DNA of 64,000 bases from a virus, in IMG/VR virus record IMGVR_UViG_3300037851_000431, positions 1 through 64,000 of that record. One strand, written 5' to 3'. The translations under genes and the position numbers were made by a program. Positions 1 to 64,000 of the stretch are shown piece by piece; the stretch's first letter is position 1; each line of letters begins with the position of its first letter. The notes under the pieces are model-generated. The model was not told the origin of the DNA, ran no database searches, and worked only from the letters and a program-made list of their open reading frames with translations.

Positions 1-431
1 GATTAAAGTACCTTGGCTTAAGGATGCCCAAACCCCTTTTTGGATTTCATGCTGTTCGACACTCACCTGTGGTATTTATAGCTGAAGGGCAGTTTGATTG
101 GCTAATTTTGAAACAGTGGCAATATCCGGCTATGGTTTTAGGTGGATCATACCTACCTAAAATGTATGATCATCTCCTTGTTGGTAAGAAGTTGGTTATA
201 CTTCCAGATCAGGATGAGGTCGGCTATAAAACAGCCCAAGAGTTACAGAATCGATTTTCAGATACATTTATCCTAGACTATAGCGATCTAGGTGTTCACG
301 ATATTGGCGATTTAGGAAAAATGGAAAATGGCGAACAATTATTAAAACAAAAAGTATTGGAGCAAGTGGGATGGATACGGTTATTGTCACCAAAGATATT
401 GGAGAAGTGGTTTCCGCACTTAGTGGAGTAA
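1..431 (+). CDS. DNA primase, TOPRIM C-terminal part (5' partial)
   Basis: Frame is open from the window start (LKYLGLRMPKPLFG). Contains AEGQFD and LPDQDEVG TOPRIM motifs and HDIGD; adjacent to the polymerase. Confidence 0.8.
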   Translation, partial: LKYLGLRMPKPLFGFHAVRHSPVVFIAEGQFDWLILKQWQYPAMVLGGSYLPKMYDHLLVGKKLVILPDQDEVGYKTAQELQNRFSDTFILDYSDLGVHDIGDLGKMENGEQLLKQKVLEQVGWIRLLSPKILEKWFPHLVE

Positions 432-2143
432 ACATCTTTTCTGTAGACTTAGAGACTACAGGATTGAATCCGCATGACTCGCGGATGCTTTTGGTTCAGA
501 TAGGACTACCTGATGGTAGGGTGTATATATACCCTATACATGATGATAGCAATATTACAGGTTTGGGGCCATTTTTTGGTGATTCTAATATTAAGAAGAT
601 TTTTCAGCGAGGAAAATTCGATCAGGGATTCTTTCTGTATCATAATCGTAAGTTTGAGTTTAACAACCTATTTGATACACATGTTGCAGAAAAGGTTATC
701 AACTCCGACAGTCGCACCAATTCTCTAGAAAATCTTGCTCTTAAATATACAGGAACATCTCTTAATAAAGAGATTAGAAAATCATTCATTAACATGAAGG
801 GAACCGATTTCACACAGGAGCAGTTGGAATATGCGGCCCAAGATGTAAGTATTTTGTTTCCCATCTACGAAGCACAGAAAGAAAAGATTCAAGCTCAGGG
901 AGTTGAGCGCGTAGCTCAACTAGAATTTGATCTTACGACGGTTATTGCAGACATGGAATTAGCAGGTGTACCTATCGATGTTCCAAAATGGAAGAAGATT
1001 TTGGAAGATCATCGGGTTGAACATGAAACAAGTAAATCCAAGATGTTTGAATTACTGTATGATGATAACCCTATAGATGAGCAATTAGGGTTATTCCATC
1101 GTGAACCCATGAATCTTAATAGTCCAAAGCAACTAAAGGAAATCTTTGCCAAGATTGGTATAGATTTGGAGACTACAAATGAGCGCGAAATTGCTATGGT
1201 TAATCATCCGGCAGCTAGAGAGTTACTTGAATACCGTAGGCTCCAAAAGATTCTCTCGTCTTATGGTGAAACCTTTTTGGATCAGATACACCCCTTCACT
1301 GGAAGAATTCACGCAGATTTTGATCAAATTGGGACGGCAACAGGGCGTTTCTCTTGCAGAAATCCAAACCTTCAGCAAATGCCTGACGAATTTAGGCAGT
1401 GCGTATCCCTTTCGGGTTATAAGGTAGTGGTAGCAGATTACTCACAGATCGAGTTAAGAATTCTCGGTGAATTGAGTAAAGATAAAAGGTTTATCGAGGC
1501 ATTTGTAAACGACATTGATCTTCATACCAACACAGCGTCGATTATGTTCAACACACCCCTTGACAAAGTAACTAAGGATCAGCGATTTATCGCTAAAACC
1601 ATCAACTTTGGAATTGCCTACGGAATGGGGCCGAATAAACTTTCTGATATACTTAATGCAGGGAAGCCTGAGAGTCAAAGACTTCCCCTCCATAGAGTCA
1701 AGGCTATTTTTAACAAATATCGGGATACTTATCGAGATGTTATTCGTTGGCTCCAAGAGGCGGGCGATTCAGCATATCGTCAAGGTTATTCAACTACTAT
1801 GATGGGTAGACGAAGGTATTATAATCCCCCAACAGGTGACGACATTGATTTTCAGATAGCGGGTATTAAAAGACAGGGAGCAAACTCGCCCATTCAGGGT
1901 ACGAATGCAGATATTACTAAACTGGCATTGCTAGATGTACGTAAAGTATTACGAGAGTACAATTTTCGTGCTGATATTATACTTCAGGTACATGATGAGA
2001 TTGTTGTTTTAGCCCACAAATCTCAAGCCGAAGCAGTTAAGGAAGTACTGGAAGATTCTATGATTAAATCTGCGGAGAAGATTTTAAAGACTGTCCCTGT
2101 TAAGGTGGATTCGTATATTAATACTATGTGGAGAAAAGGGTGA
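371..2143 (+). CDS. polA: Family A DNA polymerase with 3'-5' exonuclease domain
   Basis: Exo I DLETTG; TATGRFSCRNPNLQQ; motif A DYSQIELR; motif B RFIAKTINFGIAYG; motif C VHDE. Confidence 0.97.
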   Translation: MDTVIVTKDIGEVVSALSGVNIFSVDLETTGLNPHDSRMLLVQIGLPDGRVYIYPIHDDSNITGLGPFFGDSNIKKIFQRGKFDQGFFLYHNRKFEFNNLFDTHVAEKVINSDSRTNSLENLALKYTGTSLNKEIRKSFINMKGTDFTQEQLEYAAQDVSILFPIYEAQKEKIQAQGVERVAQLEFDLTTVIADMELAGVPIDVPKWKKILEDHRVEHETSKSKMFELLYDDNPIDEQLGLFHREPMNLNSPKQLKEIFAKIGIDLETTNEREIAMVNHPAARELLEYRRLQKILSSYGETFLDQIHPFTGRIHADFDQIGTATGRFSCRNPNLQQMPDEFRQCVSLSGYKVVVADYSQIELRILGELSKDKRFIEAFVNDIDLHTNTASIMFNTPLDKVTKDQRFIAKTINFGIAYGMGPNKLSDILNAGKPESQRLPLHRVKAIFNKYRDTYRDVIRWLQEAGDSAYRQGYSTTMMGRRRYYNPPTGDDIDFQIAGIKRQGANSPIQGTNADITKLALLDVRKVLREYNFRADIILQVHDEIVVLAHKSQAEAVKEVLEDSMIKSAEKILKTVPVKVDSYINTMWRKG

Positions 2144-2580
2144 AAAATTGTCCTGTATGTAAAGAAACTAAATCTTTAGAGGATTTTTATAATAATAAAG
2201 CACAAACCAATGGAAAAAGTAGTGCTTGTAAAAATTGTACAGATATTATAAACCGTAGAGGAAGAATTGGTGCTTATGGATTAACTCAAGAACAGTTTGA
2301 TAATTTACTTAAAGAGCAAGATGGCAGGTGTGCTATTTGTCAACGAGCTTTCACAAATACTTTATTACCCTCTATAGATCACGATCATTCTTGTTGTCCA
2401 AGTAAAAAGCAGGGGGATCGGCCACAAACCCTTTGTGGTCGTTGTATTAGAGGATTATTATGTAAATCCTGTAATACAGGATTAGGAATGTTTAATGATG
2501 ATTTTGAAAGATTAAGAAGTGCAATACTTATCTTCAAACATGGAATCCTAGAGGATATCTTATTAAAGATGAGAGTTTAG
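2128..2580 (+). CDS. Endonuclease VII-domain (HNH-like) nuclease
   Basis: CPVCK..CKNC N-terminus, then YGLT..QDGRCAIC..IDHDH..RGLLCKSCNTGLG. Start may be GTG 2140. Confidence 0.88.
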   Translation: MEKRVKNCPVCKETKSLEDFYNNKAQTNGKSSACKNCTDIINRRGRIGAYGLTQEQFDNLLKEQDGRCAICQRAFTNTLLPSIDHDHSCCPSKKQGDRPQTLCGRCIRGLLCKSCNTGLGMFNDDFERLRSAILIFKHGILEDILLKMRV

Positions 2581-2612
2581 AGCTTCTTGATTTAGTATAT
2601 ACCTTTTAAGGG

Positions 2613-2924
2613 ATGGTGTTTATGGTAACAAGAAAAGAAAATTATTGGAGGACATTAATAAATGATATGAAAAGTGCTCCATTACCAGAAGATGGTAACG
2701 ATCCACCTGAAATGGAAACAATTAAACCAAAAAGTCGCAAAAAGGGTGAGGATTTACCACCCTCTGAGCGCAAGGTGGTCGTACAAAAGGTGACAACGGT
2801 AGTTTACATTATGTCTGATATTGATAACAAGAAATTTGCGTCGGTATCAAAGCAACAAACAAGTATAGTTGGTGAGATGACCCTAGATGATGCTTTAAAG
2901 TTGGCAAATAATAGTGAGGGTTGA
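2613..2924 (+). CDS. hypothetical protein
   Basis: 103 aa ORF filling the gap; no motif recognised. Confidence 0.55.
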   Translation: MVFMVTRKENYWRTLINDMKSAPLPEDGNDPPEMETIKPKSRKKGEDLPPSERKVVVQKVTTVVYIMSDIDNKKFASVSKQQTSIVGEMTLDDALKLANNSEG

Positions 2925-2950
2925 CATAGGCATAACAAAGAGTGTATAAT
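2921..2950 (+). promoter_or_regulatory. sigma70-type promoter
   Basis: TTGACA-N18-TATAAT, immediately abutting tRNA-Ser. Confidence 0.6.
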
Positions 2951-3039
2951 GGAACCGTGGCTGAGAGGCTTAAAGCAGCGGTTTGCTAAACCGCCGTGTG
3001 TAACAGCACCGATGGGTTCGAATCCCTCCGGTTCCGCCA
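2951..3039 (+). tRNA. tRNA-Ser(GCT)
   Basis: Cloverleaf, GCGGT-TTGCTAA-ACCGC, long variable arm, GTTCGAATC, CCA. Confidence 0.95.
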
Positions 3040-3053
3040 AGAAGGAAAGGAAA

Positions 3054-3428
3054 ATGGAAGTTGGAAATCGAATTGCAGTTGTTGGTTCCAGAGAATTCGG
3101 AAACTATGGACAAGTCTGCGAAGTTCTTGATTCAATCCTCTACCGGGGAGACAGTATCGTTTCCGGTGGCGCTGTTGGGGTTGACAGTATGGCACAACGA
3201 TACGCCAAGGAAAGGGGATTTACTATCGTTATCATCTATCCCGATTATGCGCATTACGGTAGAGGGGCAGCATTCGTTAGAAATAAAGAAATTGTTGAAA
3301 ATTCTGATCGAGTCCTTGCCTTTTACGCCAAAGGAAGATTTCACCAAGGAGGAACAGCAAATACGGCTGAGTGGGCCAGAAAACTTGGAAAAGCCCTTCA
3401 AGAATTCGAAGAAGAAGAAAGTGTGTAA
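3054..3428 (+). CDS. SLOG-superfamily (YspA/DUF2493-like) protein
   Basis: IAVVGSREF, IVSGGAVGVD, RNKEIV and GGTANT motifs. ATG 3054 follows an RBS; the listed 2949 start runs through the tRNA. Confidence 0.8.
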   Translation: MEVGNRIAVVGSREFGNYGQVCEVLDSILYRGDSIVSGGAVGVDSMAQRYAKERGFTIVIIYPDYAHYGRGAAFVRNKEIVENSDRVLAFYAKGRFHQGGTANTAEWARKLGKALQEFEEEESV

Positions 3429-3499
3429 GTGTCCTGAAGGTGGACACTATGCTGATTGTAAATATTTATCTTATTTGAGATGGGATGAAATATAATTAC

Positions 3500-3586
3500 G
3501 GATGGTTGGCCGAGTGGTAAGGCGGCGGTCTTGAAAACCGTTGAAGCAGAAATGTTGCGTGGGTTCGAATCCTACACCATCCGCCA
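3500..3586 (+). tRNA. tRNA-Ser(TGA)
   Basis: GCGGT-CTTGAAA-ACCGT, long variable arm, CCA. Confidence 0.95.
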
Positions 3587-3601
3587 ATTTTGGAGCAATA
3601 A

Positions 3602-3844
3602 ATGAATTATGATTGGGATGCTCATTGGAACAGGCTTGCCGAATCTGTTAAAGGGCGTGAGGATGAAGTAGAAAGGTTGGCGTTTATTCTCCACGATATA
3701 TTTGGTGGAGAGGCGTGGGCAACAGGAGAATTAGATTGTTGGTGTGAAGGGGACGATTATGATGGAATGGATAAGCCGATATATCACCCCTCTCCTGATA
3801 CGAATTGTTGGAGATTAGCGGCAGCTATTATTAAAGAGTTATAA
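3602..3844 (+). CDS. hypothetical protein
   Basis: 80 aa ORF with GGAG RBS, between tRNAs. Confidence 0.6.
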   Translation: MNYDWDAHWNRLAESVKGREDEVERLAFILHDIFGGEAWATGELDCWCEGDDYDGMDKPIYHPSPDTNCWRLAAAIIKEL

Positions 3845-3922
3845 GGTTCCTTGCCTGAGTGGTTTAAAGGGGGCGGTTGCAGACCGCTTATTTCGTCAGT
3901 TCGAATCTGACAGGAACCTCCA
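3845..3922 (+). tRNA. tRNA-Cys(GCA)
   Basis: GGCGG-TTGCAGA-CCGCT, U73, CCA. Confidence 0.93.
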
Positions 3923-3923
3923 C

Positions 3924-3997
3924 GGGGGTATAGTTTAGCGGGAGAACATCTGCTTTGCACGCAGAAAACGGCAGTTCAATTCTGCCTACCTCCACCA
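3924..3997 (+). tRNA. tRNA-Ala(TGC)
   Basis: TCTGC-TTTGCAC-GCAGA, G3:U70 pair, CCA. Confidence 0.93.
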
Positions 3998-4013
3998 AGA
4001 AAACGAGGATTAT

Positions 4014-4352
4014 ATGGAACCTACTGAAGAAGCAATTGTAGCAATGGAAGCAGCGGTAGATGCTGCTTTAGGACTTCAACCCTATTCTTTTGGCGGAAGA
4101 AAGACGTTTGCTAAGAATATCATCGAGCATTTACCGCCTTCGTTCTGTTTCGGGTCCGAATATCTTGAATTGGAATCAGAGTATGCTCGCCTTCGCAGAA
4201 TCGAGGAAGCACGGGACCAATGTTCCGGTTCGCCCGAACATTACGGTGGTTGTGGCTGTCTGTGCCACGGTGATTATATCATTGAAACTCATTATACAGC
4301 GACGGATGCTTTTCCCGGTATAGAAAAATCAGGGATAAATGAGAATGGTTGA
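4014..4352 (+). CDS. hypothetical protein
   Basis: 112 aa ORF with GAGG RBS. Confidence 0.55.
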   Translation: MEPTEEAIVAMEAAVDAALGLQPYSFGGRKTFAKNIIEHLPPSFCFGSEYLELESEYARLRRIEEARDQCSGSPEHYGGCGCLCHGDYIIETHYTATDAFPGIEKSGINENG

Positions 4353-5520
4353 TGTAGTAGTAGGACTTCAATGGGGAGATGAGGGGAAGGGCAAACTTGT
4401 TGATCTTTTAACCCCACTTTATGATATTGTAGCAAGATTTCAAGGGGGACCAAACGCTGGGCACACCATCTATATAGATGAAAATAAGTATGTACTTCAT
4501 ACAATTCCTAGTGGAATTCTTCATCCCCACACCCAAAATGTAATAGGTAGTGGGGTAGTTATTGATCCTATTTGTCTTCAAAAAGAAGTCGGAGAATTAG
4601 AAGCACTTGGTATTGATGTTAAATCTCGACTTTTTATCTCTAAAAAGGCTCACCTTATTCTTCCTACGCATATTCTGCTTGATAAGGCACACGATAAGGT
4701 AGGAACAACCCATAAAGGGATTGGTCCTGCTTATACTGATAAGATTGCGAGAAATGGGCTTCGGGTTGGGGATATATTAAATAATATTTGGAGAACCCAA
4801 TATCAGGATATGGTTGTTGTTCATGGAAATATCCTAAAGATGGATGAACAAACGACTAAAGAATATACAGAAGCAGAAGATAGGTGGTTTGAGAGCATTG
4901 AATTTCTAAGGGGGTTGCAACTCGTTGATACTGAAGAGTATCTTAATAGTGCCATTATGCAGGATAAAAACATCCTTGCAGAAGGGGCGCAAGGAACGAT
5001 GCTAGATGTTGATTTTGGAAACTACCCTTATGTAACATCATCTAATACTGTTGCTGGTGCAGCTTGTACGGGACTTGGTATTGCGCCCACCAAAATTAAG
5101 AATGTTATCGGTGTTTTTAAAGCTTATGCAACAAGAGTAGGAAATGGTCCATTTCCATCTGAACAGGATAACGAGATTGGGGAACAAATTCGTTCTGTTG
5201 GTAATGAGTATGGATCAACAACAGGCCGACCAAGACGAGTTGGTTGGCTTGATATGCCCGCCCTAAAGTATGCTGTTATGCTTAACGGGGTAACAGAGTT
5301 GGCAATGATGAAAGCCGATGTTTTGAGTGGTTTTGAAACTATTAAGGTGTGTACTGGTTATGATGAACAGTCAACCATGTATACTGAGTTTGAAGGATGG
5401 AATGAAAAAGGTATTTCACCCGCCCTGCAAAATTATATAGATTATATATATAATTATGTGGGTGTAAAGATTACACTTGTATCTGTTGGAAGAGATAGAA
5501 AAGATGTATGTTTTCCATAA
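4339..5520 (+). CDS. purA: Adenylosuccinate synthetase
   Basis: GLQWGDEGKGK, RFQGGPNAGHT, GTTHKGIGPAY, EGAQG, YPYVTSS, TTGRPRRVGWLD. Confidence 0.97.
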   Translation: MRMVDVVVGLQWGDEGKGKLVDLLTPLYDIVARFQGGPNAGHTIYIDENKYVLHTIPSGILHPHTQNVIGSGVVIDPICLQKEVGELEALGIDVKSRLFISKKAHLILPTHILLDKAHDKVGTTHKGIGPAYTDKIARNGLRVGDILNNIWRTQYQDMVVVHGNILKMDEQTTKEYTEAEDRWFESIEFLRGLQLVDTEEYLNSAIMQDKNILAEGAQGTMLDVDFGNYPYVTSSNTVAGAACTGLGIAPTKIKNVIGVFKAYATRVGNGPFPSEQDNEIGEQIRSVGNEYGSTTGRPRRVGWLDMPALKYAVMLNGVTELAMMKADVLSGFETIKVCTGYDEQSTMYTEFEGWNEKGISPALQNYIDYIYNYVGVKITLVSVGRDRKDVCFP

Positions 5521-5553
5521 CGCCTTTTGTTAAAAATTTATTAGAGGAATACA

Positions 5554-6126
5554 ATGATTTCACGGGATGAGTTTTGGACAAAATCAACGGAAATTATGGA
5601 AGTTTATAATTCTAGGACATTTAAAGGATTGAATGAGGAATGGACTGGTTTGGTATTTTTAGGTGATAGTTATTATCGTTGGTTATGGGCAGCAGTAAAG
5701 GTACTTCAACCTAAAATACTTGTTGAAATTGGAAGAGAGCGCGGTGTAAGTGCGTTAATTATGCTTGATGCTATGTCTGAGGATGCTACACTCACTAGTA
5801 TTGATATTATTAAAGAATCTGTGTTTTTAGAGAACAGGGAAGAACCAAGATTAACGCTCATTACTGGAAACAGTTTATCCGTATCAGATCAGGTTTCGAA
5901 TAATATAGACTTTCTATTTATTGACGGTCTACATGAGGGGGATCATGTTACTAAAGAGTGGGAATTATATCGACCTAAATTAGCAGAAAAAGCTGTTGTA
6001 ATATTCGATGATATTCACTTCAATTCTGGAATGTCCAAATTTTGGGAAAATTTACAAGAAGATAAACATGATATTTCTCAGTGGCATCGTAAGGGTTTTG
6101 GGGTAGTATTTATAGGCTATGAGTAG
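5554..6126 (+). CDS. Class I SAM-dependent methyltransferase (Methyltransf_24-like)
   Basis: VEIGRERGVS, IDFLFIDGLH, VIFDDI. Confidence 0.8.
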   Translation: MISRDEFWTKSTEIMEVYNSRTFKGLNEEWTGLVFLGDSYYRWLWAAVKVLQPKILVEIGRERGVSALIMLDAMSEDATLTSIDIIKESVFLENREEPRLTLITGNSLSVSDQVSNNIDFLFIDGLHEGDHVTKEWELYRPKLAEKAVVIFDDIHFNSGMSKFWENLQEDKHDISQWHRKGFGVVFIGYE

Positions 6127-6922
6127 TATAACGCTAGTAACAGGTTTATTTAATATAGGAAGGGCTAATCTTGATGGCCAGTTTGGCCGTCCTTTTGAAC
6201 AGTATAAGGAATGGTTTTCGCAGACTATGCAGATTGACCTTCCTATGGTGGTTTACTGTGAATCCGTGTTGGAGGATTTTGTTTTGGAAAATCGTAAAGG
6301 TAAAAAGACAGTTGTTAATACCTTATCTTTAGATTATTTTAAAAAAATCTTCTACTACAAAAAAGTACAAAAAATACGAACTGATCCAGCGTGGTATAAT
6401 CAAACGTGGTGGCTGCCCCAAAGTCCACAAGCAGCTTTAGACCTTTATAACCCCCTTATAATGTATAAGATGTATTTCTTGCTCCTGAGTGCGGGCAGAA
6501 ATGATTTTAATAAGGAAAAACTCCTATGGATAGATGCAGGAATAACAAATATAATTCCACTATACAATTTTGAGAATTTTGGCGAGAAGATAGACGAATG
6601 GACTGATAAGTTGTTATTTCTATGTTTTCCTTATAGAAGTGAGGAAGCACACGGATTTAAGACGGAAGGATTGGATAAATTTGCGGGTACCTATGTCGAT
6701 AGGGTGGCTAGAGCGACACTATTCGGAGGTCCAGCTAAATTAATTAAAGAAATAGCGCCCAAATACACCTCTATATTGAATGATACATTATCCAAGGGTT
6801 ATATGGGAACAGAGGAAAATCTTCTTACACTATTAACCTATTTGGAACCGGATAAGTGTAATATCTACATGCTGGAAAATGACCGATTAACATCATTCTT
6901 CGAAATGTTATCGAAAGGTTGA
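6119..6922 (+). CDS. HtrL/WlaTC-like putative glycosyltransferase
   Basis: ITLVTGLFNIGR N-terminus, WIDAG, LFGG, GTEE motifs. Confidence 0.7.
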   Translation: MSSITLVTGLFNIGRANLDGQFGRPFEQYKEWFSQTMQIDLPMVVYCESVLEDFVLENRKGKKTVVNTLSLDYFKKIFYYKKVQKIRTDPAWYNQTWWLPQSPQAALDLYNPLIMYKMYFLLLSAGRNDFNKEKLLWIDAGITNIIPLYNFENFGEKIDEWTDKLLFLCFPYRSEEAHGFKTEGLDKFAGTYVDRVARATLFGGPAKLIKEIAPKYTSILNDTLSKGYMGTEENLLTLLTYLEPDKCNIYMLENDRLTSFFEMLSKG

Positions 6923-6925
6923 AAT

Positions 6926-7318
6926 ATGGAGACACGATCTGTTACAATACGGGAAGTGGTGGAAGCAATAAATGCGGCAGGGTACCCACAAGGATTCTAT
7001 CACGCTATAGAGTGGTCACACCCAACGGAAGAGTATGAAGGTACTATTGTTAATGCTTGTGCAATAGGACAAGCAGCACTAAATTTGGGTGTTGATCCAG
7101 AGTTTTTAGAGATGTATCTTTATGAAGTAAAATCTAGGAAAAATTCAACTTTTAGTTTACGGGAATTTATTGTTGAGCTAAACGATGAAAAAAAGTTTGA
7201 TCTTCCTAGAATTGCAAAAGAGGTAGAGGTTAAGTTCAAGGCAAAGTTAAATGAGCAGTTTGCGGTTGCTGTTATGGATTATAGCAGCATTCCAAACTAT
7301 CAAGGAAAGAAACTGTAG
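6926..7318 (+). CDS. hypothetical protein
   Basis: 130 aa; CAIG and LND motifs of a kind common in small phage proteins. Confidence 0.6.
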   Translation: METRSVTIREVVEAINAAGYPQGFYHAIEWSHPTEEYEGTIVNACAIGQAALNLGVDPEFLEMYLYEVKSRKNSTFSLREFIVELNDEKKFDLPRIAKEVEVKFKAKLNEQFAVAVMDYSSIPNYQGKKL

Positions 7319-7344
7319 TAATTTACTCTCAGGAGGTAAAGGAA

Positions 7345-8892
7345 ATGGCTAGATTAAATACGAAAAAAATTCCAACTAAGATGGAAGAATTAACTGTTAA
7401 CTATGAAGGTGCTGAAGCATATAAGCTTCCTGTAAAGATGCGCTTAGTTGAGCGTGTTGTAGGAGCCTTTTGGAGCGAGGATTTATTCTACGCTACCGGA
7501 AAGGAAATCAGTGGGGAAATCCTGAAAGATATTCAGGAAGTTGCCAAATCTGATCCTAAATTTATTTTACAGCTTGCCGTGTTTGCACGCAATGAGTTGT
7601 ACCTTCGAACAACTCCACAGGTTTTACTTGTTGAGGCGTCGTATATCGCAGAATGCAAGCCTTTTGTTGAGGAGTACACCTCTAAGATTGTACGCCGAGC
7701 CGACGAGTTAACTGAGGTAGTTGCTTATCATATAAGTCGAATGGGAAGTAAGAAAAACTTCGCTAACTCGCTTAAGAGGGGATTAGCGAATGCTTTTCAG
7801 TCATTCGATGAATATCAGTTGAATAAGTACAAGGGCAATACTTCAAGCGTTTCACTTGGCGATGTTGTGAAGATTGTTCACCCAACTTTCAAGGGTGATG
7901 AAGAGTACCGAAAGGCTCTATACGCATATCTAACCAAGGGGGAGGTATCCCCTGTTCTTACAAAGGTATCGGCACTTAAAACCCTGCTTTCACGCGAATC
8001 TTTTGATGATGAGGCTAAGTCTCTCATTAACCAGTCAGCGGCAACGTGGGAATCTGTTGTATCAAAATTTGGCTCAACCAAGGAAGTTTGGGAAGCCATG
8101 ATACCTAAGATGGGTTATATGGCACTTCTTAGGAACCTTCGAAATTTTGAAGAGAAAAATGTTCAATTAAATTCTGTAATTGAACGGTTAACGAATGAAG
8201 AAGAGGTTAAGCGTTCAAAGCAGCTTCCATTCCGGTTTTATGCCGCCCATCAGGAGGTTAAAACCCCTCAGTTAAAGAAAGCCGTTTCCAAGGCATTTGA
8301 GTTATCTATTAATAATACTGTTTTGGGTGGATCAACTGCTGTACTTGTTGACCTTTCGGGATCAATGTATGGTCACACTGTAAGTAAGGGTTCTAAGATG
8401 CTTTATACAGATGTTGCAGCAGTAATGGGCGCAATAGCTGTAAAGAAATCCGAATATCCTGTAGTTATTGCCTTTGCTAACAGTGCAACAAGGGTAGATG
8501 TTGATCCAGATGATACTATGATGACTACAATGAAGAATATTCTTAATTGTGGTGAGGGTGGAGGAACATATGCGTATAAGGCATTTGAAAATCTGCTACA
8601 GAATAAGCACATTAAGTTTGATCGTGTAGTCATGTTTTCAGATATGCAGTGTTATACTGAGAAAAATTATGATGGAAACGATGTTTCCAAACTTTGGAAA
8701 GAATATGTAAACACAGTTAATAAAGATGCTGTGCTATACTCTTTTGATCTTTCTGGATATGGTACATCCAAGTTTAATTCGAAATCTAAAAATGTTGTTA
8801 CAGTAGCGGGTTGGTCTGATAAGATTCTTGATTTTATCAACCTTCACGAAAAAGACAAGAATTTACTTTTGAACGAAATTGCAAAAATGTGA
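7345..8892 (+). CDS. Ro60/Rsr-like TROVE-domain RNA-binding protein with C-terminal vWA domain
   Basis: MARLN start, NYEGAEAY, FDEYQLNKY, HP, TWES, YMALLRNLRN, SKQLPFRF, MIDAS DLSGSM, FSDMQ. Strong AGGAGGT RBS. Confidence 0.93.
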   Translation: MARLNTKKIPTKMEELTVNYEGAEAYKLPVKMRLVERVVGAFWSEDLFYATGKEISGEILKDIQEVAKSDPKFILQLAVFARNELYLRTTPQVLLVEASYIAECKPFVEEYTSKIVRRADELTEVVAYHISRMGSKKNFANSLKRGLANAFQSFDEYQLNKYKGNTSSVSLGDVVKIVHPTFKGDEEYRKALYAYLTKGEVSPVLTKVSALKTLLSRESFDDEAKSLINQSAATWESVVSKFGSTKEVWEAMIPKMGYMALLRNLRNFEEKNVQLNSVIERLTNEEEVKRSKQLPFRFYAAHQEVKTPQLKKAVSKAFELSINNTVLGGSTAVLVDLSGSMYGHTVSKGSKMLYTDVAAVMGAIAVKKSEYPVVIAFANSATRVDVDPDDTMMTTMKNILNCGEGGGTYAYKAFENLLQNKHIKFDRVVMFSDMQCYTEKNYDGNDVSKLWKEYVNTVNKDAVLYSFDLSGYGTSKFNSKSKNVVTVAGWSDKILDFINLHEKDKNLLLNEIAKM

Positions 8893-8893
8893 C

Positions 8894-8923
8894 TTGAAAT
8901 CGGCACTCTATGAGTGTTATAAT
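8894..8923 (+). promoter_or_regulatory. sigma70-type extended -10 promoter for the ncRNA array
   Basis: TTGAAA-N18-TATAAT with TGn; predicted +1 falls at the 5' end of ncRNA 1. Confidence 0.7.
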
Positions 8924-8924
8924 A

Positions 8925-8996
8925 ATATGGGTAGTGTGAAAGGGGATACTTCGACTTGAAACCGCTAAAACCCCCCTTCGTTTTTCTCTCCCATAT
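8925..8996 (+). ncRNA. Y-RNA-like element 1 (short payload)
   Basis: Terminal stem ATATGGG/CCCATAT, TAGTG, inner purine/pyrimidine stem, TACTTC, pyrimidine tract; directly after Ro60. Confidence 0.7.
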
Positions 8997-9009
8997 AATT
9001 AAAAACTAA

Positions 9010-9142
9010 TTAGGTAGTGCAGTGTAGGATTTCTTCGCTTTGGGAGCCTCTGATGTAGGTGCGATTCCTACTCCCCCGAACAACGGGGGATAGCTTAATA
9101 GTAAAGCAGGGTTTGAAGCCTACGCGCGTTCTTCTCTCCTAA
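9010..9142 (+). ncRNA. Y-RNA-like element 2 carrying a circularly permuted tRNA-Pro(TGG)
   Basis: TTAGG/CCTAA, TAGTG, GTGTAGG/CCTACGC, TTCTTC. Payload order: anticodon loop, T arm, closed acceptor hairpin, D arm. Confidence 0.8.
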
Positions 9143-9145
9143 TGC

Positions 9146-9221
9146 GGCCCTATCGTCTAATGGCTCAGGATAACAGACTTTCAATCTGTTGATCGGGGTT
9201 CGATCCCCCGTGGGGCTACCA
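9146..9221 (+). tRNA. tRNA-Glu(TTC)
   Basis: ACAGA-CTTTCAA-TCTGT, CCA. Confidence 0.93.
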
Positions 9222-9236
9222 ACCATAGATAGAAAT

Positions 9237-9368
9237 TGGGGTAGTGACTACTACAGTTACTTCTATTCACCATACTTATGAATTGTAGTGAAATGGTATC
9301 ACGCTTGGCCTTTAACCAAGAGTTACGGTTCGATTCCGGTAATGTCTGTAGTAAAATTTCTCTCCCCA
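9237..9368 (+). ncRNA. Y-RNA-like element 3 carrying a permuted tRNA-Lys(TTT)-like module
   Basis: TGGGG/CCCCA, TAGTG, TACTACAG/CTGTAGTA, TACTTC. Payload order: acceptor 3' strand plus CCA, acceptor 5' strand, D, anticodon, T. Confidence 0.78.
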
Positions 9369-9391
9369 TCTTCTCTAAAAGAAGGTAATTA

Positions 9392-9607
9392 ATGAAAAAA
9401 TTAGATATATTTTTGATAATAGGTATTATGATACTAATTGCTATAGTTGTAGCATTAGTAGGTGGAATAATATTCACATTTTTATGGAATTTAGTTATTC
9501 CTGTAGCATTTAATGGACCAACACTTTCCCTTATAGAAGGAACAGCTTTAATGCTATTGATTCAATTAGTTTTAGCTCCATTAAGTGTTTCAGTTAAAAC
9601 AAGGTAG
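9392..9607 (+). CDS. small two-helix membrane protein
   Basis: Hydrophobic 71 aa ORF with RBS; its TAG stop is the TAG of element 4's TAGTG. Confidence 0.65.
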   Translation: MKKLDIFLIIGIMILIAIVVALVGGIIFTFLWNLVIPVAFNGPTLSLIEGTALMLLIQLVLAPLSVSVKTR

Positions 9608-9694
9608 TGTAGTTATTGGATACTTCGGTGGGTTTGAACCCACGGGTCTTGGTGGAGACTTTTATACGTTCCAATAACGACTCCCCCTCCTTGT
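9599..9694 (+). ncRNA. Y-RNA-like element 4 (T-arm plus closed acceptor-like minihelix)
   Basis: ACAAGG/CCTTGT, TAGTG, GTTATTGGA/TCCAATAAC, TACTTC; two payload hairpins. Confidence 0.72.
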
Positions 9695-9709
9695 ATTTAT
9701 TAAAGTTAA

Positions 9710-9846
9710 TTAGAGTAGTGTTAGTATCAGTTACTTCGGTAAAGCACAAAACATTGAATTTTGAGATTGTAAGTTCGACTCTTACCCTCCCTACTCAGTT
9801 TGGGAGGAAGCTATAAAAACGCTGATACGCCCGTTACCCTCTCTAA
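9710..9846 (+). ncRNA. Y-RNA-like element 5 carrying a permuted tRNA-Gln(TTG)-like module
   Basis: TTAGAG/CTCTAA, TAGTG, GTATCAG/CTGATAC, TACTTC; payload opened in the D loop. Confidence 0.8.
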
Positions 9847-9852
9847 ACTTAT

Positions 9853-9928
9853 TCCGGTGTAGCTCAATTGGTAGAGCGGTTGACTGTTAATCAACTGGTT
9901 GTAGGATCGTACCCTACCACCGGAGCCA
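9853..9928 (+). tRNA. tRNA-Asn(GTT)
   Basis: GTTGA-CTGTTAA-TCAAC, atypical T loop ATCGTAC, CCA. Confidence 0.9.
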
Positions 9929-9948
9929 TTTTTTATTTGGTGGTGTAT

Positions 9949-10200
9949 ATGTTAAGACATTCACGGGATATTACCCGATTTAATCGACAAAGATATATAC
10001 AAAAAAGAAAAAAGGCTTGGTGGGTAAGAAAAACCTTATGGAGAAAGCCGCTTGGTGAGGGTTATTTTAGTAAGTTTGATGTTAAATCGAAATCTAAATC
10101 GAAATTAAAAAGCTCACCCTTTCCACTGCCAGAACCTTACGATAGAGCAAAAGTAAGAGAAGAGACTGTTCGTGTATTAAAAGATTATAGTATGAGGTAA
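9949..10200 (+). CDS. small basic hypothetical protein
   Basis: ATG 9949 after a GGTGG RBS; K/R-rich. Confidence 0.55.
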   Translation: MLRHSRDITRFNRQRYIQKRKKAWWVRKTLWRKPLGEGYFSKFDVKSKSKSKLKSSPFPLPEPYDRAKVREETVRVLKDYSMR

Positions 10201-10204
10201 TCGT

Positions 10205-10278
10205 TCGGGGATCGTCTAATGGTAGGACGACTGACTTTGGATCAGTCTATCGAGGTTCAAATCCTTGTCCCCGAGCCA
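10205..10278 (+). tRNA. tRNA-Gln(TTG)
   Basis: ACTGA-CTTTGGA-TCAGT, U1-A72, CCA. Confidence 0.93.
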
Positions 10279-10287
10279 GTATATAAA

Positions 10288-10470
10288 ATGATAAAACTCA
10301 TTATTAAAAGAATTTTATATGGTATATTAGTCACTATTGGAATAGTGATTATTGTTATTTTAATTTCATTTATTCCTAATCTAATATTTATTATAGCAGT
10401 TATATTAATATTTTATGTTCTTGGTATGATAGTAGAGGATGAATTAAAAGAAAGAAAGAGTTTGAAATGA
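10288..10470 (+). CDS. small membrane protein
   Basis: Hydrophobic ORF after the tRNA; ATGA overlap with the next gene. Confidence 0.55.
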   Translation: MIKLIIKRILYGILVTIGIVIIVILISFIPNLIFIIAVILIFYVLGMIVEDELKERKSLK

Positions 10471-11150
10471 GTTTGACAATAGGAATACTTAGTTGGGGTC
10501 AACATAAAACTCTTCTTAACACACTCCAATCCTACAGTGACTGGGGTTTACTATATAAACCAGATGTTGAGTATTTAATCTTTTTCCAAGAGATTAATGA
10601 AAGAGATGAAGAAATAGCAAATCTTTATGGATTTGATTATTTTGGAATGGCTAATAATATAGGTATAGCGGGCGGTTATAGAAAATTAGTAGAGGCAACG
10701 ACTAGCGAACACTTTCTCTTTTTAGAGAATGATTGGGAGTTGCTTCGTTATCCTTGGGGGCAATTGTTAAGTGCCCAAACAGCCTTAGCTACAAGGGAGT
10801 TTGATGTAGTTAGGTTTAGGCACAGGACACAACCCGGAAATCCTCTATGGACCCGTCAATTTGCGGGAAATGAGATGAGTCGGCCTGAACACCTATTGGA
10901 TTGTATTCATTGGGTGGACGAGCCGACGCAATTTAGTCAAATTTATTATCTGGAACCTTTTTGGTATACGACTTCGCGCTATGCTAACTGGACTAACAAT
11001 CCTACTATGTTTAGAACAAAGTTTTTGGAAAAGTACATTTTACCTAGAATGGGCAGTCGAGATGTTGAATTAGATATACAACAATGGTGGCAGGAACAAA
11101 ACTTTTGGGTGGCTCAGGGAGAGGGATTATTTACGCATAATAGGTTGTGA
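10467..11150 (+). CDS. GT-A fold glycosyltransferase-like protein
   Basis: LTIGILS N-terminus, NNIGIAGG, FLFLENDW, WTNNP. Confidence 0.7.
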   Translation: MSLTIGILSWGQHKTLLNTLQSYSDWGLLYKPDVEYLIFFQEINERDEEIANLYGFDYFGMANNIGIAGGYRKLVEATTSEHFLFLENDWELLRYPWGQLLSAQTALATREFDVVRFRHRTQPGNPLWTRQFAGNEMSRPEHLLDCIHWVDEPTQFSQIYYLEPFWYTTSRYANWTNNPTMFRTKFLEKYILPRMGSRDVELDIQQWWQEQNFWVAQGEGLFTHNRL

Positions 11151-11154
11151 TACA

Positions 11155-12168
11155 ATGAAAATAGGATTCCTAAATAATCAGATAGATTATAGAGGAACGG
11201 GGAACGCGGTATTTGATTATGCTCATTATAATGAGGAGGTACTAAATAATAAATCATATATTATTTCGTTTAAAAACGGTTCTCATAATATAGAGCAGAT
11301 GAATCGCTGGGCTGAAAGGTTTGGAAAAATTTGGTTTCTGGAAGATGGTCTTCCAAATGAGATAGATGCTTTATACCATATTAAATATGGTACTAAAGAT
11401 ATAGATTTATCCTCCCAACTTCCTTATTGGGTACACGCGGTATTTGATGGCTCACAGCCGCATGGAAGCCGCTACGCTGTCATCTCGCCGTGGATGAGCG
11501 CCATTTATGATCGATCCTATGTTCCTCATATTGTTGCTCCACCTATCCCATCAAAAGATAATTATAAGCTATTAAGGCAAGTTTTAAATATCCCCTTAGA
11601 GGCTACGGTAATTGGAAGAATTGGGGGAGCAGATACTTTTGATATTTCTTTTATACGAGAAGTACTTATTGAATCGTTAGAGCAACGAGATAATCTTTAT
11701 TATCTATTTATAGGACCAGTAGATAATTTACCCAAACATGAACGAATAATTATTACAGAGTTAACTGTAGAACCTTATACTAAGGCAGCATACATTAATA
11801 TATGTAATGCAATGCTACATGCACGGGCACGGGGAGAAACCTTTGGACTTAGTTGTGCAGAGTTTGCTTATCAAGGATTACCTGTTATAACTTATTTGAA
11901 TTCTGCTGAAAAAGCACACCTTTTAGAATTAGAGTTACAACCCGCAGAGTGGTTTTATACCGATAAAGAAAGTTGCTTAAAAGCAGTTCTTTCGATAAAT
12001 TATTTAGATAAGGCTCTCATAAATTACGGTTATAACTATAATCCTGTAACTGTTATGGAAATTTTTAAAAAGGTATTTATTCGTGGGGAAGATTATAAAT
12101 TTGATCGGAGTGAACCACAGATAGGAAGATTAAATAACGATGCTAACATTTATTTGTGCGGTGTATAA
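11155..12168 (+). CDS. GT-B fold glycosyltransferase
   Basis: MKIGFL..RGTGNAVFDYA, IGRIGG, GETFGLSCAEF (E-x7-E). Confidence 0.8.
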   Translation: MKIGFLNNQIDYRGTGNAVFDYAHYNEEVLNNKSYIISFKNGSHNIEQMNRWAERFGKIWFLEDGLPNEIDALYHIKYGTKDIDLSSQLPYWVHAVFDGSQPHGSRYAVISPWMSAIYDRSYVPHIVAPPIPSKDNYKLLRQVLNIPLEATVIGRIGGADTFDISFIREVLIESLEQRDNLYYLFIGPVDNLPKHERIIITELTVEPYTKAAYINICNAMLHARARGETFGLSCAEFAYQGLPVITYLNSAEKAHLLELELQPAEWFYTDKESCLKAVLSINYLDKALINYGYNYNPVTVMEIFKKVFIRGEDYKFDRSEPQIGRLNNDANIYLCGV

Positions 12169-12772
12169 TGAAGCAAATGAAGTAGTTGATCTTGTAAATC
12201 ATGTTTATGATTATGTAGACAAACTTATTTTTTGTGATGATGGGAGTGATGATGACACCCCCCTATTAGTAGAAAATCTTGAGTGGCAAACTAAAAATAA
12301 AGTAACTTTACTTAGGATTAATCATACAGGACTTCCAGAAACAGTTAAAAATCGGGCGCTGGAATTGGCTGATGATGGATGGATACTTATGTTAGACGCT
12401 GATGAGCGTTTTGCTTCCGGTGTTCTGGATAAGATTCAAGCATGGTTAAACTCAGATGAATCTTCTGGTATGTCTTATGTATACTTTAACCAGTTTGAGA
12501 TAATTGATGGCGCTCATGTTAGGACTTTTCAGAAGTCAAAACTCTACAAAAAGAGTGCAATTACTTTTTCTACTACTATTCATGAGGATGATCGATTTAC
12601 AGGAGAGGGTATATTTAAAGAGGATTGGGTTGTCTTACATAGAAAGACTCGCAGCAAGCAAATTAACCGTGAAAAAGAGTATCTTGAAACCTACAAAAAA
12701 TTACTTGCGAATGGTAAAATAGATCAAGATCGGTATAACTGGCTAGTTGGATTGCATCATTACATCAAATAA
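12140..12772 (+). CDS. Glycosyltransferase family 2
   Basis: AVYNE, DDGSDDDT, WILMLDADE, IHE. Confidence 0.88.
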   Translation: MLTFICAVYNEANEVVDLVNHVYDYVDKLIFCDDGSDDDTPLLVENLEWQTKNKVTLLRINHTGLPETVKNRALELADDGWILMLDADERFASGVLDKIQAWLNSDESSGMSYVYFNQFEIIDGAHVRTFQKSKLYKKSAITFSTTIHEDDRFTGEGIFKEDWVVLHRKTRSKQINREKEYLETYKKLLANGKIDQDRYNWLVGLHHYIK

Positions 12773-12779
12773 ATTCGGG

Positions 12780-12809
12780 TTGAAACGCGCTCTGTCAATA
12801 TGGTATACT
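12780..12809 (+). promoter_or_regulatory. sigma70-type extended -10 promoter
   Basis: TTGAAA-N18-TATACT with TGn. Confidence 0.6.
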
Positions 12810-12897
12810 AGTGTCATGGACAGATGCGAACACAAGTCCGAATGGATCGGAGAGCGGAATGGAGAACGATACTGTAAAGTCTGTAGAGCAACCATCT

Positions 12898-13575
12898 ATG
12901 ATGAAGTCAATCCAAGTATTGGACAAGGGTTTCGTAAGGCTCGTCCAACACATGGGCGGGGACGAGATGGTAGCCCTCTCAGCAAGAGTAAGTAATGGGG
13001 TTTTTGAGTCTGTACCAACCAAGGATCAAAAACTTATCAATTATTTAGTAAAGCACCGTCATGGAACACCTTTCGAACATAGTGTATTTACATTTCATGT
13101 TAAAGTACCGCTGTTTGTTGCGAGAGAGTGGCAAAGACATAGGATAGGAAGTTATAACGAAATATCAGGAAGGTATGTTCAGTTTGAACCAGAGTTTTAT
13201 ATTCCTTCTACATTTAGAACCCCTGCTCAGGATAATAAGCAGGGATCGGTAATTTCTACTGATCAAATGGCAGCAGATTGGTTGGCGATTCAGGTAGAAA
13301 AGTGGGCAATTAAAGCTTATGACGAATATAAAGTACTTTTGAGTACTGGACTTGCTAAAGAGATGGCAAGAATGATCTTGCCCCTTAATCTTTATACTCA
13401 GTTTTATTGGACGGTAAATGCAAGATCGTTGATGAATTTTCTAGGTCTTCGTTGTGCGCTTGATGCACAATGGGAGATAAGAATGTATGCCCTAACAATT
13501 AGGGATGAGTATTTTGCAAAAATCATGCCCATGACGCATGGAGCGTGGATGTTAAATGGTGGGATAGTCCCATAG
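12898..13575 (+). CDS. thyX: Flavin-dependent thymidylate synthase
   Basis: GFVRLV, SARVS, HGTPFEH, RHRIGSYNEISGRY, KEMARMILP, AQWEIR. Start most likely ATG 12898 or 12901. Confidence 0.95.
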   Translation: MMKSIQVLDKGFVRLVQHMGGDEMVALSARVSNGVFESVPTKDQKLINYLVKHRHGTPFEHSVFTFHVKVPLFVAREWQRHRIGSYNEISGRYVQFEPEFYIPSTFRTPAQDNKQGSVISTDQMAADWLAIQVEKWAIKAYDEYKVLLSTGLAKEMARMILPLNLYTQFYWTVNARSLMNFLGLRCALDAQWEIRMYALTIRDEYFAKIMPMTHGAWMLNGGIVP

Positions 13576-13649
13576 CCGGATTGTTGTAATGGTTAGCGAT
13601 CTTCGTTTACACCGAAGCAGAAGAGGTTCGATTCCTCTATTCGGCACCA
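13575..13649 (+). tRNA. tRNA-Val(TAC)
   Basis: CTTCG-TTTACAC-CGAAG, CCA. Confidence 0.88.
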
Positions 13650-13793
13650 GATAAGTAGCGACTCCTGACGGTTGAAACATCCCGAAGGGATAGCAGCTAT
13701 TTTATAGCAGTGGAAATGGCGGCATGATGGCTACATCTGTGGAGCGCCATATGAGAGATAACGGGGCAAGGCTCTCTAAAAGGGGTGATTTAA

Positions 13794-13922
13794 GTGTTTG
13801 CGCCCAAAAAGCTTTTGTTATCTGTGTTAAAGAGGAGAGGGAAGAAAATTTGGTTTACTCTAGTGGAGATAAAAGAACCGGACCAAATAGATAAGGAAGT
13901 CTACAAAATAGCGAAGGGCTAG
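13794..13922 (+). CDS. small hypothetical protein (42 aa, not in ORF track)
   Basis: GTG start after AGGGGTGA RBS; MFAPKKLLLSVLKRRGKKIWF... Confidence 0.4.
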   Translation: MFAPKKLLLSVLKRRGKKIWFTLVEIKEPDQIDKEVYKIAKG

Positions 13923-13930
13923 ATAGATAT

Positions 13931-14007
13931 GGCCCCTGAGCCATCCGGTTGTAGGCGGCGGTCTTATAAACCGCTACAGGTAGGTTCGACTCCTACAGGG
14001 GCTACCA
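13931..14007 (+). tRNA. tRNA-Ile(TAT)
   Basis: GCGGT-CTTATAA-ACCGC, A73, CCA. Confidence 0.88.
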
Positions 14008-14013
14008 TTTAAG

Positions 14014-14268
14014 GTGGCGAGTGCCGTGCAAAGAAGCACAATAGGAGAAGTATGGGATGACATAAGGGAGATATTTCATCCAGTTTGGAGTGAAGCTATG
14101 AGGAAAGAAGAGGAAAAAAAGAATCCCGAGATGGAGGTTCGTTACAACAAATATAAGGAACCTCCTCGCTGCAAGAAATGTGGCAGACCCTCCGCGTTAA
14201 TAGAAACAGAGGTCGGGAAAATAACTTGGTGGTGTTTTTATTGTGACTCTCCACGGTTGGGGATGTAA
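14014..14268 (+). CDS. small zinc-ribbon protein
   Basis: CKKC...CFYC. Confidence 0.5.
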   Translation: MASAVQRSTIGEVWDDIREIFHPVWSEAMRKEEEKKNPEMEVRYNKYKEPPRCKKCGRPSALIETEVGKITWWCFYCDSPRLGM

Positions 14269-14270
14269 TA

Positions 14271-14717
14271 ATGAGAGTAGTTTATACAGGTGGAACATTC
14301 GATCTTTTTCACTCAGGCCATGTAAATTTCTTGCGACAATGTAAAGAAATTGCGGGGAAAGACGATGGTTGGGTTGTAGTAAGTTTGAATACAGATGAGT
14401 TTATAAAAGAGTTTAAGGGTAAGCCACCAGTTTATTCTTATAATGAACGAAAAAAAATACTTGAATCATGTAAATACGTTGATCAGGTAATTAAAAATAC
14501 GGGTGGAAAAGATTCTAAAGTAGCTATAGAAGATTATAGGCAATGGACAACCTTAAATTATATAGTTATCGGTAGCGATTGGGCCAATAAGGATTATTAT
14601 GCTCAAATGGGATTCACTCAAGACTGGTTAGATGCTAGAAATATTGTACTTATCTATGTTCCTTATACAAAAGGTATCTCAACAACAGAATTAAAGAAAA
14701 GAATTCAGGATTACTAG
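14271..14717 (+). CDS. Cytidylyltransferase (TagD/RfaE-like)
   Basis: VYTGGTFDLFHSGH, VIGSDW, YTKGISTT. Confidence 0.9.
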   Translation: MRVVYTGGTFDLFHSGHVNFLRQCKEIAGKDDGWVVVSLNTDEFIKEFKGKPPVYSYNERKKILESCKYVDQVIKNTGGKDSKVAIEDYRQWTTLNYIVIGSDWANKDYYAQMGFTQDWLDARNIVLIYVPYTKGISTTELKKRIQDY

Positions 14718-14791
14718 CCGTCGTAACTCAATGGTAGAGTAGCGGTTTTGTAAACCGCCTGTTGGGGGTTCAAGTCCCTTCGACGGCTCCA
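14717..14791 (+). tRNA. tRNA-Thr(TGT)
   Basis: GCGGT-TTTGTAA-ACCGC, CCA. Confidence 0.94.
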
Positions 14792-14804
14792 TATTCAAAA
14801 GGTT

Positions 14805-14837
14805 AAAGCACCTAATAACATAGGTGCTTTTTATTTT
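14805..14837 (+). terminator. intrinsic terminator
   Basis: AAAGCACCTA-ataaca-TAGGTGCTTT followed by a T tract. Confidence 0.7.
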
Positions 14838-14897
14838 GCCTGAAAGTAATTCAATACTGGTTGGCAATAAAATATATACTTTCAGGAGTGTGAAACT

Positions 14898-15461
14898 ATG
14901 GCAGCAACATTCAGTTGGGTCCAATATACAGGATCAGGCGCAAACTCAACTACACCGGGAGGATCAGGATTAACTGGCACTTCTTCAGCGGCAGCAATGT
15001 CTTGGGACTTTGAAACAGCCGACAGTACAGGAACACAGTCTTATACTGCTAACCCTGTCAGTGCTGGATCAGCATCTTATCCAGTATGGCTAAAAGGGTA
15101 TTTTACAAACAGTACTCAGTATACAATTACGAATGTAAAGTTTTGGCAGTTCGTTCCCGCTAACTCATCTGCTAACACCGCTACATTCACGATTTATGGT
15201 ACTACTAATGCACAGTATTCAATAGCAACAGGAACAGCTACCGGAACAAACTATGCAAGCAATGTTACAGTTGCAACAAACGGTACAAACTCAACAGCTT
15301 CTCCTGCTGGCGCATTAACAAATATTGCGGGCTTCGCAACCAACGCAGCAGCAACAGGAACCTTGGGAAGTTACATCTGCTTGCAGCTAAGTGCTGGAAC
15401 AGGTGCCCCAGCAGGAACATCAGGATACTTTGGATTTACTCTTCAGTATGACGAACAGTAA
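14898..15461 (+). CDS. putative virion structural protein (S/T/A/G-rich beta protein)
   Basis: Composition, C-terminal FTLQYDEQ and strong RBS. Confidence 0.55.
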   Translation: MAATFSWVQYTGSGANSTTPGGSGLTGTSSAAAMSWDFETADSTGTQSYTANPVSAGSASYPVWLKGYFTNSTQYTITNVKFWQFVPANSSANTATFTIYGTTNAQYSIATGTATGTNYASNVTVATNGTNSTASPAGALTNIAGFATNAAATGTLGSYICLQLSAGTGAPAGTSGYFGFTLQYDEQ

Positions 15462-15463
15462 GG

Positions 15464-15493
15464 TTGACTTATAATGGCAACAGGTGTTAAAAT
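15464..15493 (+). promoter_or_regulatory. sigma70-type extended -10 promoter
   Basis: TTGACT-N18-TAAAAT with TGn. Confidence 0.5.
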
Positions 15494-15598
15494 AAAGGCG
15501 CAACCAAAGAGTATTACTTTGGCTGGATGCGGGGGGAGAGGGAAAAAGAAGAAGTAACCTGAATTAGACAAAGGTGGTGAAAGATTGGATAAATCTAA

Positions 15599-16102
<504 letters not shown>

Positions 16103-16122
16103 GATTAGAAAAAGGAGAAGGT

Positions 16123-17616
16123 ATGGCAGTAAAAGGAGCTAATGTAATTATAGGTATACCATCTTTTGGAATGGTATCTACCTACTTTTTACAGTCTAGA
16201 GCATCGCAACAGTTTCCACTTGTTTCAAGTTCGTTTGATAAAATTGTATTAAATAAACCTATTGCTGATGCTAGAAATGAAATCGTGGAATTTGCATTGT
16301 CACAGGGCGCAAATTACATCTTCTGGTTAGATGATGATGTAATTGCGCCCGGTGACGCCTTCCTAAAGTTATATCGACATAATAAAGATATAATTAATGG
16401 AGTATACTGGTCTAAGTCTAATCCACCTATGCCGCTGCTTTTTCGCGGGCATTTAAGTGGTCCATATTGGGATTGGCATTTTGGCGATCTAATTGAGATT
16501 GACGCAGCCGGTAATGGTTTAACTTTAGTTAAAACAGATGTTTATAGAAAAATTGGAGAACCTTGGTATTCTGTTAATTACCACTCCTTCCCCGGAGTAA
16601 CAGAAGGAATGCCTTCAAGTAATACCGAAGATTTATATTTTTATTGGAAAGCTAAGAAAGCGGGATATAAGGTTTGGGCAGATACGACTATTCAAGCTTT
16701 CCATTATGATAAAAACTCTAACATGTTTTATGGAATGCCCGCAAATGCTCCTCAGGCTCACCCCGGCTGGGAAATTTTACCGCAGGGAGAGAAACTAATA
16801 GCAGATTATGGATCAGGATCAGGCTCAATTTATTTAAGGGACGAAGGAAAAGTAGTTTCCTTTGATATAAGAGAAGAAGTAAATCCAACCGTTGTTTGTG
16901 ATATAAGACGATTACCTGTTCCAGATCAAACTTTTGATATAGTATTTAGTTCACACACCTTGGAACATTTTGGATTCAATGATGTTCAAAATGTTCTTAA
17001 AGAATGGGTAAGGACTCTTAAAGTTGGTGGAGAGCTAAGATTAGTTGTTCCTAATCTACGTCATGTTGGATATAGGTTAGTAACAGATACAATGACACAT
17101 ACAGATATGTTTGTAATGTATGGAGAGCAGGATTATCCTAAAAATTTTCATGCCGCAGGATTTACACCTAATACATTAAGATCATTAGTTGAAAGTTTAA
17201 AATGTTTTGAGAATATAGAAATAGCAGAAGCAGACGTTTTTGGGCCTCCTAATGCAGATAATTGGAGTCTACAACTCCGAGCAATAAAAGTTAAGCATCC
17301 TGTTTTAGATAATATAGCACCGGACGACCTTGAACCAGCACCCACTTCTGGAAGTATGTGGGCAATACCAATCTATCCAGAAACAACTGAACGTCCTATG
17401 ACTCAAGAAGAAGTTTTAGCAGATATGGAAAAAGCGGCAGATAATAAAGAACCACCAAAATTTAATTTCTTTGGACCGCCTGAAGAACGGATTTGGAAAC
17501 GAGAGGAAAAAGTGGAGGATCAAAATGGGTTGGACAGCAATAAAGAAGTCGGGGGAAGTACTGAGGGAGGAAACCCACGGAAGACCAGTACAAGAAGGCG
17601 AAGAGGGACAACTTAA
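16123..17616 (+). CDS. GT2-like glycosyltransferase fused to a class I methyltransferase
   Basis: N-half ARN, FWLDDD, TEDLYF. C-half DYGSG, DIRRLP, FSSHTLEHF, LKVGGELRLVVP. Confidence 0.85.
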   Translation: MAVKGANVIIGIPSFGMVSTYFLQSRASQQFPLVSSSFDKIVLNKPIADARNEIVEFALSQGANYIFWLDDDVIAPGDAFLKLYRHNKDIINGVYWSKSNPPMPLLFRGHLSGPYWDWHFGDLIEIDAAGNGLTLVKTDVYRKIGEPWYSVNYHSFPGVTEGMPSSNTEDLYFYWKAKKAGYKVWADTTIQAFHYDKNSNMFYGMPANAPQAHPGWEILPQGEKLIADYGSGSGSIYLRDEGKVVSFDIREEVNPTVVCDIRRLPVPDQTFDIVFSSHTLEHFGFNDVQNVLKEWVRTLKVGGELRLVVPNLRHVGYRLVTDTMTHTDMFVMYGEQDYPKNFHAAGFTPNTLRSLVESLKCFENIEIAEADVFGPPNADNWSLQLRAIKVKHPVLDNIAPDDLEPAPTSGSMWAIPIYPETTERPMTQEEVLADMEKAADNKEPPKFNFFGPPEERIWKREEKVEDQNGLDSNKEVGGSTEGGNPRKTSTRRRRGTT

Positions 17617-17995
17617 ATTTATTTTTCAAGAAGACTTTGGAAACAAAGTAGGTATTGATTTAATTAATGGCGTAATAATCTTCGGCTATGATAGCTGGGG
17701 TTTTCAGGGTGACGATGTAGAAATATATGGACCTAGAACAATTATAGTTATTTGTGATGAAACAACTATAGTTGGAGAGATAGGGGATATAGAACAAACC
17801 GAACCAGATGAAAATGGAACCGTTATCAATACTTTTATTCCTCTTATTTGGAGGCCTATCTGGTTTACACGCTATATTGGTGGCGAACCAACTAAAGTGG
17901 TAGGTGCCCAAACAACACTTCCACAAATGTATGGTGGAAGAAATGTTAAAAAACTTGTATCTATTTTTAATAATGGAAAATTAGGAATTGATTAA
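17525..17995 (+). CDS. hypothetical protein
   Basis: ATG 17525 after a GGAGG RBS. Confidence 0.6.
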   Translation: MGWTAIKKSGEVLREETHGRPVQEGEEGQLKFIFQEDFGNKVGIDLINGVIIFGYDSWGFQGDDVEIYGPRTIIVICDETTIVGEIGDIEQTEPDENGTVINTFIPLIWRPIWFTRYIGGEPTKVVGAQTTLPQMYGGRNVKKLVSIFNNGKLGID

Positions 17996-17997
17996 AG

Positions 17998-20130
17998 GTG
18001 ATTAAAATAGTAGCAACAATTACCGCAACACCATCTTCTCTTAAAGTGGGGGAGATAGTAACTATAGCCTATACTGGATCAAATGGTGGTCCACTAAAAA
18101 TAACATTACCGACTGGCAGTGTTTATTCAAGGGCAACTGTAGTAGGTTCGGGATCAATAATCTACACCCCAACATTAGCTGGTTCTTTCAAGGTAGAATT
18201 AATTTCACTTAAGCCACCACGAAAACCAATAGCCAGAACAAGTTTTACTGTTACCAGTATATCTCCCCCACCACCCCCACCTGATCCACTTCCTACAGCA
18301 CCAACAGGGCTTAAAGCGACCGGCGGGGATAAACTTGTAAATCTATCGTGGGAGGTAGTAGCCTTGGCAGTATCTTATAAAATCTATCGAGATAATGTAG
18401 CAGTTGGTACATCTACCTCTCCATCATTTACGAATACCGGATTGACAAACGGGCAGTCTTACAGTTTCAAGGTTTCGGCTGTTAACGCTGTTGGGGAAGG
18501 CCCGTTTTCTAATAGCGTAAGTGCTACTCCCTTATCCAGCGGTACAACTATTAACGTGCCCTCTGGTGGTAAAGGTGTAACGATTACGCAGAATAATCAA
18601 ATCGTAGAAAATCTAACTATTATTGGTCCGGGGGCAACCGAAAGTGTTGGCACATATGGTATATATGCAAACGGTGCCTATTCTGGTGTAGTTATTCGCA
18701 ATTGCACAATTAAAAATATTTCTGGTTCAGGTATGTGGCTAATCAATTTGGTAAATCCTGTAATTGAGGATTGTATTATTGAAGATGTAGCCTATTCTGG
18801 AATCATGACGCTTGGTTGGACTGGTGGGCGCATAAGCCGCAATACGATTCGCCGTGTAGGAGTAAATGGGCCATTTAATGGAAACAATAATGCCTACGGT
18901 ATAGCAATTTCAGGTTTAACATCTACCACTAGGTCGTCAGATGTAATAGTTAACGACAATATTATTACAGATGTTCCATTCTGGCACGGATTGGATACCC
19001 ACGGGGGCTTAAGAATTACTTTTAGTCATAATACTGTTCGCAGATCGCCAAGAGCAGTCTTCATAACTTCAGGAGATTTTTCTGGCGGGGAATATTTTGC
19101 TACCAGTTGTGTTATTAAAGATAACCTATTTACTGAGCCAGTACAGGTTTCAGGTGGAACCAATCCTACCGCAATGACCACATATGCTACCTCCAATTGT
19201 TCCTTTACTGGAAATCATATTGGAGCAGCCTATGGATCAGCAGGTGTGTATGACTATCTTGGTCAATCTACCGGGCTTGTACAGTCGAACAATATCATAA
19301 GCGAGACTTTACCAACTGTTACTATTCCTGCTGGATTCCTATCTTATACTGCTCGTAGCCCATTTACTCTTCAAGATGTTAACGATATTGAACTATCCTA
19401 CTTTACCATTAAAGATTTTGCTTCCGTTGGAATTACCCTAAGAAGGGTCAAAAGAGCGTATATTCACCATGTTGATCTTGCTAATCTAGTTGGAGGAATC
19501 TATTTAGATAGTTGTGAGGATATAATTATTGAAGATGTTCGTGGGCGAAATATTGGTGACGGTACAATTGGCTCTGGTCATAGTAATTATATTCAGTTTG
19601 CCACTACCCGTGGTGGAGCAGTTAGACGCTGTAAATTCTTGGGTGGTAGAACAGAGGATATGATTTCAATCTGGCATTCTGGTGGCTGGAGTTCTTCTAA
19701 TCCATTATTAATAGAAGATAACAAACTTCAAGGTTTAGTTTCTGATACTACCGATGCCAAGGCTTGGACAAGCAGTTCTGGTACTGGTATTATTATTAGT
19801 GATGGTGCTGGTCATGCCTACAATGGAAATGTTACAGTTCGTAGAAATACCCTTCTAACGCCGGGACAAGTGGGAATTCAGCATATCGATGGCCCAAATA
19901 TTAAAACTTATTCAAATATAGTTTATGGTCAACAGCGTTCCAACTCCAACGTAGGAATGTCTTCGTGGGAAGGAACGCCTTATGCAGAGATTTATAGTAA
20001 TCAGGTACGTTGGTATGCTGCTGGGGGCAATGAGAATCCCTATTGGTGGGTAAATCCAGCAGTTATCAATGAACACGATAATGATTGGCACGCAAATATC
20101 GATCCTAACTCATTAGTGGTCGTATTATAG
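17998..20130 (+). CDS. Fn3 plus right-handed beta-helix (pectin lyase-like) protein, possible depolymerase
   Basis: Poly-Pro linker; Fn3 PTAPTGL..LSW..YKIYRD..YSFKVSAVNAVGEG; IRNCTI/IEDCII/ISRNTI beta-helix repeats in two blocks. Confidence 0.8.
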   Translation: MIKIVATITATPSSLKVGEIVTIAYTGSNGGPLKITLPTGSVYSRATVVGSGSIIYTPTLAGSFKVELISLKPPRKPIARTSFTVTSISPPPPPPDPLPTAPTGLKATGGDKLVNLSWEVVALAVSYKIYRDNVAVGTSTSPSFTNTGLTNGQSYSFKVSAVNAVGEGPFSNSVSATPLSSGTTINVPSGGKGVTITQNNQIVENLTIIGPGATESVGTYGIYANGAYSGVVIRNCTIKNISGSGMWLINLVNPVIEDCIIEDVAYSGIMTLGWTGGRISRNTIRRVGVNGPFNGNNNAYGIAISGLTSTTRSSDVIVNDNIITDVPFWHGLDTHGGLRITFSHNTVRRSPRAVFITSGDFSGGEYFATSCVIKDNLFTEPVQVSGGTNPTAMTTYATSNCSFTGNHIGAAYGSAGVYDYLGQSTGLVQSNNIISETLPTVTIPAGFLSYTARSPFTLQDVNDIELSYFTIKDFASVGITLRRVKRAYIHHVDLANLVGGIYLDSCEDIIIEDVRGRNIGDGTIGSGHSNYIQFATTRGGAVRRCKFLGGRTEDMISIWHSGGWSSSNPLLIEDNKLQGLVSDTTDAKAWTSSSGTGIIISDGAGHAYNGNVTVRRNTLLTPGQVGIQHIDGPNIKTYSNIVYGQQRSNSNVGMSSWEGTPYAEIYSNQVRWYAAGGNENPYWWVNPAVINEHDNDWHANIDPNSLVVVL

Positions 20131-20238
20131 GAGAAATACAATTTTGGATAAGAACAAAGCTAAATTGATACATGACACTCAACACTTTGAATATGTTATA
20201 GGATGCCCTTGGTGTGCAAAGAGGTCGGGTGAAGTTTA

Positions 20239-20379
20239 ATGTCACCGTCAGTCAGTAAAAAGCAATTCGGCAAAATGGGAGTCCTGTACAAACAGGGCAA
20301 GATAAGCCGAGATACCCTAGAAGACTTTAACAAGGGAGTAAGTCCTAAGAAACTTCCAACGAGAAAGAAGCCAAAGTAA
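20239..20379 (+). CDS. small basic protein (46 aa, not in ORF track)
   Basis: MSPSVSKKQFGKMGVLYKQGKISRDTLEDFNKGVSPKKLPTRKKPK, after a GGGTGA RBS. Confidence 0.55.
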   Translation: MSPSVSKKQFGKMGVLYKQGKISRDTLEDFNKGVSPKKLPTRKKPK

Positions 20380-20436
20380 ACAAGAAGTAATTCAATACTT
20401 TTACCCATACAAGGGGATGATCTAGTTGAATAGAAG

Positions 20437-20484
20437 AATAACCGGAGTGAAGACATTAAAAATCTTCGCTCCGGTTATTTTTTT
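20437..20484 (+). terminator. intrinsic terminator
   Basis: AACCGGAGTGAAGA...TCTTCGCTCCGGTT followed by T7. Confidence 0.75.
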
Positions 20485-20521
20485 GTCTTTTACCCCAAAT
20501 TCAGTTTTGGGGGTGAGATAA

Positions 20522-23500
20522 ATGGCAATTAGCGTGAGGGCAGCAGAAGAATGGGTAGCAGTTAACGCTACCACACAAACCGTATCATTACCGACTCACG
20601 CAGCCGGTGATATGTTAATTGTTCGTGCTGCCTGTAAGCCCTATACTGCCACAATTACATGTAGCACGACTGGCTGGAACCCTGTAGGGAATCAATATAC
20701 CAACGGTACTACCGCCAATGGTAACGGTACAGGTTCTCTTGCTTTCCGCACCTTCTACAAGATTGCTGAGTCAGCCTCAGAGACAAATCCTGTCATTGCT
20801 TGGGGTACGACTGCTGCTCCCGGCGGTGCTGTTGCAATCTCCTATCAGAAAGGTTCTGACGAGTTCTGGATAACACCAACTGGTGCCGGTGGTGGAGACT
20901 CAACCGCCAGAACATCTCAGACTTGTACGATTTCATCGCATATCAGCGTAACTGCTGGTGATATGATAGATTTTTGGTTGGCATGGTGTGATAATTACGC
21001 GAGTACAAATCCTACAATTACGCAGACAGGAGTAACATACGATACCGTTGCTGAATATCCTGCTACAGCATTGTCTTCTGCTACATCAAATGATATGGCC
21101 GCAGATGGTGGCTATCGATTAGCATCATCTGGTACATCAAGTGCAGCGGCAGTAGTTACCGCTACATTTGGCAACTCTGAAGAGGGTGGCGCATGGCAGA
21201 CAAGATTGCGAGTAGCAACTTCTAGTAGATCGTATGCTCAGGCAAATGCCAAAATTAAAGCTATTGGTGTACAAGGCTATGCACAAGCGAACGCACAAAT
21301 TTCTGCTGCTGGTGGGGGCCAAGCTGCATATGTCCAATCCATAGGTTCCAATAGTACAACCTCAACAGTCACTAGTCTTGTTATTTCAACTAGCAAGACA
21401 GTAACAGTTGGAAATACGATAATTGTTATATTTGCTAGTTATAATACAACTGCTCCCACAAGTGTTGTTGATAATCTAGGTAATACTTATTCAGAAATCA
21501 GTTATAAATCTTATACTTCCCCAACCTTCAACGAGAGAATGTACGCCGCACCGATTACAACTGGTGGAACATTAACTTCGCTTACTGCTAATTTCAGTAG
21601 CCGGAGTTATGTATCTATTGTTGCCGATGAGTTTTCTGGTTTGTCTGCTTCTTCAACAGATGGTGGAAACAGTTCTGGTAGTAGCGCGACTGCAACATGG
21701 TCCTCATCTTCTACGATTCCAGCAAATGGGATAATAATAGGTGGGGTTGTAAGCCAAAACCCACGCACTCATACTGCTGGTTCCGCTAGTGGATCACCCT
21801 CCACCAGCATATCTATGGGTACTAAAGCAGACTCTCCGAATGATCCTTCTACCTCACTTGCATATGCAATTTCTTCTGGTTCTGAAGTTACATCGTTTGT
21901 TGGAACCACATCCCTAGGCCTATCAACTGCTTGGATCGGTACTTCAAGAATTTTTGGTCCTGCTGCTGGGGCAACAACAAAAACAACTTATGCACAAGCA
22001 CAAGCAACAATCTTTGCCACTTATCGAGGATATGCACAATCTCAAGTTTATACAGTATATCCAGATACCTTGGCTTACGATACTTTTACTCGTACCGAAT
22101 CAAATACTTGGGGCACATCAGATAGTAATCATGTCTGGACTGTAAATGGGTATGGTAGCAATCCTCAAAATAACTTTGATGTAGCCTCTGGTGTTGGTAC
22201 CATTTCCATACCAGCAGCTGGTTCTGGATATCAGCAATCAGCGCGATTGGGTGCCTATTTCTTACGAGGTGACTATTCGTTTAAATTTAAGGGACCGGCT
22301 GTAAGTGGAGCCACGTTAAATATTCAAGCAATTTTTCGTTATCTTCACATGGGCTCTGTTTCCAAAGATGCCTATAAATTAGTAATATTTATTCTTACTG
22401 ATAATCAATTTGATATTCAATTTCAAAGGGTTGTCGATGGTTCTAGTACGGGGTTTGGTGGAGGTTTAAACGGGCGTTCCTATGTAGCAGATACTTGGTT
22501 TAATGTAAGAGTACAATTCTGGCAGAGTAATAGTACCACAACTTCTATGCGGGGGCGAGTATGGAAAGCCTCTGATCCAGAGCCTACAACGTGGGATCAA
22601 ACTCAAACCGATTCCACAGCCGGTATGTTACAAAATATGTATACCCCTATAGGTATAGATGCACTAGTAGGATCAGCTTGGACAGGAGATTTACCGGCTA
22701 TTATATCATTCGATGATATTAATATGGCGGATGAATTACCTACCAGAGTATCTGCATTAGCACAGACTACTATATCTGTTGCTGCGGTTACTTACACAAG
22801 CTATGCACAATCTCTGGCTAGAATCAAGCAAACTTACCCGTTTACAAGCATTACTACTTATGCCCAAGATTCATTTACAAGAACCGTTTCCAATGGCTGG
22901 GGTACAGCAGATATTGGCGGGGCATGGACTTCCAGCGCTAATCCTTCTTGGGATTCAGTAGACGGTTCGGCAGCAAAGATCGCCATTGCTACTGGTGATA
23001 CAAGTGAATTTTTGCGGTTAGACTCTGTTTCTGTGTCTGATATAGATCAGTGTATTACTTGGAGCATGGACAAAATACCAACAGGTGCTGTCGCTGCTGT
23101 ACACTTATTTGCTAGACGTGATAGCAATAATTACTATGTAAATGTTCGATGCTATATTGGTACTACTGGGACTGTAACTCTTAACTTTAGAGCATTTACA
23201 TCAAGCGGAAATTACACTCTAGCCACCGAAACTAGTTCCCTTGGTACCTACGGTGTAGGAGATACTTGGCGGCTAAGATTCCGTGTTTATGGAAACATGG
23301 TATATGCCAAGACTTGGAATTCTACTTCATCAGAGCCTACTGCTTGGCAAACATCTGCTGATATCAGCAGTTATTCCATTCCTTCAACGGGGTCGATAGG
23401 TGTTTGGGCATGGAATAGTGCAAGTATAAGTAATTTACCTATTACCTATACTTATGATAATTATTTGGCCCAATCTCCCTATGATTTCCCATTTGCTCAA

Positions 23501-25231
23501 GCACAAGCACAGATTTCTGCTGCTGTCGCAGTTACTTATCGAGGATATGCGCAAGCACAAACGCACATTAAACAAACCTATCGAGTTTGGGCGCAAGGTC
23601 AAGCACAAATTAAAACAACATATAAAGTCTATGCTCAAGTTAATGCCAAGATAATCCTCTTGCGCCAAGTTAATGCTCAGGCCCAAGCCATAATTAAGCA
23701 GACTTATCGGAGTTATGCACAGAGCCAAGCAAAAATTATTTTATCCAGTATTAAGGGTTATGCACAGTCCCAAGCATGGATAAAGCGAGCGTACCAGTCT
23801 TATGCTCAAGCACAGAGCCGCATTAAACAAACGTATCGTGGTTACGCTCAAGCCCAAGGACAAGTCAAACAGATTTACAGAGTTTGGGCGCAAGCAAATA
23901 CCAAGGTTATACTATCTAATCTACAAGCCTATGCCCAAGGTCAAGTCCAAATAAAGACTACCTATAGAGGATACGCACAGGCTAATGCCAAGATCATTTT
24001 GTCTGGACTCTTGGTGTATGCACAGGCTCAGTCTAGAATCAAGCAAACCTACCAAAATTATGCACAGGGCCAAGCGTGGATAAAGCAGACTTATCGATTC
24101 TATGCACAAGCCAATACGAAGATTATTTTGTCAGCTTTGCAAGTCTACGCGCAAGCACAGGCAATCATTAAGCAAACGTATCAGGGTTATGCGCAAGGCC
24201 AAGCGAAGATCATTCTATCCAACGTGAAAGGCTACGCTCAGGCTAATGTAAAGATTATTCTTTCTGGTCTACAAGGGTATGCTCAGTCACAGGTGTGCAT
24301 AAAATCCACCTACCTTGGATATGCACAGGGTAATACCTATATCAAAGTAACTGGTATTAATTCCTGCGCCCAAGCGCAAGCACAAATAAAGCAAGCCTAT
24401 CAAGCCTATGCACAGGCTCAGGTTCAATTAAGGACTTCCTATAACGGCTATGCCCAAGCACAGTCTCGGATTAAAACAACGTACATAACATGGGCACAAG
24501 GTAATGCACTTATCAAGGCTACTTCAAATACGTATGCACAAGCACAGGCACAAGTAAAGCAGACTTATAGAGTTTGGGCGCAAGGTAATGCTAAGATCAT
24601 TCTTTCAAATCTACAAGGATACGCACAAACTCAAGCAACAATTAAAGCAACCTATACTGTATTCGCACAAGCACAGACCTATATTAAACTTGACGCTCTC
24701 CAAGCCTATGCACAGGGCCAAGCGCAGATCAAGACTACGTATAAAGATTATGCCCAAGCGCAAGCATACATTAAGCAAACATATTTGGCTTATGCTCAAT
24801 CACAAGCAAGTATTAAAGCAACTTATCTAGCATACGCCCAAGCACAGGCAATTATTAAAACAACATATCAAAGATATGCACAGACACAATCGCTAATCAA
24901 ACAAATCTATAATGCGCATGGACAGGCTCAGGCAAAGATTATCCTATCCGGGTTAAATGTTTATGCCCAAGCTCAAGCGCAAATAAAGGCTGTATATTTA
25001 GGTTATGCTCAATCCAATACTTATATTAAACTATCTGGAATAATTTATAGTGCACAGGCGCAATCTCTCATCGTTGTCAAGGATATAGAAGCATTTGCTC
25101 AGGCGGGCGCAACAATAGCAGCCACAGGTCAAGGATATGCCCAAGCAGAAGTAGAGATTTATATTCCTCAAATAGCACGACCAATTGCTGATATCAGTAA
25201 TGATGGCTGGGTAAGGACGGTGAGAGACTAA
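20522..25231 (+). CDS. giant AQAQA-repeat virion fibre/adhesin protein 1
   Basis: Several beta-sandwich-like modules separated by YAQAQA linkers, then more than 40 tandem 13/14-aa repeats. Confidence 0.75.
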   Translation: MAISVRAAEEWVAVNATTQTVSLPTHAAGDMLIVRAACKPYTATITCSTTGWNPVGNQYTNGTTANGNGTGSLAFRTFYKIAESASETNPVIAWGTTAAPGGAVAISYQKGSDEFWITPTGAGGGDSTARTSQTCTISSHISVTAGDMIDFWLAWCDNYASTNPTITQTGVTYDTVAEYPATALSSATSNDMAADGGYRLASSGTSSAAAVVTATFGNSEEGGAWQTRLRVATSSRSYAQANAKIKAIGVQGYAQANAQISAAGGGQAAYVQSIGSNSTTSTVTSLVISTSKTVTVGNTIIVIFASYNTTAPTSVVDNLGNTYSEISYKSYTSPTFNERMYAAPITTGGTLTSLTANFSSRSYVSIVADEFSGLSASSTDGGNSSGSSATATWSSSSTIPANGIIIGGVVSQNPRTHTAGSASGSPSTSISMGTKADSPNDPSTSLAYAISSGSEVTSFVGTTSLGLSTAWIGTSRIFGPAAGATTKTTYAQAQATIFATYRGYAQSQVYTVYPDTLAYDTFTRTESNTWGTSDSNHVWTVNGYGSNPQNNFDVASGVGTISIPAAGSGYQQSARLGAYFLRGDYSFKFKGPAVSGATLNIQAIFRYLHMGSVSKDAYKLVIFILTDNQFDIQFQRVVDGSSTGFGGGLNGRSYVADTWFNVRVQFWQSNSTTTSMRGRVWKASDPEPTTWDQTQTDSTAGMLQNMYTPIGIDALVGSAWTGDLPAIISFDDINMADELPTRVSALAQTTISVAAVTYTSYAQSLARIKQTYPFTSITTYAQDSFTRTVSNGWGTADIGGAWTSSANPSWDSVDGSAAKIAIATGDTSEFLRLDSVSVSDIDQCITWSMDKIPTGAVAAVHLFARRDSNNYYVNVRCYIGTTGTVTLNFRAFTSSGNYTLATETSSLGTYGVGDTWRLRFRVYGNMVYAKTWNSTSSEPTAWQTSADISSYSIPSTGSIGVWAWNSASISNLPITYTYDNYLAQSPYDFPFAQAQAQISAAVAVTYRGYAQAQTHIKQTYRVWAQGQAQIKTTYKVYAQVNAKIILLRQVNAQAQAIIKQTYRSYAQSQAKIILSSIKGYAQSQAWIKRAYQSYAQAQSRIKQTYRGYAQAQGQVKQIYRVWAQANTKVILSNLQAYAQGQVQIKTTYRGYAQANAKIILSGLLVYAQAQSRIKQTYQNYAQGQAWIKQTYRFYAQANTKIILSALQVYAQAQAIIKQTYQGYAQGQAKIILSNVKGYAQANVKIILSGLQGYAQSQVCIKSTYLGYAQGNTYIKVTGINSCAQAQAQIKQAYQAYAQAQVQLRTSYNGYAQAQSRIKTTYITWAQGNALIKATSNTYAQAQAQVKQTYRVWAQGNAKIILSNLQGYAQTQATIKATYTVFAQAQTYIKLDALQAYAQGQAQIKTTYKDYAQAQAYIKQTYLAYAQSQASIKATYLAYAQAQAIIKTTYQRYAQTQSLIKQIYNAHGQAQAKIILSGLNVYAQAQAQIKAVYLGYAQSNTYIKLSGIIYSAQAQSLIVVKDIEAFAQAGATIAATGQGYAQAEVEIYIPQIARPIADISNDGWVRTVRD

Positions 25232-28200
25232 TGGCTAATGCAACGTACCTTCATGCGAGAATAACTACGCAGCAATCGCAGAATACGACTACGCTTACTA
25301 CTAAGCAAACTGTCAGTAGCTCTGATCTGTCCACCGCAGGGTTTGCTAACAATGATGAAGTTCTTGTTATCTGGTATTTCAAGGTTTCTCACTCAACAAC
25401 TAACGAAACTCGTGTTGATCTAACCTACAATACTGCCACAATAATGTCTGGAACAACCACAAGGTTAGACCTTGGGGCAGCGGGACGAGAACGGGCATTC
25501 ATGTTCATGGAAAGAGTAAGTCTTGGTACTCTTGCTGCCTTTGAAGTAAAGTTAGCTGATTCAACTACTACCTCTGCTTATTTGGAAAAGTCCGAGTTAT
25601 TCATTGTTAAGTTAGCCGATTTCGGGGTAGAAAATACTGATTGGTTCTGGAATAAAAACACAACGGTTACACAGAATACCACAACATATTCCGGTACTAA
25701 CCGTGCGGCAATAACTTGGACTCCACCCTCTGTTGAAGATTGGATTTACTTTGCTTATGCCCACCACGCAATAGACTCTGCCTCTGTTAATGCGGAAGGT
25801 CGGGTTGTGCTTGATGGTGCTTTACATTCTGGAGATTGGTCGATAGAAGGCGAATCTACAACAGAAGAAATCCCTGTTACTTGGTTTGCGGTTCTTTCAT
25901 CTCTGGCTGCTAGTGAACATACCTTGTCAATGGAGACAAGAGATGATACGACTACTGCTGCAAATGATCACAGGGAGTCTGCTATCTTCCTATTTAGGAA
26001 GAATAAGTGGTCTGATATCTATACGAATATTGCTGGTACGGTTGCTGTTGCCAATGGTTCAGATGTTCAGGTTGCTACGATAACTAATACTCTTACAGTT
26101 TCCCAGCCCCTAATAATTTGGGGCCAAGGAAATATGAATCTTGATACAGTAGATACTCAAGCTTATATGTGGATACGCCAAGGTGGATCAACAGTTATTG
26201 ATCCGCTTGGCAATACAGCTACAGGACTTGCTTCTGGTTATGCTTATGATGCTACGGATGAGGTACCACTTTCTGTCTTTGGTTATATATCTTCGGAATC
26301 AGGGGCACAGGATATCGATCTATTTGCCAGTCAAACTAACACAGCATCTAGAAACTTGCTGGGTACTGGACTCCTTGTTTGGGGCATGGCAAAGAAAAAT
26401 ACTTATAAAGTATCTGCACAGGCACAAGCACACGTTAAATCTATAGATGTGCAAGGTTATGCTCAGAGCGAAGCTTATATATTGGTAACAAGTAAGGTTT
26501 ACGCTCAGGCACAAACAGGGATTGTCCTACCATCATTTACCTATAAAGAATATGCTCAATCTTTGGGAGCAATAAAGCAGACATATCCTATATTTCCAAA
26601 GATACTTGCACAAGATACTTTTACAGAAGCGGGTACTGGCACAACAGAGCTTTATAATCACACGCCAGAGGTAGGCGGGTCGTGGGATAGTTCTAATGTT
26701 TATGTTAATAAGGATACTGATACGCTTGTTACTACTTATTCTGATACAGGTGAAGGGTTTCTTCGTTCAGTATTAATTAGTAATGCTTCTATATATTTTA
26801 CAGCTAGTGCAGGTAGCACAGTTGATTACCCAATAGCCTTATTGGCCAAAATTACGGGGGATATAAATCCTTCGTACTATATGCTTCTAGTATATAGAGG
26901 CTCGTCAACATATTGGGAATATTCTTTGGATAGGGTTTCGTTTGGAGGGCCGCCAGAAACTATTTCGTCTGGTATATCTACTGTCGCTTTCGGTAATAAT
27001 GCTAGAATGCTGTTCTTTGTAAGTGGGTATAGTCCTACCACACTTAAAGTAAAAGTTTGGGCGGCTACTGATGAGGAACCTAATTCATGGCTAGATACAC
27101 AAACTGATAATAATGGATCAAATCAGCATGAATCAGGGTATTTTGGATTGGCGTTAGCCGCAGATGCTTCCGGTGTTACGAGTGGCGACGATTTATTAAT
27201 TATTAGTCATGTTATAAATCCAACATTTGCTCAATCTCAAGCATCGGTTAAATCTATCGTTTCGGTTTGGGCGCAAGGTAACTCTTACATAAAGGTTACA
27301 GGGTTACAATCCTATGCCCAAGCGCAATCCCATATTAACCGAACAGAGCAAGGTTATGCACAGGCTCAAACCAGCATATTAAGAACAGGCTTAGTTTATG
27401 CACAGGCGCAATCAATAGTACTTAGAAGTGAGCAAGGATACGCCCAATCACAAGCAGATATTAAGCAAGGCTATAATGTATACGCGCAAGCAGCAGCAAT
27501 CATAACGATTACCGTGCAAGCCTATGCTCAGGCACAAACAGAGACTACCATACCAACTATGGGCGGATACGGTTACGCACAGGCTTTGGGGCAAATAGGA
27601 AGAATAGAAGACCTATATACAGCAATAGATGAAGTAACTGCTGATGATAATGATTATATAGTAAATATTGCGGACGGAAATGCTGTAATAAGTTTGGGAC
27701 CACTAGTAACTCCTGATTGGTTCCAAGACCACGTATTAAGAGTACGGTATCAAACTACAGGCACAGGTTCGGGGGGAACAATACAGTTACGTCAGGGTAC
27801 TACGATAATCTGGCAAACAACAGGAATTACCTCTTCTGATTGGACGCTTCTTGAATATGCATTAAACTCTTCGGAAATAGCAAGTATCACCGATTATACA
27901 GACCTCAACATTAAGTTTGAAACAAGTGACAAGTTCCTTGTGTCTTGGGTTGAGTTCCAAGTACCGTATGGTAGTGGGGCAAAGAAGACTAGAAAATATG
28001 CACAAGCGGAAGCATTTATCTATGTACCTATACAGACACTCAATGTTCATGCTCAGGCACAGGTTGTTATATTCCGCACAGAGCAAGGCTATGCACAGGC
28101 AAATGCTTGGCTCAAAGTTACCGACAATGTAACATCTGGTCAAGCACAGGCACAGATAAAAACAACTTCGTTTGCATATGCCAACGCTCAGGGTACAGTA

Positions 28201-30108
28201 CTGCAAACGTATTTGTCGTATGCTACCGCTCAGGGTCAAGTTCTGCAAAGCTACCTATCGGTAGCACAGACACAGGCTATTGTAAAGGTAACTACTGCAC
28301 AGTATGCTAATGCACAGTCTCAAATCCTGCAAACTTACCCATCTTATGCACAAGCGCAAACCTATGTAAAGACAGTAGATATAAATGCTTATGCACAAGC
28401 GCAAACACAAATCAAGTCTACTTATCAAGCATATGGACAAGCAGCCGCAAAGATAATCCTTTCAGACCTTCAGGCATATGCTCAGGCTCAGGCGTGGATC
28501 AAGCAGACCTATCAGCAATGGGCGCAAGCAAATGCTTATATCCAATTAACAGGTCTTCAAGTATATGCTCAAGCGAATGCACAGATTAAGCAAGTCTGTT
28601 TGGGCTACGCACAAGCACAGGCGCAAATCAATGCTACTTACCTAGCATTTGCTCAAGCCAATGCAAGCATAATTCTTTCGAATCAGCAGGCTTATGCACA
28701 AGCTGAAGCGCAGATCAAGGCAACCTATACTGCTTATGCTCAGGCTAATGCTTATATTCAATTAACGGGACTTACCGTTTATGCACAAGCCCAAGTCTGG
28801 ATCAAGACTACTTACTTTGCGTATGCTCAGGCTCAGGCTAAACTTAATGCGTTTGGTACTCAGCAGTATGCGCAAGCGGCTGTGTGGATAGAAGGTTCAT
28901 TTATCCAGCACGCTCAGGCACAAGCCAAGTTAAATGCCTTTGGTACTCTTGTTTATGCACAAGCACAGGCTTCGATACTTCAGACCTATGTTGCTTGGGC
29001 GCAAGGAAATGCCTACATTATTCTAACTAATTTACAGGTTTATGCTCAGGCACAAGCAGTCATTCTAGCAACTTATCAGGGTGTTGCACAAGCCCAAGCA
29101 TTCATTCTGTTGTCGGGATTGAACGCTTATGCCCAAGCAGGGGCAACAACTGTTCAATCTTATAGTAAATTTGCTCAAGCACAAGCAAAACTAAATGCTT
29201 ATGATGTTAATCAATATGCCCAAGCAGCGGCTTGGATTGCAGGAGCATTTATACAATTTGCGCAAGCACAAGTTAAAATTAATGCTTATAATGTACAGGC
29301 TTATGGACAGGCACAGGGCATAATAAAATCTACATATATTATATTTGCTCAAGCACAAGTATTAATAAGAAATACATATCAAAACCATGCTCAGGCACAA
29401 GTAAATGTTAAGGCTATCTATCAGGTATACGCTCAGACGGGGGCCGCAATAAAAACTTCCTACTATCAAGTAGGACAAGCACAGACACAAATTAAATCTA
29501 CCTACCTTGCATGGGCGCAAGCAGAAGCCCGCATACTTGCTACTTATCAAGGATATGCAAATGCGTTAGCACAAATCTACATTGTCGGGCAAAGATTTGC
29601 AAACGCAATTGTCTCTATAAAAACTACATACTCATCTCCTGCTCAAGCACAAACTCTTGTATATGGAACTTGGCAACAACATGCGAGTGCCCAAACGCTA
29701 GTTAAAACAGGTGTTAATATTTATGCTCAGGCTCAAGCCTATGTTATAATTAGAAACACTCTTAATTACGCTCAATCACAAGTTAGTATCGTAACAAATT
29801 ATATACAACAAGCACAAGCATTAGCAACAATTTTGGCTACCTCTAGCCAGTTTGGTCAAGCCGAAGGAATAGTAGCCAAACTTGCTGGTTATGGACAAGC
29901 CGAAACCTTTGTTGTAATAACACACATACTTAAAAAACTTACAGTTTCAGATACAAATCTAATAAGTGTGACATTAAGTGATACCTTACCAACACAGACA
30001 ATTGATGAAACTGAGGTAATCAGTGTAGAAATAACAGATACAAACATCTCACTAGAGATAGCGGATTATTTACACGAAGATTTCTTATTAAGTGACAGTA
30101 ACTACTAA
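25231..30108 (+). CDS. giant AQAQA-repeat virion fibre/adhesin protein 2
   Basis: TAATG-coupled to the previous gene; globular modules plus long YAQAQA repeat tracts. Confidence 0.75.
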   Translation: MANATYLHARITTQQSQNTTTLTTKQTVSSSDLSTAGFANNDEVLVIWYFKVSHSTTNETRVDLTYNTATIMSGTTTRLDLGAAGRERAFMFMERVSLGTLAAFEVKLADSTTTSAYLEKSELFIVKLADFGVENTDWFWNKNTTVTQNTTTYSGTNRAAITWTPPSVEDWIYFAYAHHAIDSASVNAEGRVVLDGALHSGDWSIEGESTTEEIPVTWFAVLSSLAASEHTLSMETRDDTTTAANDHRESAIFLFRKNKWSDIYTNIAGTVAVANGSDVQVATITNTLTVSQPLIIWGQGNMNLDTVDTQAYMWIRQGGSTVIDPLGNTATGLASGYAYDATDEVPLSVFGYISSESGAQDIDLFASQTNTASRNLLGTGLLVWGMAKKNTYKVSAQAQAHVKSIDVQGYAQSEAYILVTSKVYAQAQTGIVLPSFTYKEYAQSLGAIKQTYPIFPKILAQDTFTEAGTGTTELYNHTPEVGGSWDSSNVYVNKDTDTLVTTYSDTGEGFLRSVLISNASIYFTASAGSTVDYPIALLAKITGDINPSYYMLLVYRGSSTYWEYSLDRVSFGGPPETISSGISTVAFGNNARMLFFVSGYSPTTLKVKVWAATDEEPNSWLDTQTDNNGSNQHESGYFGLALAADASGVTSGDDLLIISHVINPTFAQSQASVKSIVSVWAQGNSYIKVTGLQSYAQAQSHINRTEQGYAQAQTSILRTGLVYAQAQSIVLRSEQGYAQSQADIKQGYNVYAQAAAIITITVQAYAQAQTETTIPTMGGYGYAQALGQIGRIEDLYTAIDEVTADDNDYIVNIADGNAVISLGPLVTPDWFQDHVLRVRYQTTGTGSGGTIQLRQGTTIIWQTTGITSSDWTLLEYALNSSEIASITDYTDLNIKFETSDKFLVSWVEFQVPYGSGAKKTRKYAQAEAFIYVPIQTLNVHAQAQVVIFRTEQGYAQANAWLKVTDNVTSGQAQAQIKTTSFAYANAQGTVLQTYLSYATAQGQVLQSYLSVAQTQAIVKVTTAQYANAQSQILQTYPSYAQAQTYVKTVDINAYAQAQTQIKSTYQAYGQAAAKIILSDLQAYAQAQAWIKQTYQQWAQANAYIQLTGLQVYAQANAQIKQVCLGYAQAQAQINATYLAFAQANASIILSNQQAYAQAEAQIKATYTAYAQANAYIQLTGLTVYAQAQVWIKTTYFAYAQAQAKLNAFGTQQYAQAAVWIEGSFIQHAQAQAKLNAFGTLVYAQAQASILQTYVAWAQGNAYIILTNLQVYAQAQAVILATYQGVAQAQAFILLSGLNAYAQAGATTVQSYSKFAQAQAKLNAYDVNQYAQAAAWIAGAFIQFAQAQVKINAYNVQAYGQAQGIIKSTYIIFAQAQVLIRNTYQNHAQAQVNVKAIYQVYAQTGAAIKTSYYQVGQAQTQIKSTYLAWAQAEARILATYQGYANALAQIYIVGQRFANAIVSIKTTYSSPAQAQTLVYGTWQQHASAQTLVKTGVNIYAQAQAYVIIRNTLNYAQSQVSIVTNYIQQAQALATILATSSQFGQAEGIVAKLAGYGQAETFVVITHILKKLTVSDTNLISVTLSDTLPTQTIDETEVISVEITDTNISLEIADYLHEDFLLSDSNY

Positions 30109-30122
30109 GGTGGTGAAATTTC

Positions 30123-30422
30123 ATGACCAAATATAATCCTAATGTTTACGTATTGGGAGCTAGACCTGAATTATGGTTAACCCCTAGAGATAGAAATGAT
30201 GAATTTTTTACCCCAACAGAAATGAGACTAAGTGTAGAACAACCTGACGGAGTTATTGTCACTTATTCGGGAGCCGAGATGACTCTTGCATCAGGTTATT
30301 ATTATGTTCTATATAGACCATTATTAGTTGGTTGGTATGAATATGAGGGTTGGGTAAAAGATGGGACGGGCCGCGAGGCAGCACAAACTAGAGGCTTTGA
30401 AGTGACCGATAGAGTGTACTAG
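30123..30422 (+). CDS. small Ig-like structural protein
   Basis: PDG..TYS..GYYY..GWYEY pattern; follows the fibre genes. Confidence 0.5.
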   Translation: MTKYNPNVYVLGARPELWLTPRDRNDEFFTPTEMRLSVEQPDGVIVTYSGAEMTLASGYYYVLYRPLLVGWYEYEGWVKDGTGREAAQTRGFEVTDRVY

Positions 30423-30423
30423 G

Positions 30424-30453
30424 TTGAAACTGAACATATCAATCTGTTATAGT
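30424..30453 (+). promoter_or_regulatory. sigma70-type extended -10 promoter
   Basis: TTGAAA-N18-TATAGT with TGn. Confidence 0.55.
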
Positions 30454-30555
30454 ATAGGTGAGGCGAAAGGGGTTCCCTAAGTTGAAGCGAATTTCGCCTC
30501 GCACACTAGATGCCATATCCTTGTTTCTTTTTCAAGGGGCGAGGATATGGCGCTT

Positions 30556-30632
30556 GGCCCCGTATCCCAACCGGCAGAGGAAGAGGACTTAAAATCCTTA
30601 TAGTGTCAGTTCGAATCTGACCGGGGCTACCA
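30556..30632 (+). tRNA. tRNA-Leu(TAA), short variable loop
   Basis: GAGGA-CTTAAAA-TCCTT, A73, CCA. Confidence 0.9.
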
Positions 30633-30634
30633 TT

Positions 30635-30711
30635 GGCTTCGTAGCCCAATAGGTAGAGGCGTATGCCTTAGGAGCATATTAGTAAGAGTTCGAATCTCTT
30701 CGAAGCCACCA
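30635..30711 (+). tRNA. tRNA-Leu(TAG), short variable loop
   Basis: TATGC-CTTAGGA-GCATA, A73, CCA. Confidence 0.92.
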
Positions 30712-30728
30712 AATTTTAGGAGAAATTA

Positions 30729-31322
30729 ATGATTAAACTGGATATAGGGAGCGGTAAAAAGTACGAGGATACCAACGATTTTATTGGTGTTGATGCCTTT
30801 ACAGATGCTAATGTAAAAGCAAATATGTGGGACTTACCATTTAAAGATGGTGAGGTTGATTTAATTTATTCTTCTAATACATTGGAACATGTTTCAAAAT
30901 ATGCTATTATACCTACCCTTAGAGAGTGGCACCGTGTTTTAAAGATGGGGGGAATAATTGACCTTATTGTTCCCGATCTTGAATGGTCTGTTCTATGGTG
31001 GTTGGATCATCAAAATGTTGATTGGAGTATGGATATAATTTTCGGCCATCAAAGAGCCGAAGGTCAAACCCACATGACAGGGTTTACAGAAGATATAATG
31101 AGACTTTATCTTAAGATGGTGGGTGGATTAGAAATTAAAGAGGTCCAATATGTGGGTAATTCTCTGGAAGATATCCCACTCTTTGGTACCCTCATTAAAG
31201 AAGACCCTAATACTATTGTAAGACAAAGATGTATGAGATTTACAATTGAGAAGACAGGTGGATTAACGGGATGGGAAAATCTTCCTGCACTTGAAGGATT
31301 TTATACTATAAGTTTTGAATAA
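30729..31322 (+). CDS. Class I SAM-dependent methyltransferase (Methyltransf_11-like)
   Basis: LDIGSG, LPFKDGEVD, SNTLEH, RVLKMGG..VPD. Confidence 0.85.
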   Translation: MIKLDIGSGKKYEDTNDFIGVDAFTDANVKANMWDLPFKDGEVDLIYSSNTLEHVSKYAIIPTLREWHRVLKMGGIIDLIVPDLEWSVLWWLDHQNVDWSMDIIFGHQRAEGQTHMTGFTEDIMRLYLKMVGGLEIKEVQYVGNSLEDIPLFGTLIKEDPNTIVRQRCMRFTIEKTGGLTGWENLPALEGFYTISFE

Positions 31323-31399
31323 GGCTCAGTACTCCAATAGGCAGAGAGACTAGTTTCAAAAACTAGATAGTGTGGGTTCGACTCCCTCCTGAGCTACCA
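31323..31399 (+). tRNA. tRNA-Leu(CAA), short variable loop
   Basis: CTAGT-TTCAAAA-ACTAG, A73, CCA. Confidence 0.9.
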
Positions 31400-31417
31400 A
31401 TATACGGGGGTGAAAAT

Positions 31418-31888
31418 ATGAAACGATCAACAAGATTTATTATAATTTTTATAGCTGCCATTTTGATTGGCTTCTTTTTTGCAGATACAGTACTATCTGA
31501 TACAGGTGGACCACCAGTACCACTGCCATCTGAAACTCCGATTATAGTTACACCGGAACCAGTAGTAACTCCTGAACCTACATTGGAACCAACGCCCGAG
31601 CCAACGGCTATGCCAACTCCTGAGCCAACTGTTATTCCTCCACCAGTACCAGATATTGATATATTAGATTTAATAGAAGAAAACAGGCTCTTATTGGAGG
31701 AGAATGCTGCTCTAATAGCAGCAAATACAGTCGCAATAGAAGAAAATGCTGAATTAGCGGCTGCTAATAGTGATCTTACAAATCTCCTAATACTATTAGG
31801 GGTAGTATTATTAGTTGCACTGTTTTTAACAGTACTTTTTACTTACCGTTTATATAGATTAATAAAGCAGATGCTATTCGATTGGTAA
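31418..31888 (+). CDS. membrane protein with signal peptide, PT/PE-rich linker, coiled coil and C-terminal TM helix
   Basis: MKRSTRFIIIF.., TPEP repeats, hydrophobic C-terminal helix. Confidence 0.65.
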   Translation: MKRSTRFIIIFIAAILIGFFFADTVLSDTGGPPVPLPSETPIIVTPEPVVTPEPTLEPTPEPTAMPTPEPTVIPPPVPDIDILDLIEENRLLLEENAALIAANTVAIEENAELAAANSDLTNLLILLGVVLLVALFLTVLFTYRLYRLIKQMLFDW

Positions 31889-31938
31889 ATTTGCCCACGA
31901 ATAGGTAAAAGTGAAAGGTACTTTAATAGGAACAATAA

Positions 31939-32015
31939 GCCCCCGTAGCTCAACTGGATAGAGCGAAGGACTTCTAATCCTTAGGTTGTGGGTCCGAGTC
32001 CCGCCGGGGGTGCCA
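31939..32015 (+). tRNA. tRNA-Arg(TCT)
   Basis: AAGGA-CTTCTAA-TCCTT, CCA. Confidence 0.94.
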
Positions 32016-32028
32016 AATTGGAGAGCAA

Positions 32029-32724
32029 ATGAGAAAAGGTATATTAGTTGGTACGTGGAGTGGGGGCAAAGATTTTGCAACTCTTTGCCTAAACAGTCTA
32101 GAACCTATAAGAAAAGATTTTCCTATTATTGTAGGAATTAATGATTTTTACAACGCTGATAGCGATTGGGTAGAGTCATTAAGATACAAATACGATATTA
32201 TGGAAATATATAAAGATGGTTATGAACTTGCTCCAATATTTGGTATGGCAAATATTTCTCAAATTGATGTAGATGAGTTTTGGTTTTTTCAGGACACAAT
32301 AGAAATTACAGACTGTAGTTTTATACCACTTTCCTTACAACAGGAGGGACTTTCTTTTTCTTATTGTAAAGAGTATATGATATTTTATTTAGGAAAATAT
32401 CGAACAGAAACATTGAAAAAAATGATGGCTGTTGAAGTAAGATCAAAAAAAGATTCCATGTATTGGGAATGGTATTTTACTAGATTGTATCATTATATTG
32501 ATTATGATGGCCAAAATTCTTATGTAGTTGATCCAGAATTAGATATCTGGAATAAAGATAATAATTATATAGAGAACATATTTGGGGAAGATCGGTTAGT
32601 CATCAAAGGAAAATATCTAATTAAGCGGTTAGGTTTAACTGATTTTAATATCCCTAATTTATTAGGAAGAAGTTCAGAAGAGACTTTTGAAGCATGGAAA
32701 TCCGCGTTTTCGGGAGGTAGATAA
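32029..32724 (+). CDS. hypothetical protein, possible glycosyltransferase-like fold
   Basis: GYELAPI and FWFFQDT motifs; weak similarity only. Confidence 0.45.
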   Translation: MRKGILVGTWSGGKDFATLCLNSLEPIRKDFPIIVGINDFYNADSDWVESLRYKYDIMEIYKDGYELAPIFGMANISQIDVDEFWFFQDTIEITDCSFIPLSLQQEGLSFSYCKEYMIFYLGKYRTETLKKMMAVEVRSKKDSMYWEWYFTRLYHYIDYDGQNSYVVDPELDIWNKDNNYIENIFGEDRLVIKGKYLIKRLGLTDFNIPNLLGRSSEETFEAWKSAFSGGR

Positions 32725-32931
32725 ATGGTTAATGTAGTTAGGGATGGTCAGAAAGTTTGGCCGACTTGTCCAGAATGTGGGTGTAGGTTAAATATTGAGG
32801 TAATGGAAGAATGGACTTGTTTATCTCATTTTGGAATGGACTCTGAAAAAGATGCAAGAGGTTGCATTTGTGTTTTGTTTGATAAAAATTATTGGACTAA
32901 AACAGAATTATTATCCCATATTTGGGGGTGA
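32725..32931 (+). CDS. small zinc-binding hypothetical protein
   Basis: CPECG; strong GGAGG RBS. Confidence 0.55.
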   Translation: MVNVVRDGQKVWPTCPECGCRLNIEVMEEWTCLSHFGMDSEKDARGCICVLFDKNYWTKTELLSHIWG

Positions 32932-32936
32932 ATTAA

Positions 32937-33308
32937 TTGTCGAAAAGAATTACAATATTGCCATTACTGGCAAGAACAGCAACCACGGTTTCTAGTGCTG
33001 TTAGTACTCATGATGCCGTTGGTGCAGTAGTAATTGTTAATGTTTCTGCTATTGCTAATACCCCTTCTGTCACGGTTACAGTTGAAGGTGTTGATGAAAC
33101 TAGCGCACTAAATACAGCGTATACATTACTTACATCTGCTGCAATAACAGGTGTTGGATTAACAAGATTAACTGTTCATCCTGCTATGACTGCCGCTGCA
33201 AACACGGTTGCCAAGGATGTTATACCATCGAAAATAAGAGTAACCTGTACACACGCAGATACAGATTCAATCACATACGCTGTTTCAGCATATTTAGTAA
33301 ACGCTTAA
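32937..33308 (+). CDS. small beta-rich putative virion protein
   Basis: A/T/V-rich with alternating strand pattern; TTG start after a GGGGTGA RBS. Confidence 0.5.
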   Translation: MSKRITILPLLARTATTVSSAVSTHDAVGAVVIVNVSAIANTPSVTVTVEGVDETSALNTAYTLLTSAAITGVGLTRLTVHPAMTAAANTVAKDVIPSKIRVTCTHADTDSITYAVSAYLVNA

Positions 33309-33313
33309 TATTT

Positions 33314-33392
33314 CGGGGTGTAGCTCAGTTTGGTTAGAGCGCCCGCTTTGGGAGCGGGAGGTTCGTAGGTTCGAATCCTATCACCCCGACCA
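33314..33392 (+). tRNA. tRNA-Pro(TGG)
   Basis: CCCGC-TTTGGGA-GCGGG, C1-G72, CCA. Confidence 0.96.
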
Positions 33393-33414
33393 CCTAGAAA
33401 GGTGGTGATGTAAA

Positions 33415-33690
33415 TTGGGACGTAAGAAAAGAGTCCCAATACCAAGAGGACAGTCTTATTATCCTTTAGATTATAACTTTGTATATCATAGATACGATGG
33501 TAAGGTACAATGTTCATACTGTGGTATTTTTGAAAATTATGATACCATAACACGCGATCATGTATATCCTAAGAGCAAAGGTGGCTCAATAACAGTACCT
33601 TGTTGCTATAGTTGTAATGAAGCGAAAAAAGATGCCTTACCTATCGAATGGGCAATTTTTATTTCTAGCGCCATTGATGTTAATGGTTAG
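33415..33690 (+). CDS. HNH endonuclease
   Basis: CSYCG, TRDHVYPKSKGG, CCYSCNEAK. Confidence 0.85.
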   Translation: MGRKKRVPIPRGQSYYPLDYNFVYHRYDGKVQCSYCGIFENYDTITRDHVYPKSKGGSITVPCCYSCNEAKKDALPIEWAIFISSAIDVNG

Positions 33691-33743
33691 CATGACAGCC
33701 TTCCAAGCTGTGTGTATCGGTTCGAATCCGATATGGCGCTCCA
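33668..33743 (+). tRNA. tRNA-Gly(TCC)
   Basis: ACAGC-CTTCCAA-GCTGT, U73, CCA. Confidence 0.93.
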
Positions 33744-33744
33744 T

Positions 33745-33818
33745 AGGACTGTGGTGTAAAGGTAGCATAAGTGACTCCAAACCATTTGGCGAGGGTTCGA
33801 ATCCTTCCAGTCCTGCCA
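33745..33818 (+). tRNA. tRNA-Trp(CCA)
   Basis: Loop CTCCAAA, G73, CCA. Confidence 0.88.
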
Positions 33819-33840
33819 AACTATATAAAAGGAATAGTTA

Positions 33841-34032
33841 ATGAAATGCCATAACATACACTGCTTTAAAGAAGCAGATGTTAATTGCAGTGTAATTTTT
33901 ACAAAGCCTTCTCAGCATGATTCCTATATATTTTGTAAAGATTGTTACAAATTAGTTATATTGACGGTAAGGCGACTTGTAGATTTTGAAGATTATGCCA
34001 CGGTAGCTCAGTCCGGTAGAGCGTCGGTTTGA
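33841..34032 (+). CDS. small Cys-containing hypothetical protein
   Basis: AAGGA RBS, CxxxxC..CKDC; 3' end overlaps tRNA-Phe. Confidence 0.45.
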   Translation: MKCHNIHCFKEADVNCSVIFTKPSQHDSYIFCKDCYKLVILTVRRLVDFEDYATVAQSGRASV

Positions 34033-34073
34033 AGGTCCGTGCGTCGTAGGTTCAAATCCTACCCGTGGCACCA
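33997..34073 (+). tRNA. tRNA-Phe(GAA)
   Basis: Good acceptor, D and T arms; anticodon stem has two T-T mismatches; CCA. Confidence 0.8.
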
Positions 34074-34093
34074 ATTAATTTGGAGGAAAGGAA

Positions 34094-34414
34094 ATGGTAG
34101 CAAAAGATTGGGACTTTAATTATACAATTAAAGATTCTTATAAACCAGTAAGTACAAATAAAACAATTACTTTAGGTAATGTTTCTTCTACTTATTATCG
34201 GGACGATAATACTTATACAGTCCCATCATATACTTACTCAACTTATTGGTATCCAACAACAATTTATATGTATCAAATATTTTGTCCAAGACCAAGATGC
34301 AAGGGAGTATTTTGGGGGGCAATAGATTCAATAGCAGTATGTCCTAAGTGTAAATCAAGAGTAAAAGTTACAGACTCTCCTCCACCGGATTATGAAGTGG
34401 AAGTGACAAAATAG
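34094..34414 (+). CDS. zinc-ribbon hypothetical protein
   Basis: CPRPRC..CPKC; strong RBS. Confidence 0.6.
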   Translation: MVAKDWDFNYTIKDSYKPVSTNKTITLGNVSSTYYRDDNTYTVPSYTYSTYWYPTTIYMYQIFCPRPRCKGVFWGAIDSIAVCPKCKSRVKVTDSPPPDYEVEVTK

Positions 34415-34597
34415 AGGGGGTGGAATATGCGTGGTAAGAATATGGATGATCTTTGAAGATAACACGTTCTATGCCACGCCGCCTCTAGAGCGTTATTTAG
34501 CGGAATTACTATTAGTAAATTTAGGGGTAGACGCTCTTTGGGAGATAACATCAAATCCTCAAACCTTTAAGAGAGTATTAAGGGCTAAATTAATTTA

Positions 34598-34672
34598 GGG
34601 TGCGTAGCTCAATGGTAGAGTAAGAGACTCTTAACCTCTAGGTTGAAGGTTCAAATCCTTCCGCACTCACCA
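34598..34672 (+). tRNA. tRNA-Lys(CTT)
   Basis: Loop CTCTTAA, CCA. Confidence 0.9.
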
Positions 34673-34769
34673 GTAATTATTTTTAGGTTTACAAAGACAC
34701 AACCAAAAGTTGTGGGGCGGAACGCCTATTGGATTGGAGGAAGGTGTAAATAGGGCCAATTACATTAAT

Positions 34770-34845
34770 GGTTCTATAGTATATCGGAATAGTATATCTG
34801 TCTGTCGAACAGAAGGGACGGGTTCGATTCCCGTTAGAACCGCCA
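34770..34845 (+). tRNA. tRNA-Asp(GTC)
   Basis: TCTGT-CTGTCGA-ACAGA, G73, CCA. Confidence 0.92.
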
Positions 34846-34870
34846 AATCTAAGGAATAGGAAAGGTATAA

Positions 34871-35461
34871 ATGGATACATCGACATGGCTATGTGGACCC
34901 CCACCAGCTAAAGGTCAATATCAGAGATACCCAAGTAGATTTATGTACAATCTCAAAAAGTATTACCCGGAGTTTATAAATGACAATACGCTTCATATGT
35001 TTTCAGGTTTTTCTGACTTTGGTGTTACTACCGATTTTCGTCCTGAGACTGGTGCTAGCATTATTGCTGATTATCGCAACATTCCTGTGGGGAATAATGT
35101 ATTTAGCAATGTGTTGGCTGACCCGCCTTACGCGGACCATTGGCAAGGGCAATGGCATGGGGATTTACCCAAGCCTAAGCATATACTACGCGAAGCAAGC
35201 AGAGTTGTTAAATTGGGTGGCCTCATCGGCATCCTCCATATCATCATCATACCTGCCTACAAAGAATTAGGTGTCAAACGAATTGGGTTACACCCTATTC
35301 TTACCGGACCCAATAATGCTATAAGAGTATTTAATGTGTTTAGGCTCGTAACTCAGTCTGGTTTAGAGTACGATCCTGATAAGATCGAAGTCGTTGGTTC
35401 AAATCCAACCGAGCCTACCAGATTTATTCAGTTAACAATGACAGATTATATTGGCCCTTAG
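34871..35461 (+). CDS. putative amino (N6-adenine-type) DNA methyltransferase
   Basis: YP..LHMFSG motif I-like; VLADPPY motif IV; RVVKLGG. Confidence 0.7.
   Translation: MDTSTWLCGPPPAKGQYQRYPSRFMYNLKKYYPEFINDNTLHMFSGFSDFGVTTDFRPETGASIIADYRNIPVGNNVFSNVLADPPYADHWQGQWHGDLPKPKHILREASRVVKLGGLIGILHIIIIPAYKELGVKRIGLHPILTGPNNAIRVFNVFRLVTQSGLEYDPDKIEVVGSNPTEPTRFIQLTMTDYIGP
35342..35420 (+). tRNA. tRNA-Ile(GAT)
   Basis: CGATC-CTGATAA-GATCG, CCA; lies inside the MTase ORF. Confidence 0.94.
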
Positions 35462-35527
35462 TCTAATTGGTAAAACGCCTGTCTCTGGAACAGGAGAGTC
35501 TTGGTTCGATCCCAAGAGGGCCAGCCA
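35452..35527 (+). tRNA. tRNA-Gln(CTG)
   Basis: CCTGT-CTCTGGA-ACAGG, CCA. Confidence 0.92.
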
Positions 35528-35528
35528 C

Positions 35529-35604
35529 CCGCCTATAGCACAATGGATAAGTGTAACAGAGTTCGATCCTGTGGATGGGGGTTCGAATCCCTCTAGGCGG
35601 GCCA
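35529..35604 (+). tRNA. tRNA-Arg(TCG)
   Basis: Loop GTTCGAT, A20, CCA. Confidence 0.85.
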
Positions 35605-35625
35605 AATTAAAGGGGTGTGGAATGG

Positions 35626-36294
35626 ATGAGGGTACTGGATTTATTTTGTGGAGCAGGAGGAGCTTCAGTAGGTTACTTTAAAGCGGGATTTGATGTTACA
35701 GGAGTGGACATTAATCCACAACCTAATTACCCTTTTGAATTTATTCAAGCAGATGCTTTTGAAGTATTTGCTACAATAGGGGGAAGATTTGATCTTATTC
35801 ATGCTAGTCCTCCGTGTCAATACTATTCATGGGGCACTCGCAAAGGAAGAGAAACTAAATTTCCTCGATATATACCACAACTAAAAGAATGTTTTTTTGA
35901 AACACCTTATGTAATAGAAAATATAATGAATGCTAAAAAAGATTTAGATAATCCTATTATGCTTTGTGGAACCATGTTTAATCTTAGGTTACTAAAACAC
36001 AGATTATTTGAATCTAATATGCCGCTACTGCAACCTGAACATAAGAAACATGTGGGGTCAGTTAGTAGCGGTGATTATGTTACAGTAGCAGGACATGGGG
36101 GCAATTCTAAAACAGGGGATTTTTCTATAGCAGCGTGGCAAGAAGCAATGGGTATAAACTGGCTGTATACAAGGCCAGAATTAGCAGAGGCTATCCCACC
36201 CTCTTATACAGAATACATAGGTATACAATTAATGGATCGGTTGAGCAATTTGGCTGGCTCGCCTGACTGTAGATCAGGTCTGAAAGGCGTGTAG
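35626..36294 (+). CDS. short C5-cytosine DNA methyltransferase
   Basis: VLDLFCGAGG, HASPPCQ, VIENI, HRLFE, EAIPP. Confidence 0.88.
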   Translation: MRVLDLFCGAGGASVGYFKAGFDVTGVDINPQPNYPFEFIQADAFEVFATIGGRFDLIHASPPCQYYSWGTRKGRETKFPRYIPQLKECFFETPYVIENIMNAKKDLDNPIMLCGTMFNLRLLKHRLFESNMPLLQPEHKKHVGSVSSGDYVTVAGHGGNSKTGDFSIAAWQEAMGINWLYTRPELAEAIPPSYTEYIGIQLMDRLSNLAGSPDCRSGLKGV

Positions 36295-36318
36295 GTTCGA
36301 ATCCTACCCGGTCCACCA
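36234..36318 (+). tRNA. tRNA-Tyr(GTA)
   Basis: CCTGA-CTGTAGA-TCAGG, long variable arm, CCA. Confidence 0.92.
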
Positions 36319-36321
36319 AAT

Positions 36322-36394
36322 GGCGGGGAGGCTTGGTAGCCCAGCCAGTCTCATAAGCTGTGCTAAGAGTGTTCGATTCACTCCCCCGCAACCA
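36322..36394 (+). tRNA. tRNA-Met(CAT), initiator-like 1:72 mismatch
   Basis: Loop CTCATAA, G1xA72 mismatch, short D arm, CCA. Confidence 0.75.
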
Positions 36395-36417
36395 AAAATT
36401 TTTGAGCGAGGAATATT

Positions 36418-37050
36418 ATGGACGAAAACAAACTAAAAAGGTTAAAGAACCTTAGGTTGTTTAGGGACTGGACACAGGAGCAGATTATTGCTTATATGGA
36501 GGAAAAGGAATCTAGACCCAAGGTTGAATCAACAATAGTAAGCGTTGAGACAGAAGGTAAAACATACGATAGACAGTTTCGAAAATTGCTTTCAGTCTTG
36601 AAAGAAGATTATAGCGTTGATATGAATGATTCTAACGACGCACAAGCACTAATGTCATTAGCGCGGCATCTTATTCAAGCAGAAAAAGCAGATCAAAGAA
36701 TTCGGGCAATTCAAGATAAAGCAACATTGTCTGATGATGATGTTAGGACACTTAAAAATCTAGGCGATTTTCAATCGGGTATTCAACGAACAGTAAATGA
36801 ATTACAGGCACAACTAGGAATATCTAGGAAAATAAGAAAGGAAAAACAAGCAGACGATATTCCTCAGTATATCGCTGCTCTACAAAAGAAAGCCAAAGAT
36901 TTTTGGGAAAGAAAAACAGTAGGTATAAAATGTGAAAACTGTATGATAGAATTAGCCCGCTACTGGATTAACTTTCCTGATTCAGCATATACGGTAAAGA
37001 TGGAGTTGGAATGTTGGAAATGCCAAGAGAAAATAGTATTCGTGAGATAA
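36418..37050 (+). CDS. putative terminase small subunit
   Basis: Helical protein with LGISRKIRK, directly upstream of and coupled to terL. Confidence 0.5.
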   Translation: MDENKLKRLKNLRLFRDWTQEQIIAYMEEKESRPKVESTIVSVETEGKTYDRQFRKLLSVLKEDYSVDMNDSNDAQALMSLARHLIQAEKADQRIRAIQDKATLSDDDVRTLKNLGDFQSGIQRTVNELQAQLGISRKIRKEKQADDIPQYIAALQKKAKDFWERKTVGIKCENCMIELARYWINFPDSAYTVKMELECWKCQEKIVFVR

Positions 37051-38672
37051 TGACTCCCGAAGAAATAGAAGAAGCAGAGTGGGGATTGGTACAGATCATT
37101 GCTCATCCTGTTCTATTTCGGGAGTTTATTAATGAATCGGATGAAAATTGGTCGCAATTAGAAAATCACGAAAGAGCTTGGTCTACTTGCACTTCTTCTT
37201 ATTTTGGTATGTGTTGTGGACGAGGCGTTAGAAAAACCACAGCAATGATTGAATTGCTTTATTGGTGGATGATAAACAACATGTTTGTGCCGGGTGATCC
37301 CGGCCTTTTTGTTGTGGTACCAAATAAAGCGCAGAAAGATGTTATTTTTTATAGGATACGATCAGCTTGTGAGAAGCACTGGCTTATTAAACACTTTGTA
37401 AGTCCTAATTCGATTAACCAAAACGAAGGTCGTATAGATTTTGTTAATGGATTCCAATTTATTCTTAGAATTGCTGGATCAGCAGGATCGGAATCCAACG
37501 TGATTTCTGTTCACACTTACAGGATATGGGTTGATGAAGCACAGGACTTCCCGTGGAGAACATGGCTCTCACTACAGAATGTTCTTAAGCGTGAAATACC
37601 CGGTTATCAATTAATTGTTTCAGGTGTTCCAAATGGGGAGCGCAGAGAAAATGTTTTATTTGAATGTGATCAAGTAGACGATAAGTATGTATCATTTAAT
37701 ATACCACAGACAATGATGAGTTGGTGGAATCCTGAAGTAGAATTTCAGAGAAGAAAAGAATACCATGCCGTACAAGAAGATAGTGAGGATTATAAGCACT
37801 ATGTTTTGGGTCAGCATGGAATGCCTACTTATTCTGTATTCGATAGAATACGATTCTTACAAGAAGATTTTGAGATTCCTAAGATAGTAGTAACGCAACG
37901 TATGTTTGATTCGTATGCAGAAAATGTGTGGGATGAAAAAGCAGAACAAACGAAGCGTGTGTATCATCCTGAAATGGTGTTAACTCCCTGTCCACCATTA
38001 CCTTTGGAGAATGGTGTCAAGCCACTAGTAGGATTAGGTTACGATGTGGGTTACTCTCCTGATCCGGCTGTATTCTTTATTATGTATCAGACAACTAATG
38101 GTACATGGAGAAATTTAGCCCGGTTTGTACTACAACGAGTAGAGTATGGTATACAGAGAGAAGCTTTTGTATATTTAGATAGAATATATCAATTTGACTT
38201 TTTAGGTATAGATATGGGTGGTCCCGGTAAAGTTCAATATCAAGATTTGGCCGGGGAAACTTCTGATTACGAACCACAGTATCATTATTCAGAAAGAATA
38301 TATCCTGTTGAATTTGGTGGTTGGATGGTTGTTGCTGCTCGTAATGATAAGGGCGAAATAATTGAAAAGAAAGATCAAACAAAAAGAGTAGCAGTTGAAA
38401 CAGTATCCCGATGGGTACACGAAAAGCGTTTTGTGTTCGCTAAGATGGATACTGATTTAATGGAAGAGCTAGAACGAACAAAATTTACACGTACAATAAC
38501 AGGTGAACCTGTTTATAAAACAGAGGACGATCATCAGATGGCGGCAATGATGTGCGCTATCATGGCATATGAACACCGTTTTGGTAAACCATTAATGTTT
38601 GCTAGATCGGAATTTAAACCTAGACTCCTTCCTGCGGGATGGTTAAATGTTAGTAAATATGGGGTAATGTAA
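37050..38672 (+). CDS. terL: Terminase large subunit
   Basis: Walker A CGRGVRKT, Walker B IWVDEAQD, SGVP, nuclease GYDVG / GIDMGG / DDH. ATG 37050 overlaps the upstream stop. Confidence 0.85.
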   Translation: MTPEEIEEAEWGLVQIIAHPVLFREFINESDENWSQLENHERAWSTCTSSYFGMCCGRGVRKTTAMIELLYWWMINNMFVPGDPGLFVVVPNKAQKDVIFYRIRSACEKHWLIKHFVSPNSINQNEGRIDFVNGFQFILRIAGSAGSESNVISVHTYRIWVDEAQDFPWRTWLSLQNVLKREIPGYQLIVSGVPNGERRENVLFECDQVDDKYVSFNIPQTMMSWWNPEVEFQRRKEYHAVQEDSEDYKHYVLGQHGMPTYSVFDRIRFLQEDFEIPKIVVTQRMFDSYAENVWDEKAEQTKRVYHPEMVLTPCPPLPLENGVKPLVGLGYDVGYSPDPAVFFIMYQTTNGTWRNLARFVLQRVEYGIQREAFVYLDRIYQFDFLGIDMGGPGKVQYQDLAGETSDYEPQYHYSERIYPVEFGGWMVVAARNDKGEIIEKKDQTKRVAVETVSRWVHEKRFVFAKMDTDLMEELERTKFTRTITGEPVYKTEDDHQMAAMMCAIMAYEHRFGKPLMFARSEFKPRLLPAGWLNVSKYGVM

Positions 38673-40391
38673 ATGACAGAAAAGGTACAATTGGCAAAAG
38701 CCTCCTCAGAGTATATAAAGACTGCTTTGTCTGACTCCGGTGGCTTCTATTTGCCTTCGCAATCTTGGGATTCTCTAAGTCAGAAATATGGATTAACCCC
38801 TGAAAAATTAACCGTACCCAAAAATTACCACAAAGTTTTAACTATGTGCTATGATTTTTATCAAAGGGGCGGGTTAGTAACAACGGTTATAAACAGATTA
38901 TCAGAATTTACAATTACCGAGATTCGAAACGGTCAAAGAAAAACGACAGACGAAGCTAATGCTTATTACAGTGCAGTGCTACATAGAAGCCCATCAAGAT
39001 TAATGCGGTATCTAAGATCGATTGCACTTGAATATTATCTATCAGGTTTGATAATACCCAATGTTACTTGGGAAGAGAAAACGGGAGCCGAGATTTCTCC
39101 TTCGCTTATAGCAGGGAAGAAGTATGTGGTTCCCGTATTTGATTATTATCCACCTATTTTAGTTCACATCGAGTGGGCTGGGTGGGGAAAGAAAAAGTAT
39201 TATCTTAAGGTATCAGATGAAGATAAAAGGATTATAAGGAATGCCAAAACAGTAAAAGAAGAACAAAAGAGAAGGCTGGAATTACTTGAACAGTATCCTC
39301 AGTACTTTAATGATGTTGCCAACGGTGCTGATATGGTAGAAATTAAAGAGGTTAATGCTATCTTAAGAAAGGAGATTTCATACTCTCCTTATCCCACACC
39401 ATACCTATTTAATGTATTAGAGGCTCTTATATTTAAGCAGCAACTTAGAAGAATGGATTTCTCTGTGGCCTCTAGAATTATTAATGCTATCCTACTTGTT
39501 CAAGAGGGTAGTGATATGTTCCCATTAACCGAAGAAACTAGAGAAAATCTAGATGAATTAAAAACTCAGATTTTAGCGCGCGCAAACAATCCTTTACAAT
39601 TAGAAAGGTTGTTCATGCTATTTTCAAACCATACAACAAAACTTACATGGGTAACGCCTGATGTAGCAGCCCTATTGGATCAAGATAAATATCGACAAAC
39701 CAATGAAGAAATTTATGATGCACTAGGATTTCCAAAGATTCTTATTACAGGAGAATCAAGCAATAGTAGTGGTGGGGATATTTCAACTTGGGCTATTCAG
39801 CCTCAGATGGAAGATTTAAGATCAAATTTGAAAGAATGGATAACAGATATCTATGAAGAGGCGGGGGACTTGAACAGATTTAGAAATATACCAGAACCTA
39901 ATTTTAAGCCAGTTAGGTTGGTAGACTTTGTAAAGAATGCCGCAATGTTCCAGCAAGGATTTACAGAAGGAAACATCTCAAGAACAACACGGTCAGAATC
40001 TCTTGGTACAGATTTCGAAACTGAAGTTGAATTAATGAAAGACGAAAGAAAATTAATGGAAGGCTTACCGGAGTTCCCTGCCATGCCTTATAGCGCCGTA
40101 GCGCCGCTTGTAGGCGGTCGTAGCGGAATGCCGGGGATACAGGGACCAAATAATGGGCGACCACTTGGAAGCCAAAATGTTCCTGTTAATAATAGAAACT
40201 CAGGTGTTAAACCTAAGGGTCAACAACCTGTTTCAAGGTTAAAGTCAGCAGCAGAAAATGAAATGGATTTATCTGACGAAGAAGTTATTAACTTAATCGA
40301 TAAGGTAGCAAAGGATCGAGGTATTATTGTAAACATGGAAATGTTTGCCAAAGTTGGAGAATTATTAGATGGCGAAGGAGAAACAATATAA
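38673..40391 (+). CDS. Portal protein
   Basis: Position after terL, size, IYDALGFPKILITG motif. Confidence 0.75.
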   Translation: MTEKVQLAKASSEYIKTALSDSGGFYLPSQSWDSLSQKYGLTPEKLTVPKNYHKVLTMCYDFYQRGGLVTTVINRLSEFTITEIRNGQRKTTDEANAYYSAVLHRSPSRLMRYLRSIALEYYLSGLIIPNVTWEEKTGAEISPSLIAGKKYVVPVFDYYPPILVHIEWAGWGKKKYYLKVSDEDKRIIRNAKTVKEEQKRRLELLEQYPQYFNDVANGADMVEIKEVNAILRKEISYSPYPTPYLFNVLEALIFKQQLRRMDFSVASRIINAILLVQEGSDMFPLTEETRENLDELKTQILARANNPLQLERLFMLFSNHTTKLTWVTPDVAALLDQDKYRQTNEEIYDALGFPKILITGESSNSSGGDISTWAIQPQMEDLRSNLKEWITDIYEEAGDLNRFRNIPEPNFKPVRLVDFVKNAAMFQQGFTEGNISRTTRSESLGTDFETEVELMKDERKLMEGLPEFPAMPYSAVAPLVGGRSGMPGIQGPNNGRPLGSQNVPVNNRNSGVKPKGQQPVSRLKSAAENEMDLSDEEVINLIDKVAKDRGIIVNMEMFAKVGELLDGEGETI

Positions 40392-40653
40392 GATAGTAGG
40401 AGTATTATGGGAAGATCATATTCAAGTAACACGTTCGGAAATTCCTAAAAATATAGAAACCGTCTTAAATAAACCTACTTTATCTATAGGGATATTGGCA
40501 AAGGAAACGGATAAATGTATAATGTTAATATCAGATATTGAGCGGTATATCGAATACGACGAGGGTAATTATATAATAATTTATAAGTCTTCTATAATAA
40601 ATATGAAGGAGTTTGGAGATATACCGCTTAGGATACGATTTACATCATCCTAA
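40369..40653 (+). CDS. hypothetical protein
   Basis: VLWED..SIGIL pattern typical of small phage beta proteins. Confidence 0.55.
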   Translation: MAKEKQYKIVGVLWEDHIQVTRSEIPKNIETVLNKPTLSIGILAKETDKCIMLISDIERYIEYDEGNYIIIYKSSIINMKEFGDIPLRIRFTSS

Positions 40654-40669
40654 AGGGCGGTGACACTAT

Positions 40670-40975
40670 TTGGAAACATTATTAGCGGCATTAGTTGGGG
40701 CAGGAGCAACAGTAATAGTTGCTTTGATAGGTGTAATTGGGGCTTATAAATTAAAGATTGGTGTAAATCAAGACCGTTTAATCGAAACTTTAAATTTTTT
40801 AATTCATGCACAAGAGAATAAAATAAAATTATTAGAGGATCAAGCTAAGATTTATGAATCTAAGATAGAAGAGTTAGTTAAAAAAGTTGACGAGTTGGAA
40901 CGAGTTGTTGTTTTACAGGCAGAAACCATAGAAAAACTTTCAAGAGAGGCGGATAATAAAAATATTTCGCCCTAA
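40670..40975 (+). CDS. N-terminal TM plus coiled-coil protein
   Basis: Hydrophobic N-terminus, heptad repeats. Confidence 0.55.
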   Translation: METLLAALVGAGATVIVALIGVIGAYKLKIGVNQDRLIETLNFLIHAQENKIKLLEDQAKIYESKIEELVKKVDELERVVVLQAETIEKLSREADNKNISP

Positions 40976-41018
40976 AATAATGATTTATGAACGATAAATT
41001 AAAGGGGGTGATCCCATA

Positions 41019-42107
41019 GTGAAGGAAGAAAAGACTCCAAAAATAGCGGTTTTTAATACAACAATCGCTGAAATATTCGAAGTCGAAAATGAGGGAGATT
41101 TTAAGCACCCTCTTTTAACAATTGCTAAATTTGTATTCGCTGATGATAAGGGTAACTCAAATAATCAGGGCATTAAGGCCGATGATTTTGATGAGGTTAT
41201 TAAAACGGCAATACACATGCCCGTCAAAATGCGCTATTTAGGCGCATCTGCTGGTGGCCACCAATCATCCGTACCCATTGGACATATTATAAAAATGGAT
41301 AAGGAAACACTTGCTGACTCTAGTAATAGGCTTGTGGCATCGGCTGTACTTTATTCCGAAGAATTTCATGATGAAGTAATGTTTCTAAAGGAAGCATTTA
41401 ATAAAGGTGAGGCACCCGGAATCTCTTATGAGATTATGTATGCTGATAGCGTGGAAGAGAATGGAATTCAATGGCTAAAGAAAATGATTACAAAGGCAGC
41501 AACTTTTGTTAGATCACCAGCATATGGAAATCGAACTGCTCTATTAGCCTTAGCTACTCGACAGGATATTGATAGCGAGGAATTTTTGACAGACTTTGTA
41601 ACAATGGCCCAAGATTGGGCGGGAGAAAGTCTATCGAAAAAGAGCAAGGAAGAAAATACCCAAGAAGAAGGAGGGAAACTAATGGAGGAAGAGCTAAAGC
41701 AGTTAAAGGCTGAAGCTGAAGGACTTAAAGAGCAAATTGAATCTTTGAAGAAAGAGAATGACGATCTTAAGGAAAAGCTTACAACCACAAACGCAGAACT
41801 AGCCAAATTAAATGAGGAAGCCTTGGCGGCAACAAGAGAAAAGAAGTATCTTGAAGCAGGATTTTCTCTAGAGTCAGATGCAGAGAAGGCAGCTAAAAAG
41901 CGGGCATTCTGGATTTCACTTTCAGAGGAAGCCTTTGAAGAATATATTGCTGATTTGAAAGCAGCAAAGGGCGCAACCAAAGCAGCGGAAGCCTCAACAA
42001 CTAAAAAGCCTGAATTACCAAAGTTAGCGGTTGCATCAGGAGATACACAGATAGAATATACAGTAGATAGCCTTAAGGCGGAATTACGGAACGCCGCTAG
42101 AGAATAA
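41019..42107 (+). CDS. Prohead protease-scaffold protein
   Basis: NxNxQG..H..PIG..ISYE..PAYG protease-like N-half with a charged coiled-coil C-half; upstream of capsid genes. Confidence 0.75.
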   Translation: MKEEKTPKIAVFNTTIAEIFEVENEGDFKHPLLTIAKFVFADDKGNSNNQGIKADDFDEVIKTAIHMPVKMRYLGASAGGHQSSVPIGHIIKMDKETLADSSNRLVASAVLYSEEFHDEVMFLKEAFNKGEAPGISYEIMYADSVEENGIQWLKKMITKAATFVRSPAYGNRTALLALATRQDIDSEEFLTDFVTMAQDWAGESLSKKSKEENTQEEGGKLMEEELKQLKAEAEGLKEQIESLKKENDDLKEKLTTTNAELAKLNEEALAATREKKYLEAGFSLESDAEKAAKKRAFWISLSEEAFEEYIADLKAAKGATKAAEASTTKKPELPKLAVASGDTQIEYTVDSLKAELRNAARE

Positions 42108-42133
42108 GGTAAATAAGGAGGTAAGAGGATAAC

Positions 42134-42787
42134 ATGGCGGATTTTTACACACAGAATCCCGTTAAGCCGTTGTTCATCGTCAATAAATATGACGATATTG
42201 ACGGTGGTAGGGTTGCGCAGGAAACTCCAAGAGGAAGATTTGCTTTCCGAGATGCGGCAACAAATAAGTTGACGCTTCCTAGAACATTAACAGAAGCAAA
42301 GTTAGCGGTCTATCCTGTTGATTGGGCAAAACCTCTCAATCCCGGCCCATATTTCTTGAATGGAAATGGACTTAACGGTACAACACTTTATCCATTTAAT
42401 GACGGAAGTTTGAACGAGCAGGAAAATGATTTCTCGCTTGATCCAGACCTACTTTTTTCAACACCCTGGCCAGCGGCAGTTGGACCAACATATGAAATTC
42501 CACCGGCTCTTTATAACCAGCCGATTCCTTCAGGAGCAATGTGCTTAGTTTATGATGGTGAAGCCACCTTCACATTCGGATCAGGTGCTTATGTAGGACA
42601 GAAGGAAGACTATTCTTACGGCAGTAAAGTATATGTTGACTATACCACAGGAAACGAAGGTAAGTTAACTGTATCTGGTGCAGTCGCAGGAAATACAGTT
42701 GTTGGAGTTGTTGTTAACAAGTTGCTATTTGGCGACCCCGGTAACGACACAATCACAGTCAAGATCAAGGGCACACCAGCTCTATAG
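42134..42787 (+). CDS. putative head decoration protein
   Basis: Between scaffold and MCP; GKLT..VVGVV C-terminus. Confidence 0.6.
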   Translation: MADFYTQNPVKPLFIVNKYDDIDGGRVAQETPRGRFAFRDAATNKLTLPRTLTEAKLAVYPVDWAKPLNPGPYFLNGNGLNGTTLYPFNDGSLNEQENDFSLDPDLLFSTPWPAAVGPTYEIPPALYNQPIPSGAMCLVYDGEATFTFGSGAYVGQKEDYSYGSKVYVDYTTGNEGKLTVSGAVAGNTVVGVVVNKLLFGDPGNDTITVKIKGTPAL

Positions 42788-42805
42788 GAAGGAGGGAATT
42801 GACGA

Positions 42806-43810
42806 ATGAAGGAGCTTACTAAAGAGCAGAGATTAGCCCTTGCAGAATTGGCTAAAACAGATAGACGAGCATTTGCTGAAGTTATTACTGAGTATGTTGA
42901 TCCAGTGTTTCTAACACTAGATATCGCAGGAGCATTTATGGGTACTCGGGAAATGAAATTCGGTGATATACTTGTTAAAAGATTTAAGGGTAAGTACCAT
43001 GTCCAGCAGATCGTACCCGGTCAGATCACATTAGGTGAACAGATCGTTGTACGAGACAAGGCAATGAGTATTAACCTTGATATCCTTTCTGCAAAGGCAG
43101 CTTATAATACACTAGAATTAGAACATGGTGGACCAGCATTTAGACCAGAAGTAGTACGAAGTGATGTTCGAAAGGCATTAGAAGAAAGAATTCTTATGCG
43201 CACATGGAATGCACTAGGAAATATCTGGACAGCAGGAAATGCATCCGCATTGACTTTAACAGGTTCAGCATCTTCGAATTTCATTGATGCCTCAGGCGCA
43301 CTTACGGAATCAGTACTTGATACCGCAATTGACCATACAAATTTCTGGTCAGGAAGCGTAAAGGCAATCATTGGAACAGAACAGGCACTAGCGCCACTTT
43401 CTACATTTGGACAGTATAAGCTAGTACAGCAGACATTAACAGGCCCAGCATATACTGGACACCTTCTAAAGAAAGAGGGGCAGGAAGGTATGTGGGATAA
43501 CCGTTCTCCATATGGAGATGGCCCAAAGCCTGTTGAATCATATCGAGGCGTAAATAATATCATTAGAATCAAGCAGATTTTTGATGAGACAGAATATCCT
43601 CCAAAGCCACTTCTACCGACAGACTTTGTGCTGGTAGTGGGAGATAACATCGGAGAATTCATTACTTACGGTGGACCTCAGACCAAGGAATTTATTGATA
43701 ACGAGCCAACTCCTCCATACTGGAACTTCGAAGTTTGGGTACAGTTTGGTATGATGATCTGGAATGCCCGTGGGCTAACCAAGATCAAGGTTACATCAAC
43801 AACACCATAA
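42806..43810 (+). CDS. Major capsid protein
   Basis: 334 aa, strong RBS, expected position, followed by a terminator-like hairpin. Confidence 0.75.
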   Translation: MKELTKEQRLALAELAKTDRRAFAEVITEYVDPVFLTLDIAGAFMGTREMKFGDILVKRFKGKYHVQQIVPGQITLGEQIVVRDKAMSINLDILSAKAAYNTLELEHGGPAFRPEVVRSDVRKALEERILMRTWNALGNIWTAGNASALTLTGSASSNFIDASGALTESVLDTAIDHTNFWSGSVKAIIGTEQALAPLSTFGQYKLVQQTLTGPAYTGHLLKKEGQEGMWDNRSPYGDGPKPVESYRGVNNIIRIKQIFDETEYPPKPLLPTDFVLVVGDNIGEFITYGGPQTKEFIDNEPTPPYWNFEVWVQFGMMIWNARGLTKIKVTSTTP

Positions 43811-43850
43811 TATTCGCCCATAGGTAACTATGGTTGAGTGTTAGTAATAA

Positions 43851-43897
43851 GGGGCCATCGGTCATATCACAATGGCCGGTGGCCCACTTATTTTATT
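43851..43897 (+). terminator. terminator-like hairpin after MCP
   Basis: GGGCCATCGGTCAT/ATGGCCGGTGGCCC plus T-rich tail. Confidence 0.65.
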
Positions 43898-43924
43898 AGG
43901 AAAAGGAACAGGAGGATTATTACA

Positions 43925-44350
43925 ATGGAACAAGAGGAAATAGTATTTTATCAGAAAACAACAAAATATCCTATAGGTGTAAAAGAAAGTCTTAAGGATG
44001 TTCGGGGAACAGTACTTAATGAAGAACAACCCTATGTAGGAGTTAAAAAGTCTTTATTAAGAGATTTTGTTCTTGCAAATCGATATGCTATTAGTAACGG
44101 GTTACTTATGGAAATTCCTGAACCCCCCTTAGAGATTATAACTCCTAATGCATATACCGACGATGAGCTTAAGGTATTACTTAAAAATTATATACAGTTA
44201 AAGAAAAAATTACCGGAAATAACTTCTGATTCTTTGCTATATAGAATGCTAGGTATCGCAAAAGAAGAGAATCGTCCACCTAAAACAATTCAATTAATCC
44301 AAGATCGTTTGGAAGAAATATCGCCTGTTGTTATGAGGGGTGTGGAATAA
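43925..44350 (+). CDS. hypothetical head-associated protein
   Basis: ATG 43925 after AGGAGG. Confidence 0.6.
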   Translation: MEQEEIVFYQKTTKYPIGVKESLKDVRGTVLNEEQPYVGVKKSLLRDFVLANRYAISNGLLMEIPEPPLEIITPNAYTDDELKVLLKNYIQLKKKLPEITSDSLLYRMLGIAKEENRPPKTIQLIQDRLEEISPVVMRGVE

Positions 44351-44351
44351 A

Positions 44352-44810
44352 ATGAATTTACTCGATCTAGTCCCGACGTTTAAACGTCATATAGGAGTTT
44401 ACTTAGCTGAAGAGGACACTGATTCAAGGCTTACGGGTTATTTAGCGGACGGGATCGAGGCTTTATCCTTTCGATGGTCACGAACCTATGTAGTAACACA
44501 GGTCGGTCCAGAGTCTTTTTCAGTAACACCTGATATAGCATCTAAAGATAAAAGACCCATTATATTAATGTCGTCCATAATCTACAAATTAGCATCCTTG
44601 CAACTAGCAAGTTTTACAGATCAGGATTTCTCCTATGATCCACAGCAGGGTAGACAGAATCCAATTCAATTAGATATTGAAGAGTTGGCCAGATTTCTTC
44701 CTATCTATAGACTAGCGAAACCAGCTACCGCACCTATGCGTGGATTTAATAATGTATATAATCCTGAATCGTATCAGTATATGGATTGGTTAAATACAAT
44801 TTGGCCATAA
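44352..44810 (+). CDS. putative head-tail adaptor
   Basis: Position; helical N-half and SFTDQDFSYD strand. Confidence 0.55.
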   Translation: MNLLDLVPTFKRHIGVYLAEEDTDSRLTGYLADGIEALSFRWSRTYVVTQVGPESFSVTPDIASKDKRPIILMSSIIYKLASLQLASFTDQDFSYDPQQGRQNPIQLDIEELARFLPIYRLAKPATAPMRGFNNVYNPESYQYMDWLNTIWP

Positions 44811-44824
44811 TAAAGAGGTAAGGA

Positions 44825-45493
44825 ATGGAAAGGAATGATACCGTAGTACTTGTAGCTACCTATTTTGGAAACAGTATGACTACTCAATGTATTGGTAGCA
44901 TACTTAATACTGTTACCCAGCCAAAAATTCTTACATATAAAAATGATGAGGGTTGGGTAAAAGCGTGCAATCGCATGATAGATTTAGTACCAAATGCAGA
45001 TGTTATTCTGTTAAATGATGACACATATCTTTTAACTGATATTGTAAAAGAAATGTCGGAAGTTGCTTACTCTGACTCTACAATAGGTATTGTGGGAGCA
45101 AAAGCACTATCAGCAGCAGATAAAGTGACCATTATTAATTATGGAATTTATGTAGCACCTGATGGTAATACAGCACACAGATATTACGGAAAAAGGGATG
45201 AGGAAGTAGATGAAGTTATAACCCAACAGGCTGTGGAAGGCAGTTGTATGTTTATCAAACGAAAGCTTATCGATAAGATGGGAGTTTTCGATGAGGGCTT
45301 TGGAATGGGTTATAGAGCCGAGGTAGACTACTGTTTTAATGCTAGACTATCAGGCTATAAAGTAGTATCAGCACCCAATGCAAAATACCTACACTTTACT
45401 TCTCAAACTGCGGGAAGATTAGGCATTCAAAACGATACTCACGAATATTTCATGAAGCGATGGGCTACACCGTTAGCTCTAGGGAAAGTATAA
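44825..45493 (+). CDS. Glycosyltransferase family 2
   Basis: VILLNDD, GIVGAK, GSCMFIKR, GVFDEGF, EVDYC. Confidence 0.88.
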   Translation: MERNDTVVLVATYFGNSMTTQCIGSILNTVTQPKILTYKNDEGWVKACNRMIDLVPNADVILLNDDTYLLTDIVKEMSEVAYSDSTIGIVGAKALSAADKVTIINYGIYVAPDGNTAHRYYGKRDEEVDEVITQQAVEGSCMFIKRKLIDKMGVFDEGFGMGYRAEVDYCFNARLSGYKVVSAPNAKYLHFTSQTAGRLGIQNDTHEYFMKRWATPLALGKV

Positions 45494-45505
45494 GGAGAAG
45501 GAAAA

Positions 45506-46486
45506 ATGGCACAAAGAGCAGTAGGCGAAATGGCCATATTTTATGGAGATAAACCAAATAATGGGATGTACGATAATGGTGTTTGGATGCACCTACTTGA
45601 CATTCCTTATTTACAGAAAATAGAGGAAGCTTCGCTATATAAAGTTATTATCAGAACTTTATGGTTAGAGGCTATTGGATGGTCGAGAGAAATACGAAAC
45701 AGGTATCCCGATGTTATTCAAATCGGGTTATCCGATCATCCTCTTTCTACACATATAAGCAAATTACCCGCTAATAAACAGCATGATTACATCTCTGATT
45801 TACAATATTTAGATGGAATAATGGCTCTCACTGAAGAGGAACGCCAATGGTATCAAATTGCTGCACCATCAAAACCTGTAATACATGCTGGCCTTCCGTT
45901 TCCTTTCGAATCATATGAGGAGAAATATGGAAAGTTTAGATCAAATGAAAAACAATGGATAGGTCTAGGTGTCGGGGCATCTGATAATGACCGAAATTTT
46001 GTGAGTAATGTTTTAGCATTTCGTTACTTAAAATTGAATAATCCAGATTTAAAAGGTGTATTTCTATCGATTCCTCACCAGCTTATTATGCAAACATCAT
46101 ATTGGGCTGACCAGATTGAGGGCATTTATATCCATGAAAGGACAAAAATGGATGAATACTTGGAGATTCTTTCTAATTGCAAGTTTGTTCTCAATCTTGC
46201 TGACAGAAATACACCGGGTCGAATTCAGGGGGAAGCCGCGTTTTTAAATGTGCCCGTCATAGGCTCAAACCGACTGGAATTACAGCGGGAGTTGTTTCCC
46301 GATTTGGCTGTTATGCCATATGAATTAGAAAAGGTAGTAGAGTTAGGTCAATACCTACTTGATAAGCCTGACGAGGCCACGCGGCTAGGAAAGCAAGCGC
46401 ACGAATCCCTAAAGAATTACGATTATGAACATAGTAAGATGCGGTTTAATCAACTACTAGAGGAAATTAAAAAGAGGCGATCTTAA
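45506..46486 (+). CDS. GT-B fold glycosyltransferase-like protein
   Basis: YLEILSNCKFV..TPGRIQGEAAFLNVPVIGS C-domain. Confidence 0.7.
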   Translation: MAQRAVGEMAIFYGDKPNNGMYDNGVWMHLLDIPYLQKIEEASLYKVIIRTLWLEAIGWSREIRNRYPDVIQIGLSDHPLSTHISKLPANKQHDYISDLQYLDGIMALTEEERQWYQIAAPSKPVIHAGLPFPFESYEEKYGKFRSNEKQWIGLGVGASDNDRNFVSNVLAFRYLKLNNPDLKGVFLSIPHQLIMQTSYWADQIEGIYIHERTKMDEYLEILSNCKFVLNLADRNTPGRIQGEAAFLNVPVIGSNRLELQRELFPDLAVMPYELEKVVELGQYLLDKPDEATRLGKQAHESLKNYDYEHSKMRFNQLLEEIKKRRS

Positions 46487-46962
46487 TGCCGGAAATTATC
46501 CAAGTAAATAGAGCATGGATTAAACGCCAGATTGATTCTGCGCGACAAAGTATTGGAAGGTACGTAACATTTTATGTTCCTACTAGAACAGCTTGTTCTC
46601 TTTGTCTTGCTAGTGGTTGGTATGACACACAAAATGATACAACCTATTATACAACATGCCCTATATGCCAAGGTGGTTATTGGATAACGGGTTATGATGA
46701 GCATGAGATTTTAGGAAGAATACATTGGGTATCTGATGAAGCTATAACAGCAACTCCGGGGGGAAAATACTACATCGGAGAAGCAACTGTTACCATAGAG
46801 AATAAGTATCTTTCTATAGCACAGGCAGCACAAACCGACAAGGGTAAAGTTATAGTAGATAATCATGAGATGACTATAACGAAAATAATCCCTTATGGTG
46901 CGCCAGAAATAACAAGGTATAGGGTTATATTAAGAAACGCAGGAGAAAAACCTAGCACATAA
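46486..46962 (+). CDS. putative head closure protein
   Basis: CSLC..CPICQGG, beta-rich, expected position. Confidence 0.5.
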   Translation: MPEIIQVNRAWIKRQIDSARQSIGRYVTFYVPTRTACSLCLASGWYDTQNDTTYYTTCPICQGGYWITGYDEHEILGRIHWVSDEAITATPGGKYYIGEATVTIENKYLSIAQAAQTDKGKVIVDNHEMTITKIIPYGAPEITRYRVILRNAGEKPST

Positions 46963-46976
46963 AGGAGTGGAAAGGA

Positions 46977-47255
46977 ATGGATAAAATTTTATTTAGTCCT
47001 AATGTGGTTGTATGCCCTCATTGTGAGAAAGAATTTACGTATAATAAAGTCAATGGGATTGCGCTAATAGAAGCTGCACAAAATATTGAATCTAGAAAAC
47101 GTATGTATCTTAGATTAACTTTAGACAATCTTGAAAGACTATCGCGTGAGAATAAGATGGAATTTGCGGCAGTTAAAAAGACTGTCTTGGATAATATAAA
47201 TGATTTAGTTAGAGATATACACACGATATTGGGGTTTGGTAGCGAGGCTGAGTAA
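46977..47255 (+). CDS. hypothetical protein
   Basis: CPHC; RBS present. Confidence 0.55.
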   Translation: MDKILFSPNVVVCPHCEKEFTYNKVNGIALIEAAQNIESRKRMYLRLTLDNLERLSRENKMEFAAVKKTVLDNINDLVRDIHTILGFGSEAE

Positions 47256-47256
47256 T

Positions 47257-48090
47257 ATGCCGTTTAGATTACAGGTAGATACTAGTGAAGTAGATCGAAT
47301 GACGGGGAGTTTTCCCCAATATTTAAATGCTGAAATGACTCGACTCCGAGGAGCAGCGAGTGTCATTGCTAAAGAAGCTTTGATGGATTCTTTTATGGAA
47401 GCTGCTACAGGTCAAGAAGGGTTTTACCCGCAATATATTGAGCATGTATTAACAGTTTTAAGTATGACACCTATTAGAATTGGGATTTCGCCATCAGGCT
47501 TTATTCTAGAATTTACTTGGAATTTACTTGGTAATAGGGAGGAGTTACAAAGAGGATTCCACCAAGGAGCTAAACTTAGAAGTGGTGGGCATCATCCTGT
47601 AGGAGTACCGTGGATGGGATCAGAAAATAATCTTAAAAATCCTCAATATACTAGGTATAAAGCATGGTTAGCTATTGCTACAGGAGAACCGTGGGAGACT
47701 CAGAAAACAAATAAGAAGGGTGTAACTAAATCATACACATGGCCGGGTGAGGATGTAAATCTAGATGAAGCATTAGAAGAAACTATTAATGCAAGAGTTT
47801 CTATATGGGGCAATCGTGCGCCGGAATGGCATTTACTAGATGAGGGTACCACATGGTATCCTCCTGTTACACCTACAGCCTTTACTGAAGATTCATATCT
47901 TGAAGTTGCTAAAAGACTAACACCCTTATTTCATGATGCTGTTAATTATGCTCAATACCGAGCAGCAGAAGTAGCTACTTATGGAAAAGCCCGCAAAACA
48001 GAAGGACAGTCCCTACATGATTTTCAAGTTGAAATATCTTATCTACGCAATAGAAATAGGGGGCAATTTGCTCCCGGTTATATAGGATAG
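47257..48090 (+). CDS. putative tail completion/neck protein
   Basis: APEWHLLDEGT resembles the HK97 gp10-like APY..LE.GT motif; expected position. Confidence 0.5.
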   Translation: MPFRLQVDTSEVDRMTGSFPQYLNAEMTRLRGAASVIAKEALMDSFMEAATGQEGFYPQYIEHVLTVLSMTPIRIGISPSGFILEFTWNLLGNREELQRGFHQGAKLRSGGHHPVGVPWMGSENNLKNPQYTRYKAWLAIATGEPWETQKTNKKGVTKSYTWPGEDVNLDEALEETINARVSIWGNRAPEWHLLDEGTTWYPPVTPTAFTEDSYLEVAKRLTPLFHDAVNYAQYRAAEVATYGKARKTEGQSLHDFQVEISYLRNRNRGQFAPGYIG

Positions 48091-48100
48091 GGAGTAAATT

Positions 48101-48556
48101 ATGGCAAGAAAAACGTATGAAATAACAGCCTTTCGTGCAGCATTAAACACTTATTTATCTGCGCGCGGTTGGACAGGGATAAACTATAAAGAAAGATTTC
48201 CTACTGAATCTCAGATAGTTGTTCCTACTGTAGCCATAACATTTACCCAACCTTCAAGAGCTTCGGCGTTACAGTTAGGATCAACGGGGGAAAAAACCTT
48301 TCGTAGAATAATACAAGTAGATTGTTTCATGGAAAATAATGAACGAGCAGAGGGCATATCTGATGACATTATGGATTTTATGGATTTAGAAGCCGTATTA
48401 ATTGTTGATAAAATGTCAGATGCTACTATAGGTACATTAATTTGTTTTGATACAGATTCAATATATGCAGATGTTGTGCCCCCGGATTTAGAGATTGAGA
48501 AGGTTAATAGATGGCGGGCAATAGTTAGAGGTAACTATGAAGCCCATTATTTCTAG
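48101..48556 (+). CDS. putative tail terminator
   Basis: Size and position before the major tail protein; IQVDCF strand. Confidence 0.55.
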   Translation: MARKTYEITAFRAALNTYLSARGWTGINYKERFPTESQIVVPTVAITFTQPSRASALQLGSTGEKTFRRIIQVDCFMENNERAEGISDDIMDFMDLEAVLIVDKMSDATIGTLICFDTDSIYADVVPPDLEIEKVNRWRAIVRGNYEAHYF

Positions 48557-48642
48557 ATTATCGACACACAGCAGGGCGATAATTATAGATCAAGGTAAGG
48601 TGAAATCGAGCGAATCTATTATTTAAGGAGGATTTGATTTAA

Positions 48643-49830
48643 ATGGCAAAGAGAGTTAGGGTTCACTCAAGAGATTTGCAGCCGCAAATCGTAGCACCCC
48701 GAGGAATGTTCGCTGCTGCTAGAGTTCAGAGATTTGATTGGCCTACGTCATTACCAACAACAGCAATTGATGAAATTGGACGAAAGCTACATGTGGGAAC
48801 AACGACAGAAATTCCCGAAGTTACTGTTACAATAGAAGCATTTAATGTTAATCATAACATTGATGCCTATATGACAGGATATACACCGGGAACATTTCCA
48901 ACCGTTTCGGGTGTTTCCATTACAGACCTTAAGGGAATTGATGTTGTAGGTCAAATTAGAGATGCTACAACAGCAGCTATAGTAAATGCACTTTATGTTA
49001 AGAGAGGTATCGTTTCAGGAATGGACGCCACGTTTGGTGTGCGAGATAACTCTTCAGTAACATATACAATTACAGCCTCATCTAAAAAGGAATTTAAAAA
49101 TCCTGTATTTAGTGACGGTTTCACTGTCTCAGGCGCACAGACAAATCTTTATTTAACATACACACCAACATATCTACCACTTACTTCAGGTTATATAATT
49201 AATGCTGGTAGAGTTACGGCAGCAGGAGCGCAAACATACCTCGATGAAGGAACAGACTATACTGTAACAGGTACGAATGTTCAACTATTAGCTGATGGTA
49301 CTACAGGAGATTATGTTTGGTTTACGTATTGTTCCGCACAATCTGCTACATTCCAGCCATTGGATGATGTATCAGCAGCAGCAATTCAGGGTAAATATGT
49401 TCCAGTGGCTATTTCAGTTAACAATATCCCAAGAGCGCAGAGTGCTTCAATTCGGGCTTCAATGGAAGTTGAAAGAATCTTCGAATTGGGTGGATTAGGA
49501 AAGCCCGTAGGAACAGAAATTGGTATTCCAAGTGTTACAGGTGATCTTAGTGTACTAAAGACTGATAACGAGTTACTTAATATTCTAACAGGACAGTCCT
49601 CAACAGCAGATGAAGCTGACTTGGAGTATCAGGCTAACAATCTATCGTTAAAGATTCAGTTGAAAGACCCGGCGAATCCAACAAAAGTTGTTAAAACATA
49701 TTATGTACCATCAATTACGATCACACAAGAAAATGATGAATCAACTGTTAACCAGTCAATGAATGAGACATTCTCATGGGAATCAAAGACCGGAGAATTG
49801 TTCATTGCGTCTGGTGCTGGTCCTTGGTAA
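48643..49830 (+). CDS. Major tail (tube) protein
   Basis: Position before the chaperone and TMP, strong RBS, followed by a terminator. Confidence 0.75.
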   Translation: MAKRVRVHSRDLQPQIVAPRGMFAAARVQRFDWPTSLPTTAIDEIGRKLHVGTTTEIPEVTVTIEAFNVNHNIDAYMTGYTPGTFPTVSGVSITDLKGIDVVGQIRDATTAAIVNALYVKRGIVSGMDATFGVRDNSSVTYTITASSKKEFKNPVFSDGFTVSGAQTNLYLTYTPTYLPLTSGYIINAGRVTAAGAQTYLDEGTDYTVTGTNVQLLADGTTGDYVWFTYCSAQSATFQPLDDVSAAAIQGKYVPVAISVNNIPRAQSASIRASMEVERIFELGGLGKPVGTEIGIPSVTGDLSVLKTDNELLNILTGQSSTADEADLEYQANNLSLKIQLKDPANPTKVVKTYYVPSITITQENDESTVNQSMNETFSWESKTGELFIASGAGPW

Positions 49831-49886
49831 ATCATTTAACTGATAATACAATATCGGGTATTTATAAGAATTAACTTATAAAACAC

Positions 49887-49932
49887 AGGGATTAAGCTCG
49901 TCAAATCGGCGGGCTTAATCCCTTTTATTTTT
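49887..49932 (+). terminator. intrinsic terminator
   Basis: AGGGATTAAGCTCGTC/GGCGGGCTTAATCCCT plus T tract. Confidence 0.8.
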
Positions 49933-49948
49933 ATTAGGAGGAAAGGTA

Positions 49949-50686
49949 ATGGGCAAGTTAGCAAGTCTTCTTCGATGGAAGAGGAAGGTAGAGTTAAAGG
50001 ACGAACACAATAATCCTATATTAGATGAAAATGGTAGTCCTGTTATAGTATGGGTAAGGCTTCTTGGTGATTTTGATCTACAGGAAGCTTATAAAAGATC
50101 AAGAGTAGAGTCCAGTAAAATGCGAGAGTTACTTAGAACGCCTGAATCACCTGAATATAAGGATCAGGTTGAACCTCTTTTTGAAGCAGATGAGGAACAA
50201 TGCAAGGAAATTATACGTGCAGCCAAGGGTGCTAACTGGACAGCAGATGCGTACTCCGTGGTTGAAAGACCCAATCTAATTGAAATGAGTGAGATAGCAA
50301 TTGATCCTGATGCTCCAACACTTGAAGAACAAGAAAAATTAGATAAACAAAATGAAGAGTTAGATGTTAAATATAAAAAAGATGTTGAAGATTATATAGA
50401 TACAAAATCGAAAGAGTTGGAAGCAGAATTAAGTGTATTAAACTTGGAAGAATTAAGAGAAAAAGCTAAATTTGAAGTTTCAAATGTTATGCCGCTCTCA
50501 ACTTTTGTAGTATCTTTAAATGATGAAAAAGTTTGGCGTTCAGTATATGTAGATGAGGGTTGTAAAGAAAGGGGTTTTTCAAATATTGGGGAATTTAGAG
50601 AAGCCTCTCCCATTATTAGAGAGCAACTTATTAAAGCATATATAAATTTGGAAAGCGGTGTTAGTGTAGAAGAATTAAAAAACTAG
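49949..50686 (+). CDS. Tail assembly chaperone (gpG-like)
   Basis: Acidic, between MTP and TMP; ends in slippery A AAA AAC. Confidence 0.75.
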   Translation: MGKLASLLRWKRKVELKDEHNNPILDENGSPVIVWVRLLGDFDLQEAYKRSRVESSKMRELLRTPESPEYKDQVEPLFEADEEQCKEIIRAAKGANWTADAYSVVERPNLIEMSEIAIDPDAPTLEEQEKLDKQNEELDVKYKKDVEDYIDTKSKELEAELSVLNLEELREKAKFEVSNVMPLSTFVVSLNDEKVWRSVYVDEGCKERGFSNIGEFREASPIIREQLIKAYINLESGVSVEELKN

Positions 50687-50976
50687 CAGAGGGTAACGCT
50701 TTCGGTATGGCTGTAGCTATTTCCAAGCAATTAGGTATTCCTATTATGGAAGGATTACCTAATTCAACAGAAGAGTTACCCAATATCATTACATATATGA
50801 TTTTACATAGGGCAAAAATTGATTCATTTAATGAGTTACCAAAAGAAAAGCGCCCACCCCGCGATCTTTGGGATAAACCCTATAAACTAGAAGAATTTTT
50901 TGAGGAAATATTTAAAGTTGATGACAAACCAAAGGGAAAATCCTACATAGAATATAATTATAAGGAAGTGGAATAA
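50680..50976 (+). CDS. Tail assembly chaperone -1 frameshift extension (gpT-like)
   Basis: The -1 frame is open from the slip site into ORF 50707-50976. Confidence 0.7.
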   Translation, partial: KLAEGNAFGMAVAISKQLGIPIMEGLPNSTEELPNIITYMILHRAKIDSFNELPKEKRPPRDLWDKPYKLEEFFEEIFKVDDKPKGKSYIEYNYKEVE

Positions 50977-50979
50977 ACC

Positions 50980-53900
50980 GTGGCTGATGTACGAGTAAGG
51001 TTTATTGGTGATGCAGCATCGCTACGGAGTTTTTATGCCCAATTAGGGAATGAAACCAGAGTAGCAGGGCAGGAAATAAAAAGAGCGGGCGAAAAAGCAT
51101 TATCCGGTCTTTTTGGAGACAACCCTAATGTTCAAATGTCGGGTGTAAGAACTACAATAGATGGTGTTAATAAAACTTTTCGTGCATTAGGTGATGCTGT
51201 TTTAACTGTTGATAGACGAGTTGCAGATATTGATTGGAGAGGGGTTGCGGGGGGAGAGAAAAATTTTAGAAGTACACTTAAAGCGGTACAAGATTTTGAA
51301 AGGGCTGCTAGAAGTGGGATAGTAGCAACAGACGAACAAACAGAGGCGTATAGACAGCAGAAAGTCCAACTTCAAGCTTTAACAACTCAAATGATGGCAA
51401 ATACAAGGGTATCAACTCTTAAACAACCTGTTGGAATACTAGGTCAAGCTCAAACTGTTTTTGGTAACGAACCTTTCTATGAAATAGCTAAGCAAAATTT
51501 AAGTAGACTAAAGCAAACACTCGGAGAAATTGTTCAAGTACTACCCGGTGTAAATTTAAAAGCACTTACAGCATCAATGAGAGAGCCACTTAAATTAGCA
51601 GAAGAATCCTTAAGAAATATGGGGTTAATGGTTGATACAAATGGAAGATTACGAACAACTCAAGGTAGGTTTGCGAGTGTTGCTGATCCAACTGTTGCAT
51701 CTTTAAGAGAAGAGGTTAGATGGCGAAGACAAAATATTGGTGTTATTGAAACTGAAGCAAAAGCTTTAACGCAAAGAAGGATTGCTGCTTCTGCCCAAGG
51801 CCGGGTTGCTTTAGGTCAAGCACAACAAGCGGTTAGTCAAAGTTTTGATATGTTACCACCAATACCAAGTACATTTGGTCAGTTATTAGCGGCAGATAAA
51901 AAGGGACAACTATTAAAATTAATGGGTCGATCAGGCTTTGGAATTGGGCAAAATATCGGTGAGTTATCAAAATCAATAGATGCTTCAGATATCCATGTAG
52001 TCGATGATCTTGTTCGTGGTGTAACTAGAGTTAGTGGATCATTTACAGATGTAAGTGGACGAACGAAAGAATTTTCTGCTGAGTTAGATAAGAACGGAAA
52101 TATTGTTACAAGATTCGGTGGTCAATTAAGAGGTTTAAGGCAATTCTTAGCCCAAACAGGGAGAGACTTTCAAAAAGTTGTTGAATGGACAATTGCTACT
52201 ACTGTTGTATTCGCATCTTTAAGACTTGTAATGCAAGGATTAGGTATAATCAAAGAATTTGATACACTGTTGGCAAGATTTGGTATAACAGCCCAATTAA
52301 CAACCGAACAGGCTCGCCAATATTTCGGTGAATTTGCTCAGATTGCTACCAATACAGCAACACCTTTAAGGGAAATGCTAACTGTAGCCGATGATATAGC
52401 ACTTGGTACTAGAAAGGCTGGACAGACGACAGAACAGTGGAAAGCACAGATGCTTGATTTAGCAAATGCTGTTGGTATTTATACTAATTTAACAGGGCAA
52501 GATGCTACTAAAGCTACAGATATACTGATTTCATCCATGAAACAGTTGGGATTAACTGCTAGTGATGTTGTTGGTGTACTTAACAAAGTTACTGCTGTTG
52601 CTGGTGGTCAAGCAGGAGCAATTTCTGACATTTCACAAGGTCTAGCCGTTATGGCAGAAGCAGGAAAACAGGCTGGATTAAGTGTTGATCAGCAAATTGC
52701 CACTATCCAAGTATTATCTCAGGTAACAGCCAAAACTCCTGCTGAAGTTGCAACTGCTTTCAAAAACCTTGTTGGTGCGCTTGATAATCCTGCGGCTATA
52801 AAAGCATTGGATAAATATAATATTTCCCTTAAAGATCAGGAAGGTAATCTAAGAAATATTATTGATATTTATGGTGAGATAAATCAAAAAATACGACAAG
52901 GTGTAATCCCTGCTAGTGATGTTAAAGGGCTATTACGAGCCATTTCAGGCGGTCCTAGAAGGCTTCCAGATGCAGCCGCATTGCTTTCAAATATTGATAG
53001 TGTTAATGACGTTACCCAAAAGAGCATTAGTGCAACTAATGAAGCCTTAGTTGCAAACGCCAAAGTATTAGATACCTTAAATGCTAAGTGGATACAGCTT
53101 CAAAACCTTCTTCAGAAAAATTTGTTTGGATCATTTGGTTCTCAATTTAGATCGCTAGCAGAAGCCGGTATAGACGCATTAACTGCAATAACAAATTTAA
53201 CCTCGCAATTTTCTTCCGCTATAGTAGTAATACTTAAATTTGTGGCTGTACTAGCACTTGTTAAAGGTGGTTTAGCAATATTTAAAGCCATTTCTGGAAC
53301 ATTCGGTAATATGGCATTTGCATTGTCAGGTGGATACGTAGCAATGCAAGAAAATGTTAAAAGATTAGTAGCAATGACAGAAGCGCAGAGAGCGTATGCG
53401 GCTACTACCAGAACAACAACTGGAATTACATGGCAAAATACATTTGCTATTCAAGAACAGGTAGTGGCTATGGAAAAGGCGGCTATTACTCAAGCAACTT
53501 TCTCACAAAGAATGAAAGATTGGGGAAAAGCTGCTAAAGGAGCTTTTGCCGGTGTTGCAGCGGGTGCTGCTGCTGGTGCAGTAATGGGTGGTTTAGCAAC
53601 AGGAGGAGATATTAGAGGAATTGCCGGTGGTGGATTAATGGCCGGTGGCTTAGGATTAATGCAAATTCCATCTCCTTATGGAATTAGTCAAATTGCTGGT
53701 CTATCAATGATGGTGGGGGGTTTTGCATTAACACAGCTTACAGGGGACCAACAAAAAGCCGCAGATGCTACCAAGATGCAAGTAGAAGAATTAACAAATC
53801 TTATTAAACAATATGAGGAAGCAGGTGCAATATATAGTAATGCTTCTAAAGCAAATAAAGAATTAGAAAAAACTATTGGAGATTTAAATAGTAAGACAAA

Positions 53901-56112
53901 TAAATCAGCAGCAGAGCTTGAACAATTAAAAGAATTCCAAAGAACATATACCTCAAATGTACTTGAAATGGCTGATGCAACCCGACAATTAGATGATGCA
54001 CAAGCTAAAATTTTAGAGAGTACTGGACAAGTAGGTTCCCGAATTACTAAGCCACTCTTGGAAGCAGGGAGATTAACCACCGCCTCTATGCAACAGCTTA
54101 AAAGAGAAGTATATTCTGGTTTATTTGGAATTTCTGATCAACCAATCAGAGGTACCATACCTTGGGGTACTACTGGTAGAGGAGCATTAGCTACTGCTGG
54201 CTCAAGTATAGCAAGAAGTTTAGCACCCGATAAAATCGTGGTGGGTTCAACGGGTGAAACCCAAGCTTTCTATAAAGAGATTAATTTAGCAAAATTAAAT
54301 GCTGAATCTGTTAAGGAATTATTTGATGAACTAGGAAATCTTAAATTTAATATTCCTATAAATGCTGAAAATTTAAAAAATATAGATAAAGCATTACAGT
54401 CTATAAAAGGTACTGTTCCTGATGAAGTGTTTAATAGGATGGAATTGTCTCTTTATGCTGCCGCCGGTGCTGGCTCTCAATTATATGCTACCCTTTTCCA
54501 AATAGATAACGCTATTGCTGAGTTACAAACACGCTCTATATTAGCACTTATTAATCCTGATGATGCCGCAAACGCAGAAAAAGTTTTAAATGCGATGAAA
54601 AATATTATTCCTCAACTTGAAACTAATACAAATATGCTAGGACAAAGTTTGGGTACTAGTGGGTGGCAAGGAGCTTCAACTGTTGGACAAACGAGACTTG
54701 ATGAATTAAGTAAATTAACAGCACAAATAATGTACGGTGATTTATCAAAAGAACAGTTAACAACTGTTTTTGAAAGAGTAGCTGAAATAACAAACGAGTT
54801 AACAGGACAAGCATCTAAATGGGACGATATTAATTATCGTCTAGCATTTATGTCAAATTTAGCTGAGTTGTTTGGATTAAAAGGTAAATTAGCTTTTGAT
54901 GATGTAACGGTATCTGCTAGGGATTTTACAGAAGAGTTAGAAGCAATGACAGGTGCTTTGGAAAAAGCCCGAGACAGTTTCTTAGGGTCATTAGCTGAAA
55001 AATCCGCCTCTTTACAGGCAGATATTTTGGGGGGCCAGTTTAAAGATAAGCCCGGTGAGCAAGCATTTTTACAAGGACAACTTCAGGCCGCATTTGATGC
55101 CATAGATGCATATAATGCTGTTATAGCCAGTTTGGAAAATTTAAAAGATCGAGCAGCAGAAGCAAAAATAAACTTTGAGAATCTTTCACAGGGAATTATA
55201 AGTGATTTTGGAGCAAGTTTAGCGAAAATACCGGGTTTGGAAGACGCTGCCTCCTTGTCATTAGATCAATTAATGACAAGATTATTAGAATTGGGTTTCC
55301 GAATGGGCTTAAGTAGAGAACAGATGGGAAAATTAATTGAAAAGATAGCTGAGTTACCTAAATTAATTAAAGACATTGGTGATTTAAAACTTAGGTTTGG
55401 TATAGTTGGAGATTTAAGCGAGGCAATTAATTCATTTAAACTACTATCTAATGCGACTGCTAGATTAGCAAAAATTTTTCCTCAGTGGCAGGGTATGGCA
55501 GATATGTTTGCTGGTATAGTTAGTGATTTACAAGAAGGGCAAAATAGAATAAATACATGGGCATCAGATATTGGTGGTTATTATGCTGGCGGTAGAGGCA
55601 ATGTAGCTACAGGTAGTAGTTCTGCTGCTGCTAGACAGGCGGGAATGTTGGAAATTCCTGATGAGTTCAGGGAAATGAATAGACCAGTAATTGATCTAGT
55701 AAAAGAAGCTGTTGCTAATGCAAAACTTATACAAAGTCAAATACCGGGAGAAGCCAAACGAAATAAAGACCAAATTGTAGCCATTTTTGATGGTGTAAAG
55801 AAAATTCTTCAAACCAAAGGTATTGGGGAAGAATATCTACGCAAGGCTATGCAAGATTTGACAGATGAAATAAAGAAACAAAATGAATTACTTGCCAAAG
55901 CAGATACCATGAGAAGAATTCGTGTTGGAGCAGGAGATTTTGCAGCCCTCGCAAATGTTCCTATCAATGCAAAATCTGGTATCAGTTTAGGAAGTCCAGA
56001 GGGACCAATAACAATTAGTTTAAATGTTACTGGACAAATATTAACCCCAGCACAGATACAACAATTAGCTGAATTCTTAGGTGCTGCGTTAGGCCGTCAT
56101 ATAGGAGGGTAA
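50980..56112 (+). CDS. Tape measure protein
   Basis: 1710 aa, helical and Ala-rich; TP901-type core (AEAGKQAGLSVDQ..VATAFKNL), central hydrophobic segments. Confidence 0.92.
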   Translation: MADVRVRFIGDAASLRSFYAQLGNETRVAGQEIKRAGEKALSGLFGDNPNVQMSGVRTTIDGVNKTFRALGDAVLTVDRRVADIDWRGVAGGEKNFRSTLKAVQDFERAARSGIVATDEQTEAYRQQKVQLQALTTQMMANTRVSTLKQPVGILGQAQTVFGNEPFYEIAKQNLSRLKQTLGEIVQVLPGVNLKALTASMREPLKLAEESLRNMGLMVDTNGRLRTTQGRFASVADPTVASLREEVRWRRQNIGVIETEAKALTQRRIAASAQGRVALGQAQQAVSQSFDMLPPIPSTFGQLLAADKKGQLLKLMGRSGFGIGQNIGELSKSIDASDIHVVDDLVRGVTRVSGSFTDVSGRTKEFSAELDKNGNIVTRFGGQLRGLRQFLAQTGRDFQKVVEWTIATTVVFASLRLVMQGLGIIKEFDTLLARFGITAQLTTEQARQYFGEFAQIATNTATPLREMLTVADDIALGTRKAGQTTEQWKAQMLDLANAVGIYTNLTGQDATKATDILISSMKQLGLTASDVVGVLNKVTAVAGGQAGAISDISQGLAVMAEAGKQAGLSVDQQIATIQVLSQVTAKTPAEVATAFKNLVGALDNPAAIKALDKYNISLKDQEGNLRNIIDIYGEINQKIRQGVIPASDVKGLLRAISGGPRRLPDAAALLSNIDSVNDVTQKSISATNEALVANAKVLDTLNAKWIQLQNLLQKNLFGSFGSQFRSLAEAGIDALTAITNLTSQFSSAIVVILKFVAVLALVKGGLAIFKAISGTFGNMAFALSGGYVAMQENVKRLVAMTEAQRAYAATTRTTTGITWQNTFAIQEQVVAMEKAAITQATFSQRMKDWGKAAKGAFAGVAAGAAAGAVMGGLATGGDIRGIAGGGLMAGGLGLMQIPSPYGISQIAGLSMMVGGFALTQLTGDQQKAADATKMQVEELTNLIKQYEEAGAIYSNASKANKELEKTIGDLNSKTNKSAAELEQLKEFQRTYTSNVLEMADATRQLDDAQAKILESTGQVGSRITKPLLEAGRLTTASMQQLKREVYSGLFGISDQPIRGTIPWGTTGRGALATAGSSIARSLAPDKIVVGSTGETQAFYKEINLAKLNAESVKELFDELGNLKFNIPINAENLKNIDKALQSIKGTVPDEVFNRMELSLYAAAGAGSQLYATLFQIDNAIAELQTRSILALINPDDAANAEKVLNAMKNIIPQLETNTNMLGQSLGTSGWQGASTVGQTRLDELSKLTAQIMYGDLSKEQLTTVFERVAEITNELTGQASKWDDINYRLAFMSNLAELFGLKGKLAFDDVTVSARDFTEELEAMTGALEKARDSFLGSLAEKSASLQADILGGQFKDKPGEQAFLQGQLQAAFDAIDAYNAVIASLENLKDRAAEAKINFENLSQGIISDFGASLAKIPGLEDAASLSLDQLMTRLLELGFRMGLSREQMGKLIEKIAELPKLIKDIGDLKLRFGIVGDLSEAINSFKLLSNATARLAKIFPQWQGMADMFAGIVSDLQEGQNRINTWASDIGGYYAGGRGNVATGSSSAAARQAGMLEIPDEFREMNRPVIDLVKEAVANAKLIQSQIPGEAKRNKDQIVAIFDGVKKILQTKGIGEEYLRKAMQDLTDEIKKQNELLAKADTMRRIRVGAGDFAALANVPINAKSGISLGSPEGPITISLNVTGQILTPAQIQQLAEFLGAALGRHIGG

Positions 56113-56117
56113 AGTAA

Positions 56118-56843
56118 ATGCCTTTAGGACCATCACAACAATATCTCGCTGAATATAATGGATATACTTTACCCGGATATGTTCAGAGTGAATCCTTTGA
56201 TTCTATTATGAATATAGCTCCACATTATGGGGTATACATCGATGGCTCACCGTCTGAGGAGTTGGGCCTACAAAATAAAAAACTCTCCTTGACTTTAAAA
56301 GTGTGGGAAACAGATTATTTAACCTGTAAACAGCAGGTTGAATTAGCCTATACCTATCTTAGAAGTTTTCGTAATGGATTTGCTCAACTAAAAGTACAAT
56401 ATCCTGACAAACATTACATGGCAATGGTTATATCCATTACAACAGAAAAATCTGTACCATCATCAGTACGAGTGCTTGAGTATAAGGTAGATTTTGAGTG
56501 CAAGCCTTGGCTTATAGGTGAAACACTTCATAGTATTAGTAGTGATACAGACGAAGTTGGACGAACCTTAGATAATGGCGGGTGGGCACCAACTATTACT
56601 ACTCTTACAGGAACCAGTATAAGTGGTATAACAGCAGACGGTCAATCAACCGGCAGCGTGGTCACTACAGGCGTTACAGGGCTTGTTATAGACACAGAAG
56701 CATTCACCGCTACCATTGGTGGGGTAAATAAAAATGAGTTGGTTACAACAAAGGATTATAGGCTTTATGTTGGCCCCGGAAAAACCACCTTTACAGTAGA
56801 TGGATCGGCAACTATACAATGGTATGATCGTTGGTATATATAG
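56118..56843 (+). CDS. Distal tail (Dit)-like protein
   Basis: Directly after TMP; DFECKPW and IQWYDRWY motifs. Confidence 0.7.
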   Translation: MPLGPSQQYLAEYNGYTLPGYVQSESFDSIMNIAPHYGVYIDGSPSEELGLQNKKLSLTLKVWETDYLTCKQQVELAYTYLRSFRNGFAQLKVQYPDKHYMAMVISITTEKSVPSSVRVLEYKVDFECKPWLIGETLHSISSDTDEVGRTLDNGGWAPTITTLTGTSISGITADGQSTGSVVTTGVTGLVIDTEAFTATIGGVNKNELVTTKDYRLYVGPGKTTFTVDGSATIQWYDRWYI

Positions 56844-56890
56844 ACTAATAATATAGTCTTCTTCAATACAATGAAGGTAGGTGAATAGGA

Positions 56891-59800
56891 ATGGAGTATC
56901 AAAACTACGGACAAGCGGTAGTCTATATTGTTCTGCCTTATGTAGTTGAGTGGAAGTTTGATGAAATTTCTGGAAGTACGCTGTACGATACTCTCAATAC
57001 TAATAACCTTACCGTTACAGGGGCGCTTACCCTTAATCAAGCAGGACCGAATTTATATAATTCAAGCGATAGGGCTGTTACCTTTCCGGGTTCAACAAGT
57101 GCCTATGCGGTCAAAACTTCCCCCACAGGATTACCTACTGGCGCTTCGGCGCGTTCTATTGAGGTTTGGTTTAAAACCACGTCTACTGCTACCCAAACTC
57201 TTATAAGTTATGGTACTGCCAGTACTCGACAAAGTTTTGGTCTTAAGATAAATGGATCAAATTCTATAGGGTTTTGGACATATAGTGATGATGGATACTA
57301 TCCAGCAACAGTAAATAATGGAGCTTGGCATCAACTTGTTGTAACATATAATGGTGGAGTAATTGTTTACGCATATTTAGATGGTATTCAGATTGGAGGA
57401 AAAAATCTCGGGGGAACCTTAAATACTGTTGTTAATGCTAATGGTATAGTAGTAGGAAAAGATTTTCATGCTAGTGCTAATGCATTTAACGGGCAGATAG
57501 GTCAGATTAAAGTCTATAATTTTAAATTATCTCCAATACAAATTTCATCTCAATATAATTTAATATTAAGAGGATTTAGTCTTGCACAAGCACAAGCAGC
57601 CATTCGTGGATTTGTATATGCTCAAACACAAACAGAAATAACACCAACTAAAGCCGCTTTTGCTCAAAGCGAAGTTTTTATAAATAACTGGAATGTTTTT
57701 GCTCAAGCTCAAGCCTTTATTTTTACTTATATAAGTTTAGGACAGGCAGAAACTTTTATTGGTCCTAGATATAAAATTGCTCAAGCAAAAATACTTGTAG
57801 ATTCTCCTATTAAAAATGCTCTAGCTTCAGTTAGAGCACAAATAACTGCTACTACAATACATGGTCTTGCTCAGGTAAAAATATGGGACCAAAGAGCATT
57901 CGGTCAAGCGCACACTAACATACTTCTACCTTTCTATTGGGAAGATCATCAGTTAAAAGATGATGTGTTTGAAGCAGAAACAATATACCTAGGAAGAAAT
58001 ACTTATATAGGCCCACAAAATCTAAATAGTTTTACAGTAAATACAGGTGAAATTTACGATCCTACCTACGTAGGAACATATTATAAAACAGGCTGGATAA
58101 AAATTGTAGTATCCAGTTCTATGACTTTAAGAATAGATACTTTTGGTAGTACTGGAAATCCCTATCTATCTCTTATGGCTAATGAACCGGGAAGTTTCGA
58201 CTTTTATAATTGGGGATATAAAACACTTCCTGCATGTGGTGTTGCTGCTGGTACTTATTATATCGAAGTATCTGCTGATTCTGGTGCTTCTCTCGATAGT
58301 GTTTATTTAAGAATAAGTAGTACTAGTTTTCCTGCATCATCTCCTCAGGCTTTAGGTCAGGCACAAGTATATATTTATCGAGCGCCCCAAAATGATACAC
58401 AAATCTATAGCCAATCTTTGACTTATACTTTAAGAGAACAAGATTATTATAATGAAATAATAGATAATGATGATCCTCTTGCTTATTATAAATTTAATGA
58501 AGATGTAGATTATTTATATAATGATGGAATTATAGATTCATTAGGAAATAGAAATATAATCTATAATTATTCCAACGGTGAGTCTAAACCTCTTTATATT
58601 CAGGGTCCAATTTGGCCTGATTTCAGGGGTATACAACTTGGTCAATCTTATGTGTATTATTATAGTAGCACACAAGGATTATTTACAGGAACTCAGGGTT
58701 GGGCAATAGAGTATTGGGTAAGACCAAATAATCCAGATCAATCTTGGTGTTTTAGACTGTATGATTATAATACATCAGACTATTATATATATCTTGGCTT
58801 AGGTGATCCATCTAATGTGCCCGAAGGTAGTTTACCTTGGTATAATTATACGCCTAACGTGGGAACGCAAGCTATCTTGGCAGTCTATGATTATACTAAT
58901 AGTACATATTATTATAATTATATTGCTAGTCCATCACCTATTTCTAATGAGGATTGGCATCATGTTGTAGGTACTCTTTCAAATGATGGTACAACACTTA
59001 AACTTTATGTAGATGGAAAATTAGTAGCATCTAAAGCATTAGGACATAATGCTAATAAAGTTTGGACAGGCTGGCATCAATATATTCCCGATGATTCGGC
59101 TTATAATGTACAAATAGATGACTATGTTATTTATGATCATGAGTTAACAGAAGATCGGGTATTAAGACACTATAATCTTGTTAATTATGTTTCTTCAGAT
59201 ACACAATTTATCTGGTCACAGGCTCAAACCTTTGTTGTTTATCAAGACGGTAATACGTATACACGATTTAATGTAGGTCAAGCTCAAGTATATAGTGGCT
59301 CATACAAAATATTTGCTCAAGCTATATGTATAATCAAAGTAATAACTGATAGTTATGGTTTATTAGTAGCACAAGATGGAGCAGTTCATTTATATGGAAT
59401 GCATTTAATAAATGCTAGCGGCGGCAGTGATATATACTATTGGGATGATGATATAGGGACGGCTGATGTTTCTAGTTTTTCTGGTACATTTAATTATACA
59501 CTTTCTCCTATTGGTTCTGAGTATTATGGTTTAGTTCAAAGTACAACTTCTGCTAATAGATATTGGACTAGTTCTGCTACTAATAGATTAAAAGAGCTTT
59601 ATGATGTAACTAAATCATGGACAATTGAAACATGGGTTAGATCACCGGGGTCCGCTAATCAACAGGGATGGGTATGGTCATTAGGTGCAACATCCCCCGG
59701 ATATTATCTCGCAGCATTAGGTTTTGGAAGTGGTACTACTAATCCCGCTAATGGAAATCAAATTATTGTTCATTTTTATAATCCTACTACATATGGAACT

Positions 59801-62800
59801 GTTTATGATACTGGAATAACTTACACCCCTAATACTTGGTATCATACCGCAGTTACTTATAACGGTAATAAGGTTTTTAGTGTTTACATAAATGGAACAT
59901 TAGTTAAAACAATTAATTATTCTTATTGGTTATATAATTTACCATATTTTTATCTAGCTTATAATTTTTATTGGGGATCAAATAGTGTAGTATTAGCATA
60001 CGATAATTTAGCAATCTACCCATTTGAATTGTCTCTAAGTAAAATTATATCCCATTCTGAATATAGGGCAACAATTACAAATGCTTATGCTTCCGCATCA
60101 TTCCAAATAAATTCTAATAAATATAATCAGTATGCAAGTGCTGCATTCTATCCTTGGAATCCTACTGGAACAAATAAAGTACAACAGTACTCTCAGGCTG
60201 CTTCCTATCGCCCTTACTACGTATTTGGTCAGGCAAATGCTATTACAAATGTTATACAACAATCATATTATGGATTAGCTGTTGCTAGTATTTTACAAAC
60301 ATATCCTTTACCAGATTATAAAGCAGTGGTATTGGCAGATACACCGGATGTATATTGGCCGTTTGATGATAGTACTGTTACTACCGCGAAAGAGATTGTT
60401 GCTAATAAAATAGCAACACTTGGAGGTTCAAGTACATCACCAACACCAAATACCTATATTGGATATGGTGGTATTGATCCCGGTTGGTCGTGGGCAGGAA
60501 CATCAAGATATGTATATACTAGTTATGCTCAACCTTCTACTAATATTGCTATTGTAGAAGCATGGTTTAAAACTACAGGAACAGGTGAAATTTGGCAAGG
60601 TCGCTATAATCTTGCAGGGAATACCTCTGGAAAAGGTATTACTTTAACATTAAATTCAACTGTAGGATTTGGATGCGAAAACGGTAAACTTAACTTCTTT
60701 GTAAATTCTGATGGTATACTACACGGCATTAAATCCAATAATTTCTATAACGATAATCAGTTATATCATGTTGTAGCAGCATGGCGATCTAGTACGGGTG
60801 TAGGACTTAATAATAGTCAATTTAGTTTGTATGTAAATGGAGTACAAATCTCAACTACGAACCTTAGTACGGCTGGATCGGCTACAGCACCATTAGCAGG
60901 AAATACTGATACCCCATTCGCGGGCGCAAGGTATGGTGTTTTCTCAGGTTATTTATCAAATATAGCATTCTATACACATGATCTAACAACCGATCAAATT
61001 CTTGCCCACTACGATGCCAGAGGATTAGCTGTTAATGCTCGTCCTTTTGGTCAAGCACAGGTATATATTGGACACTTTTTGCCCGGTTTAGCTCAAGCCC
61101 TAATACGGCAAACTACACCTAATTATCCTGTATTTGGTGATAATGGTCCATTTGGTTTAGCTCAAACAATTATTTGGCCATTTAAATTTGGTTTAGCTAT
61201 AGCACAAATTGCTTGGGAACAGGAAGGTTATAGAAAAACTGTACTTGCAGATAAACCTATTTTATACTACCCAATGGAGGAACCAAACTTTAACAATGAT
61301 CTTACAAATCTTGTAAGATATCCTGTAGGTGGTTCAGCAAATTATAGTGCTTCGTCTGTTTATAGTGCTTCATATTCGGTTGACAAAGCTGCTGATGGTA
61401 ACTATGCCGATGGTTGGGCAGCCCTAGGTTATACATCAGGAGAATATTGGAAAGTAACTTGGACTGTACCTCAAACCTTTAAAACTCTTAGGTTGGTTGC
61501 TAGACCCGGTAATGATTATTTTGGTATTGGTTACATTGAATTATATGATGGTACTAATACAACAATAATAGATAATATAACTTACCCGCCTACTCCAAAC
61601 GGAAGTTCAATTTATACTATAAATGCAGAAAATATTCTGTCTATGAAATTAGTAAGTACAAGTGGGGGGGTATCTAATCCCGGCTTCTCAGAGGTAGAGG
61701 CGTTTGATGCTTACGATGCGGCTGGTGTTTTACATACAATAGTAGGCCGAAGAAATGGTTATTGGACAGGAGCATCGGCTACATTTAATGGGGTAAGTCC
61801 TGTATATCCCGGTAAGTCCATCGCATTTAATGGTAATGCGGTATATATTTCCCCTAATGTTAACTATACTACAATTACTGAAAATTTAACTATTCCCGGT
61901 ATTTATTCTTCTGTAGATAATCATAATATTATAGGAAATGATTTTTGGGCAGTAACAGGAGATACCATTACCTTTAGATTAAAAATGACAAATGGTTCTC
62001 CTTATAGTATAGGTGTATACGATGTAACAAATGGGGGAGCCAACAACTGGCTCCAAGTTGCCAGTCAGTATTCGTATATTGATGAAAATGGTTACAAAGT
62101 CTTTAATATTACTATCACTGCTACAGGATTTTTTCACCCCTATATTTATAGTTATAGTAGCTCTTATGCTGGAACAGGTACTATAACAAGAAAACATTAC
62201 GATCAAGATTCTATGATTCCAATAGGAGATTTTCCAACTCCTAATAATGCCTGTGTAACAATTGAAAGCTGGGTTAAATGGGATGGAACAACAAATCGAA
62301 TGATCTTTGGATTTGATTGGAATGATTTGTTTGTAATCTCACAATCAGGTATAGGCTTTATAGGATTTAATACAGGTAATAGTGATAATTATGGGGTAGC
62401 CGCCTTGTCTGTTGGCGGTTGGTATCATATAGTTGCTGTCTTTTATGCTGGACAGTATACAACTATTAAAAATAAGTTGTATATAAACGGTGTTCGTCAA
62501 GAATTAGCATACATAGATGGTAATATATCAAGACAATATCCTACATTTGGACAAGATTTTTATATAGGAAGTTGGCCTACTAATACATCATATCAGTGGA
62601 CAGGCGCTCTAGATGAGTTTGCTATCTTTAATTATGAGTTAACACCTGAACAGATATTAACACATTATAATGCGAGAACAAACTTTCAAGCATTTGCTTA
62701 TAGCCAAGCACATATTTACGTTTACGGCGGAAGTGGCGATCCTCCATATCCACGTAATCAGATGTATGCCGGTGCCTTTACTCATGTTAATACACATTTT

Positions 62801-64000
62801 GGAATTGCTCAAGCCGAAGCAAGAATTATAGGAACCTATTATTTAGGTAGTCAAGCGTTAGCATTAACCACCACACCCGGACAGGGCTTAATGCGAATGA
62901 TCTGGAATGGTGGAGCATATGCTATTGAGAATATCTTTAATTGGTACATTGAGGATGGAGCAAGTCAACCTAATTATTCAAATGGTAATCCTATTCCTTA
63001 TTTCCCCGGTCCTAATGGTGGTGCTGCATGGTCTGCTAGATTTGTAGCAGATGAAGAGGGATGGTGGCAATTTCAGACTTATTCTGATGATAACTCTGAA
63101 TTATGGATTAATAATACAAGAGTAGTGGCAAATAATGGTGGAGGAGGATCAGGCAGTTTCTTTGAGGGTGGACAATCTCCTACTTATAGTAGTGTTGGTT
63201 CTATTTATTTATACGATGGAGCAGAATATAATCTACATCTGCGTTTCGGGAACCTTAATAATTCCGGTTGGGTTATAGGAGCATGGTACAAACGACCAAC
63301 TGACAGTGAATTGAAATATTTAACTAACGGTAGTCCTCCTTGGTTAGATGCTCCAAAGACTAGGAAGTATTCTCAGGCCCAAGCAGAAATTTTCCCACAA
63401 CCCCGTCGTAATCAATCTGCACAAGCAGAAGCTAATATAATTAGAATAATAAAGGTTCATGCTCAGGCGCAGGTACGAGTGAGTTGGCAGCATTGGGCAC
63501 AGGCTAATGCTAGGATAATTGCTTTTAATGTTAATGCATATGGTCAGGCAAGGGTAGTAGCAGGACACCAGCATCACGCTAATGCTCAGGCTAAACTTAA
63601 TTCATTTGATTGGCCACAGTGGGGACAATCTCAAGCAAATATCTATAAATCTGCTGGTTATGGTTTAGCTAGAGCGCATATATATAGAACTGAATATTGC
63701 ATAGGTTATGCTGTAGCAATAATTTTGGGTGGGGTAGGAAAAGGAATTACGCAAGCAAATATTAAACAGACCTACCCATTAATGAGTATGGATGTTAATT
63801 ACGCTCTTATTTCTCAAGGTGCTACAGCCTTTGACTCTACAGGACAACAGGATGTTCCTTACTATGCTATTGATGGAGATGATTTAGGCTCTGCATGGAT
63901 TCTAGGAGGAGCAGCATTAGGTCAATTCCTTGTAGTTAATTTAGGACAATATAGAACTATTAACTTCATAAGAATTTTACCTGTTACTTATAACTGTGTA
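56891..64000 (+). CDS. giant multi-lectin AQAQA-linker protein (3' partial, at least 2370 aa; not in ORF track)
   Basis: ATG 56891. Segments translated by hand stay in one frame to the window end, and the track lists no terminated ORF in this frame. About five LamG-like modules (IEVWFK, WHHVV, LYVDG), F5/8 discoidin-like modules near 61330 and 63800, PA14-like module near 62900-63300 (FQTYSDDNSELWIN). Confidence 0.85.
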   Translation, partial: MEYQNYGQAVVYIVLPYVVEWKFDEISGSTLYDTLNTNNLTVTGALTLNQAGPNLYNSSDRAVTFPGSTSAYAVKTSPTGLPTGASARSIEVWFKTTSTATQTLISYGTASTRQSFGLKINGSNSIGFWTYSDDGYYPATVNNGAWHQLVVTYNGGVIVYAYLDGIQIGGKNLGGTLNTVVNANGIVVGKDFHASANAFNGQIGQIKVYNFKLSPIQISSQYNLILRGFSLAQAQAAIRGFVYAQTQTEITPTKAAFAQSEVFINNWNVFAQAQAFIFTYISLGQAETFIGPRYKIAQAKILVDSPIKNALASVRAQITATTIHGLAQVKIWDQRAFGQAHTNILLPFYWEDHQLKDDVFEAETIYLGRNTYIGPQNLNSFTVNTGEIYDPTYVGTYYKTGWIKIVVSSSMTLRIDTFGSTGNPYLSLMANEPGSFDFYNWGYKTLPACGVAAGTYYIEVSADSGASLDSVYLRISSTSFPASSPQALGQAQVYIYRAPQNDTQIYSQSLTYTLREQDYYNEIIDNDDPLAYYKFNEDVDYLYNDGIIDSLGNRNIIYNYSNGESKPLYIQGPIWPDFRGIQLGQSYVYYYSSTQGLFTGTQGWAIEYWVRPNNPDQSWCFRLYDYNTSDYYIYLGLGDPSNVPEGSLPWYNYTPNVGTQAILAVYDYTNSTYYYNYIASPSPISNEDWHHVVGTLSNDGTTLKLYVDGKLVASKALGHNANKVWTGWHQYIPDDSAYNVQIDDYVIYDHELTEDRVLRHYNLVNYVSSDTQFIWSQAQTFVVYQDGNTYTRFNVGQAQVYSGSYKIFAQAICIIKVITDSYGLLVAQDGAVHLYGMHLINASGGSDIYYWDDDIGTADVSSFSGTFNYTLSPIGSEYYGLVQSTTSANRYWTSSATNRLKELYDVTKSWTIETWVRSPGSANQQGWVWSLGATSPGYYLAALGFGSGTTNPANGNQIIVHFYNPTTYGTVYDTGITYTPNTWYHTAVTYNGNKVFSVYINGTLVKTINYSYWLYNLPYFYLAYNFYWGSNSVVLAYDNLAIYPFELSLSKIISHSEYRATITNAYASASFQINSNKYNQYASAAFYPWNPTGTNKVQQYSQAASYRPYYVFGQANAITNVIQQSYYGLAVASILQTYPLPDYKAVVLADTPDVYWPFDDSTVTTAKEIVANKIATLGGSSTSPTPNTYIGYGGIDPGWSWAGTSRYVYTSYAQPSTNIAIVEAWFKTTGTGEIWQGRYNLAGNTSGKGITLTLNSTVGFGCENGKLNFFVNSDGILHGIKSNNFYNDNQLYHVVAAWRSSTGVGLNNSQFSLYVNGVQISTTNLSTAGSATAPLAGNTDTPFAGARYGVFSGYLSNIAFYTHDLTTDQILAHYDARGLAVNARPFGQAQVYIGHFLPGLAQALIRQTTPNYPVFGDNGPFGLAQTIIWPFKFGLAIAQIAWEQEGYRKTVLADKPILYYPMEEPNFNNDLTNLVRYPVGGSANYSASSVYSASYSVDKAADGNYADGWAALGYTSGEYWKVTWTVPQTFKTLRLVARPGNDYFGIGYIELYDGTNTTIIDNITYPPTPNGSSIYTINAENILSMKLVSTSGGVSNPGFSEVEAFDAYDAAGVLHTIVGRRNGYWTGASATFNGVSPVYPGKSIAFNGNAVYISPNVNYTTITENLTIPGIYSSVDNHNIIGNDFWAVTGDTITFRLKMTNGSPYSIGVYDVTNGGANNWLQVASQYSYIDENGYKVFNITITATGFFHPYIYSYSSSYAGTGTITRKHYDQDSMIPIGDFPTPNNACVTIESWVKWDGTTNRMIFGFDWNDLFVISQSGIGFIGFNTGNSDNYGVAALSVGGWYHIVAVFYAGQYTTIKNKLYINGVRQELAYIDGNISRQYPTFGQDFYIGSWPTNTSYQWTGALDEFAIFNYELTPEQILTHYNARTNFQAFAYSQAHIYVYGGSGDPPYPRNQMYAGAFTHVNTHFGIAQAEARIIGTYYLGSQALALTTTPGQGLMRMIWNGGAYAIENIFNWYIEDGASQPNYSNGNPIPYFPGPNGGAAWSARFVADEEGWWQFQTYSDDNSELWINNTRVVANNGGGGSGSFFEGGQSPTYSSVGSIYLYDGAEYNLHLRFGNLNNSGWVIGAWYKRPTDSELKYLTNGSPPWLDAPKTRKYSQAQAEIFPQPRRNQSAQAEANIIRIIKVHAQAQVRVSWQHWAQANARIIAFNVNAYGQARVVAGHQHHANAQAKLNSFDWPQWGQSQANIYKSAGYGLARAHIYRTEYCIGYAVAIILGGVGKGITQANIKQTYPLMSMDVNYALISQGATAFDSTGQQDVPYYAIDGDDLGSAWILGGAALGQFLVVNLGQYRTINFIRILPVTYNCV

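What the first reader, a model, noticed from the sequence alone, without database searches (positions are those of the whole stretch)
9738..9816. Element 5 payload: Gln(UUG)-like tRNA permuted in the D loop
Order: GGTAA-AGC (3' half of D arm), A, CAAAA-CATTGAA-TTTTG, AGATT, GTAAG-TTCGACT-CTTAC, CCTCCCT-A, 7-nt linker, TGGGAGG, AA, GCT (5' D stem). This is a third distinct break point, and U33 is again substituted (A). Three different breakpoints, all directly after WCTTC, suggest repeated independent capture of end-joined tRNA sequences at a fixed scaffold position (inference). No reverse transcriptase or ligase gene is visible in this window.
Basis: partly seen in the sequence, partly recalled or inferred. 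Interest (0 to 1): 0.75.

Follow-up and report, generated by a model that had tools for sequence, protein, structure and literature searches.

The report
Phage Y RNA with D-arm-split tRNA mimic
Downstream of a phage Ro60 gene lies a conserved small RNA whose ends form a Y-RNA-type handle and whose interior is an almost complete tRNA look-alike joined to the handle through its D arm, an unusual wiring of a known kind of tRNA mimic.

Summary
At 9738-9812 the arm order is D-arm 3' half, anticodon arm, variable loop, T arm, acceptor stem closed by a linker, AA, D-stem 5' strand. It is the interior of a 135-nt element (9711-9845) 0.8 kb downstream of a phage Ro60 (TROVE+vWA) gene.

I found six distinct members. 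Five lie beside Ro60 genes that are only 29-54% identical to this one. Five helices are well supported: 97% of cells pair, and 25 of 31 pairs show compensatory changes. ARAGORN sees no tRNA in the native order but calls one in 3-4 of 6 after un-permuting at the D loop, and in 0 of 1000 shuffles.

The 3-bp split D stem is the weak point. It has one covarying pair, and three rival local pairings fit equally well.

The handle aligns position for position with Rfam YrlA. I read the element as a new wiring variant of the known permuted-tRNA-mimic Y RNAs.

"Repeated capture of end-joined tRNAs" is not supported for this element:
- Copies are syntenic and closer to each other than to any of 468 tRNAs.
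- The anticodon is not conserved, and A33 is specific to this lineage.
- The genome has no RT or RtcB.
- Tandem tRNA genes offer a DNA-level origin.

This scan has noted similar phage Ro60/Y-RNA arrays in other genomes.

The parts
7345..8892 (+). Ro60 orthologue (515 aa, TROVE ring plus Ro60-type vWA domain)
   Evidence: Pfam TROVE E 1.6e-40 and vWA_Ro60 E 1.1e-08. 1113 homologues found; the closest are 87, 82 and 80% identical.
8894..8923 (+). Sigma-70-like promoter match (TTGAAA, 18 nt, TG-TATAAT) just upstream of the first element
   Evidence: 11 of 12 hexamer matches. This is a consensus match only. No + strand terminator was found before 10400.
8927..9692 (+). Elements 1-4 of the same scaffold family (8927-8996, 9012-9142, 9238-9370, 9602-9692). 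Interleaved with them are tRNA-Glu 9146-9221 and a 71-aa ORF 9392-9607.
   Evidence: All share GGTAGTG ... WACTTC ... TTCTCYCC. E2 matches Rfam YrlA at 30.7 bits. E3 holds a tRNA-model match of 35 bits.
9711..9845 (+). Element 5, the whole RNA as modelled (135 nt)
   Evidence: Model R1 and its six homologues.
9711..9720 (+). Terminal stem 5' strand (9711-9715, pairs with 9841-9845) and the invariant GUAGUG motif (9715-9720)
   Evidence: All 5 terminal-stem pairs changed on both sides across the six sequences. GUAGUG lies where the Rfam YrlA consensus has the GNCGAAUG motif.
9724..9737 (+). Inner stem 5' strand GUAUCAG (9724-9730, pairs with 9822-9828), then UUACUUC (9731-9737)
   Evidence: 4 of 7 inner-stem pairs changed on both sides. 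UUAC corresponds to the conserved YUAY of YrlA (PMC4201824).
9738..9746 (+). D-arm 3' half: GG (positions 18/19-like), UA, then AAGC as the D-stem 3' strand, then A26
   Evidence: Read from the sequence. The trans D stem 9743-9745 with 9810-9812 pairs in 17 of 18 cells; its middle pair is A-U in four sequences and G-C in two. RNAalifold does not predict it.
9747..9763 (+). Anticodon-arm look-alike: 5-bp stem and 7-nt loop CAUUGAA (UUG, with A33)
   Evidence: All 5 pairs changed on both sides. The loop sequence differs in every homologue.
9764..9785 (+). 5-nt variable loop (9764-9768) and T arm GUAAG-UUCGACU-CUUAC (9769-9785)
   Evidence: T stem pairs in 100% of cells; 4 of 5 pairs changed on both sides.
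9786..9807 (+). Acceptor stem closed into a hairpin: CCUCCCU, A, linker CUCAGUU, UGGGAGG
   Evidence: All 6 modelled pairs changed on both sides and pair in 100% of cells. Linkers in the homologues are GCCAU, ACCAU and ACC+7 nt.
9808..9821 (+). AA (positions 8/9-like), GCU as the D-stem 5' strand (9810-9812), and an A-rich connector (9813-9821)
   Evidence: AAGYU is present in all six members. It could instead pair with the scaffold CUUC.
9822..9845 (+). Inner stem 3' strand (9822-9828), pyrimidine-rich internal loop (9829-9840), terminal stem 3' strand (9841-9845)
9853..9928 (+). tRNA-Asn(GUU), the next gene; it encodes its own CCA
   Evidence: ARAGORN, Rfam 67.4 bits, sequence.

Best explanation
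Element 5 (9711-9845, + strand) is a phage-encoded Y RNA of the YrlA kind, one of five behind the phage's Ro60 gene.

Its 5' and 3' ends pair to form the handle. The handle has a terminal stem, an internal loop with invariant GUAGUG opposite a pyrimidine tract, a 7-bp inner stem and then UUAC.

Its interior is an almost complete tRNA look-alike:
- an anticodon arm with a 7-nt loop
- a 5-nt variable loop
- a T arm
- an acceptor stem closed by a short linker
- a D arm split in two. The GG-containing loop half and the 3' strand lie just after the handle. The 5' strand (AA-GCU) lies after the acceptor stem.

The handle therefore leaves the tRNA body through the D arm. In classical YrlA it leaves through the anticodon end.

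Shown: the five main helices (by covariation), tRNA-like spacing, conservation in six lineages, and linkage to Ro60 in five of the six.

Inferred: the handle docks on the phage Ro60 ring as in other Ro60-Y RNA particles. The tRNA-shaped module then recruits, or acts as a decoy for, a protein that recognises tRNA. With this wiring both the anticodon loop and the acceptor/T-arm helix stay exposed.

The family most likely arose once at the DNA level, for example from tandem tRNA-like units, and then diverged by compensatory change. Recurrent capture is less likely.
For: Ro60 gene:
- TROVE and vWA_Ro60 domains lie 819 nt upstream on the same strand.

Handle:
- The Rfam YrlA model aligns over its whole length to an element with the same scaffold in L077 (52.7 bits). 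That places GGUAGUG at the GNCGAAUG position and UUAC at the YUAY position (PMC4201824).
- E2 of the same array matches YrlA over the V-T-AS-D part.

Conservation:
- Six distinct E5-type members exist. Five lie 0.4-1.1 kb from a Ro60 gene on the same strand. Four of these are syntenic, between tRNA-Glu and tRNA-Asn.
- 97.2% of cells pair, 25 of 31 pairs have double changes, and 0 of 500 shuffles reach this.
- RNAalifold independently predicts the terminal stem, inner stem, anticodon arm, T arm and acceptor hairpin.
- In a close relative from a sediment metagenome, the seven listed differences inside the element all fall at unpaired positions.

tRNA likeness:
- ARAGORN calls a tRNA only after un-permutation.

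Precedent:
- YrlA is a tRNA mimic with a closed acceptor stem and has been described as resembling a circularly permuted tRNA (10.1101/312249).
- Phage Ro60 binds phage-encoded Y-like RNAs (PMC12135203).
Against: - There is no direct evidence of transcription, RNA ends or Ro60 binding.
- No Rfam YrlA match covers E5 itself. YrlA-type elements score at most 52.7 bits against a gathering score of 69.
- The defining 3-bp D stem has one covarying pair with only two states. RNAalifold does not predict it.
- Three rival local pairings fit as well: GUU/RAC, the UUAC/GUAA hairpin, and CUUC/GAAG.
- The structural alignment was fitted to a model built from the window copy, which favours that structure.
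- The sixth member (L368) lies in a MAG in which no TROVE gene was found.
- The function of any Y-RNA tRNA-like module is unknown even for YrlA.
Confidence: 0.7

Rival explanations
1. It is the same Y RNA, but with no tRNA-like D stem. The junction is closed by a local UUAC(UUCG)GUAA hairpin or by CUUC pairing with GAAG, as in element 2. The element would then be a YrlA variant that lost its D arm and keeps three hairpins. 'Permuted in the D loop' would be a coincidence of short motifs.
For: - The UUAC/GUAA hairpin pairs in 15 of 16 cells.
- CUUC/GAAG pairs in 18 of 19 cells.
- A local GUU/RAC stem pairs in 13 of 15 cells.
- The minimum-free-energy fold of the window copy uses the local hairpin.
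- CUUCGG also occurs in YrlA-order elements that have an intact D arm (L027).
- L022 3316-3420 keeps GGUAAAA but has no acceptor stem and no distal strand.
Against: - None of the rival pairings shows any covariation.
- The distal Y11 covaries with R24: C-G in two members and U-A in four.
- tRNA spacing is kept in all members: 2 nt after the acceptor stem, 1 nt before the anticodon stem, a 4-5 nt variable loop, and the acceptor stem abutting the T stem. That spacing is why ARAGORN accepts the re-joined sequences.
Confidence: 0.2
2. RNase P opens the closed acceptor stem, followed by 3' trimming and CCA repair, as reported for M. smegmatis YrlA. The result would be a two-piece tRNA-like molecule with a free CCA end that stays tethered to the Ro60 handle and might even be charged.
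For: - Four of the five orthologues checked have 7 of 7 acceptor pairs.
- Linkers read G-CCA-U (L002), A-CCA-U (L061) and A-CC-N7 (L087).
- M. smegmatis YrlA, which has a 7-bp stem, is cut by RNase P and receives CCA (PMC4201824; 10.1101/312249).
Against: - The window copy has a 6-bp stem plus a U-U, and its linker has lost CCA (ACUCAGUU).
- The L008 and L368 linkers also lack CCA.
- The phage has no CCA-adding enzyme.
- No processing data exist.
Confidence: 0.15
3. It is a true circularly permuted tRNA gene, like the type I (20/21 junction) genes of Cyanidioschyzon merolae. It would be matured through a circular intermediate into a working tRNA-Gln(UUG).
For: - The arm order and the short intervening sequence match permuted tRNA genes. 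D-loop junctions are known in that family (PMC3978253).
- ARAGORN calls tRNA-Gln after re-joining.
Against: - The anticodon loop differs in all six members (UUG, AAU, UUU, UUA, CCA and an irregular loop).
- The window copy has A33 and A8.
- The ends form a long Y-type handle shared with elements that hold no tRNA-like part. They do not form a bulge-helix-bulge motif.
- The genome has no RtcB or Rnl2-type ligase.
- The phage already has tRNA-Gln(UUG) at 10205-10278.
Confidence: 0.04
4. On origin only: each payload was captured independently from an end-joined (circularised) tRNA. This would happen by reverse transcription or ligation into a fixed scaffold site.
For: - Several break points occur on one scaffold.
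- CCA remnants lie at the joined acceptor ends (11 of 42 canonical linkers).
Against: - E5-type members are syntenic and mutually closest.
- No donor tRNA stands out.
- The genome has no RT or RtcB.
- CCA is encoded in this phage's tRNA genes, and tandem genes 1-2 nt apart are common. One example is Leu-Leu 30556-30711, whose 3' and 5' acceptor strands pair 6 of 7. Duplication followed by loss of the outer parts therefore suffices (model in PMC3978253).
Confidence: 0.1

Closest known systems
YrlA-type bacterial and phage Y RNAs (Rfam RF02553; Chen et al. 2014, PMC4201824; Wang et al. 2018, 10.1101/312249)
   Same: - Encoded within 4 kb of a Ro60 gene on the same strand.
- The 5' and 3' ends form a long stem with a conserved purine-rich 5' motif followed by YUAY.
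- The interior mimics tRNA, with a T arm and an acceptor stem closed into a loop.
- YrlA has already been described as resembling a circularly permuted tRNA.
   Different: - In YrlA the handle continues the anticodon stem, the D arm is an intact hairpin after the acceptor stem, and there is no anticodon loop.
- Here the D arm is split by the handle, and a full 5-bp stem with a 7-nt anticodon-like loop is present.
- The 5' motif is GGUAGUG rather than GNCGAAN0-1G.
- E5 has no Rfam YrlA match at all.
Deinococcus radiodurans Yrn1 (as drawn in Chen et al. 2014, Fig. 2E)
   Same: The orientation is D-loop features, then an anticodon-like arm, then a T arm, which is the reverse of the YrlA order. 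The shorter relatives of E5 (L022 3316-3420 and L005 6393-6506) have exactly this content.
   Different: Yrn1 has no acceptor stem, no D stem and a 6-nt loop. E5 adds a closed 7-bp acceptor hairpin and a possible trans D stem. I made no sequence comparison with Yrn1; this resemblance rests on the paper's description.
Circularly permuted tRNA genes of Cyanidioschyzon merolae and Thermofilum pendens (Soma 2014 review, PMC3978253)
   Same: - The 3' half lies upstream of the 5' half.
- The acceptor ends are joined by a short intervening sequence (1-74 bp in that family).
- A D-loop junction (type I, 20/21) exists.
- A tandem-duplication origin model applies.
   Different: - Those genes carry a bulge-helix-bulge motif at their termini.
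- They are matured by the splicing endonuclease and a ligase into working tRNAs with conserved anticodons.
- E5 has a Y-type handle, a drifting anticodon loop and no such enzymes in its genome.
Thermus phage phiLo Ro60 with Yrl1 and Yrl2 (PMC12135203)
   Same: A phage-encoded Ro60 with several phage-encoded Y-like RNAs next to the gene. In vitro binding has been shown there. The phiLo Ro60 is 28.7% identical to this one.
   Different: Yrl1 and Yrl2 are described as stem-bulge-stem RNAs with a CGAA motif. That paper reports no tRNA-like interior and no array interleaved with tRNA genes.

Membership tests
YrlA / bacterial-phage Y RNA | Encoded near (within 4 kb) and on the same strand as a Ro60 (TROVE) gene | tested here: met
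   The Ro60 gene ends at 8892 and E5 starts at 9711. Four of the five other members are also beside Ro60. L368 is not shown to be.
YrlA / bacterial-phage Y RNA | Reaches the Rfam RF02553 gathering score (69 bits) | tested here: not met
   E5 has no YrlA match. E2 scores 30.7 bits. The best scaffold relative scores 52.7 bits.
YrlA / bacterial-phage Y RNA | The 5' and 3' ends form a long stem that carries the conserved 5' motif GNCGAAN0-1G | tested here: inconclusive
   The stem is present, with covariation in 9 of its 12 pairs. The motif itself is absent. GGUAGUG occupies its position in the YrlA model alignment.
YrlA / bacterial-phage Y RNA | Conserved YUAY after the stem, then stem-loops in the order (V), T, closed acceptor, D | tested here: not met
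   UUAC, the hairpin, the T arm and the closed acceptor are present in that order. No D hairpin follows the acceptor, only AA-GCU. The GG half lies upstream.
YrlA / bacterial-phage Y RNA | Bound by Ro60, and modified by TruB and DusA | not testable with these tools
   This needs immunoprecipitation and modification mapping.
Circularly permuted tRNA gene | The 3' half precedes the 5' half, with the acceptor ends joined by a short intervening sequence | tested here: met
   Arm order. Re-joining gives ARAGORN tRNA calls.
Circularly permuted tRNA gene | Bulge-helix-bulge motif (two 3-nt bulges around a 4-bp helix) at the precursor termini | tested here: not met
   The termini form a 5-bp stem, an 8/12-nt internal loop, a 7-bp stem and then 12- and 9-nt single strands.
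Circularly permuted tRNA gene | Encodes a working tRNA, with anticodon and identity conserved among orthologues | tested here: not met
   All six members have different anticodon loops. A close relative differs again at 9753 and 9756.
Canonical tRNA (Rfam RF00005) | Full-length match at or above 29 bits, or an ARAGORN call in the native order | tested here: not met
   25.4 bits over model positions 9-63 only. No match at the gathering threshold. ARAGORN makes no call.

The most novel reading that the evidence does not exclude
The Ro60 handle is a general display platform on which phages present a complete tRNA body in several circular permutations. The orders seen are normal, broken at 26/27, broken in the D arm, broken at the variable loop/T junction, and broken at the T/acceptor junction. 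Each wiring exposes a different face of the tRNA.

The D-arm-tethered form leaves both the anticodon loop and the acceptor end free. It could act as a Ro60-coupled decoy or sensor for host tRNA-cleaving defence nucleases. After opening by RNase P, it could be a chargeable tRNA held on Ro60.
Probability: 0.12. Interest if true: 0.8.

Novelty: new variant of a known kind. Interest (0 to 1): 0.55.

Why it matters
What the tRNA-like module of bacterial Y RNAs does is still an open question. This natural series keeps the same handle but attaches the tRNA body at different points. It includes a form with an intact anticodon arm and a split D arm.

That series gives a ready-made set of comparisons for asking which face of the tRNA mimic matters. 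It also shows that phage Ro60 loci hold more Y-RNA architectures than the single Rfam family covers. Current annotation misses them: no Rfam family reaches its gathering score on E5.

Tried and rejected
I therefore could not fetch the contigs of the closest Ro60 relatives (80-87% identical; P0002-P0004).
- The search for related loci with the single Ro60 protein found nothing in viral contigs. With L061's Ro60 it found only that locus itself.
- The pattern GTAGTG..CTTCGGTAAA in viral contigs gave 118 or more hits, almost all chance matches inside genes.
- The stricter pattern found only two known E5 loci and a normal tRNA in viral contigs (L279). In genome contigs it found one new member among 15 hits.
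- MAFFT alignments of the elements misaligned the acceptor region. I therefore built a single-sequence covariance model with a hand-written structure.
- The fold energy of the window copy is not significant (z -1.13).
- RNAalifold does not predict the D stem or any rival junction pairing.
- No RNA holder is listed among public runs, so nothing can be said about expression.
- The T4 Rnl1 family search is uninformative because its control rang nowhere.
- My automatic arm-order classifier was noisy: 140 of 241 candidate payloads had no arm called. I used it only to find examples, not for frequencies.
- Two Wolin-lab reviews (PMC10870794 and PMC6047535) are not held.

Full report
**Setting**

The window is the first 64 kb of a single-contig virus record of 105,736 bases that CheckV estimates to be 88% complete. 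ARAGORN finds 24 tRNA genes in the window and 26 in the whole genome.

ORF 7345-8892 encodes a 515-aa Ro60 orthologue. Pfam gives TROVE at E 1.6e-40 and the Ro60-type vWA domain at E 1.1e-08. It is under 60% identical to any Ro60 in deposited phage genomes, and 28.7% identical to Thermus phage phiLo. Metagenomes hold many relatives.

A strong sigma-70-like match lies at 8894-8923, directly after the stop codon. Five elements follow, all built on one plan: terminal stem, GGTAGTG, inner stem, WACTTC, variable interior, inner-stem complement, pyrimidine tract, terminal-stem complement. The finding concerns the interior of the fifth element, 9711-9845.

**Observation**

Three independent lines show it is not chance.

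- The Rfam tRNA model matches 9729-9785 over model positions 9-63 at 25.4 bits. The orthologue in L008 scores 32.3 bits, above the family's gathering score.
- ARAGORN sees no tRNA in the native sequence. I joined the acceptor 5' strand plus AAGCUA to the part that starts at CUUC-GG. ARAGORN then calls tRNA-Gln(UUG) here, Ile(AAU) in L008 and Lys(UUU) in L087, and Trp(CCA) in L061 with a slightly different joint. It calls none in 1000 dinucleotide shuffles. Among all rotations of the circularised payload, only those that open at the acceptor linker give a call.
- The same architecture recurs in other phages, with compensatory changes (next section).

**Relatives**

An alignment of Ro60 relatives (A1) retrieved 80 viral and 80 metagenome loci. 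Loci whose Ro60 is 52-54% identical (L001-L008 and others) keep the gene order Ro60, Y-like elements, tRNA-Glu, more elements, tRNA-Asn, tRNA-Gln.

A structural scan looked for a T arm followed by a closed 7-bp hairpin and then AAGYT. It found five distinct E5-type elements:
- the window copy
- L008 6012-6144
- L087 2124-2259
- L002 6597-6719
- L061 3195-3323, whose Ro60 is only 29% identical

A pattern scan of bacterial and archaeal genome contigs added a sixth, L368 3033-3166. It lies on a tRNA-rich 15-kb contig binned to a Candidatus Peribacteria MAG. No TROVE gene was detected in that MAG.

In the clade of the window the element is syntenic. It lies after tRNA-Glu and before tRNA-Asn. A close relative in a sediment metagenome joins 9222 directly to 9724, so that relative lacks E3, the 71-aa ORF and E4 but keeps E5.

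**Structure**

I built a covariance model from the window copy with a hand-written structure and used it to align the six members.
- 97.2% of 179 pair cells are standard pairs. When the 3' partners are slid by 1-3 columns, 37-48% are.
- 25 of 31 pairs show a change on both sides, and no shuffle of 500 reaches any of the measures.
- RNAalifold, run on that alignment without the structure, predicts the terminal stem, inner stem, anticodon-like arm, T arm and closed acceptor hairpin on its own.
- The seven listed differences inside the element in the sediment relative all fall at unpaired positions: anticodon loop 9753 and 9756 plus one inserted T, linker 9795, A-rich connector 9815, and 3' internal loop 9832-9833. 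That is about 1 in 70 by chance, given that 54% of positions are unpaired. It rests on one contig at depth 5.

These five helices are therefore solid. One caveat is that the alignment was fitted to a model derived from the window copy.

**The weak point: the D stem**

The break point 'in the D loop' rests on a 3-bp helix between 9743-9745 and 9810-9812. It pairs in 17 of 18 cells, and its middle pair is A-U in four members and G-C in two. That is a single covarying pair with two states.

Three rival pairings of the same nucleotides fit about as well but never vary:
- a local GUU/RAC stem, 13 of 15 cells
- a UUAC/GUAA hairpin capped by UUCG, 15 of 16 cells
- CUUC with GAAG, 18 of 19 cells. This is the pairing that closes the tRNA-like part of element 2.

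RNAalifold predicts none of them.

The tRNA spacing favours the split D stem. It is kept in all members, with 2 nt after the acceptor stem, 1 nt before the anticodon stem, and GG at the right distance.

One observation counts against needing it. L022 3316-3420 keeps GGUAAAA but has no acceptor stem and no distal strand.

I put the split D stem at roughly even odds. The conservative description is a Y-type handle that carries an anticodon-like arm, a T arm and a closed acceptor hairpin, flanked by D-arm half-sequences.

**What it is**

The handle is the YrlA handle in divergent form.
- The Rfam YrlA model aligns end to end with a scaffold-bearing element in L077 at 52.7 bits, below the gathering score of 69.
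- That alignment places GGUAGUG where the consensus has the GNCGAAUG motif that Chen et al. link to Ro60 binding. It places UUAC at their conserved YUAY (PMC4201824, section read).
- Element 2 of this array matches the V-T-AS-D core of YrlA.

Across the Ro60 loci I fetched, the common interior on this scaffold is a 5-bp hairpin with a 7-nt loop, then a T arm, a closed acceptor and a full D arm. There are 42 distinct cases. The hairpin loop is CUGUUAA in 13 of them, and 11 linkers still read NCCA. That is the published YrlA plan with its 'V' hairpin.

E5 differs in one respect. The GG half and the 3' strand of the D arm lie upstream of that hairpin, and only the 5' strand remains downstream.

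YrlA has already been described as resembling a circularly permuted tRNA with a closed acceptor stem and no anticodon loop (10.1101/312249). Chen et al. also noted that Yrn1 of Deinococcus has the opposite orientation, with an anticodon-like arm (PMC4201824). E5 is thus a new wiring variant of a known kind, not a new kind.

**Other wirings on the same handle**

- L368 (minus strand, from 2043) has T arm, closed acceptor with GCCA, D arm, then an anticodon arm with loop CUCAUAA.
- L335 (from 879) and L368 (minus strand, from 4466) hold whole normal-order tRNA look-alikes ending in CCA.
- Window E3 holds a full-length tRNA-model match of 35 bits.

**Origin**

The inference of repeated capture of end-joined tRNAs does not hold for this element.
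- The six E5-type payloads are each other's best matches (0.71-0.75 identity). Their best matches among 468 distinct tRNAs from all fetched loci are 0.65-0.70.
- The window payload is at most 0.61 identical to any tRNA of its own genome, which equals the mean between unrelated tRNAs there.
- The genome has no RtcB, reverse transcriptase, Rnl2-type ligase or CCA-adding enzyme. The Rnl1 search had no working control.
- This phage's tRNA genes encode CCA, and four gene pairs lie 1-2 nt apart. One is the Leu-Leu pair at 30556-30711, whose 3' and 5' acceptor strands already pair 6 of 7.
- The L002 and L061 linkers read G-CCA-U and A-CCA-U, which is the junction of such a tandem pair. Duplication followed by loss of the outer parts is the standard model for permuted RNA genes (PMC3978253), and it is sufficient here.

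**Function**

Nothing here tests function. By analogy with Ro60-Y RNA particles, the handle should dock on the phage Ro60 and the tRNA-shaped module should engage a tRNA-recognising protein (PMC4201824; PMC12135203; PMC7824862).

The anticodon loop is not conserved. It is UUG with A33 here, and AAU, UUU, UUA, CCA and an irregular loop elsewhere. A close relative has U33 and further loop changes. A decoding role is therefore unlikely.

Four of the five orthologues checked have 7 of 7 acceptor pairs, and three linkers keep CCA or CC. RNase P opening, as shown for M. smegmatis YrlA, is therefore possible in some lineages. It is less likely here, where the stem is 6 bp plus a U-U and CCA is gone.

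**Verdict**

I class the element as a new variant of a known kind and give it moderate interest.

Earlier notes of this scan describe comparable phage Ro60/Y-RNA arrays with a shared handle and interchangeable interiors in other genomes. I did not re-test those.

Noticed in passing
window 9238-9370 (E3), core 9280-9347: The element holds a full-length, normal-order match to the Rfam tRNA model at 35 bits, above the gathering score. Its loop is Lys-like, CCUUUAA. ARAGORN does not call it. Orthologous elements in L006, L007 and L086 have CUU loops, and ARAGORN does call those in L006 and L007 as tRNA-Lys.
   Followed up: partly
L368 minus strand from about 2043 and about 4466; L335 + strand from 879: The same handle carries a T, closed acceptor (GCCA), D, anticodon-arm module with the Met-like loop CUCAUAA. 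It also carries whole normal-order tRNA look-alikes ending in CCA. So at least five different wirings of a tRNA body exist on this scaffold.
   Followed up: partly
window 30556-30711; also 3845-3997, 33668-33818 and 35452-35604: tRNA genes lie 1-2 nt apart and encode their own CCA. [quoted passage not shown] This is a ready-made precursor layout for a closed-acceptor permuted module.
   Followed up: partly
phage Ro60 loci in general (e.g. L022 3590-3718, L018 765-894, L033 3776-3903): In canonical YrlA-order elements, the hairpin upstream of the T arm has a 5-bp stem that starts in the scaffold's UUCG and a 7-nt loop. The loop is CUGUUAA (Asn-anticodon-like) in 13 of 42 distinct cases. It looks more like an anticodon arm than a variable arm.
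   Followed up: no
window 9392-9607: A 71-aa ORF with no Pfam match lies between E3 and E4, and its stop codon overlaps the start of E4. A relative in a sediment metagenome joins 9222 to 9724, so it lacks E3, this ORF and E4.
   Followed up: no
L022 2035-2383: A phage-encoded tmRNA (Rfam 119.5 bits) lies about 1.6 kb upstream of that phage's Ro60 and Y-RNA cluster.
   Followed up: no
window 4339-5520: The phage carries an adenylosuccinate synthetase gene (Pfam Adenylsucc_synt, 494 bits). Next to it are a methyltransferase and an HtrL-like gene.
   Followed up: no
window 9715-9720 and the same motif in all five elements: The invariant GGUAGUG of the handle also occurs, from memory, just after GGUCCGA in the 5' strand of human Y1 and Y4 RNAs. 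I did not test this and it may be coincidence.
   Followed up: no
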